Assembly (NCBI GenBank): GCA_044345855.1
Contig: JBIJAG010000002.1
Coordinates: 60,715-124,714, forward strand
DNA: 64,000 nt
Direction: 5' to 3'
Origin: Cyanobium sp.
GTDB lineage: Bacteria; Cyanobacteriota; Cyanobacteriia; PCC-6307; Cyanobiaceae
Within the stretch, counting starts at the first letter, position 1; every line of letters starts with the position of its first letter. A program made the position numbers and the translations under genes. Of this stretch, positions 1 to 64,000 are shown piece by piece. The notes beneath the pieces are model-generated. The model was given only the letters and a program-made list of their open reading frames with translations. It had not been told where the DNA came from and searched no databases.

Positions 1-900
1 AAGCAGGATGAGGAACAGGTGCGCCAGGCGGGTGGACTGCACGTGATCGGCACCGAGCGGCATGAGTCGCGCCGAGTCGACAATCAGCTCCGGGGGCGGG
101 CTGGGCGACAGGGCGACCCGGGCAGCACCCGTTTCTTCCTCTCATTGGAGGACAACCTGCTGCGCATCTTTGGTGGCGAACGAGTGGCCAGCCTCATGAA
201 TGCCTTCCGGGTGGAGGACGACATGCCGATCGAATCGGGGATGTTGAACCGCTCGCTGGAGGGGGCGCAGAAGAAGGTTGAAACCTACTACTACGACATT
301 CGCAAGCAGGTGTTTGAATACGATGAAGTGATGAATAAACAGCGCAAGAATATCTATGCTGAGCGCCGTCGTGTTCTCGAGGGCCGTGGCCTCAAGCAGC
401 AGGTGATCGGTTATGGTGAGCGCACCATTAACGATATTGTTGATGCCTACGTTAATCCCGACTTGCCGCCTGAGGAGTGGGATCTAGAGCAGGTGGTGAG
501 CAAGGCCAAAGAGTTCGTTTATTTGCTCGAGGATTTAGCGCCCGAGCAGCTACAGGGCCTCACCCTCGATGAGCTAAAAGCTTTCCTTCAGGAGCAGATG
601 CGTAATGCCTACGACATCAAGGAAGGCCAGGTCGAGCACGCCCGCCCTGGATTGATGCGCGAAGCCGAGCGCTTCTTCATCCTGCAGCAGATCGACACCC
701 TCTGGCGTGAGCACCTGCAGGCAATGGATGCCTTGCGGGAATCTGTGGGTCTGCGGGGCTATGGCCAGAAGGATCCGCTGATTGAATACAAGAACGAGGG
801 TTATGACATGTTCCTCGACATGATGATTCAGATGCGTCGCAACGTGATCTACTCAATGTTCATGTTCCAGCCCCAGGTTCCCCAGGAGGTCACGGTCTGA
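1..900 (+). CDS. secA: Preprotein translocase ATPase SecA, C-terminal part (5' end outside window)
   Basis: Frame 1 is open from base 1. The translation contains [49 protein letters not shown], a conserved SecA region. Stop at 898-900. Confidence 0.9.
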
Positions 901-954
901 GGCCGCATGCTGTGCGGTGCGGCTGACCCGTTTTGCTGTCTCAGCTCAAGACCC

Positions 955-1710
955 TTAAGTGGGCCCTCCCCGCTGACCGTCATCACCCAGGAACTCCAGG
1001 ATCTCCCGGTCCTTGAGGTTCTGCGCCTTGCCCCCGCATCCCTCCAGTAGCGGCCTCCCGGCCGCCACCTCCCGCAGGCAGGCCTGGGTGCGGGCCAGCT
1101 CGCTCTCGAGGGTGTCGATCCGCTCCATCAAGTTGCGGATCACCCGGGCTTCGGCATCGGGCAGGGCTGAGTGCGCCAACGGATCAATCTTCACCCCCGA
1201 TTGGTGGATCACCCGCCCTGGGATTCCCACCACCGTGCTGTCGGCAGCCACATTGCGCAGCAGCACCGAGCCCGCTCCGATCCGTGTATTGGCTCCCACC
1301 GTGATCGCCCCCAGCACCTTGGCGCCGGCTCCCACCACCACGTTGTCCTCCAGGGTTGGGTGGCGCTTGCCATGCATCTTGCCCGTGCCCCCAAGGGTCA
1401 CTCCCTGGTACAGCAGGCAGTTGTTGCCAACCACAGCCGTTTCACCGATCACTAACCCCATGCCGTGGTCGATGAACACCCCCTTGCCGATCCGCGCACC
1501 GGGATGAATTTCGATACCAGTGATCCAGCGGCCGAATTGGCTGATCAGCCGCGGCAGCAACGGCACCTCTAGACGCCAGAGGCGGTTGCTCAGCCGGTGC
1601 AGGGCCAGGGCGTGCAGGCCTGGATAGCAGAGCAGGATCTCCAGCGAGCTGCGGGCCGCCGGGTCACGTTCCCTGATGGTGGCCAGCTGGGCCCGGATCG
1701 TGTTGAGCAT
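955..1710 (-). CDS. cysE: Serine O-acetyltransferase
   Basis: Hexapeptide-repeat segment GARIGKGVFIDHGMGLVIGETAVVGNNCLLYQGVTLGGTG plus a SAT-type N-terminus (MLNTIRAQLATIRERDPAA). Start placed at the internal ATG at 1710 rather than the ORF-track start at 1791. Confidence 0.85.
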   Translation of the reverse strand: MLNTIRAQLATIRERDPAARSSLEILLCYPGLHALALHRLSNRLWRLEVPLLPRLISQFGRWITGIEIHPGARIGKGVFIDHGMGLVIGETAVVGNNCLLYQGVTLGGTGKMHGKRHPTLEDNVVVGAGAKVLGAITVGANTRIGAGSVLLRNVAADSTVVGIPGRVIHQSGVKIDPLAHSALPDAEARVIRNLMERIDTLESELARTQACLREVAAGRPLLEGCGGKAQNLKDREILEFLGDDGQRGGPT

Positions 1711-1720
1711 GCGATCAGGC

Positions 1721-2710
1721 TCAGGCGGCCAACAGCCCGATTTCCTTACGCAGCTGATCGATTGTGGCGGTGCCCAGATAGCTCTGGGCACAGTGCACCA
1801 CCGGCAGCCGCATCAGCTGGGCGCGATTCTGGCGCAGGGTCTGCTCCACCAGGGGCAGGCTGGGGCGGTCGCAGAGCACGTGGCTGGAGGCGCGGAGCAG
1901 GGCCAGTAGGCGGCTGCCGATGTCTGGATTGGCGGTCATCACCAGCAGTTCGTTGCCGCGCATCGAGTGCAGGATCACCTCAGCGGCCCGCAGGATGCCG
2001 GGGCTGATGCTCACCAGTCCCACACAGCTTCCCTGACGCAGTTCCTTGAGCAGGTCGAGTTCGTGGCGAAAGTCGTTGAGGTCCACCGGCACGGCCCGCA
2101 CGCCGTGGCGTTGGGCAATCGCCTCCACGGGTTGCAGAAAGTAGCGGCTGGTGACCACCGTGCCTTTGCTGGAGCTCTCCAGCACCGATTCGAGCTCCTC
2201 CATCGGCACCACCTCCACCGGCACCTCCAGGCTGGGGGTGAGCTCCTCGGCGATCAGCATCGAGGCGCCGATGTCTTCCCGGGGGGTGCTCACCAGCACC
2301 CGGGCGCCGCAGCGGAGGCGCCAGTCGATCTCTCGGGTGAGCAGCTCACGGGCTTGTTGCAGGGTGCAACCGGCGTTAAGCAATCCGTCCACGCTCTGGC
2401 GCACCTCCCGGTCGATGTCGGGCATGGCCTTGCTACGCAGGCCCGGGGGTGGCTTGAGTTCGCGGGGCTTCTGCTGGTCTCGCACATAGATCCCCGAGCC
2501 GGCCATGGCCTCCACCACGCCATCGGTTTCGAGTTGGCGGTAGACCTTGCTGATCGTGTTGCGGTGCAGGCCGGTCTGCATGGCCAGCTGGCGCGTGCTC
2601 GGCAGGCGATGGCCCGGGGGGTAGTGGCGGGCCGCGATCGCGAAGCAGATCTGGTTGTACAGCTGGGTTGAAGCCGGAATGTCGCTTTCCTGCTGGATGT
2701 GGAATCGCAC
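1721..2710 (-). CDS. GntR-family transcriptional regulator with C-terminal ligand-binding-like domain
   Basis: Winged-HTH signature LPSTRQLAMQTGLHRNTISKVYRQLETDGVVEAMAGSGIYV near the N-terminus. Start uncertain; GTG at 2710 is proposed. The ORF-track extension to 3079 is Pro/Gly/Arg-rich read-through. Confidence 0.7.
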   Translation of the reverse strand: MRFHIQQESDIPASTQLYNQICFAIAARHYPPGHRLPSTRQLAMQTGLHRNTISKVYRQLETDGVVEAMAGSGIYVRDQQKPRELKPPPGLRSKAMPDIDREVRQSVDGLLNAGCTLQQARELLTREIDWRLRCGARVLVSTPREDIGASMLIAEELTPSLEVPVEVVPMEELESVLESSSKGTVVTSRYFLQPVEAIAQRHGVRAVPVDLNDFRHELDLLKELRQGSCVGLVSISPGILRAAEVILHSMRGNELLVMTANPDIGSRLLALLRASSHVLCDRPSLPLVEQTLRQNRAQLMRLPVVHCAQSYLGTATIDQLRKEIGLLAA

Positions 2711-2987
2711 GCCGGGGTGGGCCAGATCAACTGCCGGCCACCCTAAGGAGCTTTGGCCCCGGTGACAATTGTTCCGTTGGCATAACGCCATGTGCCGGGG
2801 TGTGCCAGGCGGCCCAGCCATGATGCGGCGGTTGGCCCTTGGGGTGGACTCTCCGCCGGCTGGCCCTGGGGTGCTGCGATCCCCCGCCGGCCCCCATCCC
2901 CCTTCCGGACGCTTGTGCTGGCGGTCGTCGCAAGTGGCGTTGCCTCCCGTCGGCGCAGGATGGGAATCCTCCTTTCGATGCCGTGCG

Positions 2988-3791
2988 ATGGCTCCCATAC
3001 CTGCCCTCCCCGGTCCCATCCGGGCCGAATGGGTCACGGTTCCGGTGGGCGCCGGCGCCGGCGTTCCCGAGCTGGCCATGCCGGCTTGGTGGGCGCGTCC
3101 CGCCGAGGGCGAGCCGCGCGGCGCGGTGCTGGTGCTGCCGGAGGTGTTCGGGGTGAATGCTTGGGTGCGCAGCGTGGCGGATCGGCTGGCGGGGGAGGGC
3201 TATGGCGCCCTGGCGATCAGCACCTTCTCGCGCACCGCTCCGGCCCTGGATCTGGGCTACGACGCCGAGGGTCTGGCCCTTGGCCGTGAGCATCGTGATC
3301 AGGTGACCGCGGACCAGCTGCTCGCTGATGCGGCGGCGGCGGCGGCCTGGCTGCGGCAGCGCCATGGCACCGATCGGCTTGGTTGTGTGGGGTTCTGCTT
3401 CGGGGGCCACCTGGCTCTGATCGCCGCGACCCTGCCCTGTTTTGCCGCCACCTGCGACTTCTACGGGGCGCGGGTGGCGAGTTTCCGTCCCGGAGGCGGC
3501 ACCCCCAGCCTGGAGCTCGTGGAGGCCATTCTCGGCCGTTTGTGGTGCTTCTGTGGCGGAGCCGATCCGCTCATGCCACCCGAGGAGGTCGCCGCTATTG
3601 AGGCGGCCCTCACGGCCGCCAACGGGGGCCGCCCGGCCCGGGAGCCCGGGGGGCGCCACCGGCTGATCGTGGCGCCCGGGGCTGGCCATGGCTACCTCTG
3701 CGAGGCCCGAGCCGACTTCGACCCCGAGGGAGCTCGCCAGGGCTGGAGCGCCATGCTCGACCTCTTCGCCGAGATGCAGGTCAACAGCTGA
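2988..3791 (+). CDS. Dienelactone hydrolase family protein
   Basis: AVLVLPEVFGVNAWVRSVADRLAGEGYGALA, nucleophile-elbow-like GFCFGGH and a C-terminal GHGY motif. ATG at 2988 chosen (MAPIPALPGPIRAEWVTVPVG). Confidence 0.75.
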   Translation: MAPIPALPGPIRAEWVTVPVGAGAGVPELAMPAWWARPAEGEPRGAVLVLPEVFGVNAWVRSVADRLAGEGYGALAISTFSRTAPALDLGYDAEGLALGREHRDQVTADQLLADAAAAAAWLRQRHGTDRLGCVGFCFGGHLALIAATLPCFAATCDFYGARVASFRPGGGTPSLELVEAILGRLWCFCGGADPLMPPEEVAAIEAALTAANGGRPAREPGGRHRLIVAPGAGHGYLCEARADFDPEGARQGWSAMLDLFAEMQVNS

Positions 3792-3903
3792 CGGTCCCAG
3801 GCCGACACGGCAGGCCGCTCCGATGGTTCGGAAGGTGGATCCAACGCCAGGCAGCTCTCATGGCCCCCAGTGCGGCATTGGGGATGAGGCGGTTGGGCTG
3901 GCT

Positions 3904-4515
3904 TCAGCCCTGGGTGGAGGTGGGAACTGGGGCTGCAGCGGCTGGTTTGGCAGCGGGTTTGCCCACCGCCTGCTTCCGGGGGCTGAGGAACATGATCATG
4001 TTGCGGCCTTCCCGCTTGGGATGCTGCTGGATCTCGGCATTCTCCTCAAGGTCCTTGGCCATGCGCAGCAGCAGCACTTCGGCCAGGGCGGTGTGCTGGA
4101 TCTCACGGCCCCGGAAGATCACGGTGCACTTCACCTTGTCCCCCGCCTTGAGGAAGCGCACCGCCTGACCGATGCGCACCTGGTAGTCGTGCGAGTCGAT
4201 CTTGTAACGCATCTTCACCTCCTTGACCTCGGTCTGGTGCGATTTCTTCTTGGCCTCCTTGGCCTTCTTCTCCTGCTCAAACTTGTATTTGCCGTAATCC
4301 ATCACCCGACAGACGGGCGGGTCGGCCTTCTCGCTCACCAGCACCAGGTCGAGCTCTCGGTCCTTGGCCACCTCCAGAGCCGCTTCCCGGGTTATCACCC
4401 CCAGCTGACTGCCGTCGGCATCCACAACCCGGAGGTTGGGGTAGCTGATGCGTTCGTTGATGTTGGGCAGCTCCCGCACGGGAGCACGGCGGTCAAAACG
4501 CGGACGGGGGGGCAT
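3904..4515 (-). CDS. infC: Translation initiation factor IF-3
   Basis: [23 protein letters not shown]...[24 protein letters not shown]...[41 protein letters not shown] at 4515 is preceded in frame by TTG at 4518. Confidence 0.9.
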
Positions 4516-4535
4516 CAAGAAGGGCTGATGAACGC

Positions 4536-5624
4536 TTACCCTAGAACGTTCTGGGCCAGCATCAGAACTTCTTGCAGCAGATCGCCACCCAGCGGTCTTG
4601 CTTCAGTCCCAGAGAAGACTTCTCCCCCTGGCTCCGAGTCAGCCTCTGAGCCGGATTTTTCGTTGAGGCCCGCTGGGTGCCCTCCGAGGTCCTCCAGCGC
4701 CTTGTTTCCTGGCACCGTTCCCAGCCAGAGAGGCTGGTGGCGCCTCCTGAACCAGGTGAGTTGGCGCTTGGCGTACTGGCGGGTGCGCCGTTCGGTGAGG
4801 GCGATCGCTTGGGCGTGTTCCAGCTCGCCCGCAAGCAGCTGGCGAGCTTCGGCGTAGCCCATGGTGTCGAGCAGGGGGCAGGTCGGCCCGAAGCGCTCCA
4901 GCAACGCTGCCGTTTCCTCCACCAGCCCGTCCTGGTACATGCGGCGGGTGCGCCGGTGGATGCGCTGACTCAGATCCGGCGGATTGAGGCCCAGTTCCAG
5001 GATCCGCCAGGCCGGCGGCCGCTGACCCTGCTGACTGGAGAGGGGCCGGCCGGTGGCGTAGAGCACCTCCAGGGCCCGCTGGGTACGCACGGCATCGGCC
5101 GGCATGATTCGCGCCGCCGCCGTCGGGTCCGCCCGAGCCAGCAGGCCATGGCAGAGGGGCTGGCCGAGCGCCGCCAGCTGGGCCCGCAGGGCTGGCTGAG
5201 GGGGGACCGCCGGGGGCGTCAGGCCCGCCAGCAGCGCTTGGAGATAGAGGCCGCTGCCGCCCACCAGCAGGGCCACGCCGCGGCGGCGGTGTTCCGCGGC
5301 GATGGCGGCCTGGGCCAGTTGGGAGAATTCCTGAAGATTGATCGGCTGGTCGGGATCGCGCAGATCAAGGAGTTCGTGCCGCACGCGGCGCCGCTGGGCG
5401 GCGGTGGGCTTGGCGGTGCCCACATCCATCCCCCGGTAGAGCTGGCGGGAATCCACCGAGATCACCGCCAGATCAAGGGCCTCGGCCAGCTCCAGGGCTA
5501 GGTCGGTCTTGCCGCTAGCGGTGGGCCCCATCAGGGCGATGGTCACGGGCTGGAATGCCCTTGAGGCTTCGCCCGCCTCCGCCGGAGCGTGGCCAGTGGT
5601 GTCCGGAATGCTGGGTTTGTTCAT
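4536..5624 (-). CDS. miaA: tRNA dimethylallyltransferase
   Basis: P-loop [21 protein letters not shown] and [23 protein letters not shown] at 5624 (MNKPSIPD). Long C-terminal tail compared with typical MiaA. Confidence 0.9.
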
Positions 5625-5790
5625 GGGGCGTTGGGAGGGGCGCTCAGGGCACGGATCCCGGTTTGCTTGCAGGGGCCGCGCCAGCAACGGCGGCGGGCGC
5701 GGCCTGGGGCCTGTTCCGAACCCGATTCAACCCCCCTGTGAAAACGGCCCCCAGGGGCCCTTGGCTGGCGCCTGGAGGCCGCGGTGGTAA

Positions 5791-7868
<2,078 letters not shown>

Positions 7869-7869
<1 letters not shown>

Positions 7870-8192
7870 TGCCAGTCCTCGGCCCGCTGCAGACGGTCGC
7901 TGTGCTCGGCTTTGCCCTGGTCGCGCCTGCCGCCTTGCCCGCGGGCGGTGCCGAGTGCCGTCCAGTGGAGGTGCGCCGCAGGCAGGGTCGTGAACCCCTC
8001 CTGGCTACCGGTTCAGTGGCCTTGCGCTGTGCCCCTGAACAGCAAGCCCCGGTGCTCACCCAGCTGCCCTCCGGCGAGCCTTTGCAGGTGGTGCGGCGCT
8101 GGCGGTCGCCCCGGGGGCGGCAGTGGTTCCAGGTGCAGACCAATCCAGGAGTCGGCGAGGCCGGTCGGCGCGGCTGGATCGCCGTCTTGTAA
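7869..8192 (+). CDS. Small hypothetical protein with signal-like N-terminus and SH3-like C-terminal half
   Basis: The ATG overlaps the gyrB stop (TGATG at 7867-7871). N-terminus is hydrophobic (LQTVAVLGFALVAPAALPAGGA). The C-terminus (VLTQLPSGEPLQVV...WFQVQT...GWIAV) resembles bacterial SH3 domains. Could also be a GC-rich chance ORF. Confidence 0.4.
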
Positions 8193-8314
8193 GGCCGGAA
8201 CTGCCTGGGTCCAAAGGCTGGCCCGCGATCGGGGCTGTTCTGAGCGCCGTCGCGAGGATTCTGCTAGGTGCCACTTGCAGGGGTGAGCAAGTTGGCATGA
8301 TCCACTTGGTGTGG

Positions 8315-8794
8315 TCAAGCAGAAAGAGCCGCTTCGATCGCTGCGATCAGTTCGGGTGCTTCCGGGTCGACACCGCTCTTGAAGCGCCCGAAGACGATCC
8401 CATCGCGGCCCACCAGGAACTTCTCAAAGTTCCAGGCCACATCGCCGGCAGGCTCGGCCTTGGTGAGGGTGAGGTACGGCTCGGTCTTGCTGCCCGTGGC
8501 ATGCACCTTGTCGAACAGCTCAAAGTTGGCGCCGTAGGTGGTGGAACAGAAGCTCTGGATCTCCTCCAGCGTGCCCGGCTCCTGACCGCCGAAGTCGTTG
8601 CAGGGGAAGCCCAGCACCGCCAGCCCGCGGGGGCCGTAGCTGTCCTGGAGCTTCTGCAGGCCGGCGTATTGACGGGTGAAGCCGCAACGGCTGGCCACGT
8701 TCACGATCAGCAGCACCTTTCCGGCCCAGTCCCCCAGCGTCCGTTCCTCACCGGCGGCGGACCGCACCACCACATCGCTCACGTTCAGGGCCAT
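8315..8794 (-). CDS. gpx: Glutathione peroxidase
   Basis: GKVLLIVNVASRCGFTRQY, LGFPCNDFGGQEPG and WNFEKFLVGRDG motifs. ATG at 8794 preferred; an alternative upstream ATG lies at 8821. Confidence 0.85.
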   Translation of the reverse strand: MALNVSDVVVRSAAGEERTLGDWAGKVLLIVNVASRCGFTRQYAGLQKLQDSYGPRGLAVLGFPCNDFGGQEPGTLEEIQSFCSTTYGANFELFDKVHATGSKTEPYLTLTKAEPAGDVAWNFEKFLVGRDGIVFGRFKSGVDPEAPELIAAIEAALSA

Positions 8795-9017
8795 GGATTG
8801 ATCCGGCAGAGTCGACGACATTCGACCTTAATGGCCTGCTCCATGGGCGGCCGGCGGGGGCATGGTTCCATCGATCGTGCTCCCCTTGGGCCAAAAGCCG
8901 CTTCGGATCAGCAGTCCGGCGTGTTCGGTCCGCGGCAAATCGCCGGATTTTCTGGAATCTGAGAGAGGTTCACACTTCTTTAGGTTACGCTTTACACACC
9001 GTTAAGCCCCTGGGCCC

Positions 9018-10127
9018 GTGATTGTCGCCTCTTCCCTTGAGCGCCTCACCTCCGACCTCGCCACCACCACCTCCCTGCGTTCCCTGGGGTTTCCTTCAGG
9101 CGTGCCCGATCGGAACGATGGCTCTGACCCCCGGCCCGATCCCGAGCCCATGATGGCCTCGCCTGCTCGGGTCATGCCCTCGATCGACGGCGACCTAGTG
9201 CGCTCCTACCTGCGGGACATCGGCCGGGTGCCTCTCCTGAGCCATGAGCAGGAGATCACCCTGGGTCGTCAGGTGCAGGAGCTGATGGCGCTGGAGGAGC
9301 TGCGGGAGGAGCTCACGATGCGCTCCGGCGGAGAGGAGCCCAGCGAAGCGCAACTGGCCGAGGCGGCCGGCCTGGCGCCCGCGCAGCTGAAGCGCCGCCT
9401 GCAGGGTGGTCGCCGCGCCAAGGAGCGCATGGTGGCGGCGAACCTGCGGCTGGTGGTGAGCGTGGCGAAGAAGTACACCAAGCGGAACATGGAACTGCTG
9501 GACTTGATCCAGGAGGGCACGATCGGCCTGGTGCGGGGCGTGGAAAAGTTCGACCCGACGCGGGGCTATAAGTTTTCGACTTATGCGTACTGGTGGATCC
9601 GCCAGGGGATCACGCGGGCGATCGCGGAGAAGAGCCGCACGATCCGTTTGCCGATCCACATCACCGAAACGCTGAACAAGCTGAAGAAGGCGCAGCGGGA
9701 GTTAAGCCAGGAGCTGGGCCGGACCCCCACGGTGGGCGAGCTGGCGGTGGCGGCGGAGCTTCCGGAGGAGGAGGTGAAGGATCTGCTGTGCCGGGCCCGT
9801 CAGCCGGTGAGCCTGGAGACGAAAGTGGGGGATGGCGAGGATACGGAACTGCTGGATCTGCTGGCGGGGGAAGGGGCGGGCCCCGAGGAGATGGTGACGG
9901 GCGAATGCCTCAAGGGCGACTTGCGGGCGCTGCTGGAGCAGCTGCCGGAGTTGCAGGCACGGGTGCTGAGGCTGCGTTATGGGATGGAGGGGGATGAGCC
10001 CATGAGCCTCACCGGTATTGGCCGGATCCTCGGGATCAGCCGGGATCGGGTGCGCAATCTTGAGCGCGACGGTCTTGCCGGCCTGCGGCGTCTCAGTCCT
10101 GCGGTAGAGGCCTACGTGGCCTGCTGA
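9018..10127 (+). CDS. RNA polymerase sigma-70 family factor (group 2 type)
   Basis: Regions 1.2 to 4 are recognisable: [87 protein letters not shown] and [23 protein letters not shown]. Start is either GTG at 9018 or ATG at 9150. Confidence 0.85.
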
Positions 10128-10312
10128 GAGCTCTGGTTTCCTCGTTCGAGCCGGGTTGCTGAGGCCCGTCTCCTTTGGGGAGAGGTCCTAGTGTTGATGA
10201 ACGTGGAGTCCCGGCAATGGCTGTTGGGCGACCCGTTTACGGTTCAGGCGAGGACGGCATGGCTTCCGACGGTGGGCTCCGGGACCCTGGGGAGGCTGCC
10301 CTTGAAGGGTCG

Positions 10313-11071
10313 ATGGAGGTACTGGAACTGTTTCCCCGCTATCTGCTTAAGGGATGCCTCCCCGCTGCTCTTCTCAGCAACCTTCAGGTCATGGCGGCAG
10401 CGGTGCTCGCCGATCCCGACTCCCATCCCGATGCCGCGCCGAAACTGGCAGGCCAGCTGTCGCTGCAACGGGAGCTTGGTCCCCAGCAGCCCGCCGCCGC
10501 CGAGCTCTGCAGCACGGTGATCCTTCCGGCCTGCGAGCGCTGGATCCGCCACGTGATCGATCGCCAGCCCTCCCAGGGCCGCGGCCCCTGGACCCCGGGC
10601 CGCTACGGCCTGCAGATGATCGATCTCTGGCTCAACGTGCAGCGTGGAGGCGACTACAACCCCGCCCACACCCACGGCGGCAGCTTCTCCGGTGTGTTGT
10701 ACCTGAAGGTGCCACCCCAGATCCGCTCTGACAGTTTTGATGGCCAGCTCTGTCTCCACGGTCCAGAGGAGTGGCACATCCAGAGCTTCCGCACCGGCAT
10801 GGCCCACTATGTGCTGCCCAGGGCCGGCGATTACTACGTGTTCCCGGCCTGGCAGCCCCATTCGGTGGCGCCCTTCCGCGGCGAAGGCGAGCGTTGGTCG
10901 ATCGCTTTCAATGTGGTGGCGGTGCCAGCGGCGGGAAGGGTGGCGGGCCCTGCCCCGCTGCAGGTGAGCGAGGGTCGCGGGGCAGCCCCACCGCGGACTC
11001 CCCCGACTCCCCAGCCTGGCTCCAATGTCTCCCTTTCCAATGCTCGGCCGCGACCCGGAGGGTTCGGGTGA
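10313..11071 (+). CDS. Putative 2OG-Fe(II) oxygenase-like conserved protein
   Basis: LNVQRGGDYNPAHTHGGSFSGVLYLKVP ... YYVFPAWQPHSVAPFRGEGERWSIAFNV is an H-x-H...H jelly-roll-like pattern seen in a conserved picocyanobacterial family. ATG at 10313 chosen. The C-terminal 50 aa are low complexity. Confidence 0.6.
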   Translation: MEVLELFPRYLLKGCLPAALLSNLQVMAAAVLADPDSHPDAAPKLAGQLSLQRELGPQQPAAAELCSTVILPACERWIRHVIDRQPSQGRGPWTPGRYGLQMIDLWLNVQRGGDYNPAHTHGGSFSGVLYLKVPPQIRSDSFDGQLCLHGPEEWHIQSFRTGMAHYVLPRAGDYYVFPAWQPHSVAPFRGEGERWSIAFNVVAVPAAGRVAGPAPLQVSEGRGAAPPRTPPTPQPGSNVSLSNARPRPGGFG

Positions 11072-11149
11072 TTCGGCAGTTCCGTTCCTAGAAATGGGCG
11101 CGATGCTTGAATCGCCCGGGTGCATCAAGTATGGTGATCTGTGGCGATA

Positions 11150-12757
11150 ATGCGATCTTTATCGGCCAGGCTTCAAGCTGAGGCCCAGGCGATTGCCGAT
11201 CTGCTGTTGCGAGATCGCTGGCTTCTTATTGGTCTCTTCCTGATCCAATTGGTGGCGTACAGCTACCTGTATACAACCATTGCCTTCGGCAATCATCTCT
11301 TTCCCAATGCCTGGCTGAACTCCTTTCCAAGTTTTAAAACTTGGGGCGAGGGGCGTTGGCTTATGAATGTGATCTTTCTGCTTCAGGGGGGCAGCGGTGT
11401 GCAAAGTGTTCAGATGATTCTGGCCACCCTGCTTCAGGCTTGCAATGCCCTGATATTTCTGCGTCTGCTTGGCATCGAAAAGGCGATGGATGTGATTGTT
11501 CTTGGCGCCATCTTTTGCTTGTATCCAGGTTTTCTTGATTATTATTCTTTCACCTCAGATCATCTAGCCTTTGTGGCTGGCGATAGCCTGGCCCTGCTTG
11601 GCTTTGTGTTGATTGCCCGTCTCCGTGACTTGCCAGACCGCTGCCTTTGCGCTGCCCTGTGCTGGTTTCTTGCGCTCTCGGTCTACGCACCCAAGGTAGC
11701 CCTGATCGGCCTTTTCGTGCTGATGCTTCCTCTGATGAGGCTTTTTGTGGACCCGGCCCTGCAGGGTGCAAAGCAAGCGCTCACGCCCGAGATCTGCTGG
11801 CCGGAATCCCGTTCCCGAAGGGAGCGGGCAGGGGAGGACTTGCTGGTGGGCATTGGGGCCATGGGTCTGGCCTTGGTGATGTTCTGGCTCAGTACCAAGC
11901 TCCTGGTCACCAGCCCCATCCCCGTGAGCAACTATCTCAACACGGCTCCTGAGGCGTTTGCTGAGATTGTCTCCTCCTATCGCCATTGGCTCGTGGTGAT
12001 GCTGGATGGTGTGGCTTCCGGATCCCGGGTGTTCGCCGTGCTTCCTCTGCTGGTCGTTCTGATCGGCTTTGCCCTGATGCTCTGGAGAGCTCTGAAACAG
12101 GACTGGCAGCTCGGCCTGCTTACAGCCGTTGTGCTGTTGCTGATCCCTCTGGCGCTTCACCTCACCTGGATACTCAACCGATTAACCCCGCCATACGGGG
12201 GGCGATTTGTCACGGCCTACGCCTATCTCTTGGTTTTCTGTCTCTCTCTGCTGGTGCTAGTGCGCCGCATTCGCAGGGTTGCTGTTGTGCTGGCTGGTCT
12301 TCTGTTCTGGTGCTATTTCGTTTTGGCTTCACAGATGACCCAGGCTATCCAGATCAAGACCGTCTATGAGCTCGGGTTCATCAATCGCCTTGTGACGCGG
12401 ATAGAGCCTCTCTTGGTTGGCGACCCTAACGCGCCTCAGCCTGTAGTGGTTTTCGGCGGTTACCCGAAGTTTACGCTCAATAACTATGTCAGTTGGCCTA
12501 TCGAAGTCAATCTACCCCAGTTGCTCAGTACCGATGCGTTTGCCGAATTCCGCCAGGTAGACATCCTTAATGTTGTGCTCGGACGAAGGGTTCTGCGTCC
12601 TCCCTTTCCTGCCGAGTCAGAGCAGGCCCGCAGAGCGGCCTCGTTGGTTCAGCCTTGGCCCGGCTCCGGGGCGGTGTTCCGCGAGGGACGGAGTGTGGTG
12701 ATCGTGCTCGAACCTGAAGGGCCGGGACGATCCGTGACTGTTCCGCAGGGCAACTGA
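11150..12757 (+). CDS. Polytopic membrane protein, possibly a GtrC/GtrII-like glycosyltransferase
   Basis: About 12 hydrophobic segments. GC is clearly lower, with more A/T-ending codons than the flanks. N-terminal loop SFKTWGEGRWLMNV. The family assignment is an inference only. Confidence 0.6.
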   Translation: MRSLSARLQAEAQAIADLLLRDRWLLIGLFLIQLVAYSYLYTTIAFGNHLFPNAWLNSFPSFKTWGEGRWLMNVIFLLQGGSGVQSVQMILATLLQACNALIFLRLLGIEKAMDVIVLGAIFCLYPGFLDYYSFTSDHLAFVAGDSLALLGFVLIARLRDLPDRCLCAALCWFLALSVYAPKVALIGLFVLMLPLMRLFVDPALQGAKQALTPEICWPESRSRRERAGEDLLVGIGAMGLALVMFWLSTKLLVTSPIPVSNYLNTAPEAFAEIVSSYRHWLVVMLDGVASGSRVFAVLPLLVVLIGFALMLWRALKQDWQLGLLTAVVLLLIPLALHLTWILNRLTPPYGGRFVTAYAYLLVFCLSLLVLVRRIRRVAVVLAGLLFWCYFVLASQMTQAIQIKTVYELGFINRLVTRIEPLLVGDPNAPQPVVVFGGYPKFTLNNYVSWPIEVNLPQLLSTDAFAEFRQVDILNVVLGRRVLRPPFPAESEQARRAASLVQPWPGSGAVFREGRSVVIVLEPEGPGRSVTVPQGN

Positions 12758-12778
12758 GCTGGAGGTCGTCTTCCACCG

Positions 12779-14095
12779 GTGAATTCAGCCACTGCCCTGA
12801 ACGGCTTTTCTTGGGATCAGGTCCTTGTTGATGCCGCGGCAATGGCCCCGGCCCTGCAGGCGTCCCTTCTGGTCTGGTGGGAGCTGCACGGCCGACGCGG
12901 CCTCGAACAGAAACCCTGGATGGTCACTGCAGCCGGCCGCTGGCCTAAGGGCGGCGAGGCGCTCGATCCCTATGGCGTGTTCGTGGCCGAGGTGATGCTG
13001 CAGCAGACCCAGCTGGCGGTGGTGCTCCCCTATTGGCGGCGCTGGATGGAGGCCTTCCCGGATCTCGGAGCCCTGGCCGCCGCCGATGAGCAGCGGCGGC
13101 TGCTGCTCTGGCAGGGCCTCGGCTACTACTCCCGCGCCCGGCGCTTGCATCAAGCGGCCCGGCAGCTGCTCTCAGGCCCAAGCGAAGACCGGAAGCCGGC
13201 CCCCAATCCGAGCGAGCGCCTGGGCCCGAATTCCGGCTTGCCGGCGGCACCGGATTTTGGTGGATTTGGTCTGTGGCCCCCAACCCTGGCGGGCTGGCAG
13301 GCCCTGCCGGGCCTGGGTCGCAGTACGGCGGCGAGCATCCTTTCCTCAGCCTTCGATCAGCCGCAGGCGATCCTCGATGGCAATGTGAAGCGGGTGCTGG
13401 CGCGGTTGATCGCCGCCCCTGCGCCGCCGGCGCGGCAGCTCGCCGGCTTTTGGTGGCTCAGCGAGGCAATTCTGGATCAGGGGCGGCCCCGCTCCTTCAA
13501 TCAGGCCGTGATGGACCTGGGCGCCACGGTCTGCACGCCCCGCAATCCCCGCTGTGGCGATTGCCCCTGGCGGGGCTGGTGCGCTGCCTACGCTGCCGGC
13601 GATCCCGCCCGCTACCCCGTGAAGGAAGCTCCCCGCAGCGTGCCCTTTCAGGTGATCGGGGTGGGGGTGGTGTTCGATAACGCCGGCCGGGTGTTGATCG
13701 ATCAGCGGCTCGAGGAGGGCCTGCTCGGCGGCCTCTGGGAGTTCCCCGGCGGCAAGCAGGAGGAGGGGGAGGCGATCACCGCCACGATCGAGCGGGAGCT
13801 GGCCGAGGAGTTGGCGATCACGGTGGAGGTGGGCGAGGAGCTGATCAGCCTGGAGCATGCCTACAGCCACAAGCGCCTCCGGTTTGTGGTGCATCTCTGC
13901 CGCTGGCAGGCAGGCGAGCCGCAGCCGCTGGCGTCCCAGCAGGTGCGCTGGGTGGAGCCGGCTGAGCTGGATGCCTATCCCTTCCCGGCCGCCAATGCCC
14001 GCATCATTGCGGCCTTGCGGCTGCGGCTTGCTGAGCTTGCCGCCCCTGAAGACACCGGGCGGGCCCAGCCTGGAGGGAGTCGTTCGGCCGCTTGA
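12779..14095 (+). CDS. mutY: A/G-specific adenine DNA glycosylase
   Basis: YGVFVAEVMLQQTQ, LGYYSRARRLHQAA, an HhH region, an Fe-S cluster CTPRNPRCGDCPWRGWC, and a C-terminal Nudix-like domain (GLWEFPGGKQEEGE). GTG start at 12779. Contains a low-complexity insertion. Confidence 0.85.
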   Translation: MNSATALNGFSWDQVLVDAAAMAPALQASLLVWWELHGRRGLEQKPWMVTAAGRWPKGGEALDPYGVFVAEVMLQQTQLAVVLPYWRRWMEAFPDLGALAAADEQRRLLLWQGLGYYSRARRLHQAARQLLSGPSEDRKPAPNPSERLGPNSGLPAAPDFGGFGLWPPTLAGWQALPGLGRSTAASILSSAFDQPQAILDGNVKRVLARLIAAPAPPARQLAGFWWLSEAILDQGRPRSFNQAVMDLGATVCTPRNPRCGDCPWRGWCAAYAAGDPARYPVKEAPRSVPFQVIGVGVVFDNAGRVLIDQRLEEGLLGGLWEFPGGKQEEGEAITATIERELAEELAITVEVGEELISLEHAYSHKRLRFVVHLCRWQAGEPQPLASQQVRWVEPAELDAYPFPAANARIIAALRLRLAELAAPEDTGRAQPGGSRSAA

Positions 14096-15324
14096 TGGGC
14101 AACCCCGCGCCACCCCAGGTGCTCTGCTTCGGCGAGGCCCTTGTGGATCGGTTACTGCCGGTGGGCGAGCCTCTGCCGGCACCAGGTTGTGGCGGTGGAC
14201 CGGAGCCGGGGGGGCGAACCCAGGCCGCGGAGGGCTTGGCGGACATCGCTGGTGAGGCCAGCCTGCAGGTGCCCGGCGATGGCGGGGACAGGCTTGGTGG
14301 TGCGCCTGCCAACGTGGCCTGTGCTCTGACCCGGTTGGGAACCCCTGCGGCCTTCCTGGGTCGCCTCGGCAGCGATGCGATCGGGGAAGCCTTTGAGATC
14401 CTTTTCGCCGAACGGGGCGTGGAGACCTCCGGCCTGCAGTGGGATGCGGAGCGTCCCAGCCGTGTGGTGCTCGTCCGCCGTGATGCGCATGGCGAAAGGA
14501 GTTTCGGTGGTTTTCTGGGAGATCGCGGCGCCGGTTTCGCCGACCAAGCCCTCGATGCCGAGGTGCTGCAGCAGGCCGCCGCTCCGCTGCTGGTACGAGC
14601 GCGCTGGCTGCTCTGCGGCAGCCTGCCATGGGCGTCCCTCCCGGCGGCATCGGCCCTTGAAGGGGTACTGGCCATGGTGGAGGCAGCCGGCCGCAGGGCG
14701 GATGCCGGGGCAACCGATGCCAGGCAATCGCGTGCCCAGGAATCGAGCTCGCGACGACCTCCTTTCCTGGCGGTGGATGTGAACTGGCGACCCACCTTCT
14801 GGGGGCTCCCCGCCGGCACTGCCCCCCCGGCAGCCGTTCAGGAGCGGATCCGCCCCTTGCTTGAGCGGGCCGCCCTGCTGAAGTGCGCCACCGAGGAAGC
14901 CCTTTGGTTCTTTGCCAGCGACGATCCCTCGGCCATCAGCTCAGCGCTGCCGGGCCGGCCCGCCGTGTGTGTGACCGATGGCCCTGCACCCTTGCGCTGG
15001 TTTCTGGGTGGGTGCTCCGGCCAGCTGGCGCCCTTCGCCATCGATGCCGTCGACACCACCGGGGCCGGGGACGCATTCATGGCGGGATTGCTGCATGGCC
15101 TCTGCCAGGCAGAGGCCGATCCCCACACCGTGGCCGAGCCGGAAGCCCTGCTGCGCTTTGCCGCCGCCTGCGGATCCTTGGTGTGCTGTGGAGCCGGGGC
15201 CATCGATCCCCAGCCCAGGGCCGCCGAAGTGGAGCGGTTTCTGGCAACTCGGGGAGGGGTGTCGATCTCAGCGGAGGATCACCCTGCCGTTGGGTGGGAG
15301 GCCTGCTCCTCTGGAGCAGGTTGA
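14092..15324 (+). CDS. PfkB-family carbohydrate kinase (fructokinase-like)
   Basis: VLCFGEALVDRL, GGAPANVACALTRLG and DTTGAGDAFMAGLL motifs. ATGA overlap with the mutY stop. Confidence 0.8.
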   Translation: MMGNPAPPQVLCFGEALVDRLLPVGEPLPAPGCGGGPEPGGRTQAAEGLADIAGEASLQVPGDGGDRLGGAPANVACALTRLGTPAAFLGRLGSDAIGEAFEILFAERGVETSGLQWDAERPSRVVLVRRDAHGERSFGGFLGDRGAGFADQALDAEVLQQAAAPLLVRARWLLCGSLPWASLPAASALEGVLAMVEAAGRRADAGATDARQSRAQESSSRRPPFLAVDVNWRPTFWGLPAGTAPPAAVQERIRPLLERAALLKCATEEALWFFASDDPSAISSALPGRPAVCVTDGPAPLRWFLGGCSGQLAPFAIDAVDTTGAGDAFMAGLLHGLCQAEADPHTVAEPEALLRFAAACGSLVCCGAGAIDPQPRAAEVERFLATRGGVSISAEDHPAVGWEACSSGAG

Positions 15325-15890
15325 ACATCTTCGGTGGGTTCGCCTGTCTCAAGGGGAGGTGCAGGCGGCAGCCAGTGCACCCTTCTTCCGCTGCCCCTGT
15401 GCTCCAGCCGCATCCGCCAGGCCTCCAGGGGAAGGAAGCTGAGCCGCTCGGGCCATTCCACCGCCAGCACCACCCCCACGCCGGCCATTCCTTCCACGCC
15501 GGTGGATTCCCACGCCTGCGCAGCACCTTCGCCCCCCCTTGCCACCGCCGCCGCTTCCTCCTCCTCCTGGGCGAACAGCTCATCAGCGGCAGGGCCCGCT
15601 TCCAACCGGTACAGATCCAGATGCACCAGTCGGGTGGTTGTGCCCTCGGGCAGGCGGCCTTCGTAGTGCTGGGCCAGGGCGAAGGTGGGGCTGGTGATCG
15701 GTTCGGCGATGCCGAGCCCCTCGGCCAGGCCCTGCACCAGGCAGGTCTTGCCGGCGCCCAGGTCGCCCTGCAGCAGCAGCAGGGCGGGGCCCGCCGCCGG
15801 ATGACGCAGCAGGTCGGCCGCCAGGCGCCGGCCCAGGTCCTGGGTGGCGGCGGCATCGGCCAGATCGCAGGTGTGCTCAACCCCAACCAT
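15279..15890 (-). CDS. tsaE: tRNA threonylcarbamoyladenosine biosynthesis ATPase TsaE
   Basis: LLLLQGDLGAGKTCLVQGLAEGLGI...ITSPTFALAQHYEG...LVHLDLYRLE. Has a C-terminal extension. The 3' end overlaps the convergent kinase gene by 46 bp. Confidence 0.85.
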   Translation of the reverse strand: MVGVEHTCDLADAAATQDLGRRLAADLLRHPAAGPALLLLQGDLGAGKTCLVQGLAEGLGIAEPITSPTFALAQHYEGRLPEGTTTRLVHLDLYRLEAGPAADELFAQEEEEAAAVARGGEGAAQAWESTGVEGMAGVGVVLAVEWPERLSFLPLEAWRMRLEHRGSGRRVHWLPPAPPLETGEPTEDVQPAPEEQASHPTAG

Positions 15891-16174
15891 GGGCCCTCCT
15901 CCGGGATTGCTGCTGCCCCAGCCTGACGTGGATCCACGGCTTCCCTAGCTGTGTAGGGGTGGGATCCGCGCTTGTGGTCTGCGCTCTTGGCGTGCGGCTG
16001 ATCAGGCCGGCGCTGGTCTCGGCCTGGGACGCGCCTCTGAGACTGGCACTGGAGGCGGCACAGCGACCTTCATGATCCCTGTAGATTTGCTGCCAAGCGA
16101 GCCCGAAGCCTCGGCGTCTCCGCAGAACTTCCCAGACAACCCATTCGTCCTCCCAGTCGGGAGTGTCCGTAACC

Positions 16175-17623
<1,449 letters not shown>

Positions 17624-17711
17624 GTCTCTGCCGATTCGGTCCGGACCAGCAGCGTTGATTCGGACCCCCCATCCGTCTCTTTCTTGTTCCTCCGCTCCTT
17701 CCTTGCCCACG

Positions 17712-17741
17712 CCGACCTCCGAGAGGGGGTCGGTTTTTTTT
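17712..17741 (+). terminator. Intrinsic terminator after ahcY
   Basis: 9-bp stem CCGACCTCC/GGGGGTCGG with a GAGA loop, followed by T8 (17734-17741). Confidence 0.75.
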
Positions 17742-17826
17742 GGCGAGCAGCCGATGCATGCTCCCGGCATCGTTCTGATTAAGCGCCGACCATGGAAGAC
17801 TGGCGCCGATCATTCGCCCCTCAGCC

Positions 17827-18483
17827 TTGGCCCTCGAACTGGTCCAGAAGCTTCCTGAGCTGATCGGCTCCGCGGTGGAGGCGAATCCAGCGTCTGGCTA
17901 TGCCGCCATCTTCGCGGCGATGTTCCTGGAGAACCTGTTCCCGCCGATTCCCTCCGAGCTGATCATGCCCCTGGGAGGCTTCTATGTGCGCGGCGGCCAG
18001 CTCGCCCTGGTGCCGGTGGTGTTGGCCGGGCTGCTGGGCACGGTGCTGGGGGCCCTGCCCTGGTATGGGATCGGGCGGCTGGTGAACGAACAGCGGCTGG
18101 AGCGCTGGCTGGAGCGCCATGGCCGCTGGATCGGTATCAGCCCCCAGGAGCTGAAGCGCAGCCGCACCTGGTTCAACCGCCATGGCACCGCCCTGGTCTT
18201 CTGGGGGCGGCTGATCCCTGGCATCCGCACCCTGATCTCGGTGCCGGCCGGCATCGAGATGATGCCGTTCGTGCCTTTCCTGATCTGGACGACGGCCGGC
18301 AGTCTGATCTGGACCCTGCTGTTGACCTTGGCGGGCTTCGGGCTTGGTGAGGCCTACACCAACGTGGAGGTGTGGCTTGATCCGGTGACCAAGGTGATCA
18401 AGGTGCTGCTGGTGCTCGCCGTGCTCGGCTTCGGGGTGTGGCTTGGGCTGCGCACCTGGAAGAAGCGGCAGGACAGCCACTGA
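17827..18483 (+). CDS. DedA-family membrane protein
   Basis: AAIFAAMFLENLFPPIPSELIMPLGG and GRLIPGIRTLISVPAG motifs, with multiple TM segments. Apparent TTG start at 17827 (uncertain). Confidence 0.8.
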   Translation: MALELVQKLPELIGSAVEANPASGYAAIFAAMFLENLFPPIPSELIMPLGGFYVRGGQLALVPVVLAGLLGTVLGALPWYGIGRLVNEQRLERWLERHGRWIGISPQELKRSRTWFNRHGTALVFWGRLIPGIRTLISVPAGIEMMPFVPFLIWTTAGSLIWTLLLTLAGFGLGEAYTNVEVWLDPVTKVIKVLLVLAVLGFGVWLGLRTWKKRQDSH

Positions 18484-18550
18484 GGCTTGGGTTTCGGGGA
18501 GGTCTTCCTGCCCGGCCCGGCTGGTAGGGCGTCTCGCCACTCCCAAAGCA

Positions 18551-18578
18551 AAAGGGGCGCCCCGCGAAGGACGCCCCT
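18551..18578 (-). terminator. Probable terminator hairpin downstream of ssb
   Basis: On the minus strand, GGGGCG...CGCCCC stem followed by UUUU (plus-strand AAAA at 18551-18554). The U-tract is short. Confidence 0.4.
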
Positions 18579-18687
18579 GGTGGCTTCGTGCCACTTGATA
18601 GCCCGGCTGCGCCACTGGCACAAGTCCGGCGGCTCTCTTGGCTGTTCAGCGGGCCTCTTTCCTGGGGCTGTTAGGGCCTGGCGCCGC

Positions 18688-19080
18688 TCAGAACGGCACC
18701 TCCTCGTCGCTGGGCTCGCCGCCGCCAAAGCCGCCACCGCCAAAGCTGCCGCCGGCCTCGGCATCACGCTTGCTGCCCAGCAGCTCGAGCCGGTCGACTC
18801 GGATCACCGGTTTGCTGCGCTCCTCGCCGGAGCTCTTGTCGGTCCAGCGGTCGAGCTTGAAGGAGCCGATGATGCCCAGCAGGGAGCCCTTGCGGACGTA
18901 GTCGGCCGCCACCTGGGCCTGCTTGCCCCAGATCTCGAGGTTGAACCAGTCGGGCTCGTCGCCCGAGCTGCGGCGGTTGACCGCCAGGGTGAGGTTGGCC
19001 ACCATGCTGCCGGATTCGAAGTAGCGGACTTCGGGATCGCGGCCGGCCCGGCCGACCAGGGTGATGGAGTTGACGCCCAT
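18688..19080 (-). CDS. ssb: Single-stranded DNA-binding protein
   Basis: MGVNSITLVGRAGRDPEVRYFESGSMVANLTLAVNR...WFNLEIWGKQAQVAADYVRKG, a Gly-rich linker and the acidic tail DEEVPF. Only the C-terminal 130 codons of the 496-aa ORF-track entry are used. Confidence 0.9.
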   Translation of the reverse strand: MGVNSITLVGRAGRDPEVRYFESGSMVANLTLAVNRRSSGDEPDWFNLEIWGKQAQVAADYVRKGSLLGIIGSFKLDRWTDKSSGEERSKPVIRVDRLELLGSKRDAEAGGSFGGGGFGGGEPSDEEVPF

Positions 19081-19245
19081 AGGAGTGGATGGAAACGGTT
19101 GGATCAATGATGCGGCACCCCCTGGCTGGAGGAGCCACGCTTCATTCGTTCCACCGGCTGTCTCAACCCTTCTCCGCTGTCGGCCGACACTGGGGAGCAT
19201 GCCGAGGTGCCCCCTATGATCCGCCTTCTGCCCCCAGCCGTTCCC

Positions 19246-20292
19246 GTGTTCTTCCGTCGCTTCCAGTTCTCCCGTGATATCGGCATCGATCTGGGCACAG
19301 CGAACACCCTGATGTACGTGTCGGGCAAGGGGATCGTGCTCCAGGAGCCCTCGGTGGTGGCCATCGACCTGGAGCGCAACGTTCCCATGGCCGTGGGTAA
19401 TGAAGCCAAATTGATGCTCGGCCGCACCCCCGGCAACATTCGGGCCGTGCGGCCCCTGCGCGATGGCGTGATCGCCGACTTCGACGCCGCCGAGCAGATG
19501 ATCAAGACCTTTATCCAGAAGGGCAACGAGGGCCGCGGCGTGATCGCCCCCAGGCTGGTGATCGGTATCCCCAGCGGTGTCACCGGCGTCGAGCGCCGCG
19601 CCGTGCGGGATGCCGGCCTGGCCGGCGCCAAGCAGGTGCATCTGATCGATGAGCCGGTGGCGGCGGCGATCGGCGCTGGTCTGCCGGTCACCGAGCCCGT
19701 GGGCACCATGATGGTGGACATCGGTGGCGGCACCACCGAGGTGGCGGTGCTCAGCCTTGGTGGCACCGTGCTGAGCGAGTCGGTGCGGGTGGCGGGCGAT
19801 GAGCTCAGCGATGCGATCGGCGTCTACCTCAAGAAGGTGCACAACCTCGTGGTGGGGGAGCGCACCGCCGAGGACATCAAGATCCGCATCGGCTCTGCCT
19901 TCCCCGACAACGAGCACGACGAGACCTCCCTGGATGTGAGGGGTCTGCATCTCCTCTCCGGTCTGCCCCGCACGATCAATGTGCGCGCCGGTGACATCCG
20001 CGAAGCCATGGCCGAACCCCTCAACGTGATCGTGGAGGCCGTGAAGCGCACCCTTGAGCGCACCCCGCCCGAGCTGGCGGCGGACATCGTGGATCGCGGC
20101 ATCATGCTCGCCGGCGGCGGTGCCATGGTGCGCGGCATCTGCGATCTCATCAGCCACGAGACCGGCATCCTCACCCACGTGGCCGAGGATCCCCTGCTCT
20201 GCGTGGTGAATGGCTGCGGCATGGTGCTCGAGGACTACAAGCGTCTGGAGCGCGTGCTCGACACTCCCGACTTCGCCCGTCAGTACACCTGA
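19246..20292 (+). CDS. mreB: Rod shape-determining protein MreB
   Basis: DIGIDLGTANTLMYVSGKGIVLQEPSVVAI, LVIGIPSGVTGVERRAV and MVDIGGGTTEVAVLSLGG. GTG at 19246 gives a typical length; an alternative start lies at 19207. Confidence 0.93.
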   Translation: MFFRRFQFSRDIGIDLGTANTLMYVSGKGIVLQEPSVVAIDLERNVPMAVGNEAKLMLGRTPGNIRAVRPLRDGVIADFDAAEQMIKTFIQKGNEGRGVIAPRLVIGIPSGVTGVERRAVRDAGLAGAKQVHLIDEPVAAAIGAGLPVTEPVGTMMVDIGGGTTEVAVLSLGGTVLSESVRVAGDELSDAIGVYLKKVHNLVVGERTAEDIKIRIGSAFPDNEHDETSLDVRGLHLLSGLPRTINVRAGDIREAMAEPLNVIVEAVKRTLERTPPELAADIVDRGIMLAGGGAMVRGICDLISHETGILTHVAEDPLLCVVNGCGMVLEDYKRLERVLDTPDFARQYT

Positions 20293-20297
20293 AGCCG

Positions 20298-21038
20298 ATG
20301 CCGGCGCCCCGCTGGCTCCGTTCCCTGGCCCTGCCTTCCCTGCTCCAGGCCTGGCCCTGGCTGCTGGTGGCGCTGGCCCTCCTTGGCGTGCGCCTGAGCA
20401 AGGGGGCAGGCCTGGCCGATGCCTATGCCCTGCTCAGCCGTCCCTTCTGGCCTGGCACGGCCCAGGCCGAGTGGCTTCGCTCGGCCCGCCGCTTCGAGGA
20501 CACGGCCCGCATCGGTGCCCTGGAGGCCGAGAACGCTCGCCTGCGGGGCTTGATCGGTCTGCAGCAGGCCAGCCCGAAGCGGCTCACGGCACCGGTGATC
20601 GCCCGCGAGCCGGCCGGCTGGTGGCAGACCCTGCTGCTGGGCCGCGGATCGCTGCAGGGGGTGGCCGAGGGCCAGGCGGTGCTGGCTCCTGGCGGGCTGA
20701 TCGGCCTGGTGAGCTCCGTGACCCCGAGCACCGCCCGAGTCACCCTGCTCACCGATCCGGCCAGTCGGGTGGGGGTGTGGGTGGGCCGCACCCGCCACCA
20801 TGGCCTGCTCACGGGCCTGGGCACGCCTCGGCCCGTGGTGCGTTTCCTCGAGAAGGAACCGGGTGTCGTGCCCGGTGATGTGGTCACCACCTCCCCCGCC
20901 AGCACCCTGGTGCCGCCGGATCTGCCGGTGGGGGTGATCCAGTCGGTCGATGCGGGTGCCGATCCCGCGCCGGAGGCGGTGGTACAGCTGGCGGCACCGG
21001 TCGGTTCGGTCGACTGGGTGCAGCTGCTGGCGCGCTGA
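20298..21038 (+). CDS. mreC: Rod shape-determining protein MreC
   Basis: Lies directly after mreB. N-terminal TM, a coiled coil (LEAENARLRGLIGL), then beta-rich domains (GQAVLAPGGLIGLVSSVTPSTARVTLLTD, PGDVVTTS). Confidence 0.8.
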   Translation: MPAPRWLRSLALPSLLQAWPWLLVALALLGVRLSKGAGLADAYALLSRPFWPGTAQAEWLRSARRFEDTARIGALEAENARLRGLIGLQQASPKRLTAPVIAREPAGWWQTLLLGRGSLQGVAEGQAVLAPGGLIGLVSSVTPSTARVTLLTDPASRVGVWVGRTRHHGLLTGLGTPRPVVRFLEKEPGVVPGDVVTTSPASTLVPPDLPVGVIQSVDAGADPAPEAVVQLAAPVGSVDWVQLLAR

Positions 21039-21619
21039 TGGCCCTGTTCTCCCGCCACCCCTGGTTCGCCGCTTCGCTCCTGCTGGTTCCCGTGCTGACC
21101 CTGGCTGCTCCTGGCTGGCCCCGGCTGGCCGGGGTGGGGCCCTGCTGGGCCATCCTCTGGCTGCTGCCCTGGGCCCTAGCCGAGGGACCCCTCTCGGCGA
21201 TTATTGCCGGTGCCATCCTGGGGTTGCTGCTGGATTCCCTTCATCACGGCGGCGTGAGTGAGATGCCGGCCCTGATGTTGCTGGGCTGGTGGTGGGGGCG
21301 GATCGGCCGACTGGGGGCGCCGGTGGAACGCAGCTTCAGCCTGGGGCTGCTGGCCCTGCTGGGCACCCTGGGGCTCGATCTGTCGCTGATGCTGCAGTGG
21401 GCCCTGCGTAGCGGCCTGGGGGCCGGCAGTCACCTCCCCGGCGGAGCGATCGATCCGGCCACGCTGGCCCAGCCCGGCTGGCATCTTGATGACCTGGCCG
21501 GTGCCGGTCTGCATGTCCTGCTGGCCCGCACCCTGCTCACCGCCCTCCTGGCCCCGGTGCTCTGCTCCCTCCAGCTCCTGCTGTGGCGGCAGCAGGGTGG
21601 CGGCGTCGGGCGGCGCTGA
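21038..21619 (+). CDS. mreD: Rod shape-determining protein MreD
   Basis: ATGA overlap with mreC. Small and very hydrophobic, with about 5 TM segments, in the canonical mreBCD position. Confidence 0.65.
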   Translation: MALFSRHPWFAASLLLVPVLTLAAPGWPRLAGVGPCWAILWLLPWALAEGPLSAIIAGAILGLLLDSLHHGGVSEMPALMLLGWWWGRIGRLGAPVERSFSLGLLALLGTLGLDLSLMLQWALRSGLGAGSHLPGGAIDPATLAQPGWHLDDLAGAGLHVLLARTLLTALLAPVLCSLQLLLWRQQGGGVGRR

Positions 21620-21630
21620 GGGAGGACCCC

Positions 21631-23028
21631 ATGCAGCGGCGCTTTCCGATCCAGCTCCGCCGGACACACCTGGGCGTTCGGCGGGGCCCGCAGGGTCTGC
21701 GGCCTGGTCCAGCCGCCGGTGTTGTGCGGGTCCTGGGGGGGGTGTCCCTGGTGCTCCTGCTCGCCTGCGGGGGATGTGGCCGGGGCACGGCACCCGCAGG
21801 CGCTCCCCGGCCCCGTCAGCTCACGGTCTGGACCCTCGATCTGGCTCCCCGGTTCTCGCCCTACATGGGCCGCGTCATCGCGGCCTGGGAGCGGGCCCAC
21901 CCGGGGGTGTCGGTGCGTTGGATCGATGTTCCCTGGAGTTCGGTGGAGCGCAAGCTGCTGGCTGCGGTCTTCGCCCGCACCGCCCCCGACCTGGTGAATC
22001 TCAACCCTCCCTTCGCGGCCAACTTGGCCAACAAGGGGGGCCTGCTCAATCTGGCCACGGTGCTGCCCCCCGAGGCCGCCGGGCTCTACCTACCCGAGGT
22101 GTGGCAGGCCGGCCGGCAGGGGGATCTGCAGTTCGCCATTCCCTGGTACCTCACCACCCGTGTGACCCTGGCCAACCGGAAGCTGCTCCAGCAGGCCGGC
22201 TACACAGCACCGCCCCGCCGCTGGGACCAGATTCCCGCCTACGCCGAGGCCATCAAGCGCCGCACCGGTCGCTATGCCCTCTTCGTGACCGTGGTGCCGG
22301 ATGACTCCGCCGAGTTGTTGGAGACCCTCGTGCAGATGGAGGTGCGCCTGCTCGACGCCAACCATCGCGCGGCCTTCAACAGTGCCGCTGGTCGGCGGGC
22401 CTTCGCCTTCTGGACCGATCTCTACCGCCGTGGCCTATTGCCCCCCGAGGTGGTGAGCCAGGGCTATCGCCGCGCCATTGAGCTCTACCAGGCGGGCGAT
22501 CTGGCCCAGGTGGCCAGTGGTCCCGATTTTCTGCGCAACCTGCAGACCAACGCCCCCGGCATCGCGGCGCTGACCGCCCCCTTTCCCCCCCTGGTGGGCC
22601 CAGGCGGCCAGACCAACGTGGCGGTGATGAACCTGGTGGTGCCGCGCCAGAGCACCATGGCCCCCGAGGCCACCAGCTTCGCCCTGTTCCTCACCAATGC
22701 CGCCAATCAACTGGACTTTGCCCGCGAAGCACGGGTGCTCCCCTCCTCGCGGGCGGCCCTGAAGGGGCTGGAGCAGGATCTCGCCGTTGCGGTGGATGAT
22801 CCGGCCGCCGAACGGCAGGAGGCGCTGGTCAGGCAGGCCCGCGCCCTATCCGTGCGCAACCTGGATCAGGCTCGCGTTCTGGTGCCGGCCACCCCGGGCA
22901 TCAAGCGGCTGCAGGCGATTCTCTACACCCAGCTGCAGCGCGCCATGCTGGGCCAGATCGGCAGCGATGCGGCCCTGGCCGAGGCGGAACGGCAGTGGAA
23001 CCGTTACGCCGAAGCCCGCTGGCCCTGA
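21631..23028 (+). CDS. ABC transporter sugar/solute-binding protein (family 1)
   Basis: GGAGGA precedes the ATG at 21631. Signal/lipobox-like LLLACGGCG. Family-1 SBP features (WIDVPWSSVERKLLAA, IPWYLTTRV). Confidence 0.8.
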   Translation: MQRRFPIQLRRTHLGVRRGPQGLRPGPAAGVVRVLGGVSLVLLLACGGCGRGTAPAGAPRPRQLTVWTLDLAPRFSPYMGRVIAAWERAHPGVSVRWIDVPWSSVERKLLAAVFARTAPDLVNLNPPFAANLANKGGLLNLATVLPPEAAGLYLPEVWQAGRQGDLQFAIPWYLTTRVTLANRKLLQQAGYTAPPRRWDQIPAYAEAIKRRTGRYALFVTVVPDDSAELLETLVQMEVRLLDANHRAAFNSAAGRRAFAFWTDLYRRGLLPPEVVSQGYRRAIELYQAGDLAQVASGPDFLRNLQTNAPGIAALTAPFPPLVGPGGQTNVAVMNLVVPRQSTMAPEATSFALFLTNAANQLDFAREARVLPSSRAALKGLEQDLAVAVDDPAAERQEALVRQARALSVRNLDQARVLVPATPGIKRLQAILYTQLQRAMLGQIGSDAALAEAERQWNRYAEARWP

Positions 23029-23179
23029 GTGCGGCTGAGGAAACCCCGGCAGGCAATCCGTAGAAAAGCTTAAATCTCTCAGATCTCTTGCCCTGGCGCC
23101 GATCCGGGGGGGTGACCCGGACCGCCGCCTGAGGGTATGGTTGCGATTCTTCATTGCTGTGTCCTTCGACACGCCACCC

Positions 23180-24073
23180 ATGTCCCTTTCCCTGGAGGAC
23201 AAGCCCGCGCAGCCGCTGCCCACGGGCCTGGCTCCCGATCACGGGCTTGGGGTGGACGCCTCCGAGGACAGCAATGGTCTGGCTTCCGATGGCGGAGATT
23301 CCGCCAGTCCCGCTGATGGCGGTGGCGACCAGCGCGCCACCCTGCTGGTGGTCGACGATGAATCCGCCGTGCGCCGCGTGCTGGCGATGCGCCTGCAGCT
23401 GGCCGGCTACCGGGTGATCTGCGCGGAGGATGGTGAGGAGGCCCTGAGCCTGTATCACCGGGAGCAGCCCGATCTGGTGGTGCTCGACGTGATGCTGCCC
23501 AAGCTGGATGGCTTCGCGGTGTGTCGCCGCCTGCGGGCCGAATCCTGCGTTCCGATCATCTTTCTTTCGGCTCTCGATGCCATCAGCGAGCGGGTGGCCG
23601 GCCTGGATCTCGGCGCCGACGACTATCTGCCCAAGCCGTTCAGTCCCAAGGAGCTGGAAGCCCGCATCGCCACCATCCTGCGGCGGGTCGGCCGCGGCTC
23701 GGCCACTGCCGAGCCCCGGGATGTTCCGAGCGGCAGTGGCGTGCTGCGGGTGGGGGACCTGGTGGTGGACACCAACCGCCGCCAGGTGACTCGCGATGGC
23801 CAACGCATCGCCCTCACCTACACCGAATTCAGCCTGCTCGAGCTCCTGTTCCGTGAACCTGGCCGAGTGGTGCCCCGGGCCGAGATTCTCGAGCAGCTGT
23901 GGGGCTATCCCCCCCGCCGCGCCGCCGACCTGCGGGTGGTGGATGTCTACGTGGCCCGCCTGCGCGGCAAACTTGAGCCCGATCCTCGCAACCCCGAGCT
24001 GATCCTCACGGTGCGTGGCACCGGCTACGCCTCCCAGCGGATGGCGGAAACGCCGATGGCCGCGGCGGGCTGA
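23180..24073 (+). CDS. OmpR-family two-component response regulator
   Basis: Receiver domain LLVVDDESAVRRVL...DLVVLDVMLPKLDGFAVC...LSALD...GADDYLPKPFSPKELEARI, plus a winged-helix C-terminus (LTYTEFSLLELL...VDVYVARLRGKLE...TVRGTGY). Has an N-terminal acidic extension. Confidence 0.88.
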   Translation: MSLSLEDKPAQPLPTGLAPDHGLGVDASEDSNGLASDGGDSASPADGGGDQRATLLVVDDESAVRRVLAMRLQLAGYRVICAEDGEEALSLYHREQPDLVVLDVMLPKLDGFAVCRRLRAESCVPIIFLSALDAISERVAGLDLGADDYLPKPFSPKELEARIATILRRVGRGSATAEPRDVPSGSGVLRVGDLVVDTNRRQVTRDGQRIALTYTEFSLLELLFREPGRVVPRAEILEQLWGYPPRRAADLRVVDVYVARLRGKLEPDPRNPELILTVRGTGYASQRMAETPMAAAG

Positions 24074-24112
24074 GGTTCGCTCCCGGAGCTCATCGCCCGA
24101 CGGACCCGGGAT

Positions 24113-24145
24113 CGACACCCTGGCGACACCCTGGCGACACCCTGA
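24113..24145. repeat. 11-bp tandem repeat x3 (CGACACCCTGG)
   Basis: cgacaccctgg cgacaccctgg cgacaccctga, read directly between the response regulator and lysS. Confidence 0.9.
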
Positions 24146-24211
24146 TCATAGGGCCACCGCACGGGTTCAGCGCTCCTGCAGGATGGACCTGATTTTGTTC
24201 CTTGAGCTGCC

Positions 24212-25759
24212 TTGTCGGATCTGCGCGAGACCCGCATGGAGAAAGCCCGCACGCTCGACTCCCTCGGCCGGGCCCCCTACGCCCTTGGCTTCAGCCCCAG
24301 CCACCGCACCGCCGCGCTGCAGCAGGCCCACGCCGACCTGGCCAATGGCGAGGAGCGCGAGGCCGATGTGGTCGTGGCCGGCCGGGTGATGACGCGGCGG
24401 GTGATGGGCAAGCTGGCCTTCTTCACCCTCGTCGATGAGAGCGGCCCGATCCAGCTCTACCTCGAGAAGGCCACCCTTCAGGCGGCCCACCCCGATAACC
24501 CCGAGGTGTTCGCCCAGCTCACCTCTCTGGTGGATGCGGGTGACTGGATCGGCGTGCGGGGCAGCCTCAAGCGCACCGACCGGGGCGAGCTCTCGGTGAA
24601 GGTCGTGGATTGGACGATGCTCAGCAAGGCGCTTCAACCCCTGCCCGACAAATGGCATGGCCTGGCGGATGTTGAGAAGCGCTACCGCCAGCGCTACCTC
24701 GATCTGATCGTTTCGCCCCACACCCGCGAAACCTTCCGTCGCCGTGCCCGGATCGTGAGCACGATGCGCCGCTGGCTCGATGAGCGCGGCTTCCTGGAGA
24801 TCGAAACCCCCGTGTTGCAGACCGAAGCTGGTGGCGCCGACGCCCGCCCCTTCGAGACCCATCACAACGCCCTCGACCTGCCTCTCACCCTGCGGATCGC
24901 CACCGAGCTCCATCTCAAGCGGCTGGTGGTGGGCGGCTTCGAACGGGTCTATGAGCTGGGCCGCATCTTCCGCAATGAGGGGGTGAGCACACGCCACAAC
25001 CCTGAATTCACCTCGGTGGAGATCTACCAGGCCTACGCCGATTACCACACCATGATGGATCTCACCGAAGAGCTGATCGTGGCGGCGGCCCGCGAGGTGT
25101 GCGGCGGCACGCAGATCACCTATCAGGGCAGCGAGGTGGATCTCACGCCCCCCTGGCGGCGGGCCACGATGCACGATCTGGTGCAGGAGGCCACGGGCCT
25201 CGATTTCACCGCTTTCGAAGCTTCGGATCCGCTTGAGAGTCGGGCCCGAGCCGCCGCCGCCATGGCGGCGGCGGGCCTGGAGGTGCCCGATGCGGCCGAT
25301 TGCCTTGGCCGGCTGTTGGTGGAGGCCTTCGAGCAGACGGTGGAAACCAGCCTGATCCAGCCCACGTTTGTGCTCGATTACCCGGTGGAGAACTCGCCCC
25401 TGGCCCGGGCCCACCGCAGCAAGCCCGGCCTGGTGGAGCGCTTCGAGCTGTTCATCGTGGGCCGTGAAACCGCCAATGCCTTCAGCGAGCTGATTGATCC
25501 TGTGGATCAACGCAGCCGACTCGAGATGCAGCAGGAGCGCCGTCGCGCCGGCGACCCCGAGGCCCAGACCGTGGACGAGGACTTCATCCACGCCCTGGAG
25601 GTGGGCATGCCCCCCACCGGCGGCCTGGGCATCGGCATCGACCGGTTGGTGATGCTGCTCACCGACAGCCCCTCGATCCGCGATGTGATCGCCTTCCCGC
25701 TGTTGCGGCCGGAGGGGCGTTCCGGGGCCAGCGAGGCCGGCCATGAGGCTGGTTGCTGA
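24212..25759 (+). CDS. lysS: Lysine--tRNA ligase (class II)
   Basis: OB-fold [32 protein letters not shown], motif 2 [40 protein letters not shown] and motif 3 [14 protein letters not shown]. Apparent TTG start at 24212. Confidence 0.93.
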
Positions 25760-25873
25760 GGGCTGCTCAGACGCTCGGGCGGGTATCCCTCGCCGTGAGC
25801 CGGGACCTCCGGGCAGGCGCAATGGGATAATCAACTTGTGTAGGCATTCTCCCCCAGCGGGGCACTCTTTTCC

Positions 25874-26137
25874 ATGAGCGGCGAGCGCGTCGGATTTCGT
25901 TTCAAGCACGCCGATGCGGTGGTGAAGCGCAACCCCCAGGGGCGGTCCCGCCGGGGCTGGGTGATGGAGCCGGTGGAGCAGACCACCAGCCGCGGCACCA
26001 AGATGCCGGCTTATCGCATCCGTTGGCGCGACAGTGAACGTCCCGAGATCGTGCTGCAGCACATGCTGATCGCTGATCCTGATCCCACCCCGCCGCCCGA
26101 GGGTGTGAGCTTGGTGCCCGCTGCCCCCAAGAAGTGA
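25874..26137 (+). CDS. Small conserved hypothetical protein
   Basis: Isolated 87-aa ORF with coding-like composition (MSGERVGFRFKHADAVVKRNP...YRIRWRDSERPEIVLQHML). No recognisable domain. Confidence 0.5.
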   Translation: MSGERVGFRFKHADAVVKRNPQGRSRRGWVMEPVEQTTSRGTKMPAYRIRWRDSERPEIVLQHMLIADPDPTPPPEGVSLVPAAPKK

Positions 26138-26164
26138 GCGGGGCGGCGCCGAGCCGCTTCCGGT

Positions 26165-26962
26165 CTACAGCCATCCCTTCAGCCGGTACACGAAGAGTCC
26201 CAGCAGTTCCTTGAGGGAGCTGGTTGTTGAGGTCAGTGCTCCGGCCTGGGGCATCAGATCCAGCAACAGGCTCTCTGCCGTGGTCTGTCCCGATTGGTTG
26301 CGCGCCGCCAGCTGGAAGTCGCAGGCCACCGGCACGATCTTCAGGCCGCTGAGGCGGCGGAAGGTGGCCGTGGCCCGGGGCAGGTGGGTGGCGCTGGTCA
26401 CCAGCAGCAGCGAATGCCAACCCCGTTCCCGCGCGATGCTCCGCAGGGCGATCGCCTCCTCGGCGGTGTTGCGGGGACCCTCGCTGCGCACGATTCGCTC
26501 AGCGGGCACCCCCAGTTTCTGGGCCAGGGAGGCGGCGTAGTTGGCCTCCGGTGGCGTCGGGTCGCCGGCGTTGAAGCTCACCCGCCCACCCGACACCACC
26601 AGCCAGGGCGCCTTGCCCTCCCGAATCAGATCCACGCCGGTGAGCAGGCGGTCGCCGGCATCGGCCACCTCCACGCCCCGGCGTGGGGACAGGGGTGGCA
26701 GCAGGCCACCTCCCAGCACCAGCACCGCATCGGCGGAGGGAAGGGTGGCCGGAGTGAGCCGCACCGCCTGATCCTCCAGACTCCGTACCAACTGGCGGTT
26801 CAGCCAGGGCATCGAGGCCAACCAGACCAGGCCGATCCCTGCGGCGGAGAGGCCGGGGCCCCAGCGCCGCCGCCGGCCTAACAGACCCAGCCCCATCAGC
26901 AGCAGACCCGCCCCCAGGGGGTAGACGAACAGGGGCAGCAGCTTGGAGAGCAGAAAGCCCAT
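26165..26962 (-). CDS. DUF218/YdcF-family (ElyC/SanA-like) membrane-anchored protein
   Basis: N-terminal TM segments, then VLVLGGG...GKAPWLVVSGG...EANYAASLAQKLGVPAERI...NTAEEA...LLVTSATHLPRA. Confidence 0.75.
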   Translation of the reverse strand: MGFLLSKLLPLFVYPLGAGLLLMGLGLLGRRRRWGPGLSAAGIGLVWLASMPWLNRQLVRSLEDQAVRLTPATLPSADAVLVLGGGLLPPLSPRRGVEVADAGDRLLTGVDLIREGKAPWLVVSGGRVSFNAGDPTPPEANYAASLAQKLGVPAERIVRSEGPRNTAEEAIALRSIARERGWHSLLLVTSATHLPRATATFRRLSGLKIVPVACDFQLAARNQSGQTTAESLLLDLMPQAGALTSTTSSLKELLGLFVYRLKGWL

Positions 26963-26971
26963 GGCGGTGGC

Positions 26972-27487
26972 TCAGGACTGGTTGCGGCGGCGCAGGGCTT
27001 CGAGCTCTTGTTGGGCTTCGAAGCGGCGCCAGTCCTGCTCCAGCTCGGCCATCCCATCGGCCACGCGCTCACCTGAGCGGCCGGGCGCAGGCGGTGTTGG
27101 GGCTGCGGTGAGTTCGGCGAGCTCCCGTTCCACCGCGGCGAATCGCTCCCCCAGTTCGGCGAGGGTCTGCCAGCGGTTGCGGCCCTGCTCCATCAACGTG
27201 GCGATGTGGGCTTCGGCCCTGGCGGCCAGCTCCTCGGCGCCGGCGCCGCGGGCTCGTTCGCTGCGCTCCTGCCACTGGCGGATCTCGCCGGCCAGGCGCA
27301 GCAGCCCCTGGCGCTGTAGTTCCGCCTCCTGGCGCAGCTTCAGCCGCTCGTGCAGCAGGCGCTGCTGCCGGTCCCGCTGGGCCTGTTCCGCCAGCAGGGC
27401 ATCCTGCTGGGGATTAGCCCTCAGGAACGATTCCAGCTGCTGATTCAGCCGGGCCTCGAGTTCTTCCAGCCAGCTGCTTGGGCTCAT
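26972..27487 (-). CDS. Coiled-coil hypothetical protein
   Basis: 171 aa, rich in heptad-like E/R/Q/L (EELEARLNQQLESFLRANPQQDALLAEQAQRDRQQRLL...). Its start overlaps the stop of the upstream 75-aa ORF (ATGA). Confidence 0.55.
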   Translation of the reverse strand: MSPSSWLEELEARLNQQLESFLRANPQQDALLAEQAQRDRQQRLLHERLKLRQEAELQRQGLLRLAGEIRQWQERSERARGAGAEELAARAEAHIATLMEQGRNRWQTLAELGERFAAVERELAELTAAPTPPAPGRSGERVADGMAELEQDWRRFEAQQELEALRRRNQS

Positions 27488-27711
27488 GCTTCCGGTGCGC
27501 GGGTGATCAGAGGAGCCTCGATCTCCTGCTGCAGCGGGGTGATCGCCGCCTCGCGGGAGCGCAGCAGCAACTGGGTGAGACGGGCGATCGCCCCCTCGCC
27601 CAGGTCCTGCTCGGAGATGCGGTCGAAGGCCCGGCGGTAGAGATCCTCGAGATCCTCGATCAGGCCTTCCCGCGTGGCGCGCATCGCCTGACGCTGCTCC
27701 TCACGGCTCAT
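27484..27711 (-). CDS. Small helical hypothetical protein
   Basis: 75-aa ORF translationally coupled at both ends, to egtD upstream and to the coiled-coil ORF downstream. Confidence 0.45.
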   Translation of the reverse strand: MSREEQRQAMRATREGLIEDLEDLYRRAFDRISEQDLGEGAIARLTQLLLRSREAAITPLQQEIEAPLITRAPEA

Positions 27712-28916
27712 GGTGCATTCCGCATCGGGGTTGGATCGGCATGGTGCTGCGTCGGTGTTTCGCCACCGGCTCGTGACGTCTCCGAGTCTGCCTGGGTCAG
27801 CAGATGCAGGGAGAGATCGTCGGCGCCATCACACCAGCGGCGGATTGCCCGCCAGCCTGATGCGGCCACCAGGGTCTGAAAGGACTCCGGGGTGTACTTC
27901 GCGCTGTACTCGGTGATCAGGGGTTCGCCGGCGGTGAAGCTCCAGCGCCGACCGGCGAGGGTCACGGTCTGGGAATGGCAGCTCACCAGGGCCATGGCGA
28001 TGCGGCTGGCGGCGGCTTCCCAGCGGGCGCGGTAGGTGAAGGCGGCGGGATCGAAGTCGCCAGCCAGCTCCCGGTTGAGGCGCCGCAGCAGGTTGAAGGC
28101 GAAGGCGGCCGACACCCCGGCGGCATCGTTGTAGGCCGCTTCGAGCCGCTCTGGCGCCTTCGGCTGGTCGATGCCGATCAGCAGCCGGCTGCCCGGCCCC
28201 AGCAGGCGGGCGAAACGGCTGAGCAGCGCCTGGGCCTGGGGGGGGTCGAAGTTGCCCAGGGAGCTGCCGGGGTAGAAGCCCAGCCGCGGCCGGCCCTCCA
28301 GCAGGGGATGGGGCGGTAGCTGGTCCAGGTCGGCGTAGTCGCAGCAGATGCCCAGCACAGGCACGGCGGGATGGCGATCCTGCAGCGCGCGGCAGGAGGG
28401 GCCCAGCTGGTCGAGGCTGATGTCGAGGGCCACGTAGGCCGCCGGTTGCAGGGCCTCCAGTAGGGGACCCACTTTGCTCAGGTTGCCGGCCCCGAATTCC
28501 ACCAGCACGGGGGTGGGGGTGATGCCTTCCGCCAGCGACCGGGCCAGCTCCGGGGCCCGCTCCCGCAGCAGGGCGGTTTCCTGGCGCGTGAGGCCGTATT
28601 CGGGTTGCTGGCCGATCGCCTCAAAGAGGCGGGAGCCCTCCGCGTCGTAGAGCAGCCAGGCGGGCAGCTGCCGCGGTTGCCGTGCCATTCCTTCGAGCAC
28701 CAGCCGCTCCAGATCGGCGGGGGCGGGATGGAGATCGAGCAGTTCCGCAGGTTGGGGAGCCGGCAAGGCAGCAACGCCGCCCGCCGGGGGGTAGGCCCCG
28801 GCGTTCGCCTTCAAAGCCGCCGTTCCGGATCCCGGCAGTTTGGTGGGTTCCAGAGCCGGTTTCGGGGGGCGGCCGGGCTCAGCAACCGTGCGGTCGGCGG
28901 GGGGCCTGGGAAGCAT
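27708..28916 (-). CDS. egtD: L-histidine N-alpha-methyltransferase (ergothioneine biosynthesis EgtD)
   Basis: LPAWLLYDAEGSRLFEAIGQQPEYGLTRQETALL, VEFGAGNLSKVGPLLEAL, YVALDISLDQL and the C-terminal TEYSAKYTPESF pattern. The N-terminus is longer than usual, so the true start may be internal (for example TTG at 28766). Confidence 0.85.
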   Translation of the reverse strand: MLPRPPADRTVAEPGRPPKPALEPTKLPGSGTAALKANAGAYPPAGGVAALPAPQPAELLDLHPAPADLERLVLEGMARQPRQLPAWLLYDAEGSRLFEAIGQQPEYGLTRQETALLRERAPELARSLAEGITPTPVLVEFGAGNLSKVGPLLEALQPAAYVALDISLDQLGPSCRALQDRHPAVPVLGICCDYADLDQLPPHPLLEGRPRLGFYPGSSLGNFDPPQAQALLSRFARLLGPGSRLLIGIDQPKAPERLEAAYNDAAGVSAAFAFNLLRRLNRELAGDFDPAAFTYRARWEAAASRIAMALVSCHSQTVTLAGRRWSFTAGEPLITEYSAKYTPESFQTLVAASGWRAIRRWCDGADDLSLHLLTQADSETSRAGGETPTQHHADPTPMRNAP

Positions 28917-28970
28917 CGGGCCGCCGGCAGCAAGGATCGGTGTCGATCGTATCGAGGTCGGGCCCAGCCC

Positions 28971-30401
28971 TCAGGGGAGTTCCCGGGCCAGCCGCAAACC
29001 ACTGGCCATCCAGCGGCTCGCCGGAGGGAAGAAGTTGCGATAGGTGAGACGCTCGGCGCCGGCGTGGCCCTCCGGTGTGAGGAAGCAGCCGCCCCGCAGC
29101 ACGAATTGGGAGGTCATGAATTTGCCGTTGTATTCCCCCACGGCCCCCGCAGCCGGCCGGAAGCCGGGATAGGGCCTGTAGGGGCTGCCGGTCCATTGCC
29201 AGAGCACCCCATGGGCCTGCTCCAGGCCTCCGGCGGCGGCCAGGGTTTCCCATTCCGCCTCGTTTGGTAGCCGTGCTCCAGCCCAGCGGGCATAGGCATC
29301 CGCCTCGAACCAGCTCAGGTGCCGCACCGGCGCCTGGGGATCGCGGCGGCGGCGGCCGGCCAGGGTGAAGAGGTCATCGCCGCGCCAGTAGCGGGGCGCC
29401 TGCCAGCCGCGCTGCTGCAGCACGGCCCAGCCCTCGCTCATCCAGAGTTCGGGGCGGCGGTAGCCCCCGTCGGCGATGAAGTCGGCGTAGGCGGTGTTGG
29501 TCACCAGTCGCTCGGCCAGGGCGAAGGGTTCCAGCCACACCTGGTGGCGTGGGGCTTCATTGTCGAAGTGGAAGCCGCCGCCGGCATGGCCGATCGCCAC
29601 CAGGCCGCCGTGATGGTGGTGCCAGCCGCCGCCGGCTGCGCCGGAGTCCCAGCTAGCCCCGGGCTCCACGCCATCCGCACTTCCCTGGGCCTGCCGCTCC
29701 CCAAGCCGCTCTTCACTGCCGCTTCCATGCACGGGGCGCCAGGCCCGCTCGAAGGCCGCCTCCGGCCCTTCGGATCCCGCGTCGTAGATGGGTTCGAGGG
29801 GGTTGCGGGAGAAGCCATCGAGCAGGTCCATCAGCAGCAGCTCCTGGTGTTGTTGTTCGTGCTGCAGGCCCAGCTCCACCAACTCCAGGAGCCCGGCCGC
29901 GGCGGCAGGAGGCGGATCGCCAAGGTCGGCCAGCAGCTGCTCGAGGGCGGCATCGATGCGATGGCGCCAGACGAGCACCGCATCGATCGGCGGACGGCTC
30001 AGCAGGCCCCGCTCTGGGCGGGGATGGCGGGCGCCGACGGCGTCGTAGTAGCTGTTGAACAGGTATCGCCAGCGGGGGTCGGCTGGTTCGTAGGTCAGCG
30101 AGGGGCACTCCAGAGCGGCGCCGGCTGGGTGGGCAGCGTGGCTGCCTCCGCCATTCCCCACCAGGGCCGGCCGCAGCAGGAACTCCTCGAAGAACCAGGC
30201 GGTGTGTCCGAGATGCCACTTCGGCGGGCTGGCATCGGCCATGCCCTGCAGAGCCAGATCCTCCGGTTCCAGCGGCGCGATCAGGGCCTCACTGCGGCGT
30301 CGCACCCGCCGGTATCGGCTCTCCAGCTCTGCGAGGCTGGTCGTGGATGCGGGTGATTGGACAGGGCGGACCATCCCACTCTGAGGCTCGGGGGAACCCA
30401 T
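28971..30401 (-). CDS. egtB: Ergothioneine biosynthesis sulfoxide synthase EgtB (DinB-like + FGE-sulfatase domains)
   Basis: DinB-type HLGHTAWFFEEFLL and QHEQQHQELLLMDL. C-terminal FGE-like domain (GGYRRPELW, WFEADAYARWAGARLPNEAEWE, VLWQWTGSPYRPYPGF, VLRGGCF). Confidence 0.85.
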   Translation of the reverse strand: MGSPEPQSGMVRPVQSPASTTSLAELESRYRRVRRRSEALIAPLEPEDLALQGMADASPPKWHLGHTAWFFEEFLLRPALVGNGGGSHAAHPAGAALECPSLTYEPADPRWRYLFNSYYDAVGARHPRPERGLLSRPPIDAVLVWRHRIDAALEQLLADLGDPPPAAAAGLLELVELGLQHEQQHQELLLMDLLDGFSRNPLEPIYDAGSEGPEAAFERAWRPVHGSGSEERLGERQAQGSADGVEPGASWDSGAAGGGWHHHHGGLVAIGHAGGGFHFDNEAPRHQVWLEPFALAERLVTNTAYADFIADGGYRRPELWMSEGWAVLQQRGWQAPRYWRGDDLFTLAGRRRRDPQAPVRHLSWFEADAYARWAGARLPNEAEWETLAAAGGLEQAHGVLWQWTGSPYRPYPGFRPAAGAVGEYNGKFMTSQFVLRGGCFLTPEGHAGAERLTYRNFFPPASRWMASGLRLARELP

Positions 30402-30483
30402 CCAACCGTCCCTCAGGCGCTGCGACCCTAGGAAGGTTCCCTACGATCCGGCCACGCAACTTCGAACTGGCGGGCCAGCAGGC

Positions 30484-31539
30484 ATGGGCGGCATCACGTC
30501 AGACAGCAGCATCCCGTCCGGCATCTGTGAGGGCTTCAGCGCCGCCGTGGGCCACACCCCCCTGATCCGCCTGCGGGCCCTCAGTGAGCTCACCGGCTGC
30601 GACATCCTCGGCAAGGCCGAATTCATGAATCCCGGCGGTTCGGTGAAAGACCGCGCCGCCCTCGGCATTCTGCAGGAGGCGGAGCGAAGCGGGGAGCTGC
30701 GGCCCGGCGGCACTGTGGTGGAGGGCACCGCCGGCAACACCGGCATCGGCCTGGCCCATCTCTGCAATGCCCGCGGTTACCGCTGCCTGATCGTGATCCC
30801 CGACACCCAGTCGGCCGAGAAGATCGGCCTGCTGCGCAGCCTCGGGGCGGAGGTGCGCACCGTGCCGGCCGTGCCTTACGCCAACCCGGACAACTACGTG
30901 AGGCTCTCCGGCCGCATCGCCGCCGAGATTCCCGGTGCCGTTTGGGCCAACCAGTTCGACAACCTCGCCAACCGCCGCGCCCATTACGCGAGCACCGGTC
31001 CGGAGATCTGGCAGCAGTGCGGCGGGAAGGTGGATGCCTGGGTGGCGGCCACCGGCACCGGCGGCACCTATGCCGGAGTGGCCCTGTACCTCAAGGAGCG
31101 GGACGCGCGGGTGCGCTGCGTGCTGGCCGATCCCCACGGCAGCGCCCTGCACAGCTGGGCCAGCAGCGGCGAACTCCACGCCGAGGGCAGCTCGATCACC
31201 GAGGGGATCGGCAACAGCCGCGTGACCGCCAACCTGGAAGGAGCCCCGATCGATGATGCCGTTCGCGTCGGCGACCAGGATGCCCTCGACACCATCTACC
31301 GGCTGCTTTGGCAGGAGGGACTGTTCCTGGGGGGCTCGGTGGGGATCAATGTGGCCGCGGCGGTGGAGACGGCCCGCCGCCTCGGTCCGGGCCACCGCAT
31401 CGTGACCGTGCTTTGCGATAGCGGCGACCGCTACCGCTCCCGCCTCTACGACCGGGACTGGCTGGAGGGCCGGGGGCTGCGGCAGCCCGATCAGGATGCT
31501 TCCTCCATCGCCGCTGCCCCGGCCGAACAGAAGGGCTGA
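30484..31539 (+). CDS. PLP-dependent cysteine synthase/CBS-family enzyme
   Basis: HTPLIRL, NPGGSVKDRAALGIL (PLP lysine motif) and VEGTAGNTGIGLA. Divergent from egtB across about 80 bp. Confidence 0.85.
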   Translation: MGGITSDSSIPSGICEGFSAAVGHTPLIRLRALSELTGCDILGKAEFMNPGGSVKDRAALGILQEAERSGELRPGGTVVEGTAGNTGIGLAHLCNARGYRCLIVIPDTQSAEKIGLLRSLGAEVRTVPAVPYANPDNYVRLSGRIAAEIPGAVWANQFDNLANRRAHYASTGPEIWQQCGGKVDAWVAATGTGGTYAGVALYLKERDARVRCVLADPHGSALHSWASSGELHAEGSSITEGIGNSRVTANLEGAPIDDAVRVGDQDALDTIYRLLWQEGLFLGGSVGINVAAAVETARRLGPGHRIVTVLCDSGDRYRSRLYDRDWLEGRGLRQPDQDASSIAAAPAEQKG

Positions 31540-33740
31540 TGACCTCCTCCTCGGCCGCTCCCGGCCAGTCGATCGGCGGCCGTTACCGCCTCGTGCGGGC
31601 CCTCTCCGAATCCCCTGACCAGGGGGTTCTCTGGCTCGCCAGCGACGGGCTGGCGGCCGATGCATCCGTGGCTCTGCGCCAGTTGCCTGCGGTGCGGGAT
31701 CCGGCGATGGTCCGCAGCCTGGCCTCCCGCCTGCAGGGGGTGCTCCATCCCCAGGTGCCCCGTTTCGGCGCCGTGATCGAGGAGGGCGGCAGGCAATGGC
31801 TGGTGCGCGATTGGCAGGCTGGCCGCACCTATGACCAGCTGCTGGAGGCCCGCCGCGAGCGCCAGCTGGTGTTCGGTGCCGGCGAGGTGCTGCTGTTGCT
31901 GCGGCAGCTGCTGCCGGTGCTGGTGGCCCTCCATGGCCAGGACCTGCTCCATGGCGACATCAGTGCCGCCAACCTCCTGCGCCGCGACAGCGATGGACTG
32001 CCGGTGCTGCTCGATTTCGGCCTGGCCCGTGGCGCCGCTGCCGCCCCAAGAGCCGCGCCCCCGGGTGCCACCCCAGGCTATGCCCCGCCGGAGTTGATCC
32101 GCGGCGAACCGCCCGCCCCTTGGATGGATCTCCATGCCTTGGGGGTGCTCTCCCTGGTGCTGGTCAGTGGTGAGGAGCCTGCCGCCCTGCTCGATCCGGT
32201 CACCCTGGAGTGGCGGATGCCCGTTGCCTTGGAGGCCGAGCCGGCCCTGCGTCAGCTGATCGAGCGGCTTCTCAGCCGCGATCCCTCCCGCCGCTTCACC
32301 ACTGCCGCGGAGGCTCTCGCAGCCCTGCAGGCTGTTCCGATGCCGGAAAGCACCGGACCTGTACCCCGGGCCGACCGCACCGTGGTGCTGGTGCCCCAGG
32401 CCCCGGAGCCGCTCCCCGTGGCGCCAGTAGCCGCGTCGGATCGGGCTGTCGGGAATCCGCAGGCCCGATCCGCTGTTCCCGCCGAGGCGGCGGCTGCCGC
32501 TGCAGCGGCGCTCCAGGACGTCCGCCCTGCCTCCGTCCCGCGGCCGGAATTGCCGGGCCTGGCCACCGCTGCGCCGGCACCGGAACCCGCCTTTCGGGCT
32601 CCGGTGCCCCGTCCCCGGCCTGAGGAGAAGGAGGAGGCCGCTGAGGGGGGCCTCTGGCCCGTGCTGATTGCCCTGGTGCTCTCGGCCGTGGTTGGAACGG
32701 CCCTGGGCTGGCTGTGGCTGGGACGAGGCCGGCCCACCGCTCCCGCGGAGACGGTGGGCGAGGTGCCCCTGAGCCTGCCACCGGCGGAGGTGGATCAGCG
32801 GCAGCAGCTGCTCAACCGTCTGCGCGCCCTGCAGATCGACCGCGGCTGGTTCCTCAGCCTGGCGGACGCCAGCCTGCTGGCCCAGTATCCGGAGCGGAAG
32901 GGGCGACTCCCGGGTGATGCGCTCGAGGATGCGCCGCTGCGGAAGGTCTGGAATGACCAGGCCCAGGAATGGCTGGCCCGGGTGGAACAGTTGCCCCTCC
33001 CCCTCAGGCGCCGCCTCGGCAGTTTCCGAGCCTCCGACTGGGAGCAGCGTCAGCAGTCCCTGGTGGCGCAGGGGTTGAGTTCCTCGGTTCTGACCCAGCT
33101 GGTGTCCGGCAGTGCCACCTCTCTGCTCCCCGGCCAGTCCGGTGACCGAATGCCGCCGGAGCCCTTCCGCCAGCTCTGGTATGCCGCGGCCGAGCTCACC
33201 CTCGATGCGATGCGGATCGATCCCATTGAGCTGCGCACCCAGGTCACCGAGGTGATGGCCGCCGATGTGCCGGCCAATGGCGCCCGCCTCTTCGCGGTGC
33301 GTCTGCCGGTGGACCACAGCCTCGCCCTCGGGGTGAACGGCACCCCCCTGCTGCAGATGGCGGTGTACGCCGCCGATGGATCCGTTCTGTCGCCGAGGGG
33401 GGCGCTGCGGGTGGTGAGTCTGGGCCTACAGAAGGCCTCCCCGGTGCAACTCCTGGTCACCAATGAGGGGGTGTCACCGGCGCGGATCAGCCTGTCGCTG
33501 CGGGCAGACCCGCCAGCGCCGCCGGCGCCATCCCCGACCCCTGCGTCACCAGCAGAAACCCCGGCCGTGCCTGCCCCGCCCGATCGGCTCACCCCGGTGG
33601 TGCCCTCCGAGCCCCCCGGTGCTTCTTCGGCACCTCCCCCCCCGCCTGAACCCACGACCGAGCCTGGATCATCACCAGCCGGCACCAATGCCACCCCCAG
33701 CGGCGCTGCGACCGCTCCGACCCAGCCGACCAGTCCCTGA
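31539..33740 (+). CDS. Ser/Thr protein kinase with long Pro/Ala-rich and C-terminal extracytoplasmic-like region
   Basis: Hanks kinase elements IGGRYRLVRAL, HGDISAANLL, LLDFGLAR and GYAPPEL. A central TM-like stretch (LWPVLIALVLSAVVGTALGWLWL). TGATG overlap with the upstream gene. Confidence 0.8.
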   Translation: MTSSSAAPGQSIGGRYRLVRALSESPDQGVLWLASDGLAADASVALRQLPAVRDPAMVRSLASRLQGVLHPQVPRFGAVIEEGGRQWLVRDWQAGRTYDQLLEARRERQLVFGAGEVLLLLRQLLPVLVALHGQDLLHGDISAANLLRRDSDGLPVLLDFGLARGAAAAPRAAPPGATPGYAPPELIRGEPPAPWMDLHALGVLSLVLVSGEEPAALLDPVTLEWRMPVALEAEPALRQLIERLLSRDPSRRFTTAAEALAALQAVPMPESTGPVPRADRTVVLVPQAPEPLPVAPVAASDRAVGNPQARSAVPAEAAAAAAAALQDVRPASVPRPELPGLATAAPAPEPAFRAPVPRPRPEEKEEAAEGGLWPVLIALVLSAVVGTALGWLWLGRGRPTAPAETVGEVPLSLPPAEVDQRQQLLNRLRALQIDRGWFLSLADASLLAQYPERKGRLPGDALEDAPLRKVWNDQAQEWLARVEQLPLPLRRRLGSFRASDWEQRQQSLVAQGLSSSVLTQLVSGSATSLLPGQSGDRMPPEPFRQLWYAAAELTLDAMRIDPIELRTQVTEVMAADVPANGARLFAVRLPVDHSLALGVNGTPLLQMAVYAADGSVLSPRGALRVVSLGLQKASPVQLLVTNEGVSPARISLSLRADPPAPPAPSPTPASPAETPAVPAPPDRLTPVVPSEPPGASSAPPPPPEPTTEPGSSPAGTNATPSGAATAPTQPTSP

Positions 33741-33894
33741 ATCGATCGCCCACGTCGACCAGGCACAGTTCAGCGAATTCGCTCCCATTCCTCTGGGCGC
33801 CGCTTCCCTGGCCTATCTCCTGATCCGGCACATCCGGAACACCCTCCTCGCTTGAACCGCGCCCGAAAGGAGTTCGCGACTCGATCTCGATGAG

Positions 33895-34392
33895 TCAGAT
33901 CCTGGCGATCGCGGCCCGGGCCTCCTTGGCCTCCTGCTTGCGTTTTTCTTCGTGGCGTTTGTCATGCAGCTTGCGTCCCTTGCCCAAGCCGAGGGTCACC
34001 TTGAGCCAGGACCCCTTGAGGTGGAGATTCAGGGGGATCAGGGTGAGGCCCTTCTGTTCGAGGGCGGTGCGGAACTTGTCGATCTCGCGGCGGTGGGCCA
34101 GCAGTTTGCGCACTCGCAGCGGTTCGTGATTGAAGAAGCGGCCAGCATGGCTGTGGGGTGAGATATGCACGTTGTGCAGCTGCAGCTCACCGCTCCGGAT
34201 CAGGCAGAAGCCATCGCGCAGGTTGCACTGGCCCGCCCGGATCGATTTCACCTCGGTGCCGAGCAGCTCGATGCCGGTCTCGAGGGTTTCAAGGATCTCG
34301 TACTGGTGACGGGCGAAGCGGTTGTCGGCCAGGAGCCTGTTGGCGGGATCCCCCTTGGCTTTGCCTCCCTGCCTGCCGGGCCCCTTTGCCAT
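33895..34392 (-). CDS. smpB: SsrA-binding protein
   Basis: [31 protein letters not shown]...LHNVHISPH...[16 protein letters not shown]...[16 protein letters not shown] at 34392 (MAKGPG). Confidence 0.92.
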
Positions 34393-34544
34393 CGCCCTTC
34401 CCCGGGATCTGCCATCGCCACCCGAGCCTAGACAGCGGCCGGCACTCCGGGACCGTGAGCGGACGATCGGATCGCGCCGTGGTTTCGCTGTGACTGTTGT
34501 GGCCTGAGCCACCGCTCCCGTGCGGGGCAGGTACCCTGCAGTCC

Positions 34545-35654
34545 ATGGCGATCGTTTCCTCCCAGCCGGGCTCTGTTTCGCCTGGCGCCCGCGACCGCCC
34601 CCTCTCCTTCGGCGAGAGCTCTTCCTCGCGCTCGGGGCTGACCGATCCCCAGATTCGGCCGGAGGACGCACCGAATCCCGGCGAGGATCGCCCCCGCGAC
34701 GATTCCCTCCGCCCCCGCCGTCTCGCCGACTACATCGGCCAAAGCGAACTCAAGCAGGTGCTGGGGATTGCCGTGGAGGCCACCCGGGGTCGCGGTGAGG
34801 CCCTCGATCATGTGTTGCTGCACGGTCCGCCCGGCCTGGGCAAGACCACCATGGCCCTGGTGCTGGCCGAGGAGCTCGGGGTGCGCTGCCGCATCACCAG
34901 TGCCCCGGCCCTGGAGCGCCCCCGCGACATCGTGGGTTTGCTGGTGAACCTGCAGCCCCAGGAGGTGCTGTTCATCGATGAGATCCACCGGCTCAACCGC
35001 GTGGCCGAGGAACTCCTGTACCCCGCCATGGAAGATTTCCGCCTCGATCTCACCGTGGGCAAGGGCACCACGGCCCGCACCCGCAGCTTGCCCTTGGCCC
35101 CCTTCACCCTGGTGGGCGCCACCACCAGGGCCGGGGCCCTGAGTTCGCCCCTGCGGGACCGCTTCGGCCTGATCCAGCGGCTCGAGTTCTATGAGCTGAA
35201 CGATCTCCAGGCCATCGTGCAGCGCACCGCCAGCCTGCTGGCCATGGAACTGGATACTGGCGCCTCCCTGGAGGTTGCCCGCCGCTGCCGCGGCACCCCC
35301 CGCATCGCCAATCGGCTGCTGCGCCGGGTGCGGGATGTAGCCGTGGTGGGAGGGCATGGCCGCATCAGCGCGGATCTGGTGGATGGGGCCCTGCGCCTTC
35401 ACCGGGTTGACGCCCGCGGCCTCGATGCCAGTGACCGGCGGTTGCTCCGTCTCCTCCTCGAGGGCTACGGGGGCGGTCCGGTGGGATTGGACACCCTGGC
35501 GGCGGGCCTGGGGGAGGATCCGGCCACCCTCGAAGGGGTGGTGGAGCCCTATCTGCTCCAGCTCGGTTTCCTGCAGCGCACCCCCCGGGGCCGCATCGTC
35601 ACCGAGGCCGGCAAGGCCCATCTGGCCGCCGGGCCGGATGCCGCGGCGGCATGA
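34545..35654 (+). CDS. ruvB: Holliday junction branch migration helicase RuvB
   Basis: [16 protein letters not shown], Walker [22 protein letters not shown] and [21 protein letters not shown] at 34545. Confidence 0.93.
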
Positions 35655-36667
35655 GCCAGCCCGTCGGCCAGGACCAGGCAAGGGCATGCTCCCGATTCCG
35701 ATCGACGGTCCCTCGTTTGGCGGCAGCCAGTCGCCAGCGCCTCGCCGTTGTGTTGCTGGGAGCGCTGGTCTGGCTGCTGCCGCTGCTGCTGGGTCTCGAG
35801 CCCGCTGTCGCCCTGGATCGGGTCGCGGCTGGCTCGGTTGCAGCGCGGCTGATGGGTCCGAGCCTCTCCCCAGCCATCGCTTCGGTCACACCCAGATTGG
35901 TTGGCGAGATGGGCCCCACTGTTCTTTCGAGCGATCGTCTCGCCCCCCCGTCGGATTCCGCCGCGTCCGTTCCCGAGCTGTTCCAGCAGGCCCTCGAGGC
36001 CAGTCGGGGCGGCCGTTTCGATCGGGCCCTCCCCCTGTGGAACCTGGTGCTCGAACGGGCGCCGGGGGATGCGGCCGCCTGGAGCAACCGGGGCAACGTC
36101 CAGCTGGCCCTGGGGGATCCCCTCGCCGCCATCGCCGACCAGGACCACTCCCTGCTGCTGGAGCCGGACAACGCCGATCCCCACCTCAACCGCGGCACCG
36201 CCGAGGAGGCCCTGGGCCGCTGGGATGCGGCCGCCGCCGACTACGCCTGGATCCTGGAGCGCAATCCCCTTGATGCCTCGGCCCTCTACAACCTCGGCAA
36301 CGTGCAGGGCTCCCGCGGCGATTGGCAGGCGGCCCGCGACCGCTTCGTGGCCGCCGCCGACGCCCGGCCAGGCTTTGCCATGGCCCGCTCCAGTGCTGCC
36401 CTGGCGGCCTTTCAACTGGATGACCTGGCGACGGCCGAGCGGGAGCTGCGCTCCCTGATCCGCCGCTATCCGCTCTTCGCCGATGCCCGGGCCGGCCTCA
36501 CCGCCCTGCTCTGGCAGCGGGGCGCTTCAGGGGAGGCGGAAAGTCACTGGGCCGCGGCCTCGGGCCTGGATCCCCGCTACCGCGAAACCGACTGGCTCCT
36601 GGGAGTACGGCGCTGGCCACCGGGGCCTGTGGCGGCGTTGGAGCGCTTTCTGAAGTTAACCAGCTGA
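35651..36667 (+). CDS. TPR-repeat protein with N-terminal signal/TM segment
   Basis: ATGA overlap with ruvB. Repeated 34-aa TPR-like units ([41 protein letters not shown]...). Confidence 0.75.
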
Positions 36668-36676
36668 GCCTGCCCC

Positions 36677-37321
36677 CTATCGGCTGGCCTCCACATAGAT
36701 CGATTCCGCCATCCTTTCCCACAAATTCAGGGCCCCGGGTTGCTTCAGGGTGGTGCTCCCGGCCGGGAGGGCGGTGGCGTTATGGAATCCGTGGCGTGTG
36801 AGCAGCGCGCAGAGGGAGGTTTCGTCGTAGAGCCATAGGTGGTGGCGCGGGCCGTTGAACGCGTCTCGGAGCCGCGCCAGCATGGAGCGGGGGCGATCCA
36901 CGCAGGTGAACAGCGATGCGATGAAGCGGTCACCATCGCCCTGGTCTGCATAGGTTGAAACCAGCTGCTTCAGCCCCGGGGTGGAGAGCCGGATGACGCC
37001 TCCAGGTCGAAGCACCCGCCGGGCTTCGCGAAGGAACAGGTCGGCATCCTGGCGATCCAGGTGTTCGATCATGTGGCTGGAGTAGATCACCTCTACCGAA
37101 CCATCCGGCCATGGGATGTGTCGGGTGGCGTTGCAATGGCCGATGCTGTTGGCGCGGCAGAAACTTACGTAGGCGATCGACTGCCTATCCAGCAGCTTTA
37201 ATCTCCCCGCCAACTGAATCAGGGCTGGGGGAAGCTTGGCCAGTCGGACGCTCGGAGAATTGTCGTAATTCACCCAACCGGCGATAGGGCTCTGCCCGCA
37301 GCCGATTTGAATCAGGGTCAT
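36677..37321 (-). CDS. Class I SAM-dependent methyltransferase
   Basis: MTLIQIGCGQSPIAGWVNYDNSP (motif I) ... IYSSHMIEHL...LREARRVLRPGGVIRLSTP. ATG at 37321 chosen. The ORF stays open upstream to 37723, but that part has no methyltransferase features. Confidence 0.7.
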   Translation of the reverse strand: MTLIQIGCGQSPIAGWVNYDNSPSVRLAKLPPALIQLAGRLKLLDRQSIAYVSFCRANSIGHCNATRHIPWPDGSVEVIYSSHMIEHLDRQDADLFLREARRVLRPGGVIRLSTPGLKQLVSTYADQGDGDRFIASLFTCVDRPRSMLARLRDAFNGPRHHLWLYDETSLCALLTRHGFHNATALPAGSTTLKQPGALNLWERMAESIYVEASR

Positions 37322-37771
37322 CGTGCTGCGCCAATCGAAGTCGAACGTATCACGGGCTCCCTGGATGCCGATGCCCCGATCGTGAGCCGTGGGCGTGAGG
37401 GGCTGCCTGGGAGCGAACTGGGGGCGTTGTTCATCGGGGTGCAGCAAGGGAGCGCCACTGCCGCCGCCGCTGCGCGGCATGGCCTCGCTGTGGACCTCTG
37501 CAGCGCTGCCCTTGGGAGGTGGCTCACGCTGTCGTGATTGGTCGCCGATTTGAGGGGCGAGTAACGATTGACACTGCGTCGCGAATTCGAAGCTGGATGA
37601 CCAGCCAAGCGGGAAGAACGCCACTCCACTGGCCTTGAGGCTGAAACTGGCTGATTTAAGGATTGATGCAATCAGGATGGCCAGGTCAATGCGATTGACA
37701 TGCTGCCCCTGCGATTTGGGCATCGTTTTTCAGTGTGACTCCCTAAACTCAATTCACCTCACCTGATTGGC

Positions 37772-38983
37772 TTGTCCCGTTCGCCTGCCCTGCTCAGCTG
37801 CCCTCAATGGCCGATTTCTGGGCTGGAAGCCACCTTGCAGGGCCTGCTTCCGGACCTGATCCAGCTGCGTCGCCATATCCACCGCCATCCCGAGCTCAGT
37901 GGCCACGAACACCAGACGGCGGCCCTGGTGTCCGGCGAGCTGCGCCGCCTGGGCTGGGACGTGCGTGAAGCGGTCGGCCGTACTGGTGTCGTGGCGGAGC
38001 TGGGTCCGGAGGGGGCTCCCGTTGTGGCTCTGCGGGTGGATATGGATGCCCTGCCGATCGAGGAGCGCACCTCCCTGCCCTGGGCCTCCGTGCACCAGGG
38101 CCTGATGCACGCCTGCGGCCATGACATCCATACGACGGTGGGCCTGGGGGTCGCGGCCCTTCTGGCCGCCCGTTGCGAGAGCCTCAGTGCCCGCGTGAGG
38201 CTGCTGTTTCAACCCGCCGAGGAAACGGCCCAGGGGGCTGCTTGGATGCGTGCCGATGGGGCTATGGAGGGGGTGGAGGCCCTGTTTGGGGTGCATGTGT
38301 TTCCGAGCATCGCGGTGGGAACCGTGGGTGTGCGCTGCGGCAGCCTCACCGCCGCCGCCGGGGAACTGGAGATTGAGGTGCTCGGCGAGAGCGGCCATGG
38401 CGCCCGGCCGCACCAGAGCACCGATGCGATCTGGATCGCGGCGCGGGTGGTGAGTGGCCTGCAGGAGGCGATCAGCCGCCGCCTGGATCCACTCCATCCG
38501 GTGGTGGTGAGCTTCGGCCGGATCGAGGGGGGGAAGGCTTTCAATGTGATCGCGGATCACGTGCGGCTGCTGGGCACGGTGCGATGCCTCGATGCAGCCG
38601 TCCATGATCGTCTGCCCGGCTGGATCGAGGACACGGTCCATGCCCTCTGCCGGGGCCATGGCGGCGAGGCCCGTGTTCATTACCGTCGCATTTCCCCGCC
38701 GGTGCACAACGATCCCGACCTCACCCGCCTCGTGGCGGCGGCGGCGGTCGACCTGCTGGGCGACTCCCGGGTGGAATGGCTGGAGCAGCCATCGCTGGGG
38801 GCCGAGGATTTCGCCGCGCTTCTGGAGGGCCACCGCGGCACGATGTTTCGGCTTGGGGTGGCGGGGCCCGCCGGCTGCACCCCGCTCCACAGCAACACCT
38901 TCGCGCCCGATGAGGACTGTCTGGCCGTCGGCATCCGGGTCCTCACCCTCAGCCTGCTGCGCTGGATGGCGACACCGTGCTGA
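37772..38983 (+). CDS. M20D-family amidohydrolase (N-acyl-L-amino acid amidohydrolase-like)
   Basis: LRRHIHRHPELSGHE, ALRVDMDALPIEE, MHACGHDIH and a C-terminal HS..F motif. Start uncertain (TTG at 37772; no in-frame ATG nearby). Confidence 0.85.
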   Translation: MSRSPALLSCPQWPISGLEATLQGLLPDLIQLRRHIHRHPELSGHEHQTAALVSGELRRLGWDVREAVGRTGVVAELGPEGAPVVALRVDMDALPIEERTSLPWASVHQGLMHACGHDIHTTVGLGVAALLAARCESLSARVRLLFQPAEETAQGAAWMRADGAMEGVEALFGVHVFPSIAVGTVGVRCGSLTAAAGELEIEVLGESGHGARPHQSTDAIWIAARVVSGLQEAISRRLDPLHPVVVSFGRIEGGKAFNVIADHVRLLGTVRCLDAAVHDRLPGWIEDTVHALCRGHGGEARVHYRRISPPVHNDPDLTRLVAAAAVDLLGDSRVEWLEQPSLGAEDFAALLEGHRGTMFRLGVAGPAGCTPLHSNTFAPDEDCLAVGIRVLTLSLLRWMATPC

Positions 38984-39225
38984 AGGCGCCCTTCCCCCCG
39001 GCGGTTTCACCACCTTCCCAGCGCCGCGCTGCCCTGTTGGCACTCGCCTCCCCCCTGCTGATCCTTCTGGCCCTGGTGGGCCTGTTGCACCGCTCTGGAG
39101 CGTCCCGCTGGGAGGTCCTACCAGCCCTGTTGATCGGGTCGGGCCTGCTGCTCACCAGCCTGCACCGCCGCCGCCGGCGCAGGAAGGAATTGCTGCGTTC
39201 GCTGCGGCAGAATCCACAGGGATAG
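38977..39225 (+). CDS. Small two-TM hypothetical protein
   Basis: GTG overlaps the end of the amidohydrolase gene. Two hydrophobic stretches plus an Arg-rich tail. Could be a chance ORF. Confidence 0.35.
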   Translation: MLKAPFPPAVSPPSQRRAALLALASPLLILLALVGLLHRSGASRWEVLPALLIGSGLLLTSLHRRRRRRKELLRSLRQNPQG

Positions 39226-39247
39226 TTGTTGTAAACAACCCATTGTA

Positions 39248-39622
39248 CTAGCTCCGAAAGGGGGCGCTCCCAGAGAACAGGTACAGCAATAGGTAATTGA
39301 TCACGGCTGGTAAGATCGGTAGCATTATTACCCATCCCGCTTTGGCGATCTGGCCCAGCAGCAGGGCGGCAAGGGCATTGATCAGGAAAAGAATCGCGAG
39401 GCCAACGGTGTTGATGCGTTGACCCTGAAGCCGGTCGTTGAAGGTGAAGCGCTGTTGGCCATACATAGAAACTCCAAAAGCAGCCAGAAAGCCAAGCAGA
39501 TTGGCCGGACCTGTGCCGATCTGAAGGCCGATTTTCAGCGTGGTCAGAATCGCTGCATGCACGGCGGTGGAAGCAATGCCCACGGCGCTGAAGCGGGCGA
39601 AGCGGTGTTTGAATGGCTTCAT
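39248..39622 (-). CDS. GtrA-like small membrane protein (putative polyprenol-sugar flippase)
   Basis: FARFSAVGIASTAVHAAIL...GPANLLGFLAAFGVSMYGQQRFTF with 4 TM segments. Lower GC. ATGA coupling to the upstream GT2 gene. Confidence 0.8.
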   Translation of the reverse strand: MKPFKHRFARFSAVGIASTAVHAAILTTLKIGLQIGTGPANLLGFLAAFGVSMYGQQRFTFNDRLQGQRINTVGLAILFLINALAALLLGQIAKAGWVIMLPILPAVINYLLLYLFSGSAPFRS

Positions 39623-40572
39623 GTACGCGTTACAGTCTTGATCACGTAGTGCGGTCTTCGTTTGGCCTCAAGATAGGATCTGCCCACATATTCTCCCAGC
39701 ACGCCGATGCCGATCAGTTGCAGTCCCCCCAGGAATGTAACGGCGAAGAAGAGCGAGGCATAGCCCGGCACGTCAATGCCATAGAAGAGCACCCGCACCA
39801 CGGCCGAGAGGCCAACGATGAAGGCGGCAGACGTCACAATCACGCCGAGGTAGCTCCAGATGCGCAGCGGTGCCGTGGAAAAGTTGAAGATTCCATCAAG
39901 GGCGTAGTTCCACAGCTTCCAGCTTCCCCACTTGGTGGTCCCCGAGCTGCGGGCAGGTCGCTTGAAGTGGATGTTCTTCTGTTGGTAGCCGATCCAGGCA
40001 AAGAATCCCTTGGAAAATCTCACCCTCTCTTCGCAGCTCAGTATGGCTTCAATTGCATCGCGATCCAGCAATCTGAAGTCGGAGGCATTGAACTGAATCT
40101 GAAGTTTGCTGAGCTTCAGAAAGAGCGAATAAAACCATTCGGAGCTCAGCCGCTTCATCAGGCCGTCACTGGATCGGTCATGGCGCACGGCATTCACCAC
40201 TTGATAGCCCTCCAGCCAGGCCTCCACCATGGTGGGAATCAGGCTGGGAGGGTCTTGGAGGTCGGCGTCGAGGATGATGCAGGCATCGGCCTGGCAGTTC
40301 CTGAGGCCGGCAAGCATGGCCGCCTCTTTGCCGAAGTTGCGGCTGAGGCTGATGATTGATCCGCCCGATAAGCAGCTGGATCCGCGAATGAGCTGCTCCA
40401 TGACCTGACAGGTCTTGTCGCTACTGCCATCATCAACGATCACGATATGAAATTGAAGTTCGCCTTTCTGATAGAGATCAAATCCTTGAATCGTGTTATC
40501 TAGAGTGTGGATGAGTGCTGCGGCTGATTCTTCTTCGTTGTGGCAAGGTATGAGTAAGTCAATTCTCTTCAC
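39619..40572 (-). CDS. GT2-family polyprenyl-phosphate glycosyltransferase (GtrB/ArnC-like)
   Basis: IDLLIPCHNEEES, IVIVDDGSSDKT, NFGKEAAMLAGL, ILDADLQDPP and two C-terminal TM helices. GTG at 40572 (VKRIDLLIP) proposed; the ORF is open to 40719. Confidence 0.85.
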   Translation of the reverse strand: MKRIDLLIPCHNEEESAAALIHTLDNTIQGFDLYQKGELQFHIVIVDDGSSDKTCQVMEQLIRGSSCLSGGSIISLSRNFGKEAAMLAGLRNCQADACIILDADLQDPPSLIPTMVEAWLEGYQVVNAVRHDRSSDGLMKRLSSEWFYSLFLKLSKLQIQFNASDFRLLDRDAIEAILSCEERVRFSKGFFAWIGYQQKNIHFKRPARSSGTTKWGSWKLWNYALDGIFNFSTAPLRIWSYLGVIVTSAAFIVGLSAVVRVLFYGIDVPGYASLFFAVTFLGGLQLIGIGVLGEYVGRSYLEAKRRPHYVIKTVTRT

Positions 40573-40754
40573 GGCTTCACTGATAAAGGTCTGATTCCTG
40601 TTCGAAGTATCGCATGGGCTATCCACGGGTGGTCTCCTCCGGCTCCCTCTGCAGCAGCTCTCGATCGGCTGCCAATGTGCCTTTCCGCCTTCGCATTGGC
40701 CGCATTGGCGATGCTCCACAGTGGATGTGCCGCCCTTGCGAATCAGCTCTGGCC

Positions 40755-41411
40755 ATGGATTCCTTCGACCCTGAGGCCGCTTCAGAACCGGGCCCGGACA
40801 TCGCCGCTTTGCGCGCTGCCATCGTCTCCGGTGACCCCGCCAGGGCCATGCCGGCTCTGGCGCGTCTGAGGGAGGTGTCGGAGGACCAGGCCATCCCTTT
40901 GTTACTGCTCGGGCTGGAGCAGACCACCTTCATGGTGCGGTCCTTAGCCTGCGCGGGTCTCGGCGTCAAACGCAACGAACTCGGCCGGCAGGCCTTGGAG
41001 CGTTTCCTGCGGAGCGACGCTGATGCCAATGTGCGCGCCGAGGCGGCCAATGCTCTCGCCAGCCATGGGGTCGAGCGCGCGTGGCCGCTTCTGCGTTCCG
41101 CCTTTGAGGCCGACGACCACTGGCTGGTTCGCTGCAGCATCCTCTCCGCCCTGGCGGAACACCCCCAGATGGATCCCGAGCGACTGCTGGATCTGGCTGA
41201 ACTGGCGCTCCGGGATGGCGATGGCAGCGTGCGGGTGGGGGGCGCCGAGATCCTCGGCCGTCTGGTGCGGGAGGCTGGCAGCGGCCTAACCCCGAGCTCC
41301 GATGACGGGGCTTCCCAGCCCTGGCAGCGGGCCAGGTCGCTGCTAATGGCACACCAGGCTGATCCGGATCATCGGGTCGTGGCGGCGGCCCTCGATGGTC
41401 TGCAGGTCTAA
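40755..41411 (+). CDS. HEAT-repeat (PBS-lyase-like repeat) protein
   Basis: Repeated units (VRSLACAGLG, ANVRAEAANALA, WLVRCSILSALA, GSVRVGGAEILG). ATG at 40755. Confidence 0.7.
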   Translation: MDSFDPEAASEPGPDIAALRAAIVSGDPARAMPALARLREVSEDQAIPLLLLGLEQTTFMVRSLACAGLGVKRNELGRQALERFLRSDADANVRAEAANALASHGVERAWPLLRSAFEADDHWLVRCSILSALAEHPQMDPERLLDLAELALRDGDGSVRVGGAEILGRLVREAGSGLTPSSDDGASQPWQRARSLLMAHQADPDHRVVAAALDGLQV

Positions 41412-41461
41412 ACCCATCCCACACGGCTGCCTCGCCCCGATTACGGCCTTGCTAGGTTGCC

Positions 41462-43101
<1,640 letters not shown>

Positions 43102-43387
43102 GCAGACCCGCTGAGGATCAGCACAGTTTGTTGGCCGGCCACCAATGGCAGGTGAACGGCCTCTAGGCCGCTGATGTCCATAGTTTTGAGCCACTTCACC
43201 ATGTGAAGCTGGCCACGTAGCTACTGGCTAGCAGGAATCCCCCCATGGAGATCACCGCCAACACAAAGAGTGTGATGGTGACCTCAGGGGTTGTTCCGCT
43301 AACCCGGAAAATGTCGCGTAGGCGAGAAGTAAGAACTGTGAAAAATGCTGGTGCTGACTTGATTCGACACTCAGGGCCTGAGCGGCT

Positions 43388-45394
<2,007 letters not shown>

Positions 45395-45476
45395 GGGGGC
45401 TCGGGGGTGTGGGGCTAAGCGGTAAGTGGGGGGCTTGGTTCCCGGGGATGGGAGGGGCCGCGCCGCGGCGCGGCGC

Positions 45477-46724
45477 TCAGGTCATCCGGCGGAACGCCAG
45501 ACAGACGTTGTGGCCGCCGAACCCGAACGAGTTGGAGAGCACGACATCAACGGGGTGTTCCCTGGCCTGGTTGGGCACGACATCCAGATCACAGGCGGGA
45601 TCGGGAGTGCGGTAATTGATCGTAGGCGGTACGAGGTTGTGGCCAATCGCCAGCACCGCTGCCACGGCCTCGATGCCGCCGCTGCCCCCGAGGAGGTGGC
45701 CGGTCATCGACTTGGTGGAACTCACCGGGATCCGATGGGCGTGTTCGCCAAGGGCCGCCTTGATGGCTGCGGTCTCGTTGCTGTCATTGGCCTGGGTGCT
45801 GGTGCCGTGGGCATTCACGTAGCTCACCTCTTCGGCGGCAAGGCGTCCGTCCGCCAGGGCCAGTCGGATCGCTTCACTGGCTCCGACGCCCCCGGGGGAA
45901 GGGAGGGTGTAGTGGTACGCATCACAGGTGACCCCATACCCCACCAGCTCCGCCAGGACGGTGGCCCCTCGGGCGTTGGCGTGGTCCAGGCTCTCCAGCA
46001 CCACCACGCCGGCCCCTTCCCCGATCACGAAGCCGTTGCGCTCCAGATCGAAGGGACGGCTGGCGGTGGCCGGATCGTCGTTGCGGAAGGAGAGGGCCTT
46101 GGCGCTGGCGAAGCCCGCCACACCGAGGGGGGTGATGGCCGATTCGGCCCCACCGCACACCATGGCGTCGGCGAGGCCGAGCTGGATCTGGCGGAAGGCA
46201 TCGCCGATGGCATTCGATCCGGCCGCGCAGGCGGTGGCCACAGCGCTGCTGGGGCCGCGGGCGCCGAGGGCGATGGCCGCCAGGCCGGTGGCCATGTTGG
46301 GGATCATCATCGGCACGCAGAACGGACTCACCCGGTCCGGTCCCCGGTCGGCCAGCACATGGGCCTGGGTTTCCATCATCAGCAGACCGCCCACGCCGGA
46401 GCCAATCGACACCCCAATGCGGTGCCGGTTGCCGTCATCAATGGTCAGGTGGGCATCGGCCACGGCCTGCTTGGCCGCAACCACCCCGAACTTGCAGAAG
46501 CGGTCCCAGCGCTTGGCCTCCTTCGGTTCGAGCCAGCCAGCTGGATCAAAGTCCTTCACCTCAGCGGCAAAGCGGCAGGCGTGCCGCGAGGCATCAAACA
46601 GGGTGATCGGCGCGACTCCGTTGCGGGCCGTGCGCAGTCCCTCCCAGTAGGCGGCAACGTCGTTGCCGATCGGTGTGACCGCGCCCAGTCCCGTGACGAC
46701 GACGCGGCGGAGTCCCTCCACCAT
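45477..46724 (-). CDS. fabF: 3-oxoacyl-ACP synthase II
   Basis: [15 protein letters not shown], active-site [27 protein letters not shown] and [10 protein letters not shown]. Confidence 0.95.
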
Positions 46725-46731
46725 GGGCGCC

Positions 46732-46974
46732 TCAGGCCTGTTTCTCTTGGATGAACTTCACGGCATCACCCACGGTGGTGATGCCCTCGGCCGATTCGTC
46801 GGGAATCTCGATGTCGAAGGCTTCCTCTAGGGCCATCACGAGCTCGACGGTGTCGAGGGAGTCGGCGCCGAGGTCGTTCTGGAAGTTCGACTCGGGCTTC
46901 ACCTCCGCCGCATCGACGCTGAGCTGCTCGGCAACGATCGAGCGGACTTTCTCGAAGATCGCTTCCTGGGACAT
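46732..46974 (-). CDS. acpP: Acyl carrier protein
   Basis: [26 protein letters not shown] with the phosphopantetheine serine. Lies directly upstream of fabF. Confidence 0.95.
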
Positions 46975-47037
46975 GGCCGCTGTGTGGGAGGCCGCATCCT
47001 ACGGGTCGACCCCCTTGCGGGTTCCCGCAGCGTATGA

Positions 47038-47367
<330 letters not shown>

Positions 47368-47517
47368 GGCCGATGCCAAGCAGGTCTCGGAACCGGTCGT
47401 TGTCGACCATTTTAGGCCCTTTGGCTGGCCATTGATGTTGGCTGCTCCTTCATCTTGGCTTGCCATGGATGCTCCCCGTCCAGCCCGCCCTCGCCCCTGC
47501 TTCCCACCTTCCTCCAC

Positions 47518-47542
47518 GCCAGGCCCCGCGCCTGGCTTTTTT
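47518..47542 (+). terminator. Intrinsic terminator about 150 nt downstream of psaC
   Basis: GCCAGG-ccccgcg-CCTGGC followed by T6 (47537-47542). Confidence 0.6.
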
Positions 47543-47653
47543 GCTGGCAGCGGCCGTTTGCTGCCCGCCGGACCCGGGCGCGGGGCCCGGCCCATCTGCC
47601 CATAAGCTCAGCTGGCGTGCTCTCCGCCGCCCCCCGTCCCGAGCCCCCCAGCT

Positions 47654-49609
<1,956 letters not shown>

Positions 49610-49675
49610 CTGGCCTGTTGCGGTGGGCGGCAACGCTCGCTTCGCTCGCTCACACCGCCCACCGCAACAGGCCAG
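49610..49675. repeat. REP-like perfect hairpin (21-bp stem) directly after the glmS stop
   Basis: ctggcctgttgcggtgggcgg (49610-49630) pairs perfectly with ccgcccaccgcaacaggccag (49655-49675). 24-nt loop. Confidence 0.85.
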
Positions 49676-49721
49676 CTACTGAGGGGGTAAGGGGGGATGG
49701 AAGCGCAGGCTCTTGGGTGAT

Positions 49722-49761
49722 GCTCGCTTCGCTCGCTTACACCGCCCACCGCAACAGGGCC
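49722..49761. repeat. Second (half) copy of the REP-like unit
   Basis: gctcgcttcgctcgcttacaccgcccaccgcaacagggcc is near-identical to 49635-49673 (one substitution, one extra G). It lacks the complementary left arm. Confidence 0.8.
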
Positions 49762-49794
49762 GAGCTCCCCGCGGTGGCCGGTGCGGCGGATCTC

Positions 49795-50088
49795 TCAGCA
49801 GTAGGCAGAGTCGTGGTCGGGGTGCAGCGACAGGAGGCGGAGCCAGTCGCCAACGCGCCAGGCCACGCTCCGCCAGCTGCGGCTCACCCGCAGGGAGTAG
49901 AGCCCCTGGCCCTAGGGGCCCTGACGGCTCTGGATCAGTTCTCAGCGCAGTCCCTTGCTGAGCACAAGCTGCTGCCAGTCCATCGCCTGCAGGAGGCGCA
50001 GGGTTTTGAGCACCGCCCAGGCTTCGTCCTTCTGGAGGGCCAGCAGGTTGGCCTGAATCTCCGGATTGTTGAGATCCAGGGCGATCAC
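49795..50088 (-). pseudogene. RelE/ParE-superfamily-like toxin remnant with two in-frame stops
   Basis: A single frame reads VIALDLNNPEIQANLLALQKDEAWAVLKTLRLLQAMDWQQLVLSKGLR*ELIQSRQGP*GQGLYSLRVSRSWRSVAWRVGDWLRLLSLHPDHDSAYC. Stops are TGA at 49942-49944 and TAG at 49912-49914. The GTG overlaps the antitoxin stop. Confidence 0.55.
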
Positions 50089-50344
50089 GGCTGCTGGCTG
50101 AGGTGCTGCTCCAAGGCGTCGAGGTGGTCAGGGAAGGCGGTTGGTCGATGGCGGCCAGGGCCCGATCCAGCCGGTTGGTCGCTTCAGGCTGGTGCAGCCA
50201 CAACTCCGCATCCGGAATGGTGCGGGCCGTCTTGATCAGCCACACCCCGGGCTCGGGGCTCTCGATCAGCACGGTGCGTCCGGCGAATTCCTTGCCCAGG
50301 GAGATCTGGCCGCTGGCCCTCACCCGCTTCTCCGATGCCGTCAT
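50085..50344 (-). pseudogene. AbrB/SpoVT-type antitoxin, apparently frameshifted near its 3' end
   Basis: MTASEKRVRASGQISLGKEFAGRTVLIESPEPGVWLIKTARTIPDAELWLHQPEATNRLDRALAAIDQ in one frame. A plausible C-terminus, FPDHLDALEQHLSQQP*, is in another frame and is reached by a 1-nt shift near 50127-50135. Confidence 0.55.
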
Positions 50345-50390
50345 GCATGGATGAGATTCATTCATGCTGGGGTGAGCGGCGCCCATCGGT

Positions 50391-50400
50391 GGGGGGGGGG
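50391..50400. repeat. G10 homopolymer tract
   Basis: gggggggggg read directly, between the manC 3' end and the antitoxin 5' end. Confidence 0.95.
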
Positions 50401-50468
50401 CGGTGCCGCTCGCTCTTGGGGGTGAGGGTCGATGCTTGCCACGGTCCCCGAGGTTGCGCGGCTCTGGC

Positions 50469-51917
50469 TTACTTCACCGCCGCCACATCGGTGCGGCCGT
50501 AGCGGTCTTCGAAGCGCACGATGTCGTCCTCGCCGAGGTAAGTGCCGCTTTGCACCTCGATCAGTTCCACGGGAATCTTGCCGGGGTTGCGCAGGCGGTG
50601 GCGGGATCCCAGGGGGATGTAGGTGCTCTGGTTCTCGCCCACCAGTTCCTCGACGCCGTTCTTCTCCACCAGGGCGGTGCCCTTCACCACCACCCAGTGT
50701 TCGGCGCGATGGTGGTGCATCTGGAGCGAGAGGCTGGCTCCGGGCTTCACCTCGATCTTCTTCACCTGCCAGCGATCCCCTTCCACTACGCCGTCGTAAT
50801 GGCCCCAGGGGCGGTAGATGCGGCGGTGGGCCTTGCTTTCCGGGGCCCCCTCCCGTTCGAGGCGCCCCACGATCGCCTTCACCTCCTGGGCCCGGTCGCG
50901 GTGGGCCACCAACACCACGTCGTCTGTTTCGACCACCACCAGATCCTCCACGCCGAGGCCCACCACGAGGCGGTGTTCACTGCGGAGGTAGCAGTTGCGG
51001 GAGTTTTCGCTGATCACCCGGCCCCGCAGTACGTTGCCCGCCGCATCCTGTTCCCCGGTTTCCCAGAGAGCGCCCCAGCTGCCCACATCGCTCCAGTCGG
51101 CATCGAGAGGGAGCACGGCGCCGCGGTCGGTTTTTTCCATCACGGCCACATCGAGGGCCACATTGGGACAGTTGGCGAAGGCCTCCCGCTCCAGCCGCAG
51201 GAACTCGAGGTCGGGGCTGTCCTGGTCGAGGGCGGCGCGGCAGGCGCTCACCACCTCCGGCGCCAGGCGCTCCAGCTCCGAGAGGATGGCGCTGGCGCGG
51301 AAGAGGAACATGCCGCTGTTCCAGGTGAAGCGGCCGGTGGCGAGGAAGGCCTCGGCGGTGGCCAGATCGGGCTTCTCCACGAAGCGGGCGATCGGCACCG
51401 GCGCTTCGGGATCGAGGGGCTGGGCGGCCTCGATGTAGCCGTAGCCCGTTTCCGGCGCCGTGGGCACGATGCCGAAGGTCACCAGCCGACCGGCCTCGGC
51501 GGCCGGGATACCGGCGGCCACGGTGGCGCGGAAGCGCTCGGGGCTGTTGATCACATGGTCGGCCGCCAGGATCAGCAGCAAGGGGTCGGCGCCGCTGGCG
51601 GTGGCCTGCAGGGCGGCGATCGCCACGGCGGGGGCGGTGTTGCGGCCGAGGGGTTCGAGGAGGATGCCGGCCGGCTCCACGCCGATCTGGCGCAGCTGCT
51701 CGGCCACGATGAAGCGGTGATCCTCGTTGCAGATCAGCAAGGGGGGCGCCAGCTCCGGCAGGCCCTCCAGCCGCAGTTGGGTCTGTTGCAGCAGGGTGTC
51801 ATCGCCCTGGCCGGCCAGGGGCCAGTATTGCTTGGGATAACTGGCGCGGGAGAGGGGCCAGAGGCGGGTGCCGGTGCCGCCGCAAAGGATCACCGGAACC
51901 AGGGGGGAGGGGGCCAT
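50469..51917 (-). CDS. manC: Mannose-1-phosphate guanylyltransferase / mannose-6-phosphate isomerase (bifunctional type)
   Basis: PVILCGGTGTRLWPLSRASYPKQYWPL, FVEKPD and a C-terminal cupin (RPWGHYD...SLQMHHHRAEHWVVVKGTA...IPLGSRHRLRNPG). Confidence 0.9.
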   Translation of the reverse strand: MAPSPLVPVILCGGTGTRLWPLSRASYPKQYWPLAGQGDDTLLQQTQLRLEGLPELAPPLLICNEDHRFIVAEQLRQIGVEPAGILLEPLGRNTAPAVAIAALQATASGADPLLLILAADHVINSPERFRATVAAGIPAAEAGRLVTFGIVPTAPETGYGYIEAAQPLDPEAPVPIARFVEKPDLATAEAFLATGRFTWNSGMFLFRASAILSELERLAPEVVSACRAALDQDSPDLEFLRLEREAFANCPNVALDVAVMEKTDRGAVLPLDADWSDVGSWGALWETGEQDAAGNVLRGRVISENSRNCYLRSEHRLVVGLGVEDLVVVETDDVVLVAHRDRAQEVKAIVGRLEREGAPESKAHRRIYRPWGHYDGVVEGDRWQVKKIEVKPGASLSLQMHHHRAEHWVVVKGTALVEKNGVEELVGENQSTYIPLGSRHRLRNPGKIPVELIEVQSGTYLGEDDIVRFEDRYGRTDVAAVK

Positions 51918-52094
51918 GGCTGCCGTGGCGTTTGCTCAGGGACGAATCGCGATCCCATTCAACCTGAGCTGGAGACGGCCGATGGCACCAGCGGGCACCT
52001 TGGGCCACCGGATCAGGCTCGATCGGCTTGGCTGCGGCGCCTGAGCGGCGGTTTAGGGCGGGTCTCAGGCGGGGAGATCGGTCCCCGGCGAACC

Positions 52095-52808
52095 TCAGAG
52101 CTCCAGCAGCCCGGGCGGTGGGGTGATGCCGATCCAGCCCTCGGCCAGGTTCACCACCGGCACGATCGCCTCCACGAAGGGGATCAAAAGGCGGCGGCCA
52201 GCTCCGCCCGGGGTCGCGGCGCAGAGTTCCACCTCCAGCAGGTCGTTGCCGGCGTGGATCAGATCGAGCACCCGGCCGATCACCGCGTCCGCTCCGCCTT
52301 CGGGGTCCAGGTTGGCTGTGCCGCTGTTCTCCGCTTGTTCCCCCTTATGCGCTTCGCTGCCAGCGCTGGCCCCAGCCGGGGCGCCGATGACCCCCGGCGG
52401 CCGGCCCCCCGCCAGCAGCCGCACCTCCAGCCCCACCAGATCAAGCAAGTGGAATTCGCCCGGCTCCAGGGGGGGGCGATCGGCGGCGGGCACCAGCAGC
52501 TCGTGGCCCACCAGGGCTTCGGCGGCGTCGCGGCTGTCGATGCCGGCGATGCGCACCACAAACAGCTCCCTGCCGGGCAGTTGGCGGCCGCTGCGGAGCT
52601 CCACGGGCTGGGCAGGCCTGCCCTTGGCCTGCAACCAGCGGGGGCCACGGCGGGTGAAGCGTTCGGGGAAGTCGGAGAGGGGGAGCACCCGCAGCTCACC
52701 ACCCAGCCCCTGGGCGCCCACCAGGCGACCCACCACGAGCAGCTCGGGCGGCGCAGCCGTGGCCACACCAGGGGCGGCAGCCGGTTGGGGTGAGGCGGGA
52801 TCGGCCAT
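52095..52808 (-). CDS. rimM: 16S rRNA processing protein RimM
   Basis: [55 protein letters not shown] and a PRC-barrel end ([13 protein letters not shown]). Has a roughly 40-aa low-complexity insertion. Confidence 0.85.
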
Positions 52809-53027
52809 GGGGCGGCTTCGGAGGGGTTAATTCAGACGGGTGATCCAGGCGGGTTGATCCAAGACAAGCCCTTGCCCATGGATTCAACCGTTGGGTTTCG
52901 GATCCTGGATTCGGCGCCCAAACGGCCAGCCTGCGCTGCGATTCTGGGCCATCCCCTCGATGGAGGCCGACCAGGTCGCAACGATGGGGGCGCAGCGCGC
53001 CGGCGGCGGACGCGGCGGGAGGTCCGT

Positions 53028-53063
53028 TCGCAACTGCGCCCACCCCGATCGCAACTGCGCCCA
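53028..53063. repeat. 15-bp perfect direct repeat x2 with 21-bp period (TCGCAACTGCGCCCA)
   Basis: Copies at 53028-53042 and 53049-53063, in the rimM/ndhS divergent intergenic region. Confidence 0.9.
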
Positions 53064-53161
53064 ACCGCTCGCTGCGGAGCGGCTCGGATCGATGCAGGCG
53101 CCGGTCGGAGGCGCTTGCTCCGATAATGGCGCCAGCCCGTCCCCCACCCCCGCCGTCCGCC

Positions 53162-53350
53162 ATGGCATCCGAGTCTCCTGCGCTGATCCTGCCGGGCACC
53201 ACGGTGGTGGTGAATGATGCCGGCTCCATCTACAACGGCTACCGGGGCTTTGTGCAGCGGATCAGCGGCCGCCGGGCGGCGGTGCTGTTCGAAGGGGGCA
53301 ACTGGGACAAGCTGATCACCGTTCCCCTGACCACCCTTCAGGCCGTCTGA
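53162..53350 (+). CDS. ndhS: NAD(P)H-quinone oxidoreductase subunit S (NdhS)
   Basis: ILPGTTVVVNDAGSIYNGYRGFVQRISGRRAAVLFEGGNWDKLITVPLTTLQ matches the SH3-like NdhS pattern (..VQRI....AVLFEGGNWDKL..). ATG at 53162. Confidence 0.85.
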   Translation: MASESPALILPGTTVVVNDAGSIYNGYRGFVQRISGRRAAVLFEGGNWDKLITVPLTTLQAV

Positions 53351-54140
53351 TTGCGGCTAAGGCGGCGCGGGCCGCCTGCTGTTCGGCTTCGCGGCGGGAT
53401 CCACCCCAGCCCTCGCCAGAACAGATGACGACGCCAGTCGCAGGCGTATCACATCCGCAGTGCACCCAGGCGCGGAAGCGGAGTGGATCGCCGTGGCGGC
53501 GGCTCATCTCCTCGCAGCGGTAGTGGGGAAGCCCCAGCCCGCGGCCCTGGCTCCACTCCTGCAGGGCCGTTTTCCAGTTGTGGCGGTCAGGATCGGCGAG
53601 CAGCTCGGCGCTGGTGAGCTCCCAGGCCGGCTCCAGCCAGCGGAGCACCAGCTCCAGTCCGCCCCGGCTGCCGCCGCCCAACCGGTAGAGGGCGCCCACG
53701 AGGGCCTCGCAGCATTCGGCCAGCACGGTGGCCCGGCCGCTGGCATCGCCGAGGGCCACCGGCCCGAGCCGCAGCAGGGGGGCCAGCTCGATTCGGTCGG
53801 CCAGTTCGGCCAGCCAGCGATCACTCACCAGCTGGGCCCGCAGGGCGGAGCGCTGCCCCACGCTGAGGGAGGGATGGCGGCGCTCGAGGAACTCGGCGGC
53901 GGCCAGCCGCAGCACCGCATCGCCGAGGAATTCCAGCTGTTCGTGGTTGCGCCCGCGGCCGGCGGAGGTGTGGGTGAGGGCCTCCTCGATCGGGGCGAGG
54001 GCCGTGGCATCGGCCTGCAGCTGGCCAGCGCCGGTCGGCTCGCCGCCGGCGACGGGATCGAGCCCGAGGCTGGCCAGGAGTGCGGTCAGCTGCTCCAGGC
54101 GCTGGCCGCTGATCGGGGGTAAGCGGGACGCCTGGCCCAT
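53316..54140 (-). CDS. rnc: Ribonuclease III
   Basis: ALTHTSAG...NHEQLEFLGDAVLRLAAAEFL (RNase III signature), ECCEALVGALY and a C-terminal dsRBD (NWKTALQEWSQGRGLGLPHY...GEGWGGSRREAEQQAARAAL). ATG at 54140. The 3' end overlaps ndhS by 35 bp. Confidence 0.88.
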   Translation of the reverse strand: MGQASRLPPISGQRLEQLTALLASLGLDPVAGGEPTGAGQLQADATALAPIEEALTHTSAGRGRNHEQLEFLGDAVLRLAAAEFLERRHPSLSVGQRSALRAQLVSDRWLAELADRIELAPLLRLGPVALGDASGRATVLAECCEALVGALYRLGGGSRGGLELVLRWLEPAWELTSAELLADPDRHNWKTALQEWSQGRGLGLPHYRCEEMSRRHGDPLRFRAWVHCGCDTPATGVVICSGEGWGGSRREAEQQAARAALAAIRRPEGWSGER

Positions 54141-54166
54141 GGCGGCGGCGGACGATAGGGAGGTGC

Positions 54167-54403
54167 GTGCTTCATCCTCTACCCGGCGGGAGCCCCCCGC
54201 CCGTTTCCGCCCTCGATGCCCAGGGCGGCAATCGCTCGGCGTCGGTAACCGAGGCCATTCAGTGCTGGCTGCGCCGCCGCGAACTGAAGCGCCTGCAGGA
54301 GGCCTGTGGCCAGTTGGCTCAGATCCAGGGGGGTGACCTCGACCACGCCATGGCCGATGGGGCAGCCATGGGCACGGCTGTGCTCCAGGGTCTCGATGGC
54401 TGA
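54167..54403 (+). CDS. Putative RHH-type antitoxin (N-terminus atypical)
   Basis: GNRSASVTEAIQCWLRRRELKRL resembles the second helix of CopG/RHH antitoxins. GGAGG lies just upstream of GTG at 54167. The stop overlaps the toxin ATG by 8 nt. The beta-strand region is not convincing. Confidence 0.4.
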   Translation: MLHPLPGGSPPPVSALDAQGGNRSASVTEAIQCWLRRRELKRLQEACGQLAQIQGGDLDHAMADGAAMGTAVLQGLDG

Positions 54404-55466
54404 GCAAGGGCGGATCTACCGCTGGGCCCGCAACCGCAGCCTGGGCGATGCCAAGGCCAGGCCGGTGATCGTGATCGCCCCCGATGCGGCCACCGCTGTG
54501 TTGGAGCGCTGGGTGGTGGTGCCGATCAGCAGTGATCCCCGGCTGGAGGCCCATCCCCTGGCGGTGCCGCTCAGCCCTCAGGAGGGGAGTGGCCTGGAGA
54601 GAACCAGTTTCGCCATGAGCTGGTTCGCCATGAGCTGGCTGCCCACCACCGTGCTGCGCCAAGAGCTACAGGGGCCGATCGGCCGGAGCGCCCCTGAGGT
54701 GGTGCGCCAGGTGCTCCTCACCATGGCGCGTGCCCTCGATCTCTCGATGCAGGAAGCCTGGAGCGAAGCTGGAGCAAAGCTGGAGCGAAGACTGCGGCAG
54801 GAGCAGCGAACGCCTGAAGCGGGCGCCAAGACGGTCTATCGCGGTGCGACCGGGCGTGGCTGCGAAGGCAGAGCGGATTGCAGGAACCCCGGCCGGCCTC
54901 CCGAGCCAGGCCGCATCGAATCAACAGGATCAAGAGGTGGAAAGCAGCACATAAGCCGGGTTCTGTTCACCGCCACCGGGCCCGGGGGCTTGGTGGCGGG
55001 GGTGACCATCTGTCTGGGACCGCCGTTACCGGCGGCCTCGAGCGGCACTGGGGGAACGGAACGGGAACGATGGCCAACCCTTGTTCCGCGGGCCGAAGCC
55101 CTGGCCTTGCTCCCGGCCGGGGTTTACCGAGCCGGCACCTCTCGATGCCGCTGGTGCGCTCTTACCGCACCCTTGCACCCTTACCTGTGCGGCCGGCGGA
55201 CCGAGGTCCATAGGCCGCCATCGGCGGTGTGTTTCTGTGGCACTGTCCTCACGGTCGCCCGCACCGGGCGTTACCCGGCAGGCCTGGACATCGGGGAGCC
55301 CGGACTTTCCTCAACCGGCCGGAGCGCCACCGTGACCGAAGCCCGGCAACCTCCACCGATCGCGATCACCTCGGCTGCTTTCCAAGGAACAGATTACCCA
55401 GCGGCTGAGAGCTTGAATCCAGAAAGGCGGGCCGGCAGCTCTAGGTCGGGCTACCGCTGGCGATAG
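54396..55466 (+). CDS. PemK/MazF-like toxin; the formal ORF lacks a nearby stop and reads antisense through rnpB
   Basis: The first ~120 codons fit the MazF fold pattern (GRIYRWARNRSLGDAKARPVIVIAPD...WVVVPISSDP...PLAVPLSP..GSGLERTSFAMSW...LQGPIGRSAPEVVRQVLLTMARAL). Homology ends near 54750. The remainder is considered read-through. Confidence 0.5.
   Translation: MAEQGRIYRWARNRSLGDAKARPVIVIAPDAATAVLERWVVVPISSDPRLEAHPLAVPLSPQEGSGLERTSFAMSWFAMSWLPTTVLRQELQGPIGRSAPEVVRQVLLTMARALDLSMQEAWSEAGAKLERRLRQEQRTPEAGAKTVYRGATGRGCEGRADCRNPGRPPEPGRIESTGSRGGKQHISRVLFTATGPGGLVAGVTICLGPPLPAASSGTGGTERERWPTLVPRAEALALLPAGVYRAGTSRCRWCALTAPLHPYLCGRRTEVHRPPSAVCFCGTVLTVARTGRYPAGLDIGEPGLSSTGRSATVTEARQPPPIAITSAAFQGTDYPAAESLNPERRAGSSRSGYRWR
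54609..54638 (+). repeat. 15-bp in-frame tandem duplication inside the MazF-like ORF
   Basis: ttcgccatgagctgg repeated twice, giving FAMSWFAMSW. Confidence 0.95.
54758..54790 (+). repeat. 11-bp tandem repeat x3 (CTGGAGCGAAG / CTGGAGCAAAG / CTGGAGCGAAG)
   Basis: Read directly, immediately 3' of the MazF-like homology region. Confidence 0.95.
54935..55386 (-). ncRNA. rnpB: RNase P RNA (bacterial type A)
   Basis: The minus strand contains GAGGAAAGUCCGGGCUCC (55295-55312), CCUGCCGGGUAACGCCCGG, GGGUGCGGUAAGAGCGCACC and ACAGAACCCGGCUUAU. The P1 helix is GGAAAGCAGC (5') paired with GCUGCUUUCC (3'). Ends are +/-10 nt. Confidence 0.85.
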
Positions 55467-55478
55467 GCTGGCAGCCAT

Positions 55479-55552
<74 letters not shown>

Positions 55553-55582
55553 TTGGGTTTCCAGGGATCGGCCTTCCCTGCT

Positions 55583-55620
55583 GTGCCCAAAACGTGCCCA
55601 AACCGGGAGTGGTGCCCAGA
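55583..55620 (+). repeat. Three direct copies of GTGCCCA(A/G)A next to the tRNA
   Basis: Copies start at 55583, 55594 and 55612. Confidence 0.8.
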
Positions 55621-55872
55621 CTTGGCTTGCCTCGGCTGGACAGAGCCGCTAAGCTTCAACTGGAGCATTAAGAGGTCGTCGACGCCTGGCCATTCGCTAG
55701 CACCCACCGTGAAGGTCGGGTCCGGTAGCTAGGCCACATAAAGGCACGGGACTCTCTCCCTAGGCAGGCCGACCTGAAGGCCCCTGCTCGTCGAGCACGC
55801 CTTCAGGAAACACCGGCGCCACACAACAGCACCCCTACTCAGCCCGTTTGCGGGCTTTGCTGACGTTTGGCC

Positions 55873-56103
55873 ATGCCTACCACATTTGCCCATTGGGCGA
55901 GCTCCCGCTCCGCTGCGGATGCGCTCGCCGTCTCAGAACGCACCTTGCACCGCTGGCGCACCGCCGGCCTACTGAAGCCCGGCATCCACTGGCGCCGGAA
56001 GTTTCCGGCAAGCAACTCACCGTTGCTCTACGACCTCGCAGCGGTTGAGGCCGTCATGCGCGAGGCCGCCGCACGCTCCGCTGATCTGCTGGAGGTGGCA
56101 TGA
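55873..56103 (+). CDS. AlpA/excisionase-type HTH DNA-binding protein
   Basis: SAADALAVSERTLHRWRTAGLLKPGIHWRR is a MerR/excisionase-like HTH. ATGA overlap with the following replicase gene. ATG at 55873 (TTG at 55867 is in frame). Confidence 0.65.
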   Translation: MPTTFAHWASSRSAADALAVSERTLHRWRTAGLLKPGIHWRRKFPASNSPLLYDLAAVEAVMREAAARSADLLEVA

Positions 56104-58940
56104 AAAAGCCGGCAGAAACCACCCCGCCGGCCCAGATAGAAACCACTTCAACAGTCTGGCCAGCAGGCAACAGCGACGCGCCCCCATGGCAGTGGCCCAT
56201 GGACCTGGCCGCCATCGCCGCACTGAAAGCCGAAGCCGAGGCCCTTGACCGCCTGGGGCTGCAGATCATCACGGTCATTCCCGAGCCGTTGCCCGCTGAT
56301 CGGTGGCCGCAAAAGGACCGAGAGGGCGAGATTGTCCTAGACAAGGACGGCAATCCCCGGCCGGCTTTTGTCGGGAAGAATCCATCCCACTGGATCGGCA
56401 GGGATTCGCCGCGCCTGCTCAGCCATGCCAGGCCCGAACCGCTGGACAAGGTGCTGGCGAAAATCGATGCCGCTGCCAAGCATGGCCACCCCATTGGCCT
56501 GGGAGTGATTCCCAGCGACCGGCTGGTGATCGCCGATCTCGATGCCAAGGACTACCAGGGCGGCGCCACCGAACTGGAAGCCGACTACCGGCGCCTCATC
56601 GCTGCCCATCCAGAGCTCGCCCGCACCCGTACCGAGCGCACCCCATCCGGCGGCATCCACATCTACGCCGAGGTGGCCGATGGGATGGCGAGCTGGAGCA
56701 GGAGCTCCGGCGGCCGGCGCTGCCGCTTCACCACCACCCCCGGCGGGCCCCATCGCGGCGAGATGCTGAGCGGCACTCGCATCAGCGTCACCGCTCCAAC
56801 GGCCGGCAGTCTCGGCGCCTATCGGCTGATGGAGGGCGCCGAGGACTACGCGCACACCCTGATCAAGGTTCCGAGCCTCGGCGTCATCGGCATCACGCCC
56901 CACGAGAAGCCGGCCACCCCGCAGCAGTCCATCGAGCGGCCGGTGGAGAGGCCGGTGGAGCCCTGCAACGGGGAGCAGCAGCCGCCCCACCTGAGGGAAC
57001 TTCTGCGCTGCCTCGCCGCTGGCGTGCTCAGGGGTGAACGCCCCTACGGCGAGGACCGCAGTAGCAACATGGCCGGCTTCCTGAAGGAGGTCTACGGCCT
57101 CAGTAACTGGCTCGACTCCGAAGGGCTGCCCTATGCCGGCAGCGCCGACACGCTGATCGCCGAGGCGGCCCAGGCCCTCGATATCGAGGACAAGCTCGAC
57201 CGGGTGATGGCCACCATCGACGCCAGCGCCTGCACATGGGGCAGCGATCCGAAGGCCAGCCGAGGCCGCTACGACAAGGTGATGCGTGGAGGCTGGCCGG
57301 CCGGTGATGACGCCGATGGGTCTACCGCCCAGGGCCGCGGCGATCAGCAGCAGGAGCAGCCGAAGCAGGAGCGCCCGCAGCAGCGCCAGCCAGACCCTGA
57401 GCCCCTCACCTACACCGAACTGCTCGCGGCGGCGCTGGAGGCCACCCGCAGCGGCCAGGCTGATCAGGAGATGACGCTCAGGGCCGAGATCATGGCCCGT
57501 TTCCGGCGGTCTGACGCGCAGATCACCAAGGCACTCATCGACCTGCTCACCAGCCAGGAGGGAGGCGCAGCCAACCGCTCCACCTACGGCGCCGTCGACC
57601 TGGAGCGCACCGCCGGCATGGATTGGCAGGTCGAGGGCTTCATCCCCGAGCGTGATCAGGTGCTGATCTATGGCGAGGCCGGCGCCGGCAAGACCACCGC
57701 GGCGGTCGGGCTGGCCATAGCGGTGATCGAGGGCACCGGCTTTCTGGATCGCGCCAGCCGCGCCACCCAGGGCAGCGTCCTGTTCATCGCCTCAGATTCT
57801 GGCGCCGACCCGCTTAAGGCCGCCCTGCAGAGCATGGGGCTGATGGATCACCCGGCGCTGAACCCGGATGCCGAACACCGGTTGATCGTGTGGGCCCACG
57901 ACGCCGATCAGGGCCGGCTGGCATGGGACGCCAGCCTGCGCGGTTGCATCGCCCTACTCGACTTCATCCGCCGCGAGCGGCCCGCCCTGGTGATCATCGA
58001 CAGCGCCAAGGCGGTCACCAGCAAGGCCGATCTGAACTACTGCGACAACCCGCCAGTAACGGCCCTCCTGACCTTCGCCAAGGAAGTGCTGTGTGCTCAC
58101 TGCTCCATCGCCTGGCTTCATCACGACGGCACCGCCAAGGGCTCCGCAGCCGGCGCCAAAGCCTGGAAGGAAATCCCCTCGATGGTTCATGCCATCGAAC
58201 ACGTTGAGATGGGCGGCAGCGGTGACGACAAGGGTGGCGGCGGTCCACGCAATGAGTCGTGGAAATGCGAGCGGATGCGCTGGTGGAAGGTCAGGAAGTG
58301 CCGCATGGGCACCGGCCGCGAGTTCCAGTTCGAGTTGGATGAAGGCACCGGCCGCCCGGCCCTGATCCCTGCCGCGGCCAAGACGGTGGTGCAGGACGCC
58401 CGCGCCGGGATCGTGGATGAGCTCTGGCGGGCATGGCAGGAGGGCCAGCGGTCCCTGAGCCGCAGGGAGCTCATCGACGCCATGCGCGATCAGCACAGCT
58501 ACAGCAGCAAGACCACCGACAACAACCTGAGCCGCATGGTGAGGGCCAGACACCCCGAGGTGTGCAGGCTCAGCATCCCGCGCGGCCACTACAAGTTGGC
58601 GCCTCGGGTGGTGGAGGTGCTGGCCGCGGCGGCAGCCCAGACCGACACCCCCCTTATTACGTCTCTACTCCAAGGGAAGGAACAAGGAAAAAACCCAGTG
58701 AGAGAGAGCGATCTAGTGACTTCCCGAGAAGTTCCCGAGGGAACTCACCGGGAACTCACCGACGAGCCAGCCCAAGCCAGCGAGTTCCCTCGGGAAAACC
58801 TCGGGAACTGCCCTCCCGCCAGTGATCGCAATGGATCCGGCCCTATTCCTTCCCGTGAGGTATTCACCCCACGCGCGCGAGGCGCCAGCCGGCAATGCCT
58901 CAAGAGCCTGTGGCCTGATCCCTGGCAGCAGTCCGCCTGA
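56100..58940 (+). CDS. Bifunctional primase-polymerase (PrimPol) + RepA/DnaB-like P-loop helicase fusion
   Basis: The N-terminal third has PrimPol-like motifs (GLGVIPSDRLVIADLDAKDY, TPSGGIHIYAEV, GEMLSGTRISVTAPT). A Gln-rich linker follows. Walker A is VLIYGEAGAGKTTAAVGLA and Walker B is PALVIIDSAK. The C-terminus is wHTH-like. Confidence 0.85.
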   Translation: MKKPAETTPPAQIETTSTVWPAGNSDAPPWQWPMDLAAIAALKAEAEALDRLGLQIITVIPEPLPADRWPQKDREGEIVLDKDGNPRPAFVGKNPSHWIGRDSPRLLSHARPEPLDKVLAKIDAAAKHGHPIGLGVIPSDRLVIADLDAKDYQGGATELEADYRRLIAAHPELARTRTERTPSGGIHIYAEVADGMASWSRSSGGRRCRFTTTPGGPHRGEMLSGTRISVTAPTAGSLGAYRLMEGAEDYAHTLIKVPSLGVIGITPHEKPATPQQSIERPVERPVEPCNGEQQPPHLRELLRCLAAGVLRGERPYGEDRSSNMAGFLKEVYGLSNWLDSEGLPYAGSADTLIAEAAQALDIEDKLDRVMATIDASACTWGSDPKASRGRYDKVMRGGWPAGDDADGSTAQGRGDQQQEQPKQERPQQRQPDPEPLTYTELLAAALEATRSGQADQEMTLRAEIMARFRRSDAQITKALIDLLTSQEGGAANRSTYGAVDLERTAGMDWQVEGFIPERDQVLIYGEAGAGKTTAAVGLAIAVIEGTGFLDRASRATQGSVLFIASDSGADPLKAALQSMGLMDHPALNPDAEHRLIVWAHDADQGRLAWDASLRGCIALLDFIRRERPALVIIDSAKAVTSKADLNYCDNPPVTALLTFAKEVLCAHCSIAWLHHDGTAKGSAAGAKAWKEIPSMVHAIEHVEMGGSGDDKGGGGPRNESWKCERMRWWKVRKCRMGTGREFQFELDEGTGRPALIPAAAKTVVQDARAGIVDELWRAWQEGQRSLSRRELIDAMRDQHSYSSKTTDNNLSRMVRARHPEVCRLSIPRGHYKLAPRVVEVLAAAAAQTDTPLITSLLQGKEQGKNPVRESDLVTSREVPEGTHRELTDEPAQASEFPRENLGNCPPASDRNGSGPIPSREVFTPRARGASRQCLKSLWPDPWQQSA

Positions 58941-58956
58941 TCGCCCCCAATAACCT

Positions 58957-59127
58957 ATGAGTATGAACTTCCCTACCACCACCCATCACCCGCGCTACAT
59001 CGAGCGCCCGGATGATGACCTACCCAACGTGCCCTATCCCTGGCGGCCGCCAGCCAGCGGCCAGGCCCGCCGCGCCATGCCTCAGCAACTCAACCACCTG
59101 GAGGAAGTGAACCATGGCTGGAATTGA
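58957..59127 (+). CDS. Possible 56-aa ORF (below the ORF-track cutoff)
   Basis: MSMNFPTTTHHPRYIERPDDDLPNVPYPWRPPASGQARRAMPQQLNHLEEVNHGWN. It fills the gap after the replicase, and its stop overlaps the next gene start by 14 nt. No recognisable domain. Confidence 0.25.
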   Translation: MSMNFPTTTHHPRYIERPDDDLPNVPYPWRPPASGQARRAMPQQLNHLEEVNHGWN

Positions 59128-59770
59128 AATCAGGGTGCAGCTGCAGGGTTTCGACCGGATGCGTGGTTTCGTCGCTGGTCTGGAGGGCAAGCTCCAAAAG
59201 GCAGCCGCCAAAGCAGTGAACGACACAGCCAAGGCCGCTGCCGAGGATCTCAACGCCTCGACCCGTAGTGCCTTTGATCGCCCCAGCAAGTTCAGCCAGC
59301 GAGCCGCATTCGTCAGCCGGTACGCCACCGCCGCCAACCCATCGGCAGAGGTGGCGCTGCGCCCCCTTCAGGCCCGCTACCTGCAGCCCAACATCGTGGG
59401 CGGCCAGCGCCCCGCCAAGCCATCAGAGAGCCGCCTTGCCGCCTCTTACTCATCGTTGAATGCGCGGGCGGCCTGGCGTCCCGGCATCGATGCCGGCCGC
59501 GATGCTTCCGGGAACATCCGCCGCCGGCAACTGGTGGATGCGTTGAGCGGCAAGGATCCTCGATCCTTCCTGCTGACTGAGCAACGGGGCAAGCTCCGGC
59601 CCGGTGTCTATCGGCGCATGGCGCGGGGCAAGCTGCGCAACGTGCTGGCATTCGGCCAGCTGCCCACCCTGGCGAAACGTTGGGACGTTGAAAGGATCGG
59701 CCGCAATGCAGTGGCGAGGGCATGGCCAGCCGCCAGCCGCCGCCGACTTGACGAGGCGTTGAAGGGCTGA
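59114..59770 (+). CDS. Hypothetical protein (N-terminus reminiscent of phage HK97-gp10/virion-morphogenesis proteins)
   Basis: GGAGGAAG precedes the ATG. IEIRVQLQGFDRMRGFVAGLEGKLQKAAAKAVNDTAKAAAEDL resembles the N-terminal pattern of small phage head-tail proteins. This is a weak inference. Confidence 0.55.
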   Translation: MAGIEIRVQLQGFDRMRGFVAGLEGKLQKAAAKAVNDTAKAAAEDLNASTRSAFDRPSKFSQRAAFVSRYATAANPSAEVALRPLQARYLQPNIVGGQRPAKPSESRLAASYSSLNARAAWRPGIDAGRDASGNIRRRQLVDALSGKDPRSFLLTEQRGKLRPGVYRRMARGKLRNVLAFGQLPTLAKRWDVERIGRNAVARAWPAASRRRLDEALKG

Positions 59771-59966
59771 CCTTACCCCCCCCCTATTCAGGGTCCTGTA
59801 ATCACCCTTTGGCTGGGGTTCTTTCGCAGGCCCTCTCTGATTCTAGTGGCAGACTTTTTTGAATAGGACAGACATAAGACACCGTAATCCCAGCCTAGTC
59901 AGCTATACGATCCCCTACCCCGTGTCCAGCTGGGGGAGGCCCTATCCGATGTCGCCAGACTACGTG

Positions 59967-59994
59967 GACATCCCGAGACATCCCAGGACATGGC
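59967..59994 (+). repeat. 10-bp-periodic triple GACATCCC / GACATCCC / GACATGGC overlapping the next start codon
   Basis: ggacatcccgagacatcccaggacatggcc, read directly. Confidence 0.85.
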
Positions 59995-60808
59995 CGCTGT
60001 GACCTTTGCCGAGGCCGCCCGCCGCCTCGGCCACCGCTCCAGGTCCTCGCTCTATCGGCTGAAGGCGGAGCACCGGCTGGACCACTACCTGGTGGAAGGC
60101 CCCCACGGCTCCCAGCTGCTGGAGATGACCCCGGCGGAGAGGCCCACGCTGGAGGCCTACCTGGCAGCGGTCCTGGATCCAAGCCGAGGACCACAAGCGA
60201 GCCGGAGGGAGCAGAGATCCCAACGGGACCGGAGGTGGGAGCTGGTGGCCGTCACCCTCTCCGCCGCTCTGGAGGTGATCGGAGGCCCGTCTCTCACCGC
60301 AAAGGAGGCGGAGCTTCTGGCGGATCGGCTGGGACCGGCCACCTGGGAGACGTTTCCCGAAGGCCTCCCAGGGGGCATCCCGAGAGACCCTCCCCACCCG
60401 CTCTCGGACGGAAGTCCCACGATCATGGATCTCCTCTGGGTCCCCCTGGCGAAGGAGGCCAACCACTGGCTAGTGGAAGGTGGCTGGAGGTTTCCCAGGC
60501 TCACCGCGGAGGAGGTTCTCCTGGTCTGGAAGGTGGCGGAGGACTGGATGGAGGGGACTTCCTTTGACACCGAGAGCGAGGCCTGGTGGAGGGAGGCCAT
60601 GGAGGACCGAACCGAGGGAGACCCCTGCCCAGACCCTTGGAGGTGCCAATGGTGCGGGAAGCCCTGGCACGGAAACCACCCGGACTACGAAAGACCAGCC
60701 GAGGTGGAGGCCTTCTGGAAGACGTGGCTGGCACGGCTCGGGTCATCCAAGGACATTCCAGAAGAGGCCTCCCAGGAGCTGGAGGCGGCCGATTCTTCGG
60801 AGGCCTGA
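59990..60808 (+). CDS. Hypothetical Trp/acidic-rich protein with N-terminal HTH-like segment and Cys cluster
   Basis: VTFAEAARRLGHRSRSSLYRLKAEHRL is HTH-like. C-terminal CPDPWRCQWCGKPWHGNH is Zn-ribbon-like. No family recognised. Confidence 0.55.
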   Translation: MAAVTFAEAARRLGHRSRSSLYRLKAEHRLDHYLVEGPHGSQLLEMTPAERPTLEAYLAAVLDPSRGPQASRREQRSQRDRRWELVAVTLSAALEVIGGPSLTAKEAELLADRLGPATWETFPEGLPGGIPRDPPHPLSDGSPTIMDLLWVPLAKEANHWLVEGGWRFPRLTAEEVLLVWKVAEDWMEGTSFDTESEAWWREAMEDRTEGDPCPDPWRCQWCGKPWHGNHPDYERPAEVEAFWKTWLARLGSSKDIPEEASQELEAADSSEA

Positions 60809-61275
60809 AGAGGAGCAGCCGGTCCCCCTGCCACAGGTTCACACAAGGTTGCGCCGAGCTTATGGGCGCCTTATGGCCAGCCGTCAAAAGCCTTGCTACG
60901 ACTGGCCTTTGTGGTTTCGGCGCAACCCACCGCGCAAACCTGAACGCAACCGCCCGCGCCTTTCATCCGACTTTCATCCAACCGCCAGAACCGTCTCACC
61001 GCCTGGGTTCTGGGTTTCGACAGGCAAGGTGAGAGGCAAGGCCTCCACCGCCTGGTGATGAGACCCGAGGTCCCCCCGCCGCGGCCCTGGCCGATGGCTG
61101 CTACGGGCTTGTGCCAGGATGGATCTCCGGAAAATATCCGGATTCCCGAACGGTTCTCCCCGGACACCGTTACGGCAATTTGAGGCTATATATGTGCACA
61201 CGCTGCTCAGTTGAGCGCGGGAGCCCCTGACCAGGGGCACCACCTACCACCACCTACCACCGACCTCAAAAGAAA

Positions 61276-61494
61276 ATGGCTGTATTGGACCCCCCAGTGC
61301 GGTTTGATGTCCGCATGCCGCTTGATCTTGCACAAGATATGCAAGACCTTGAGCAAACAACTGGCCTTTCTCGCGGTGAAATCTTCCGCCGTGCTATGGC
61401 TCTTTACAAACGAGCAAAAGAAACCCAGTCTGCAAGAGGAAATGTGATTCTTCGCGATTCGGACGGTACGTTGCGCGAAGTGGTCGGTATCTAA
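61276..61494 (+). CDS. Ribbon-helix-helix (CopG/Arc-like) DNA-binding protein
   Basis: VRFDVRMPLDLAQDMQDLEQTTGLSRGEIFRRAMALY has a beta-alpha-alpha RHH layout. Lower GC. AAAAGAAA precedes the ATG. Confidence 0.7.
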   Translation: MAVLDPPVRFDVRMPLDLAQDMQDLEQTTGLSRGEIFRRAMALYKRAKETQSARGNVILRDSDGTLREVVGI

Positions 61495-61832
61495 TGCCAG
61501 ACAGAGGCGAAGGCCAACAGTCGGATGGGGGGAGGAAGACCCATTATCTCCCCCCTGACACCACGACTGTCTCCCTGTCTGACGCTGAGCGGAATGTCAC
61601 AGAAGTCATAAATAGCGGCGATCTTAAGTCAACAGATATAAGCCCTAAAGGGGCGAAAGCGCCCGTCTCGATGGTTCATGGTAGGGAAAGGGTCTGGATA
61701 GCTGGAGTCGCTCTTGCTATAGCTTTAATTGGGCCTTGTACTCCGTGGGTTCCTGATAACGTTAAAACGGGGTTTCTTGCAATCGCTGGCACTATTTCAG
61801 CTTCCCTTTTTAAGGGTTTTGAGAGCAACTAA
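61494..61832 (+). CDS. Small membrane protein (two C-terminal TM helices)
   Basis: TAATG overlap with the RHH gene. The N-terminal half is hydrophilic, followed by VWIAGVALAIALIGPCTPWV and GFLAIAGTISASLF. Lower GC. Confidence 0.55.
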   Translation: MPDRGEGQQSDGGRKTHYLPPDTTTVSLSDAERNVTEVINSGDLKSTDISPKGAKAPVSMVHGRERVWIAGVALAIALIGPCTPWVPDNVKTGFLAIAGTISASLFKGFESN

Positions 61833-62000
61833 TTCTCGGGCAGATCCCGCCACGCCACCCCCCACCGCTGGATCGGACCTCCCTGGAGGCTGCGGCTGGC
61901 CCGCAACCCTCACCGCCTCCCAGGATTCCAGCCGAGCTGTGAAGCCATCATGACACCTACCCCTATCGGCCCCACCACCGGGGAACCCGACCGGCCCCTG

Positions 62001-62633
62001 TTACTGCGTGACTCCCGTTAGTTTCAAGTCTTCAAGCCTGCCTGTTTCGGTTAGGCATCCTGCGGTCTCTACGCTCATGCCACCAAACCCGTTCCGTGAG
62101 CGGTATTGAATCGACACCCCCTTTTTAGGGCTTCCACTTGTTTGAGATCCCCAAAAGGTGTAGCCGATGCGTTCGTAACTGCGAGGTTCGCGCAGATTGC
62201 GTTTAATGGCCTCCTCACAAACGTATTTCATCCCTCCGAAAGGGTTCTCACTTGTGGTGCTGCCAGTCGCTTTCTTGCTTGTTGCGGTCCCGCTAGGAGT
62301 CGGTGGGCTGAGATTGTTGAACATTGTCTGATTGGCAACCCAGCAAAGTGGAGTCAGCACAACTCCCGCGCCTATCCAGCTTGCAAGTGGTGTGATCTTT
62401 TGCCCTTTCTTGGTTGTGTATTCGCCTTTTAGATTGGATAGCAGCAGGACAACCGGCGAGATAATCAAGCCAGTAGGCGCAACGATTGCCCCGGCTACAA
62501 CCGCCATGACGTAAGCCAGCGGCGACTTAATGAAAGGTTTTTTCTTCTCCGCTTCATCCTTAAGCAAGGCTGAGGCTAAGGCTTCCGCCTTCGATGCGGA
62601 CGAAGGTGGCGGCGGTGGTGGTGGTGGCTTCAT
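62001..62633 (-). CDS. Membrane protein with N-terminal poly-Pro tract, two TM helices and small C-terminal globular domain
   Basis: MKPPPPPPPPSS..., TM segments (LAYVMAVVAGAIVAPTGLIISPVVLLL, WIGAGVVLTPLCWV) and a C-terminal CEEAIKRNLREPRSYERIG...VSIQYRSRNGFGGMSVETAGC. Markedly lower GC. Confidence 0.6.
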   Translation of the reverse strand: MKPPPPPPPPSSASKAEALASALLKDEAEKKKPFIKSPLAYVMAVVAGAIVAPTGLIISPVVLLLSNLKGEYTTKKGQKITPLASWIGAGVVLTPLCWVANQTMFNNLSPPTPSGTATSKKATGSTTSENPFGGMKYVCEEAIKRNLREPRSYERIGYTFWGSQTSGSPKKGVSIQYRSRNGFGGMSVETAGCLTETGRLEDLKLTGVTQ

Positions 62634-62899
62634 TACCCCAACTTACGGATAATCGCCTTGGCTGTCACTACCTAGAACCCAGCCGATGGGCTTCAGCTGG
62701 ACGCCGCGGCCCCGCCTGTCCGCCCCTGGGAACCCTATGGAGCCCCCCACAGCACCGCCATGCCCGACCCGTCAGAGGAGCTGATCACCCCGCTCATGGC
62801 CATCACCCGCGACCCCAGCCTGGCCCCGCCATCGGGCCGGCTGCGCCCTCTGCTGGTGGGGAGGCCGCACCCGAAGCGGAGGATGGGCAGGTGGGGAGC

Positions 62900-63988
62900 T
62901 CAGGCCACCATCAGCGCCGCATTGGCCCGCTCGAAGGCCGCTGCGGCGCCGCTGGAACTGGCCCATGGGTAGGAGCGGCAATGCACCTCGAAGCTGTGCC
63001 CCATGCTCAGCGCCACCGACCCGCCGTCAATGCCCCTCAGGTGGCCCCTGAGGCTGTAGCTGTGGCGGAAGCTATAGGGCACGGCCCGCTCACCCTTGGC
63101 AGCCATCACAGCCCGCAGGGAGCGCCACCCAGGCTGGCGATTCAGGTAGGTGGCCACGCAGTCTCCAGAGCCGTTGCCGCTTGACAGTGGGGGGAGCTCA
63201 ATCAGGCCGGCCTGCCACCGCTCGATCAGGTTCCAACGCTGAGGGATCCCGTCACCATCCACCAGCGGCAGCGGATGGACCCGGCGCGGCTGGGTGTCTC
63301 CACCGCCGCTCCGCTTCCGGTAGGTGCACCACCAGTACGGCCGACCCGTGCCCGGATCGATCCGCACCGTGAGGTGGAGCAGTTCGATGGGGCGAAGCCC
63401 AAGCTCAGCCATCAGCTGGAGAGCATCACCCCACCTACAGCCCGGCCCATCAAGCGGCAACGAGGTGATCAGGTTGATGATCGCCTGATCGGTGAGTGGA
63501 TCGCCTTTCTTGATCGTGCCTCTGTGGGATCCCTTGGCGCCAACGTGGGAGCTCAGATCAGTGGGCGGCATCCACAGGGCCGGGAACTGCTCACGGGTGA
63601 CGCAGTAGCGCAGGAACTGCGCCAGCGCCTGCGCCCTTACTTGCCGCTCCTTTGACCCTGGAGGCCATAGGCGGATTACGGCATCAAGCAGATCCGCCGG
63701 ACTTGAGAGAGCCCCTCGCCCGGTGAGCAGTGGCACAGCAGCTGCCAGCGCCGGCCCGTAGGAGCGGTCCCAGGTGATCGGCTTGATGGCCCGGCCATGC
63801 TCCATCTTCTGCACCTTGAACCGCTCAACCGCCGCGGCCCAGTCCATCGCCGCCTTGGGAGCCCTGCCCTCGGCAATCTCAGCGGCGCTGCGGAGACTGT
63901 GCCCCTCGGCCACCAGCTTGTAGAGGTTGCGGATCCGGACGTAGGCATCCCCGGTGGAATCCGAATCCCAGCGGAAGGGCAGGAGCAC
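62900..63988 (-). CDS. Tyrosine recombinase (phage integrase family)
   Basis: Catalytic elements LGLRPIELLHL (Arg), YSFRHSYSLRGH (H-x-x-R) and MGHSFEVHCRSY (His...Tyr). The start lies close to the window end, so the true N-terminus may differ. Confidence 0.85.
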   Translation of the reverse strand: MLLPFRWDSDSTGDAYVRIRNLYKLVAEGHSLRSAAEIAEGRAPKAAMDWAAAVERFKVQKMEHGRAIKPITWDRSYGPALAAAVPLLTGRGALSSPADLLDAVIRLWPPGSKERQVRAQALAQFLRYCVTREQFPALWMPPTDLSSHVGAKGSHRGTIKKGDPLTDQAIINLITSLPLDGPGCRWGDALQLMAELGLRPIELLHLTVRIDPGTGRPYWWCTYRKRSGGGDTQPRRVHPLPLVDGDGIPQRWNLIERWQAGLIELPPLSSGNGSGDCVATYLNRQPGWRSLRAVMAAKGERAVPYSFRHSYSLRGHLRGIDGGSVALSMGHSFEVHCRSYPWASSSGAAAAFERANAALMVA

Positions 63989-64000
63989 CGACTGTTCAGG

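Follow-up and report, generated by a model that had tools for sequence, protein, structure and literature searches.

To our knowledge, picocyanobacteria have no plasmids, no conjugation and mostly no prophages, and the movement of their genomic islands is therefore an open question. Phage capsids have been suggested as a vehicle by tycheposons and by the VEIMEs of marine plankton (Hackl et al.; PMC9618062), with no packaging signal described in the available portions of these accounts. Here we ask what kind of element follows a tRNA-Arg gene near the end of the window, i.e., the whole 64,000-nt stretch of DNA that was analysed, and by which route it might travel. The features on which the answer is built are collected in Table 1.

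Table 1 Features of the element and its integration site (positions in the window unless stated otherwise)
Feature	Position	Strand	Basis or remark
tRNA-Arg(CCU), integration target	55478-55553	+	ARAGORN; Rfam RF00005, 70 bits
attL core, 44 nt identical to attR	55511-55554	+	direct repeat 48/50 with exact 44-nt core
Pair of GTGCCCAAA repeats, 11 nt between them, candidate arm-type sites of the integrase (P′ arm)	55583-55602	+	putative function
HTH protein, 76 aa, excisionase/AlpA-like	55873-56103	+	HTH_17 1e-4, MerR weak
Replication protein, 946 aa	56100-58940	+	AEP primase-polymerase domain and AAA_25 ATPase domain
Candidate replication origin, clustered TTCCCnnGGGAA palindromes and GGGAACT repeats	58720-58810		within 3′ end of rep gene
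56-aa ORF	58957-59127	+	position conserved in L001-L004 and L095
218-aa protein, phage 'minor tail / tail-completion (gpZ, HK97 gp10-like)' family	59114-59770	+	PHROGs
Predicted lambda-type cos	59776-59829	+	sequence motif
cos C-run	59776-59784	+	
cosQ GGGTCCT	59791-59797	+	identical to lambda cosQ; 19-nt spacer next
Predicted cohesive-end sequence GGTTCTTTCGCAG	59817-59829	+	after 19-nt spacer; predicted cut 59816/59817
Box GATCCCCTACCCC, then GACATCCC direct repeats touching next start codon	59908-59989	+	possible cosB-like sites
272-aa protein (p272), conserved N-terminal HTH-like domain	59990-60808	+	occupies terS (or E. coli PICI rpp) position relative to cos
Non-coding stretch, 467 nt	60809-61275		no ORF called in metagenome records
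Ribbon-helix-helix (RHH) protein, 72 aa	61276-61494	+	RHH_1 weak, 7e-3; PHROG 876 'transcriptional repressor' 3e-3
112-aa protein, hydrophobic C-terminus	61494-61832	+	start overlaps RHH stop
210-aa low-GC membrane-type protein, variable cargo	62001-62633	-	
Tyrosine integrase, very divergent	62900-64000 in window, to window-equivalent 64129	-	PHROG 1 integrase, 1.6e-6
attR	window-equivalent 64249-64292 = L001 8342-8385		249-292 nt past window end

The initial annotation had placed an integrative island at the tRNA-Arg(CCU) gene and had called for a search for a direct repeat of the tRNA 3′ part. This repeat is present just past the window end as an exact 44-nt copy, its sequence being taken from the metagenome contig L001, outside the window. 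The core, TTCCTAAACCGTAGGTCGTGGGTTCGAGTCCCGCCAGCCCCGTT, reaches from the anticodon loop of the tRNA to the second nucleotide behind its 3′ end, and the spacing of the two copies gives an element of 8,738 bp, with its end 292 nt outside the window. Exactly this segment is missing from a related contig (L135; flanks 94-97% identical), in which both flanks are fused at the att core. The empty site was also found in more than 20 other Cyanobium/Synechococcus genomes, in the order glgP-f83-f113-tRNA-rnc, and the possibility that all relatives carry the same genes in the same position is thereby dismissed. The element was inserted by site-specific recombination into the segment of tRNA-Arg(CCU) from the anticodon loop to the 3′ end, whereby the tRNA was regenerated and the 44-nt repeat left behind. 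RNase III replaced the HpsJ-like flank as synteny probe, as the latter found no relative among genome contigs; this flank is itself low-GC island material. Both the flanking genes and a GC content of ~68-72% suggest that the host is a picocyanobacterium of the freshwater Cyanobium type rather than Prochlorococcus. The comparison shows the tRNA-Arg(CCU) site to be an island hot spot in freshwater Cyanobium.

Facing inward from the far end, as annotated, lies the tyrosine integrase. The complete protein comprises 409 aa, the first 43 codons lying beyond the window; because the window end cuts the gene, the 362-aa GTG ORF seen there is an artefact, and for the same reason an exact look-up of this ORF gave no match. 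Pfam did not match the window's own copy, and relatives 62% identical to it reach Phage_integrase (PF00589) at 7.5e-6, just under the Pfam cut-off; the R...RHS...GHS...Y motifs are readable in the sequence. At least 457 homologs are named 'site-specific integrase' in Cyanobium/Synechococcus, the best 120 of which all come from Cyanobium or freshwater/estuarine Synechococcus. Two IMG/VR contigs of 33-37 kb (L131 and L132) hold relatives at 66% identity and are without the tRNA-Arg motif. The gene lies inside the att repeats, 113 nt from attR, and a second GTGCCCAAA doublet is found between the int start codon and attR (L001 8480-8499, window-equivalent 64135-64154). GTGCCCAAA occurs in 4 copies within 20.6 kb against 0.15 expected, all within the two arm doublets. 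The integrase therefore belongs to the element and not to a separate adjacent one, as the initial annotation had considered. Direct repeats of the tRNA 3′ part, an empty site in relatives and a recombinase inside the repeats, i.e., all three marks of a tRNA-integrating tyrosine-recombinase island, are thus present. At the tRNA-proximal end, the 76-aa HTH protein matches PHROG 66 'excisionase and transcriptional regulator' at 7e-4 and retains 79-93% amino acid identity in sister elements; dN/dS amounts to 0.25-0.28 for this protein and to 0.08-0.12 for the integrase. A search of JGI metagenome contigs and IMG/VR viral contigs for the attP junction of an excised or concatemeric form found none, so that excision and packaging were not observed in these collections.

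The HTH ORF is ATGA-coupled to the gene of the 946-aa protein, as had been described, and the 'own replicon' ascribed to the island is borne out by the domains of this protein. An N-terminal AEP primase-polymerase domain (~56196-56930) with conserved DxD, SGGxHxY and GE..G.R.SV.APT motifs precedes an AAA_25 RecA-type ATPase/helicase-like domain (~57606-58085, match 1e-14). The identity of the N-terminus was resolved by fold search only: Pfam, NCBIfam and PDB sequences gave no match, BLASTP against the Prim-Pol of the sister element L004 gave none, and a word-index search with the protein returned two homologs only. Using the AF2 model of the N-terminus (pLDDT 71), the Foldseek top 10 were all pRN1 or NrS-1 primase-polymerases (E 1e-5 to 5e-4), with pRN1 ORF904 as the best match. 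Towards the end of the gene, TTCCCnnGGGAA palindromes cluster with GGGAACT repeats; this pattern was counted twice where 0.06 occurrences are expected, and it might mark a replication origin. Plasmids and integrative elements often carry PrimPol-AAA_25 fusions, which together with the match to ORF904 would suit an integrative plasmid or mobilisable island that carries a plasmid-type primase-helicase and moves by conjugation or transformation. We consider such an origin very improbable, as Pfam, PHROGs and NCBIfam revealed no relaxase, oriT-associated or mating-pair genes, conjugation is not known from picocyanobacteria in the available text of Hackl et al., and the cos site described below would be left unexplained.

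Downstream of the 946-aa gene, three ORFs of 56, 218 and 272 aa follow, in agreement with the initial annotation. The 56-aa ORF has no family match in Pfam or PHROGs. Capsid, terminase and tail genes had all been reported as missing; this stands for TerS and capsid genes in Pfam and PHROGs, but not for tail genes, since the 218-aa protein belongs to a phage minor tail family (PHROG 1924 'minor tail protein', 7e-35; PHROG 27 'tail completion/Neck1', 1e-6) and is followed by a cos-like site. Of 21 family members, 10 are matched by Pfam Minor_tail_Z (PF06763; best 6.8e-6); the window protein itself is not. An hhalign comparison of the family with lambda gpZ was not significant (probability 0.4%), a profile search against PDB sequences was empty, and the weak AF2 model (pLDDT 60) yielded no PDB match and weak BFVD matches. 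The dN/dS of 0.19-0.32 indicates purifying selection on this gene. In phages, the homologous gene directly precedes cos and the terminase genes, as seen in ~30 siphophage contigs and in S-CBS1, S-CBS3 and RcCronus, and it ends linear phage records. The order in ~30 IMG/VR contigs is gpZ-like gene, ~200 nt, TerS (PHROG 57, 9e-24), GpA TerL, gpW-like, portal and protease-capsid.

The window sequence behind the gpZ-like gene fits a lambda-type cos, with a 7-bp cosQ ~20 nt before the predicted nick and a putative cohesive end, upstream of the terS position. The composite motif occurs once in the 64-kb window, in 0 of 100 shuffles and once per phage locus, and GGGTCCT is located 7-113 nt past the homologous gpZ-like gene in 29 of 31 unique loci. 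Whereas lambda reads GGGTCCT-N23-nick, the element has N19. RcCronus is temperate and has a published 13-base 5′ overhang (PMC8601537); its sequence reads GGGTCCT-N19-GGTTCCTTCGCGC, this 13-mer starts its left end, and the record ends with the cos motif. The predicted cohesive end of the element, GGTTCTTTCGCAG, is identical to that of RcCronus at 10 of 13 bases, at the same spacing. A search of viral contigs for the exact predicted sequence found none, and a relaxed pattern returned RcCronus and chance matches without a gpZ-like gene. The cosN half of the element differs from every phage contig examined. For S-LBS1, an S-CBS1 relative with an integrase, headful packaging was predicted by PhageTerm (PMC6157547). 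Further downstream, the box GATCCCCTACCCC is common to the phage loci L124, L125, L127 and L092 (weak BLAST match to L092, 25/30, E 0.02); together with the GACATCCC repeats it could represent cosB-like binding sites.

Phage contigs (L107, L109, L114 and L120-L123) carry a rep-like gene, a gpZ-like gene and cos in the same order as the element, and temperate relatives are known in S-LBS1, with its integrase (PMC6157547), and RcCronus (PMC8601537). This could reflect a decayed S-CBS1-like temperate prophage that has retained no more than its integrase, its replication genes and, with cos, the gene at its right end. Such decay is nevertheless improbable: all core ORFs are intact and, at dN/dS values of 0.08-0.32, the core genes are under purifying selection; Pfam and PHROGs detected no structural-gene fragments inside the element; it is precisely absent from the 94-97% identical strain; an identical copy is present in many samples; and the same compact plan of 8-10 kb is seen again with other replication modules and other cargo.

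Beyond cos, p272 has 54 relatives among 1.8 billion representatives. Two of 32 relatives match PHROG 57 'terminase small subunit' at 1e-10, and one protein (P0163) fuses a TerS-type N-terminus with a p272-type C-terminus. An assignment of p272 as TerS or Rpp was not supported: the profile comparison with TerS by hhalign was not significant (probability 6.5%), BLASTP against the TerS of L130 and the HTH protein of L092 gave no match, a profile search against the PDB was empty, and the sole link is the indirect one through the two relatives. The protein is absent from the sister element L095.

The non-coding stretch, annotated as ~470 bp, matched no Rfam family at gathering score. Of the 'two low-GC cargo cassettes' proposed behind it, the low-GC block is real (~61000-62750, 52-57% GC versus 65-72%), but the RHH and 112-aa pair is conserved in sister elements and is thus not free cargo. 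The RHH protein, a candidate regulator or antitoxin, shows 100% amino acid identity in L095 although dS is 0.19. Its 112-aa neighbour retains 82-95% amino acid identity in sister elements and has a marginal PADLOC match to '4TM effector' (9e-3). The 210-aa protein is present as an identical copy in 60 collection blocks, is absent from L095 and has no family match in Pfam, PHROGs or PADLOC. A PADLOC scan of the cargo identified no known defence system, and a promoter/terminator scan of the element gave nothing informative.

Int, xis and cos are common to the sister elements at this tRNA, with the replication module swapped in L004 (Prim-Pol and VapE) and the cargo swapped in L095. L130 combines cos with an own TerS (PHROG 57, 8.5e-26), the gpZ-like gene being absent. 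Across three diverged sister elements (window/L004, L095 and L130), the exact cosQ and N19 geometry is kept. These data bear on a phage-independent, tycheposon-like life, in which the element excises, replicates and is moved by vesicles or other routes and the gpZ-like gene and cos are baggage from a phage ancestor, with no packaging role now. The att sites, integrase, xis and replication module would suffice for it, and packaging genes are missing from most tycheposons in the accessible account of these elements; TerS and capsid genes (Pfam, PHROGs), a packaged or circular form in JGI metagenome contigs or IMG/VR, and a matching cohesive end among viral contigs were likewise not found. We nonetheless regard this explanation as rather unlikely, because the cos geometry persists even in L130 with its own TerS, the gpZ-like gene is under purifying selection, and baggage is not expected to last in an 8.7-kb element whose modules are freely swapped.

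The element is thus probably an 8.7-kb integrative cos-type phage satellite, PICI-like or tycheposon-like. Since it joins an integrase and a replication enzyme to a predicted cos common to cyanophage-like viruses, it most likely spreads by hijacking the capsids of helper phages. Its size of 8.7 kb and its content of int, xis, a PrimPol-ATPase and one virion-family gene only are those of a satellite, and the predicted cosQ-N19-cosN-like site, common to cohesive-end phages, would be its device to enter helper capsids. The initial annotation had already proposed a satellite or tycheposon-like island. This proposal has come through on each of the three points on which it might have failed, i.e., the att repeat, the relatives and the ownership of the integrase, and it is now stronger because of the predicted lambda-type cos and the gene of a phage virion family.

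A helper siphophage from the S-CBS1 / Cronusvirus-like group would start the cycle, either on infecting the cell or on being induced. The element would then be excised by Int and Xis and replicated into concatemers by its own PrimPol-helicase. The helper terminase would cut at the cosN of the element and terminate at cosQ, and full-size helper capsids would take several 8.7-kb units, ~4 for a helper of 30-36 kb and 5-6 for one of 42-53 kb. The 272-aa HTH protein encoded after cos may retarget the terminase in the way Rpp does for the PICIs of E. coli. Head-tail completion may be the step on which the gpZ-like protein acts, and the low-GC genes would be accessory.

Several known systems are comparable. 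Satellite P4, with its helper P2, is a ~10 kb, tRNA-integrating element with an integrase, a primase-helicase fusion, a cos common with the helper and an accessory hot spot. The present element resembles it in size, tRNA integration, integrase, primase-helicase fusion, predicted cos and accessory hot spot; it differs in having an AEP-type primase instead of the P4 alpha type and in its terminase/cos family, and Pfam, PHROGs and NCBIfam found neither P4-type genes (sid, psu, delta, epsilon, alpha) nor a capsid-portal-adaptor set in it. The cos-type PICIs of E. coli, i.e., the EcCICFT073 group reportedly described by Fillol-Salom in 2019, are likewise small integrative islands with a tyrosine integrase and an own primase/replication gene. 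They have a cosQ and cosN like their lambda-type helper, no helper cosB and the winged-HTH gene rpp at the place of terS (PMC9026076). The element matches this plan with its lambda-identical cosQ, a cosN-like sequence at the same distance, own repeats and an HTH-type gene. Unlike these PICIs, it resides in a cyanobacterium, has no detectable protein homology to them and adds a gpZ-like gene, and p272 is twice the size of Rpp, with no similarity shown.

As far as the available parts of the sources go (Hackl et al.; Grebert et al., PMC8995045), PICI-like tycheposons of Prochlorococcus and islands of marine Synechococcus share with the element a picocyanobacterial host, a tRNA target with a partial tRNA repeat, a divergent tyrosine recombinase, xis, a primase/helicase module, a hot spot backed by older island material, and sister elements with terS; an integrase at the tRNA-distal end is shared with the Synechococcus islands (PMC8995045). 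In contrast to tycheposons, the element inhabits freshwater Cyanobium, and tRNA-Arg(CCU) is not among the seven Prochlorococcus targets in the accessible list of Hackl et al., which names Arg(TCT) and not Arg(CCT). Judged by the same partial text, its predicted hijack signal is cos with a gpZ-like gene instead of terS or MCP, and it joins cargo to a phage-related module, which is said there not to occur in PICI-like tycheposons. The VEIMEs of marine plankton, according to the available portion of Eppley et al. (PMC9618062), are 5-17 kb in size, carry an integrase, a primase/helicase, an AlpA-like regulator and sometimes TerS but no capsid gene, and are packaged as concatemers in full-size capsids, which is the mode proposed for the element. 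In that portion they are defined by direct detection in virions and no cos is described for them, whereas the element is known from its sequence and has a predicted cos.

For picocyanobacteria, this would mean that the packaging signal of an island can be read in its sequence, as a lambda-type cos common to cyanosiphovirus-like contigs that come from lakes of the same type. The notion of a satellite-like island is thereby turned into two testable predictions, a cut site at 59816/59817 and a helper group with a GpA-type terminase and a gpZ-like gene beside cos. More tentatively, freshwater picocyanobacteria may host an undescribed family of cos-type satellites, 8-10 kb in size, residing at tRNA-Arg(CCU) with swappable replication modules and parasitising S-CBS1 / Cronusvirus-like cyanosiphoviruses by lambda-type cosQ/cosN plus an own TerS or a diverged gpZ-like copy. 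In that case, the gpZ-like protein would represent a novel type of hijack factor, with its action at either head-tail completion or packaging termination, and the family would for the first time tie an island of picocyanobacteria to its helper phages through a packaging link defined by sequence.

The ORF series that the initial annotation had described downstream of tRNA-Arg was recovered in our ORF list (see the table). Letter-for-letter identical records of the 210-aa protein occur in many metagenome contigs, one of which (L001, 141.8 kb) reaches past the window end and contains the integrase gene at its full length of 409 aa. There, the 3' part of the tRNA is repeated 113 nt beyond the integrase start codon, with 48 of 50 positions identical. 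Within this repeat, an exact 44-nt core starts at the anticodon loop and reaches 2 nt beyond the end of the tRNA; it lies 8,738 bp from the copy in the tRNA. The motif GTGCCCAAA, present in 4 copies in 20.6 kb versus 0.15 expected, forms two doublets, one per arm and each adjoining the core, that look like arm-type integrase sites.

Features of the tRNA-Arg locus, the element and its right flank
Feature	Window position	Strand	Remarks
386-aa 'ORF'	54306-55466		Rejected as spurious; overlaps RNase P RNA gene
RNase P RNA gene	54937-55381	-	RF00010, 196 bits; 97 nt upstream of tRNA-Arg, on the opposite strand
tRNA-Arg(CCT)	55478-55553		Sole tRNA gene of the 64-kb window
76-aa HTH protein gene			Stop overlaps ATG of the 946-aa ORF (ATGA)
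TTCCCnnGGGAA palindromes and GGGAACT repeats	58720-58810		Inside rep 3' end
ORFs of 56, 218 and 272 aa			After the 946-aa ORF; then a 467-nt gap
GGGTCCT	59791-59797		Followed by 19 nt, then GGTTCTTTCGCAG
Low-GC block			52-57% GC versus 65-72% around; encodes 72-aa RHH, 112-aa and 210-aa proteins
RHH/112-aa gene pair	61276-61832		Translationally coupled; 112-aa protein has a hydrophobic tail
210-aa protein gene			Within low-GC block; orientation opposite to RHH and 112-aa genes
Recombinase gene		-	Continues past window end
Low-GC block directly outside attR	about 64294-66334 (equivalent)		L001 6300-8340; 45-50% GC; encodes HpsJ-like 250-aa and 237-aa proteins

The element is a site-specific insertion that is precisely absent from a close relative. 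A search pattern consisting of tRNA, core and far chromosomal flank matched one metagenome contig (L135), whose halves are 97% and 94% identical to the element's two flanks and overlap at the core; this relative thus lacks exactly the 8,738 bp. The HpsJ-like block beyond attR, diverged or replaced in the nearest genomes (62% and 38% aa), occurs in this empty-site contig too and is therefore older island material of the same hot spot, outside the element. With the adjacent RNase III gene as entry point, 80 Cyanobium/Synechococcus loci were retrieved, of which more than 20 show the uninterrupted order glgP-f83-f113-tRNA-Arg-rnc. Others carry unrelated insertions at the tRNA-Arg site, and we found short islands ending in a second tRNA fragment (loci L073, L079 and L085) as well as elements whose rep gene is 40% identical (L030 and L068). 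These empty sites and varied insertions identify the site as a hot spot and the element as an insertion, and in Cyanobium/Synechococcus generally, tRNA-Arg(CCU) acts as a hot spot for islands.

Second tRNA-Arg 3' fragments 2.1-2.9 kb from the tRNA, or insertions of >9 kb, were seen in other genomes of these genera (L073, L079, L085, L023, L026, L031, L038, L050 and L051). Several clearly picocyanobacterial contigs (L030, L038, L043, L050, L052, L068, L072 and L082) bear titles that name unrelated organisms, namely Chitinophaga, Mesorhizobium, Bifidobacterium, Pimelobacter, Bradyrhizobium, Microcystis or Klebsiella, and are likely mislabelled MAG records; their RNase III is 57-61% identical to the query's at the aa level, and tRNA-Arg is adjacent on all six that reach that far.

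The element carries genes for integrase, Xis and a PrimPol-ATPase. Its integrase has diverged strongly, the window copy having no Pfam match and matching PHROG 1 alone (1.6e-6). At least 457 proteins named "site-specific integrase", from Cyanobium and freshwater/estuarine Synechococcus, belong to the same family, and a few of them touch PF00589. Integrases 66% identical to that of the element are encoded on two IMG/VR contigs of 33-37 kb without the tRNA-Arg motif (L131 and L132, the latter with a second, 34% identical integrase), which may represent related elements with other targets. In family-model searches the 76-aa HTH protein showed a weak excisionase/MerR likeness. The 946-aa protein, initially annotated as a PrimPol-helicase, contains an AAA_25 ATPase domain (1e-14). 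Its N-terminal 300 residues have no sequence-model match and retain DxD, SGGxHxY and GE..SV.APT motifs. In a PDB fold search with an AlphaFold model of this N-terminus (pLDDT 71), the top matches were all primase-polymerases, namely pRN1 ORF904 and phage NrS-1 (E 1e-5 to 5e-4). Domain, motifs and fold matches together bear out the initial assignment. The cluster of TTCCCnnGGGAA palindromes (two versus 0.06 expected) and GGGAACT repeats is a possible replication origin.

The 218-aa protein matches the "minor tail protein" family PHROG 1924 (7e-35) and the "tail completion/Neck1" family PHROG 27, and 10 of 21 relatives match Pfam Minor_tail_Z. Comparison of the family with lambda gpZ itself gave no significant match, so that "gpZ-like" is used here as a family label and not as a statement of function. 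Relatives of the gene occur in IMG/VR on about 30 contigs of up to 53 kb (GC 55-65%), where the gene order is invariant: about 200 nt after the gpZ-like gene comes a small terminase gene (PHROG 57, 9e-24), and then the genes for a large terminase of the lambda GpA type, a gpW-like protein, the portal and a protease-capsid fusion. The gene closes the record in the cyanosiphoviruses S-CBS1 and S-CBS3 and in Rhodobacter and Dinoroseobacter Cronusviruses.

The DNA 3' of the gpZ-like gene is common to element and phages, consisting of a C-run, GGGTCCT, 18-22 nt and a GGGTnnnCTCGC-like sequence in 29 of 31 unique loci. In lambda, GGGTCCT at 48473-48479, which is cosQ, lies 23 nt short of the right end, and the left end begins GGGCGGCGACCTCGCGGG. 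The record of the Cronusvirus RcCronus ends in GGGTCCT-N19-GGTTCCTTCGCGC and opens with the same 13-mer; a 13-base 5' overhang has been published for this phage (PMC8601537). Since the motif lies at the record ends of phages with mapped ends, it is their cos site. The corresponding GGTTCTTTCGCAG of the element is identical to the RcCronus overhang at 10 of 13 bases. The 64-kb window contains a single instance of the composite pattern (0 of 100 shuffles), and each phage locus likewise has one, at the same position each time. By sequence, the element's cos-like site is homologous to real cos sites. Downstream of cos, the phages carry repeats that vary by TerS type (TAAGGCT, TTAACTTAA or GGTTACAA) and resemble the R sites of cosB; the element's repeats, GACATCCC, are its own and abut the next gene. 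The S-CBS1 record (NC_016164; L086 8660-8697, L088 1-265) stops 15 nt past its GGGTCCT, where a cos end would fall, and resumes within a small-terminase gene that carries no annotation (60% aa to phage TerS); it seems to be missing the stretch from cosN to the terS 5' end.

Sister elements vary around this layout. In L004, the 946-aa gene is replaced by Prim-Pol/PriCT_2 (293 aa) and VapE-like (513 aa) genes at 8009-10424 and the other genes are 93-100% identical, a clean swap of the replication module. The cargo of L095 (86-95% identical) is different and includes a protein with an HSDR_N nuclease domain, and the gene for the 272-aa HTH protein (p272) is missing there. L130 shares the tRNA motif and 79%-identical int and xis, has a VapE-type rep and encodes its own small terminase (8.5e-26). 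GGGTCCT is found in this contig at a single place, 160 nt upstream of that terminase gene; a C-run precedes it and N19-GGTCGTTCAATCG follows. As L130 has no gpZ-like gene, the cos motif moves independently of that gene. The element's genes are under selection, with dN/dS among variants of 0.08-0.32 for int, xis, rep and the gpZ-like gene and 100% aa identity of the RHH protein at dS 0.19, which argues for genes in working order and not for a decaying prophage. The RHH/112-aa pair, for which PADLOC found no known system, could be a regulator/effector or toxin-antitoxin-like pair. L092 and L093, two contigs assembled independently, represent one circle of 10,194 bp: the termini overlap by 30 nt and, once rotated, the two show 0 mismatches. 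The circle encodes a VapE-type primase-helicase, a SprT-like protein, a 212-aa gpZ-like protein with the cos motif behind its gene, an HTH_17 protein and a ClpP-capsid fusion. No integrase gene was recognised on it; a mini-element or satellite with its own capsid gene is one possible reading.

In the mechanism we propose, a helper phage would trigger excision and the element would replicate itself into concatemers, which the helper's GpA-type terminase would cut at cosN, terminating at cosQ. Element multimers would then fill a head of helper size, a packaging mode reported for marine VEIMEs (PMC9618062). p272 might retarget the terminase, as the cos-rpp layout of E. coli PICIs suggests by analogy (PMC9026076); the support for this role consists of its position, an HTH-like N-terminus and two TerS-like relatives. 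Direct comparisons of p272 with the L130 TerS, the L092 HTH protein, a TerS profile and the PDB were negative. Against this mechanism, an attP junction was not found in assembled metagenomes or IMG/VR, the element's cohesive-end sequence was absent from all viral contigs searched, and headful packaging was predicted for S-LBS1, a relative of S-CBS1 (PMC6157547). Packaging by a helper phage is therefore put forward as a proposal.

No homology was detectable between the element's proteins and characterised satellites. Functionally, the element comes closest to two known systems, the cos-type PICIs of E. coli and satellite P4. By host and context, its nearest counterparts are the PICI-like tycheposons and the tycheposon-like islands of Synechococcus, and the latter share with the element an integrase at the tRNA-distal end; the element's tRNA lies outside the target tRNA set that is listed as one tycheposon feature. 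We rate the element as representing a putative cos-type satellite family of freshwater picocyanobacteria, whose packaging signal would be readable from sequence.
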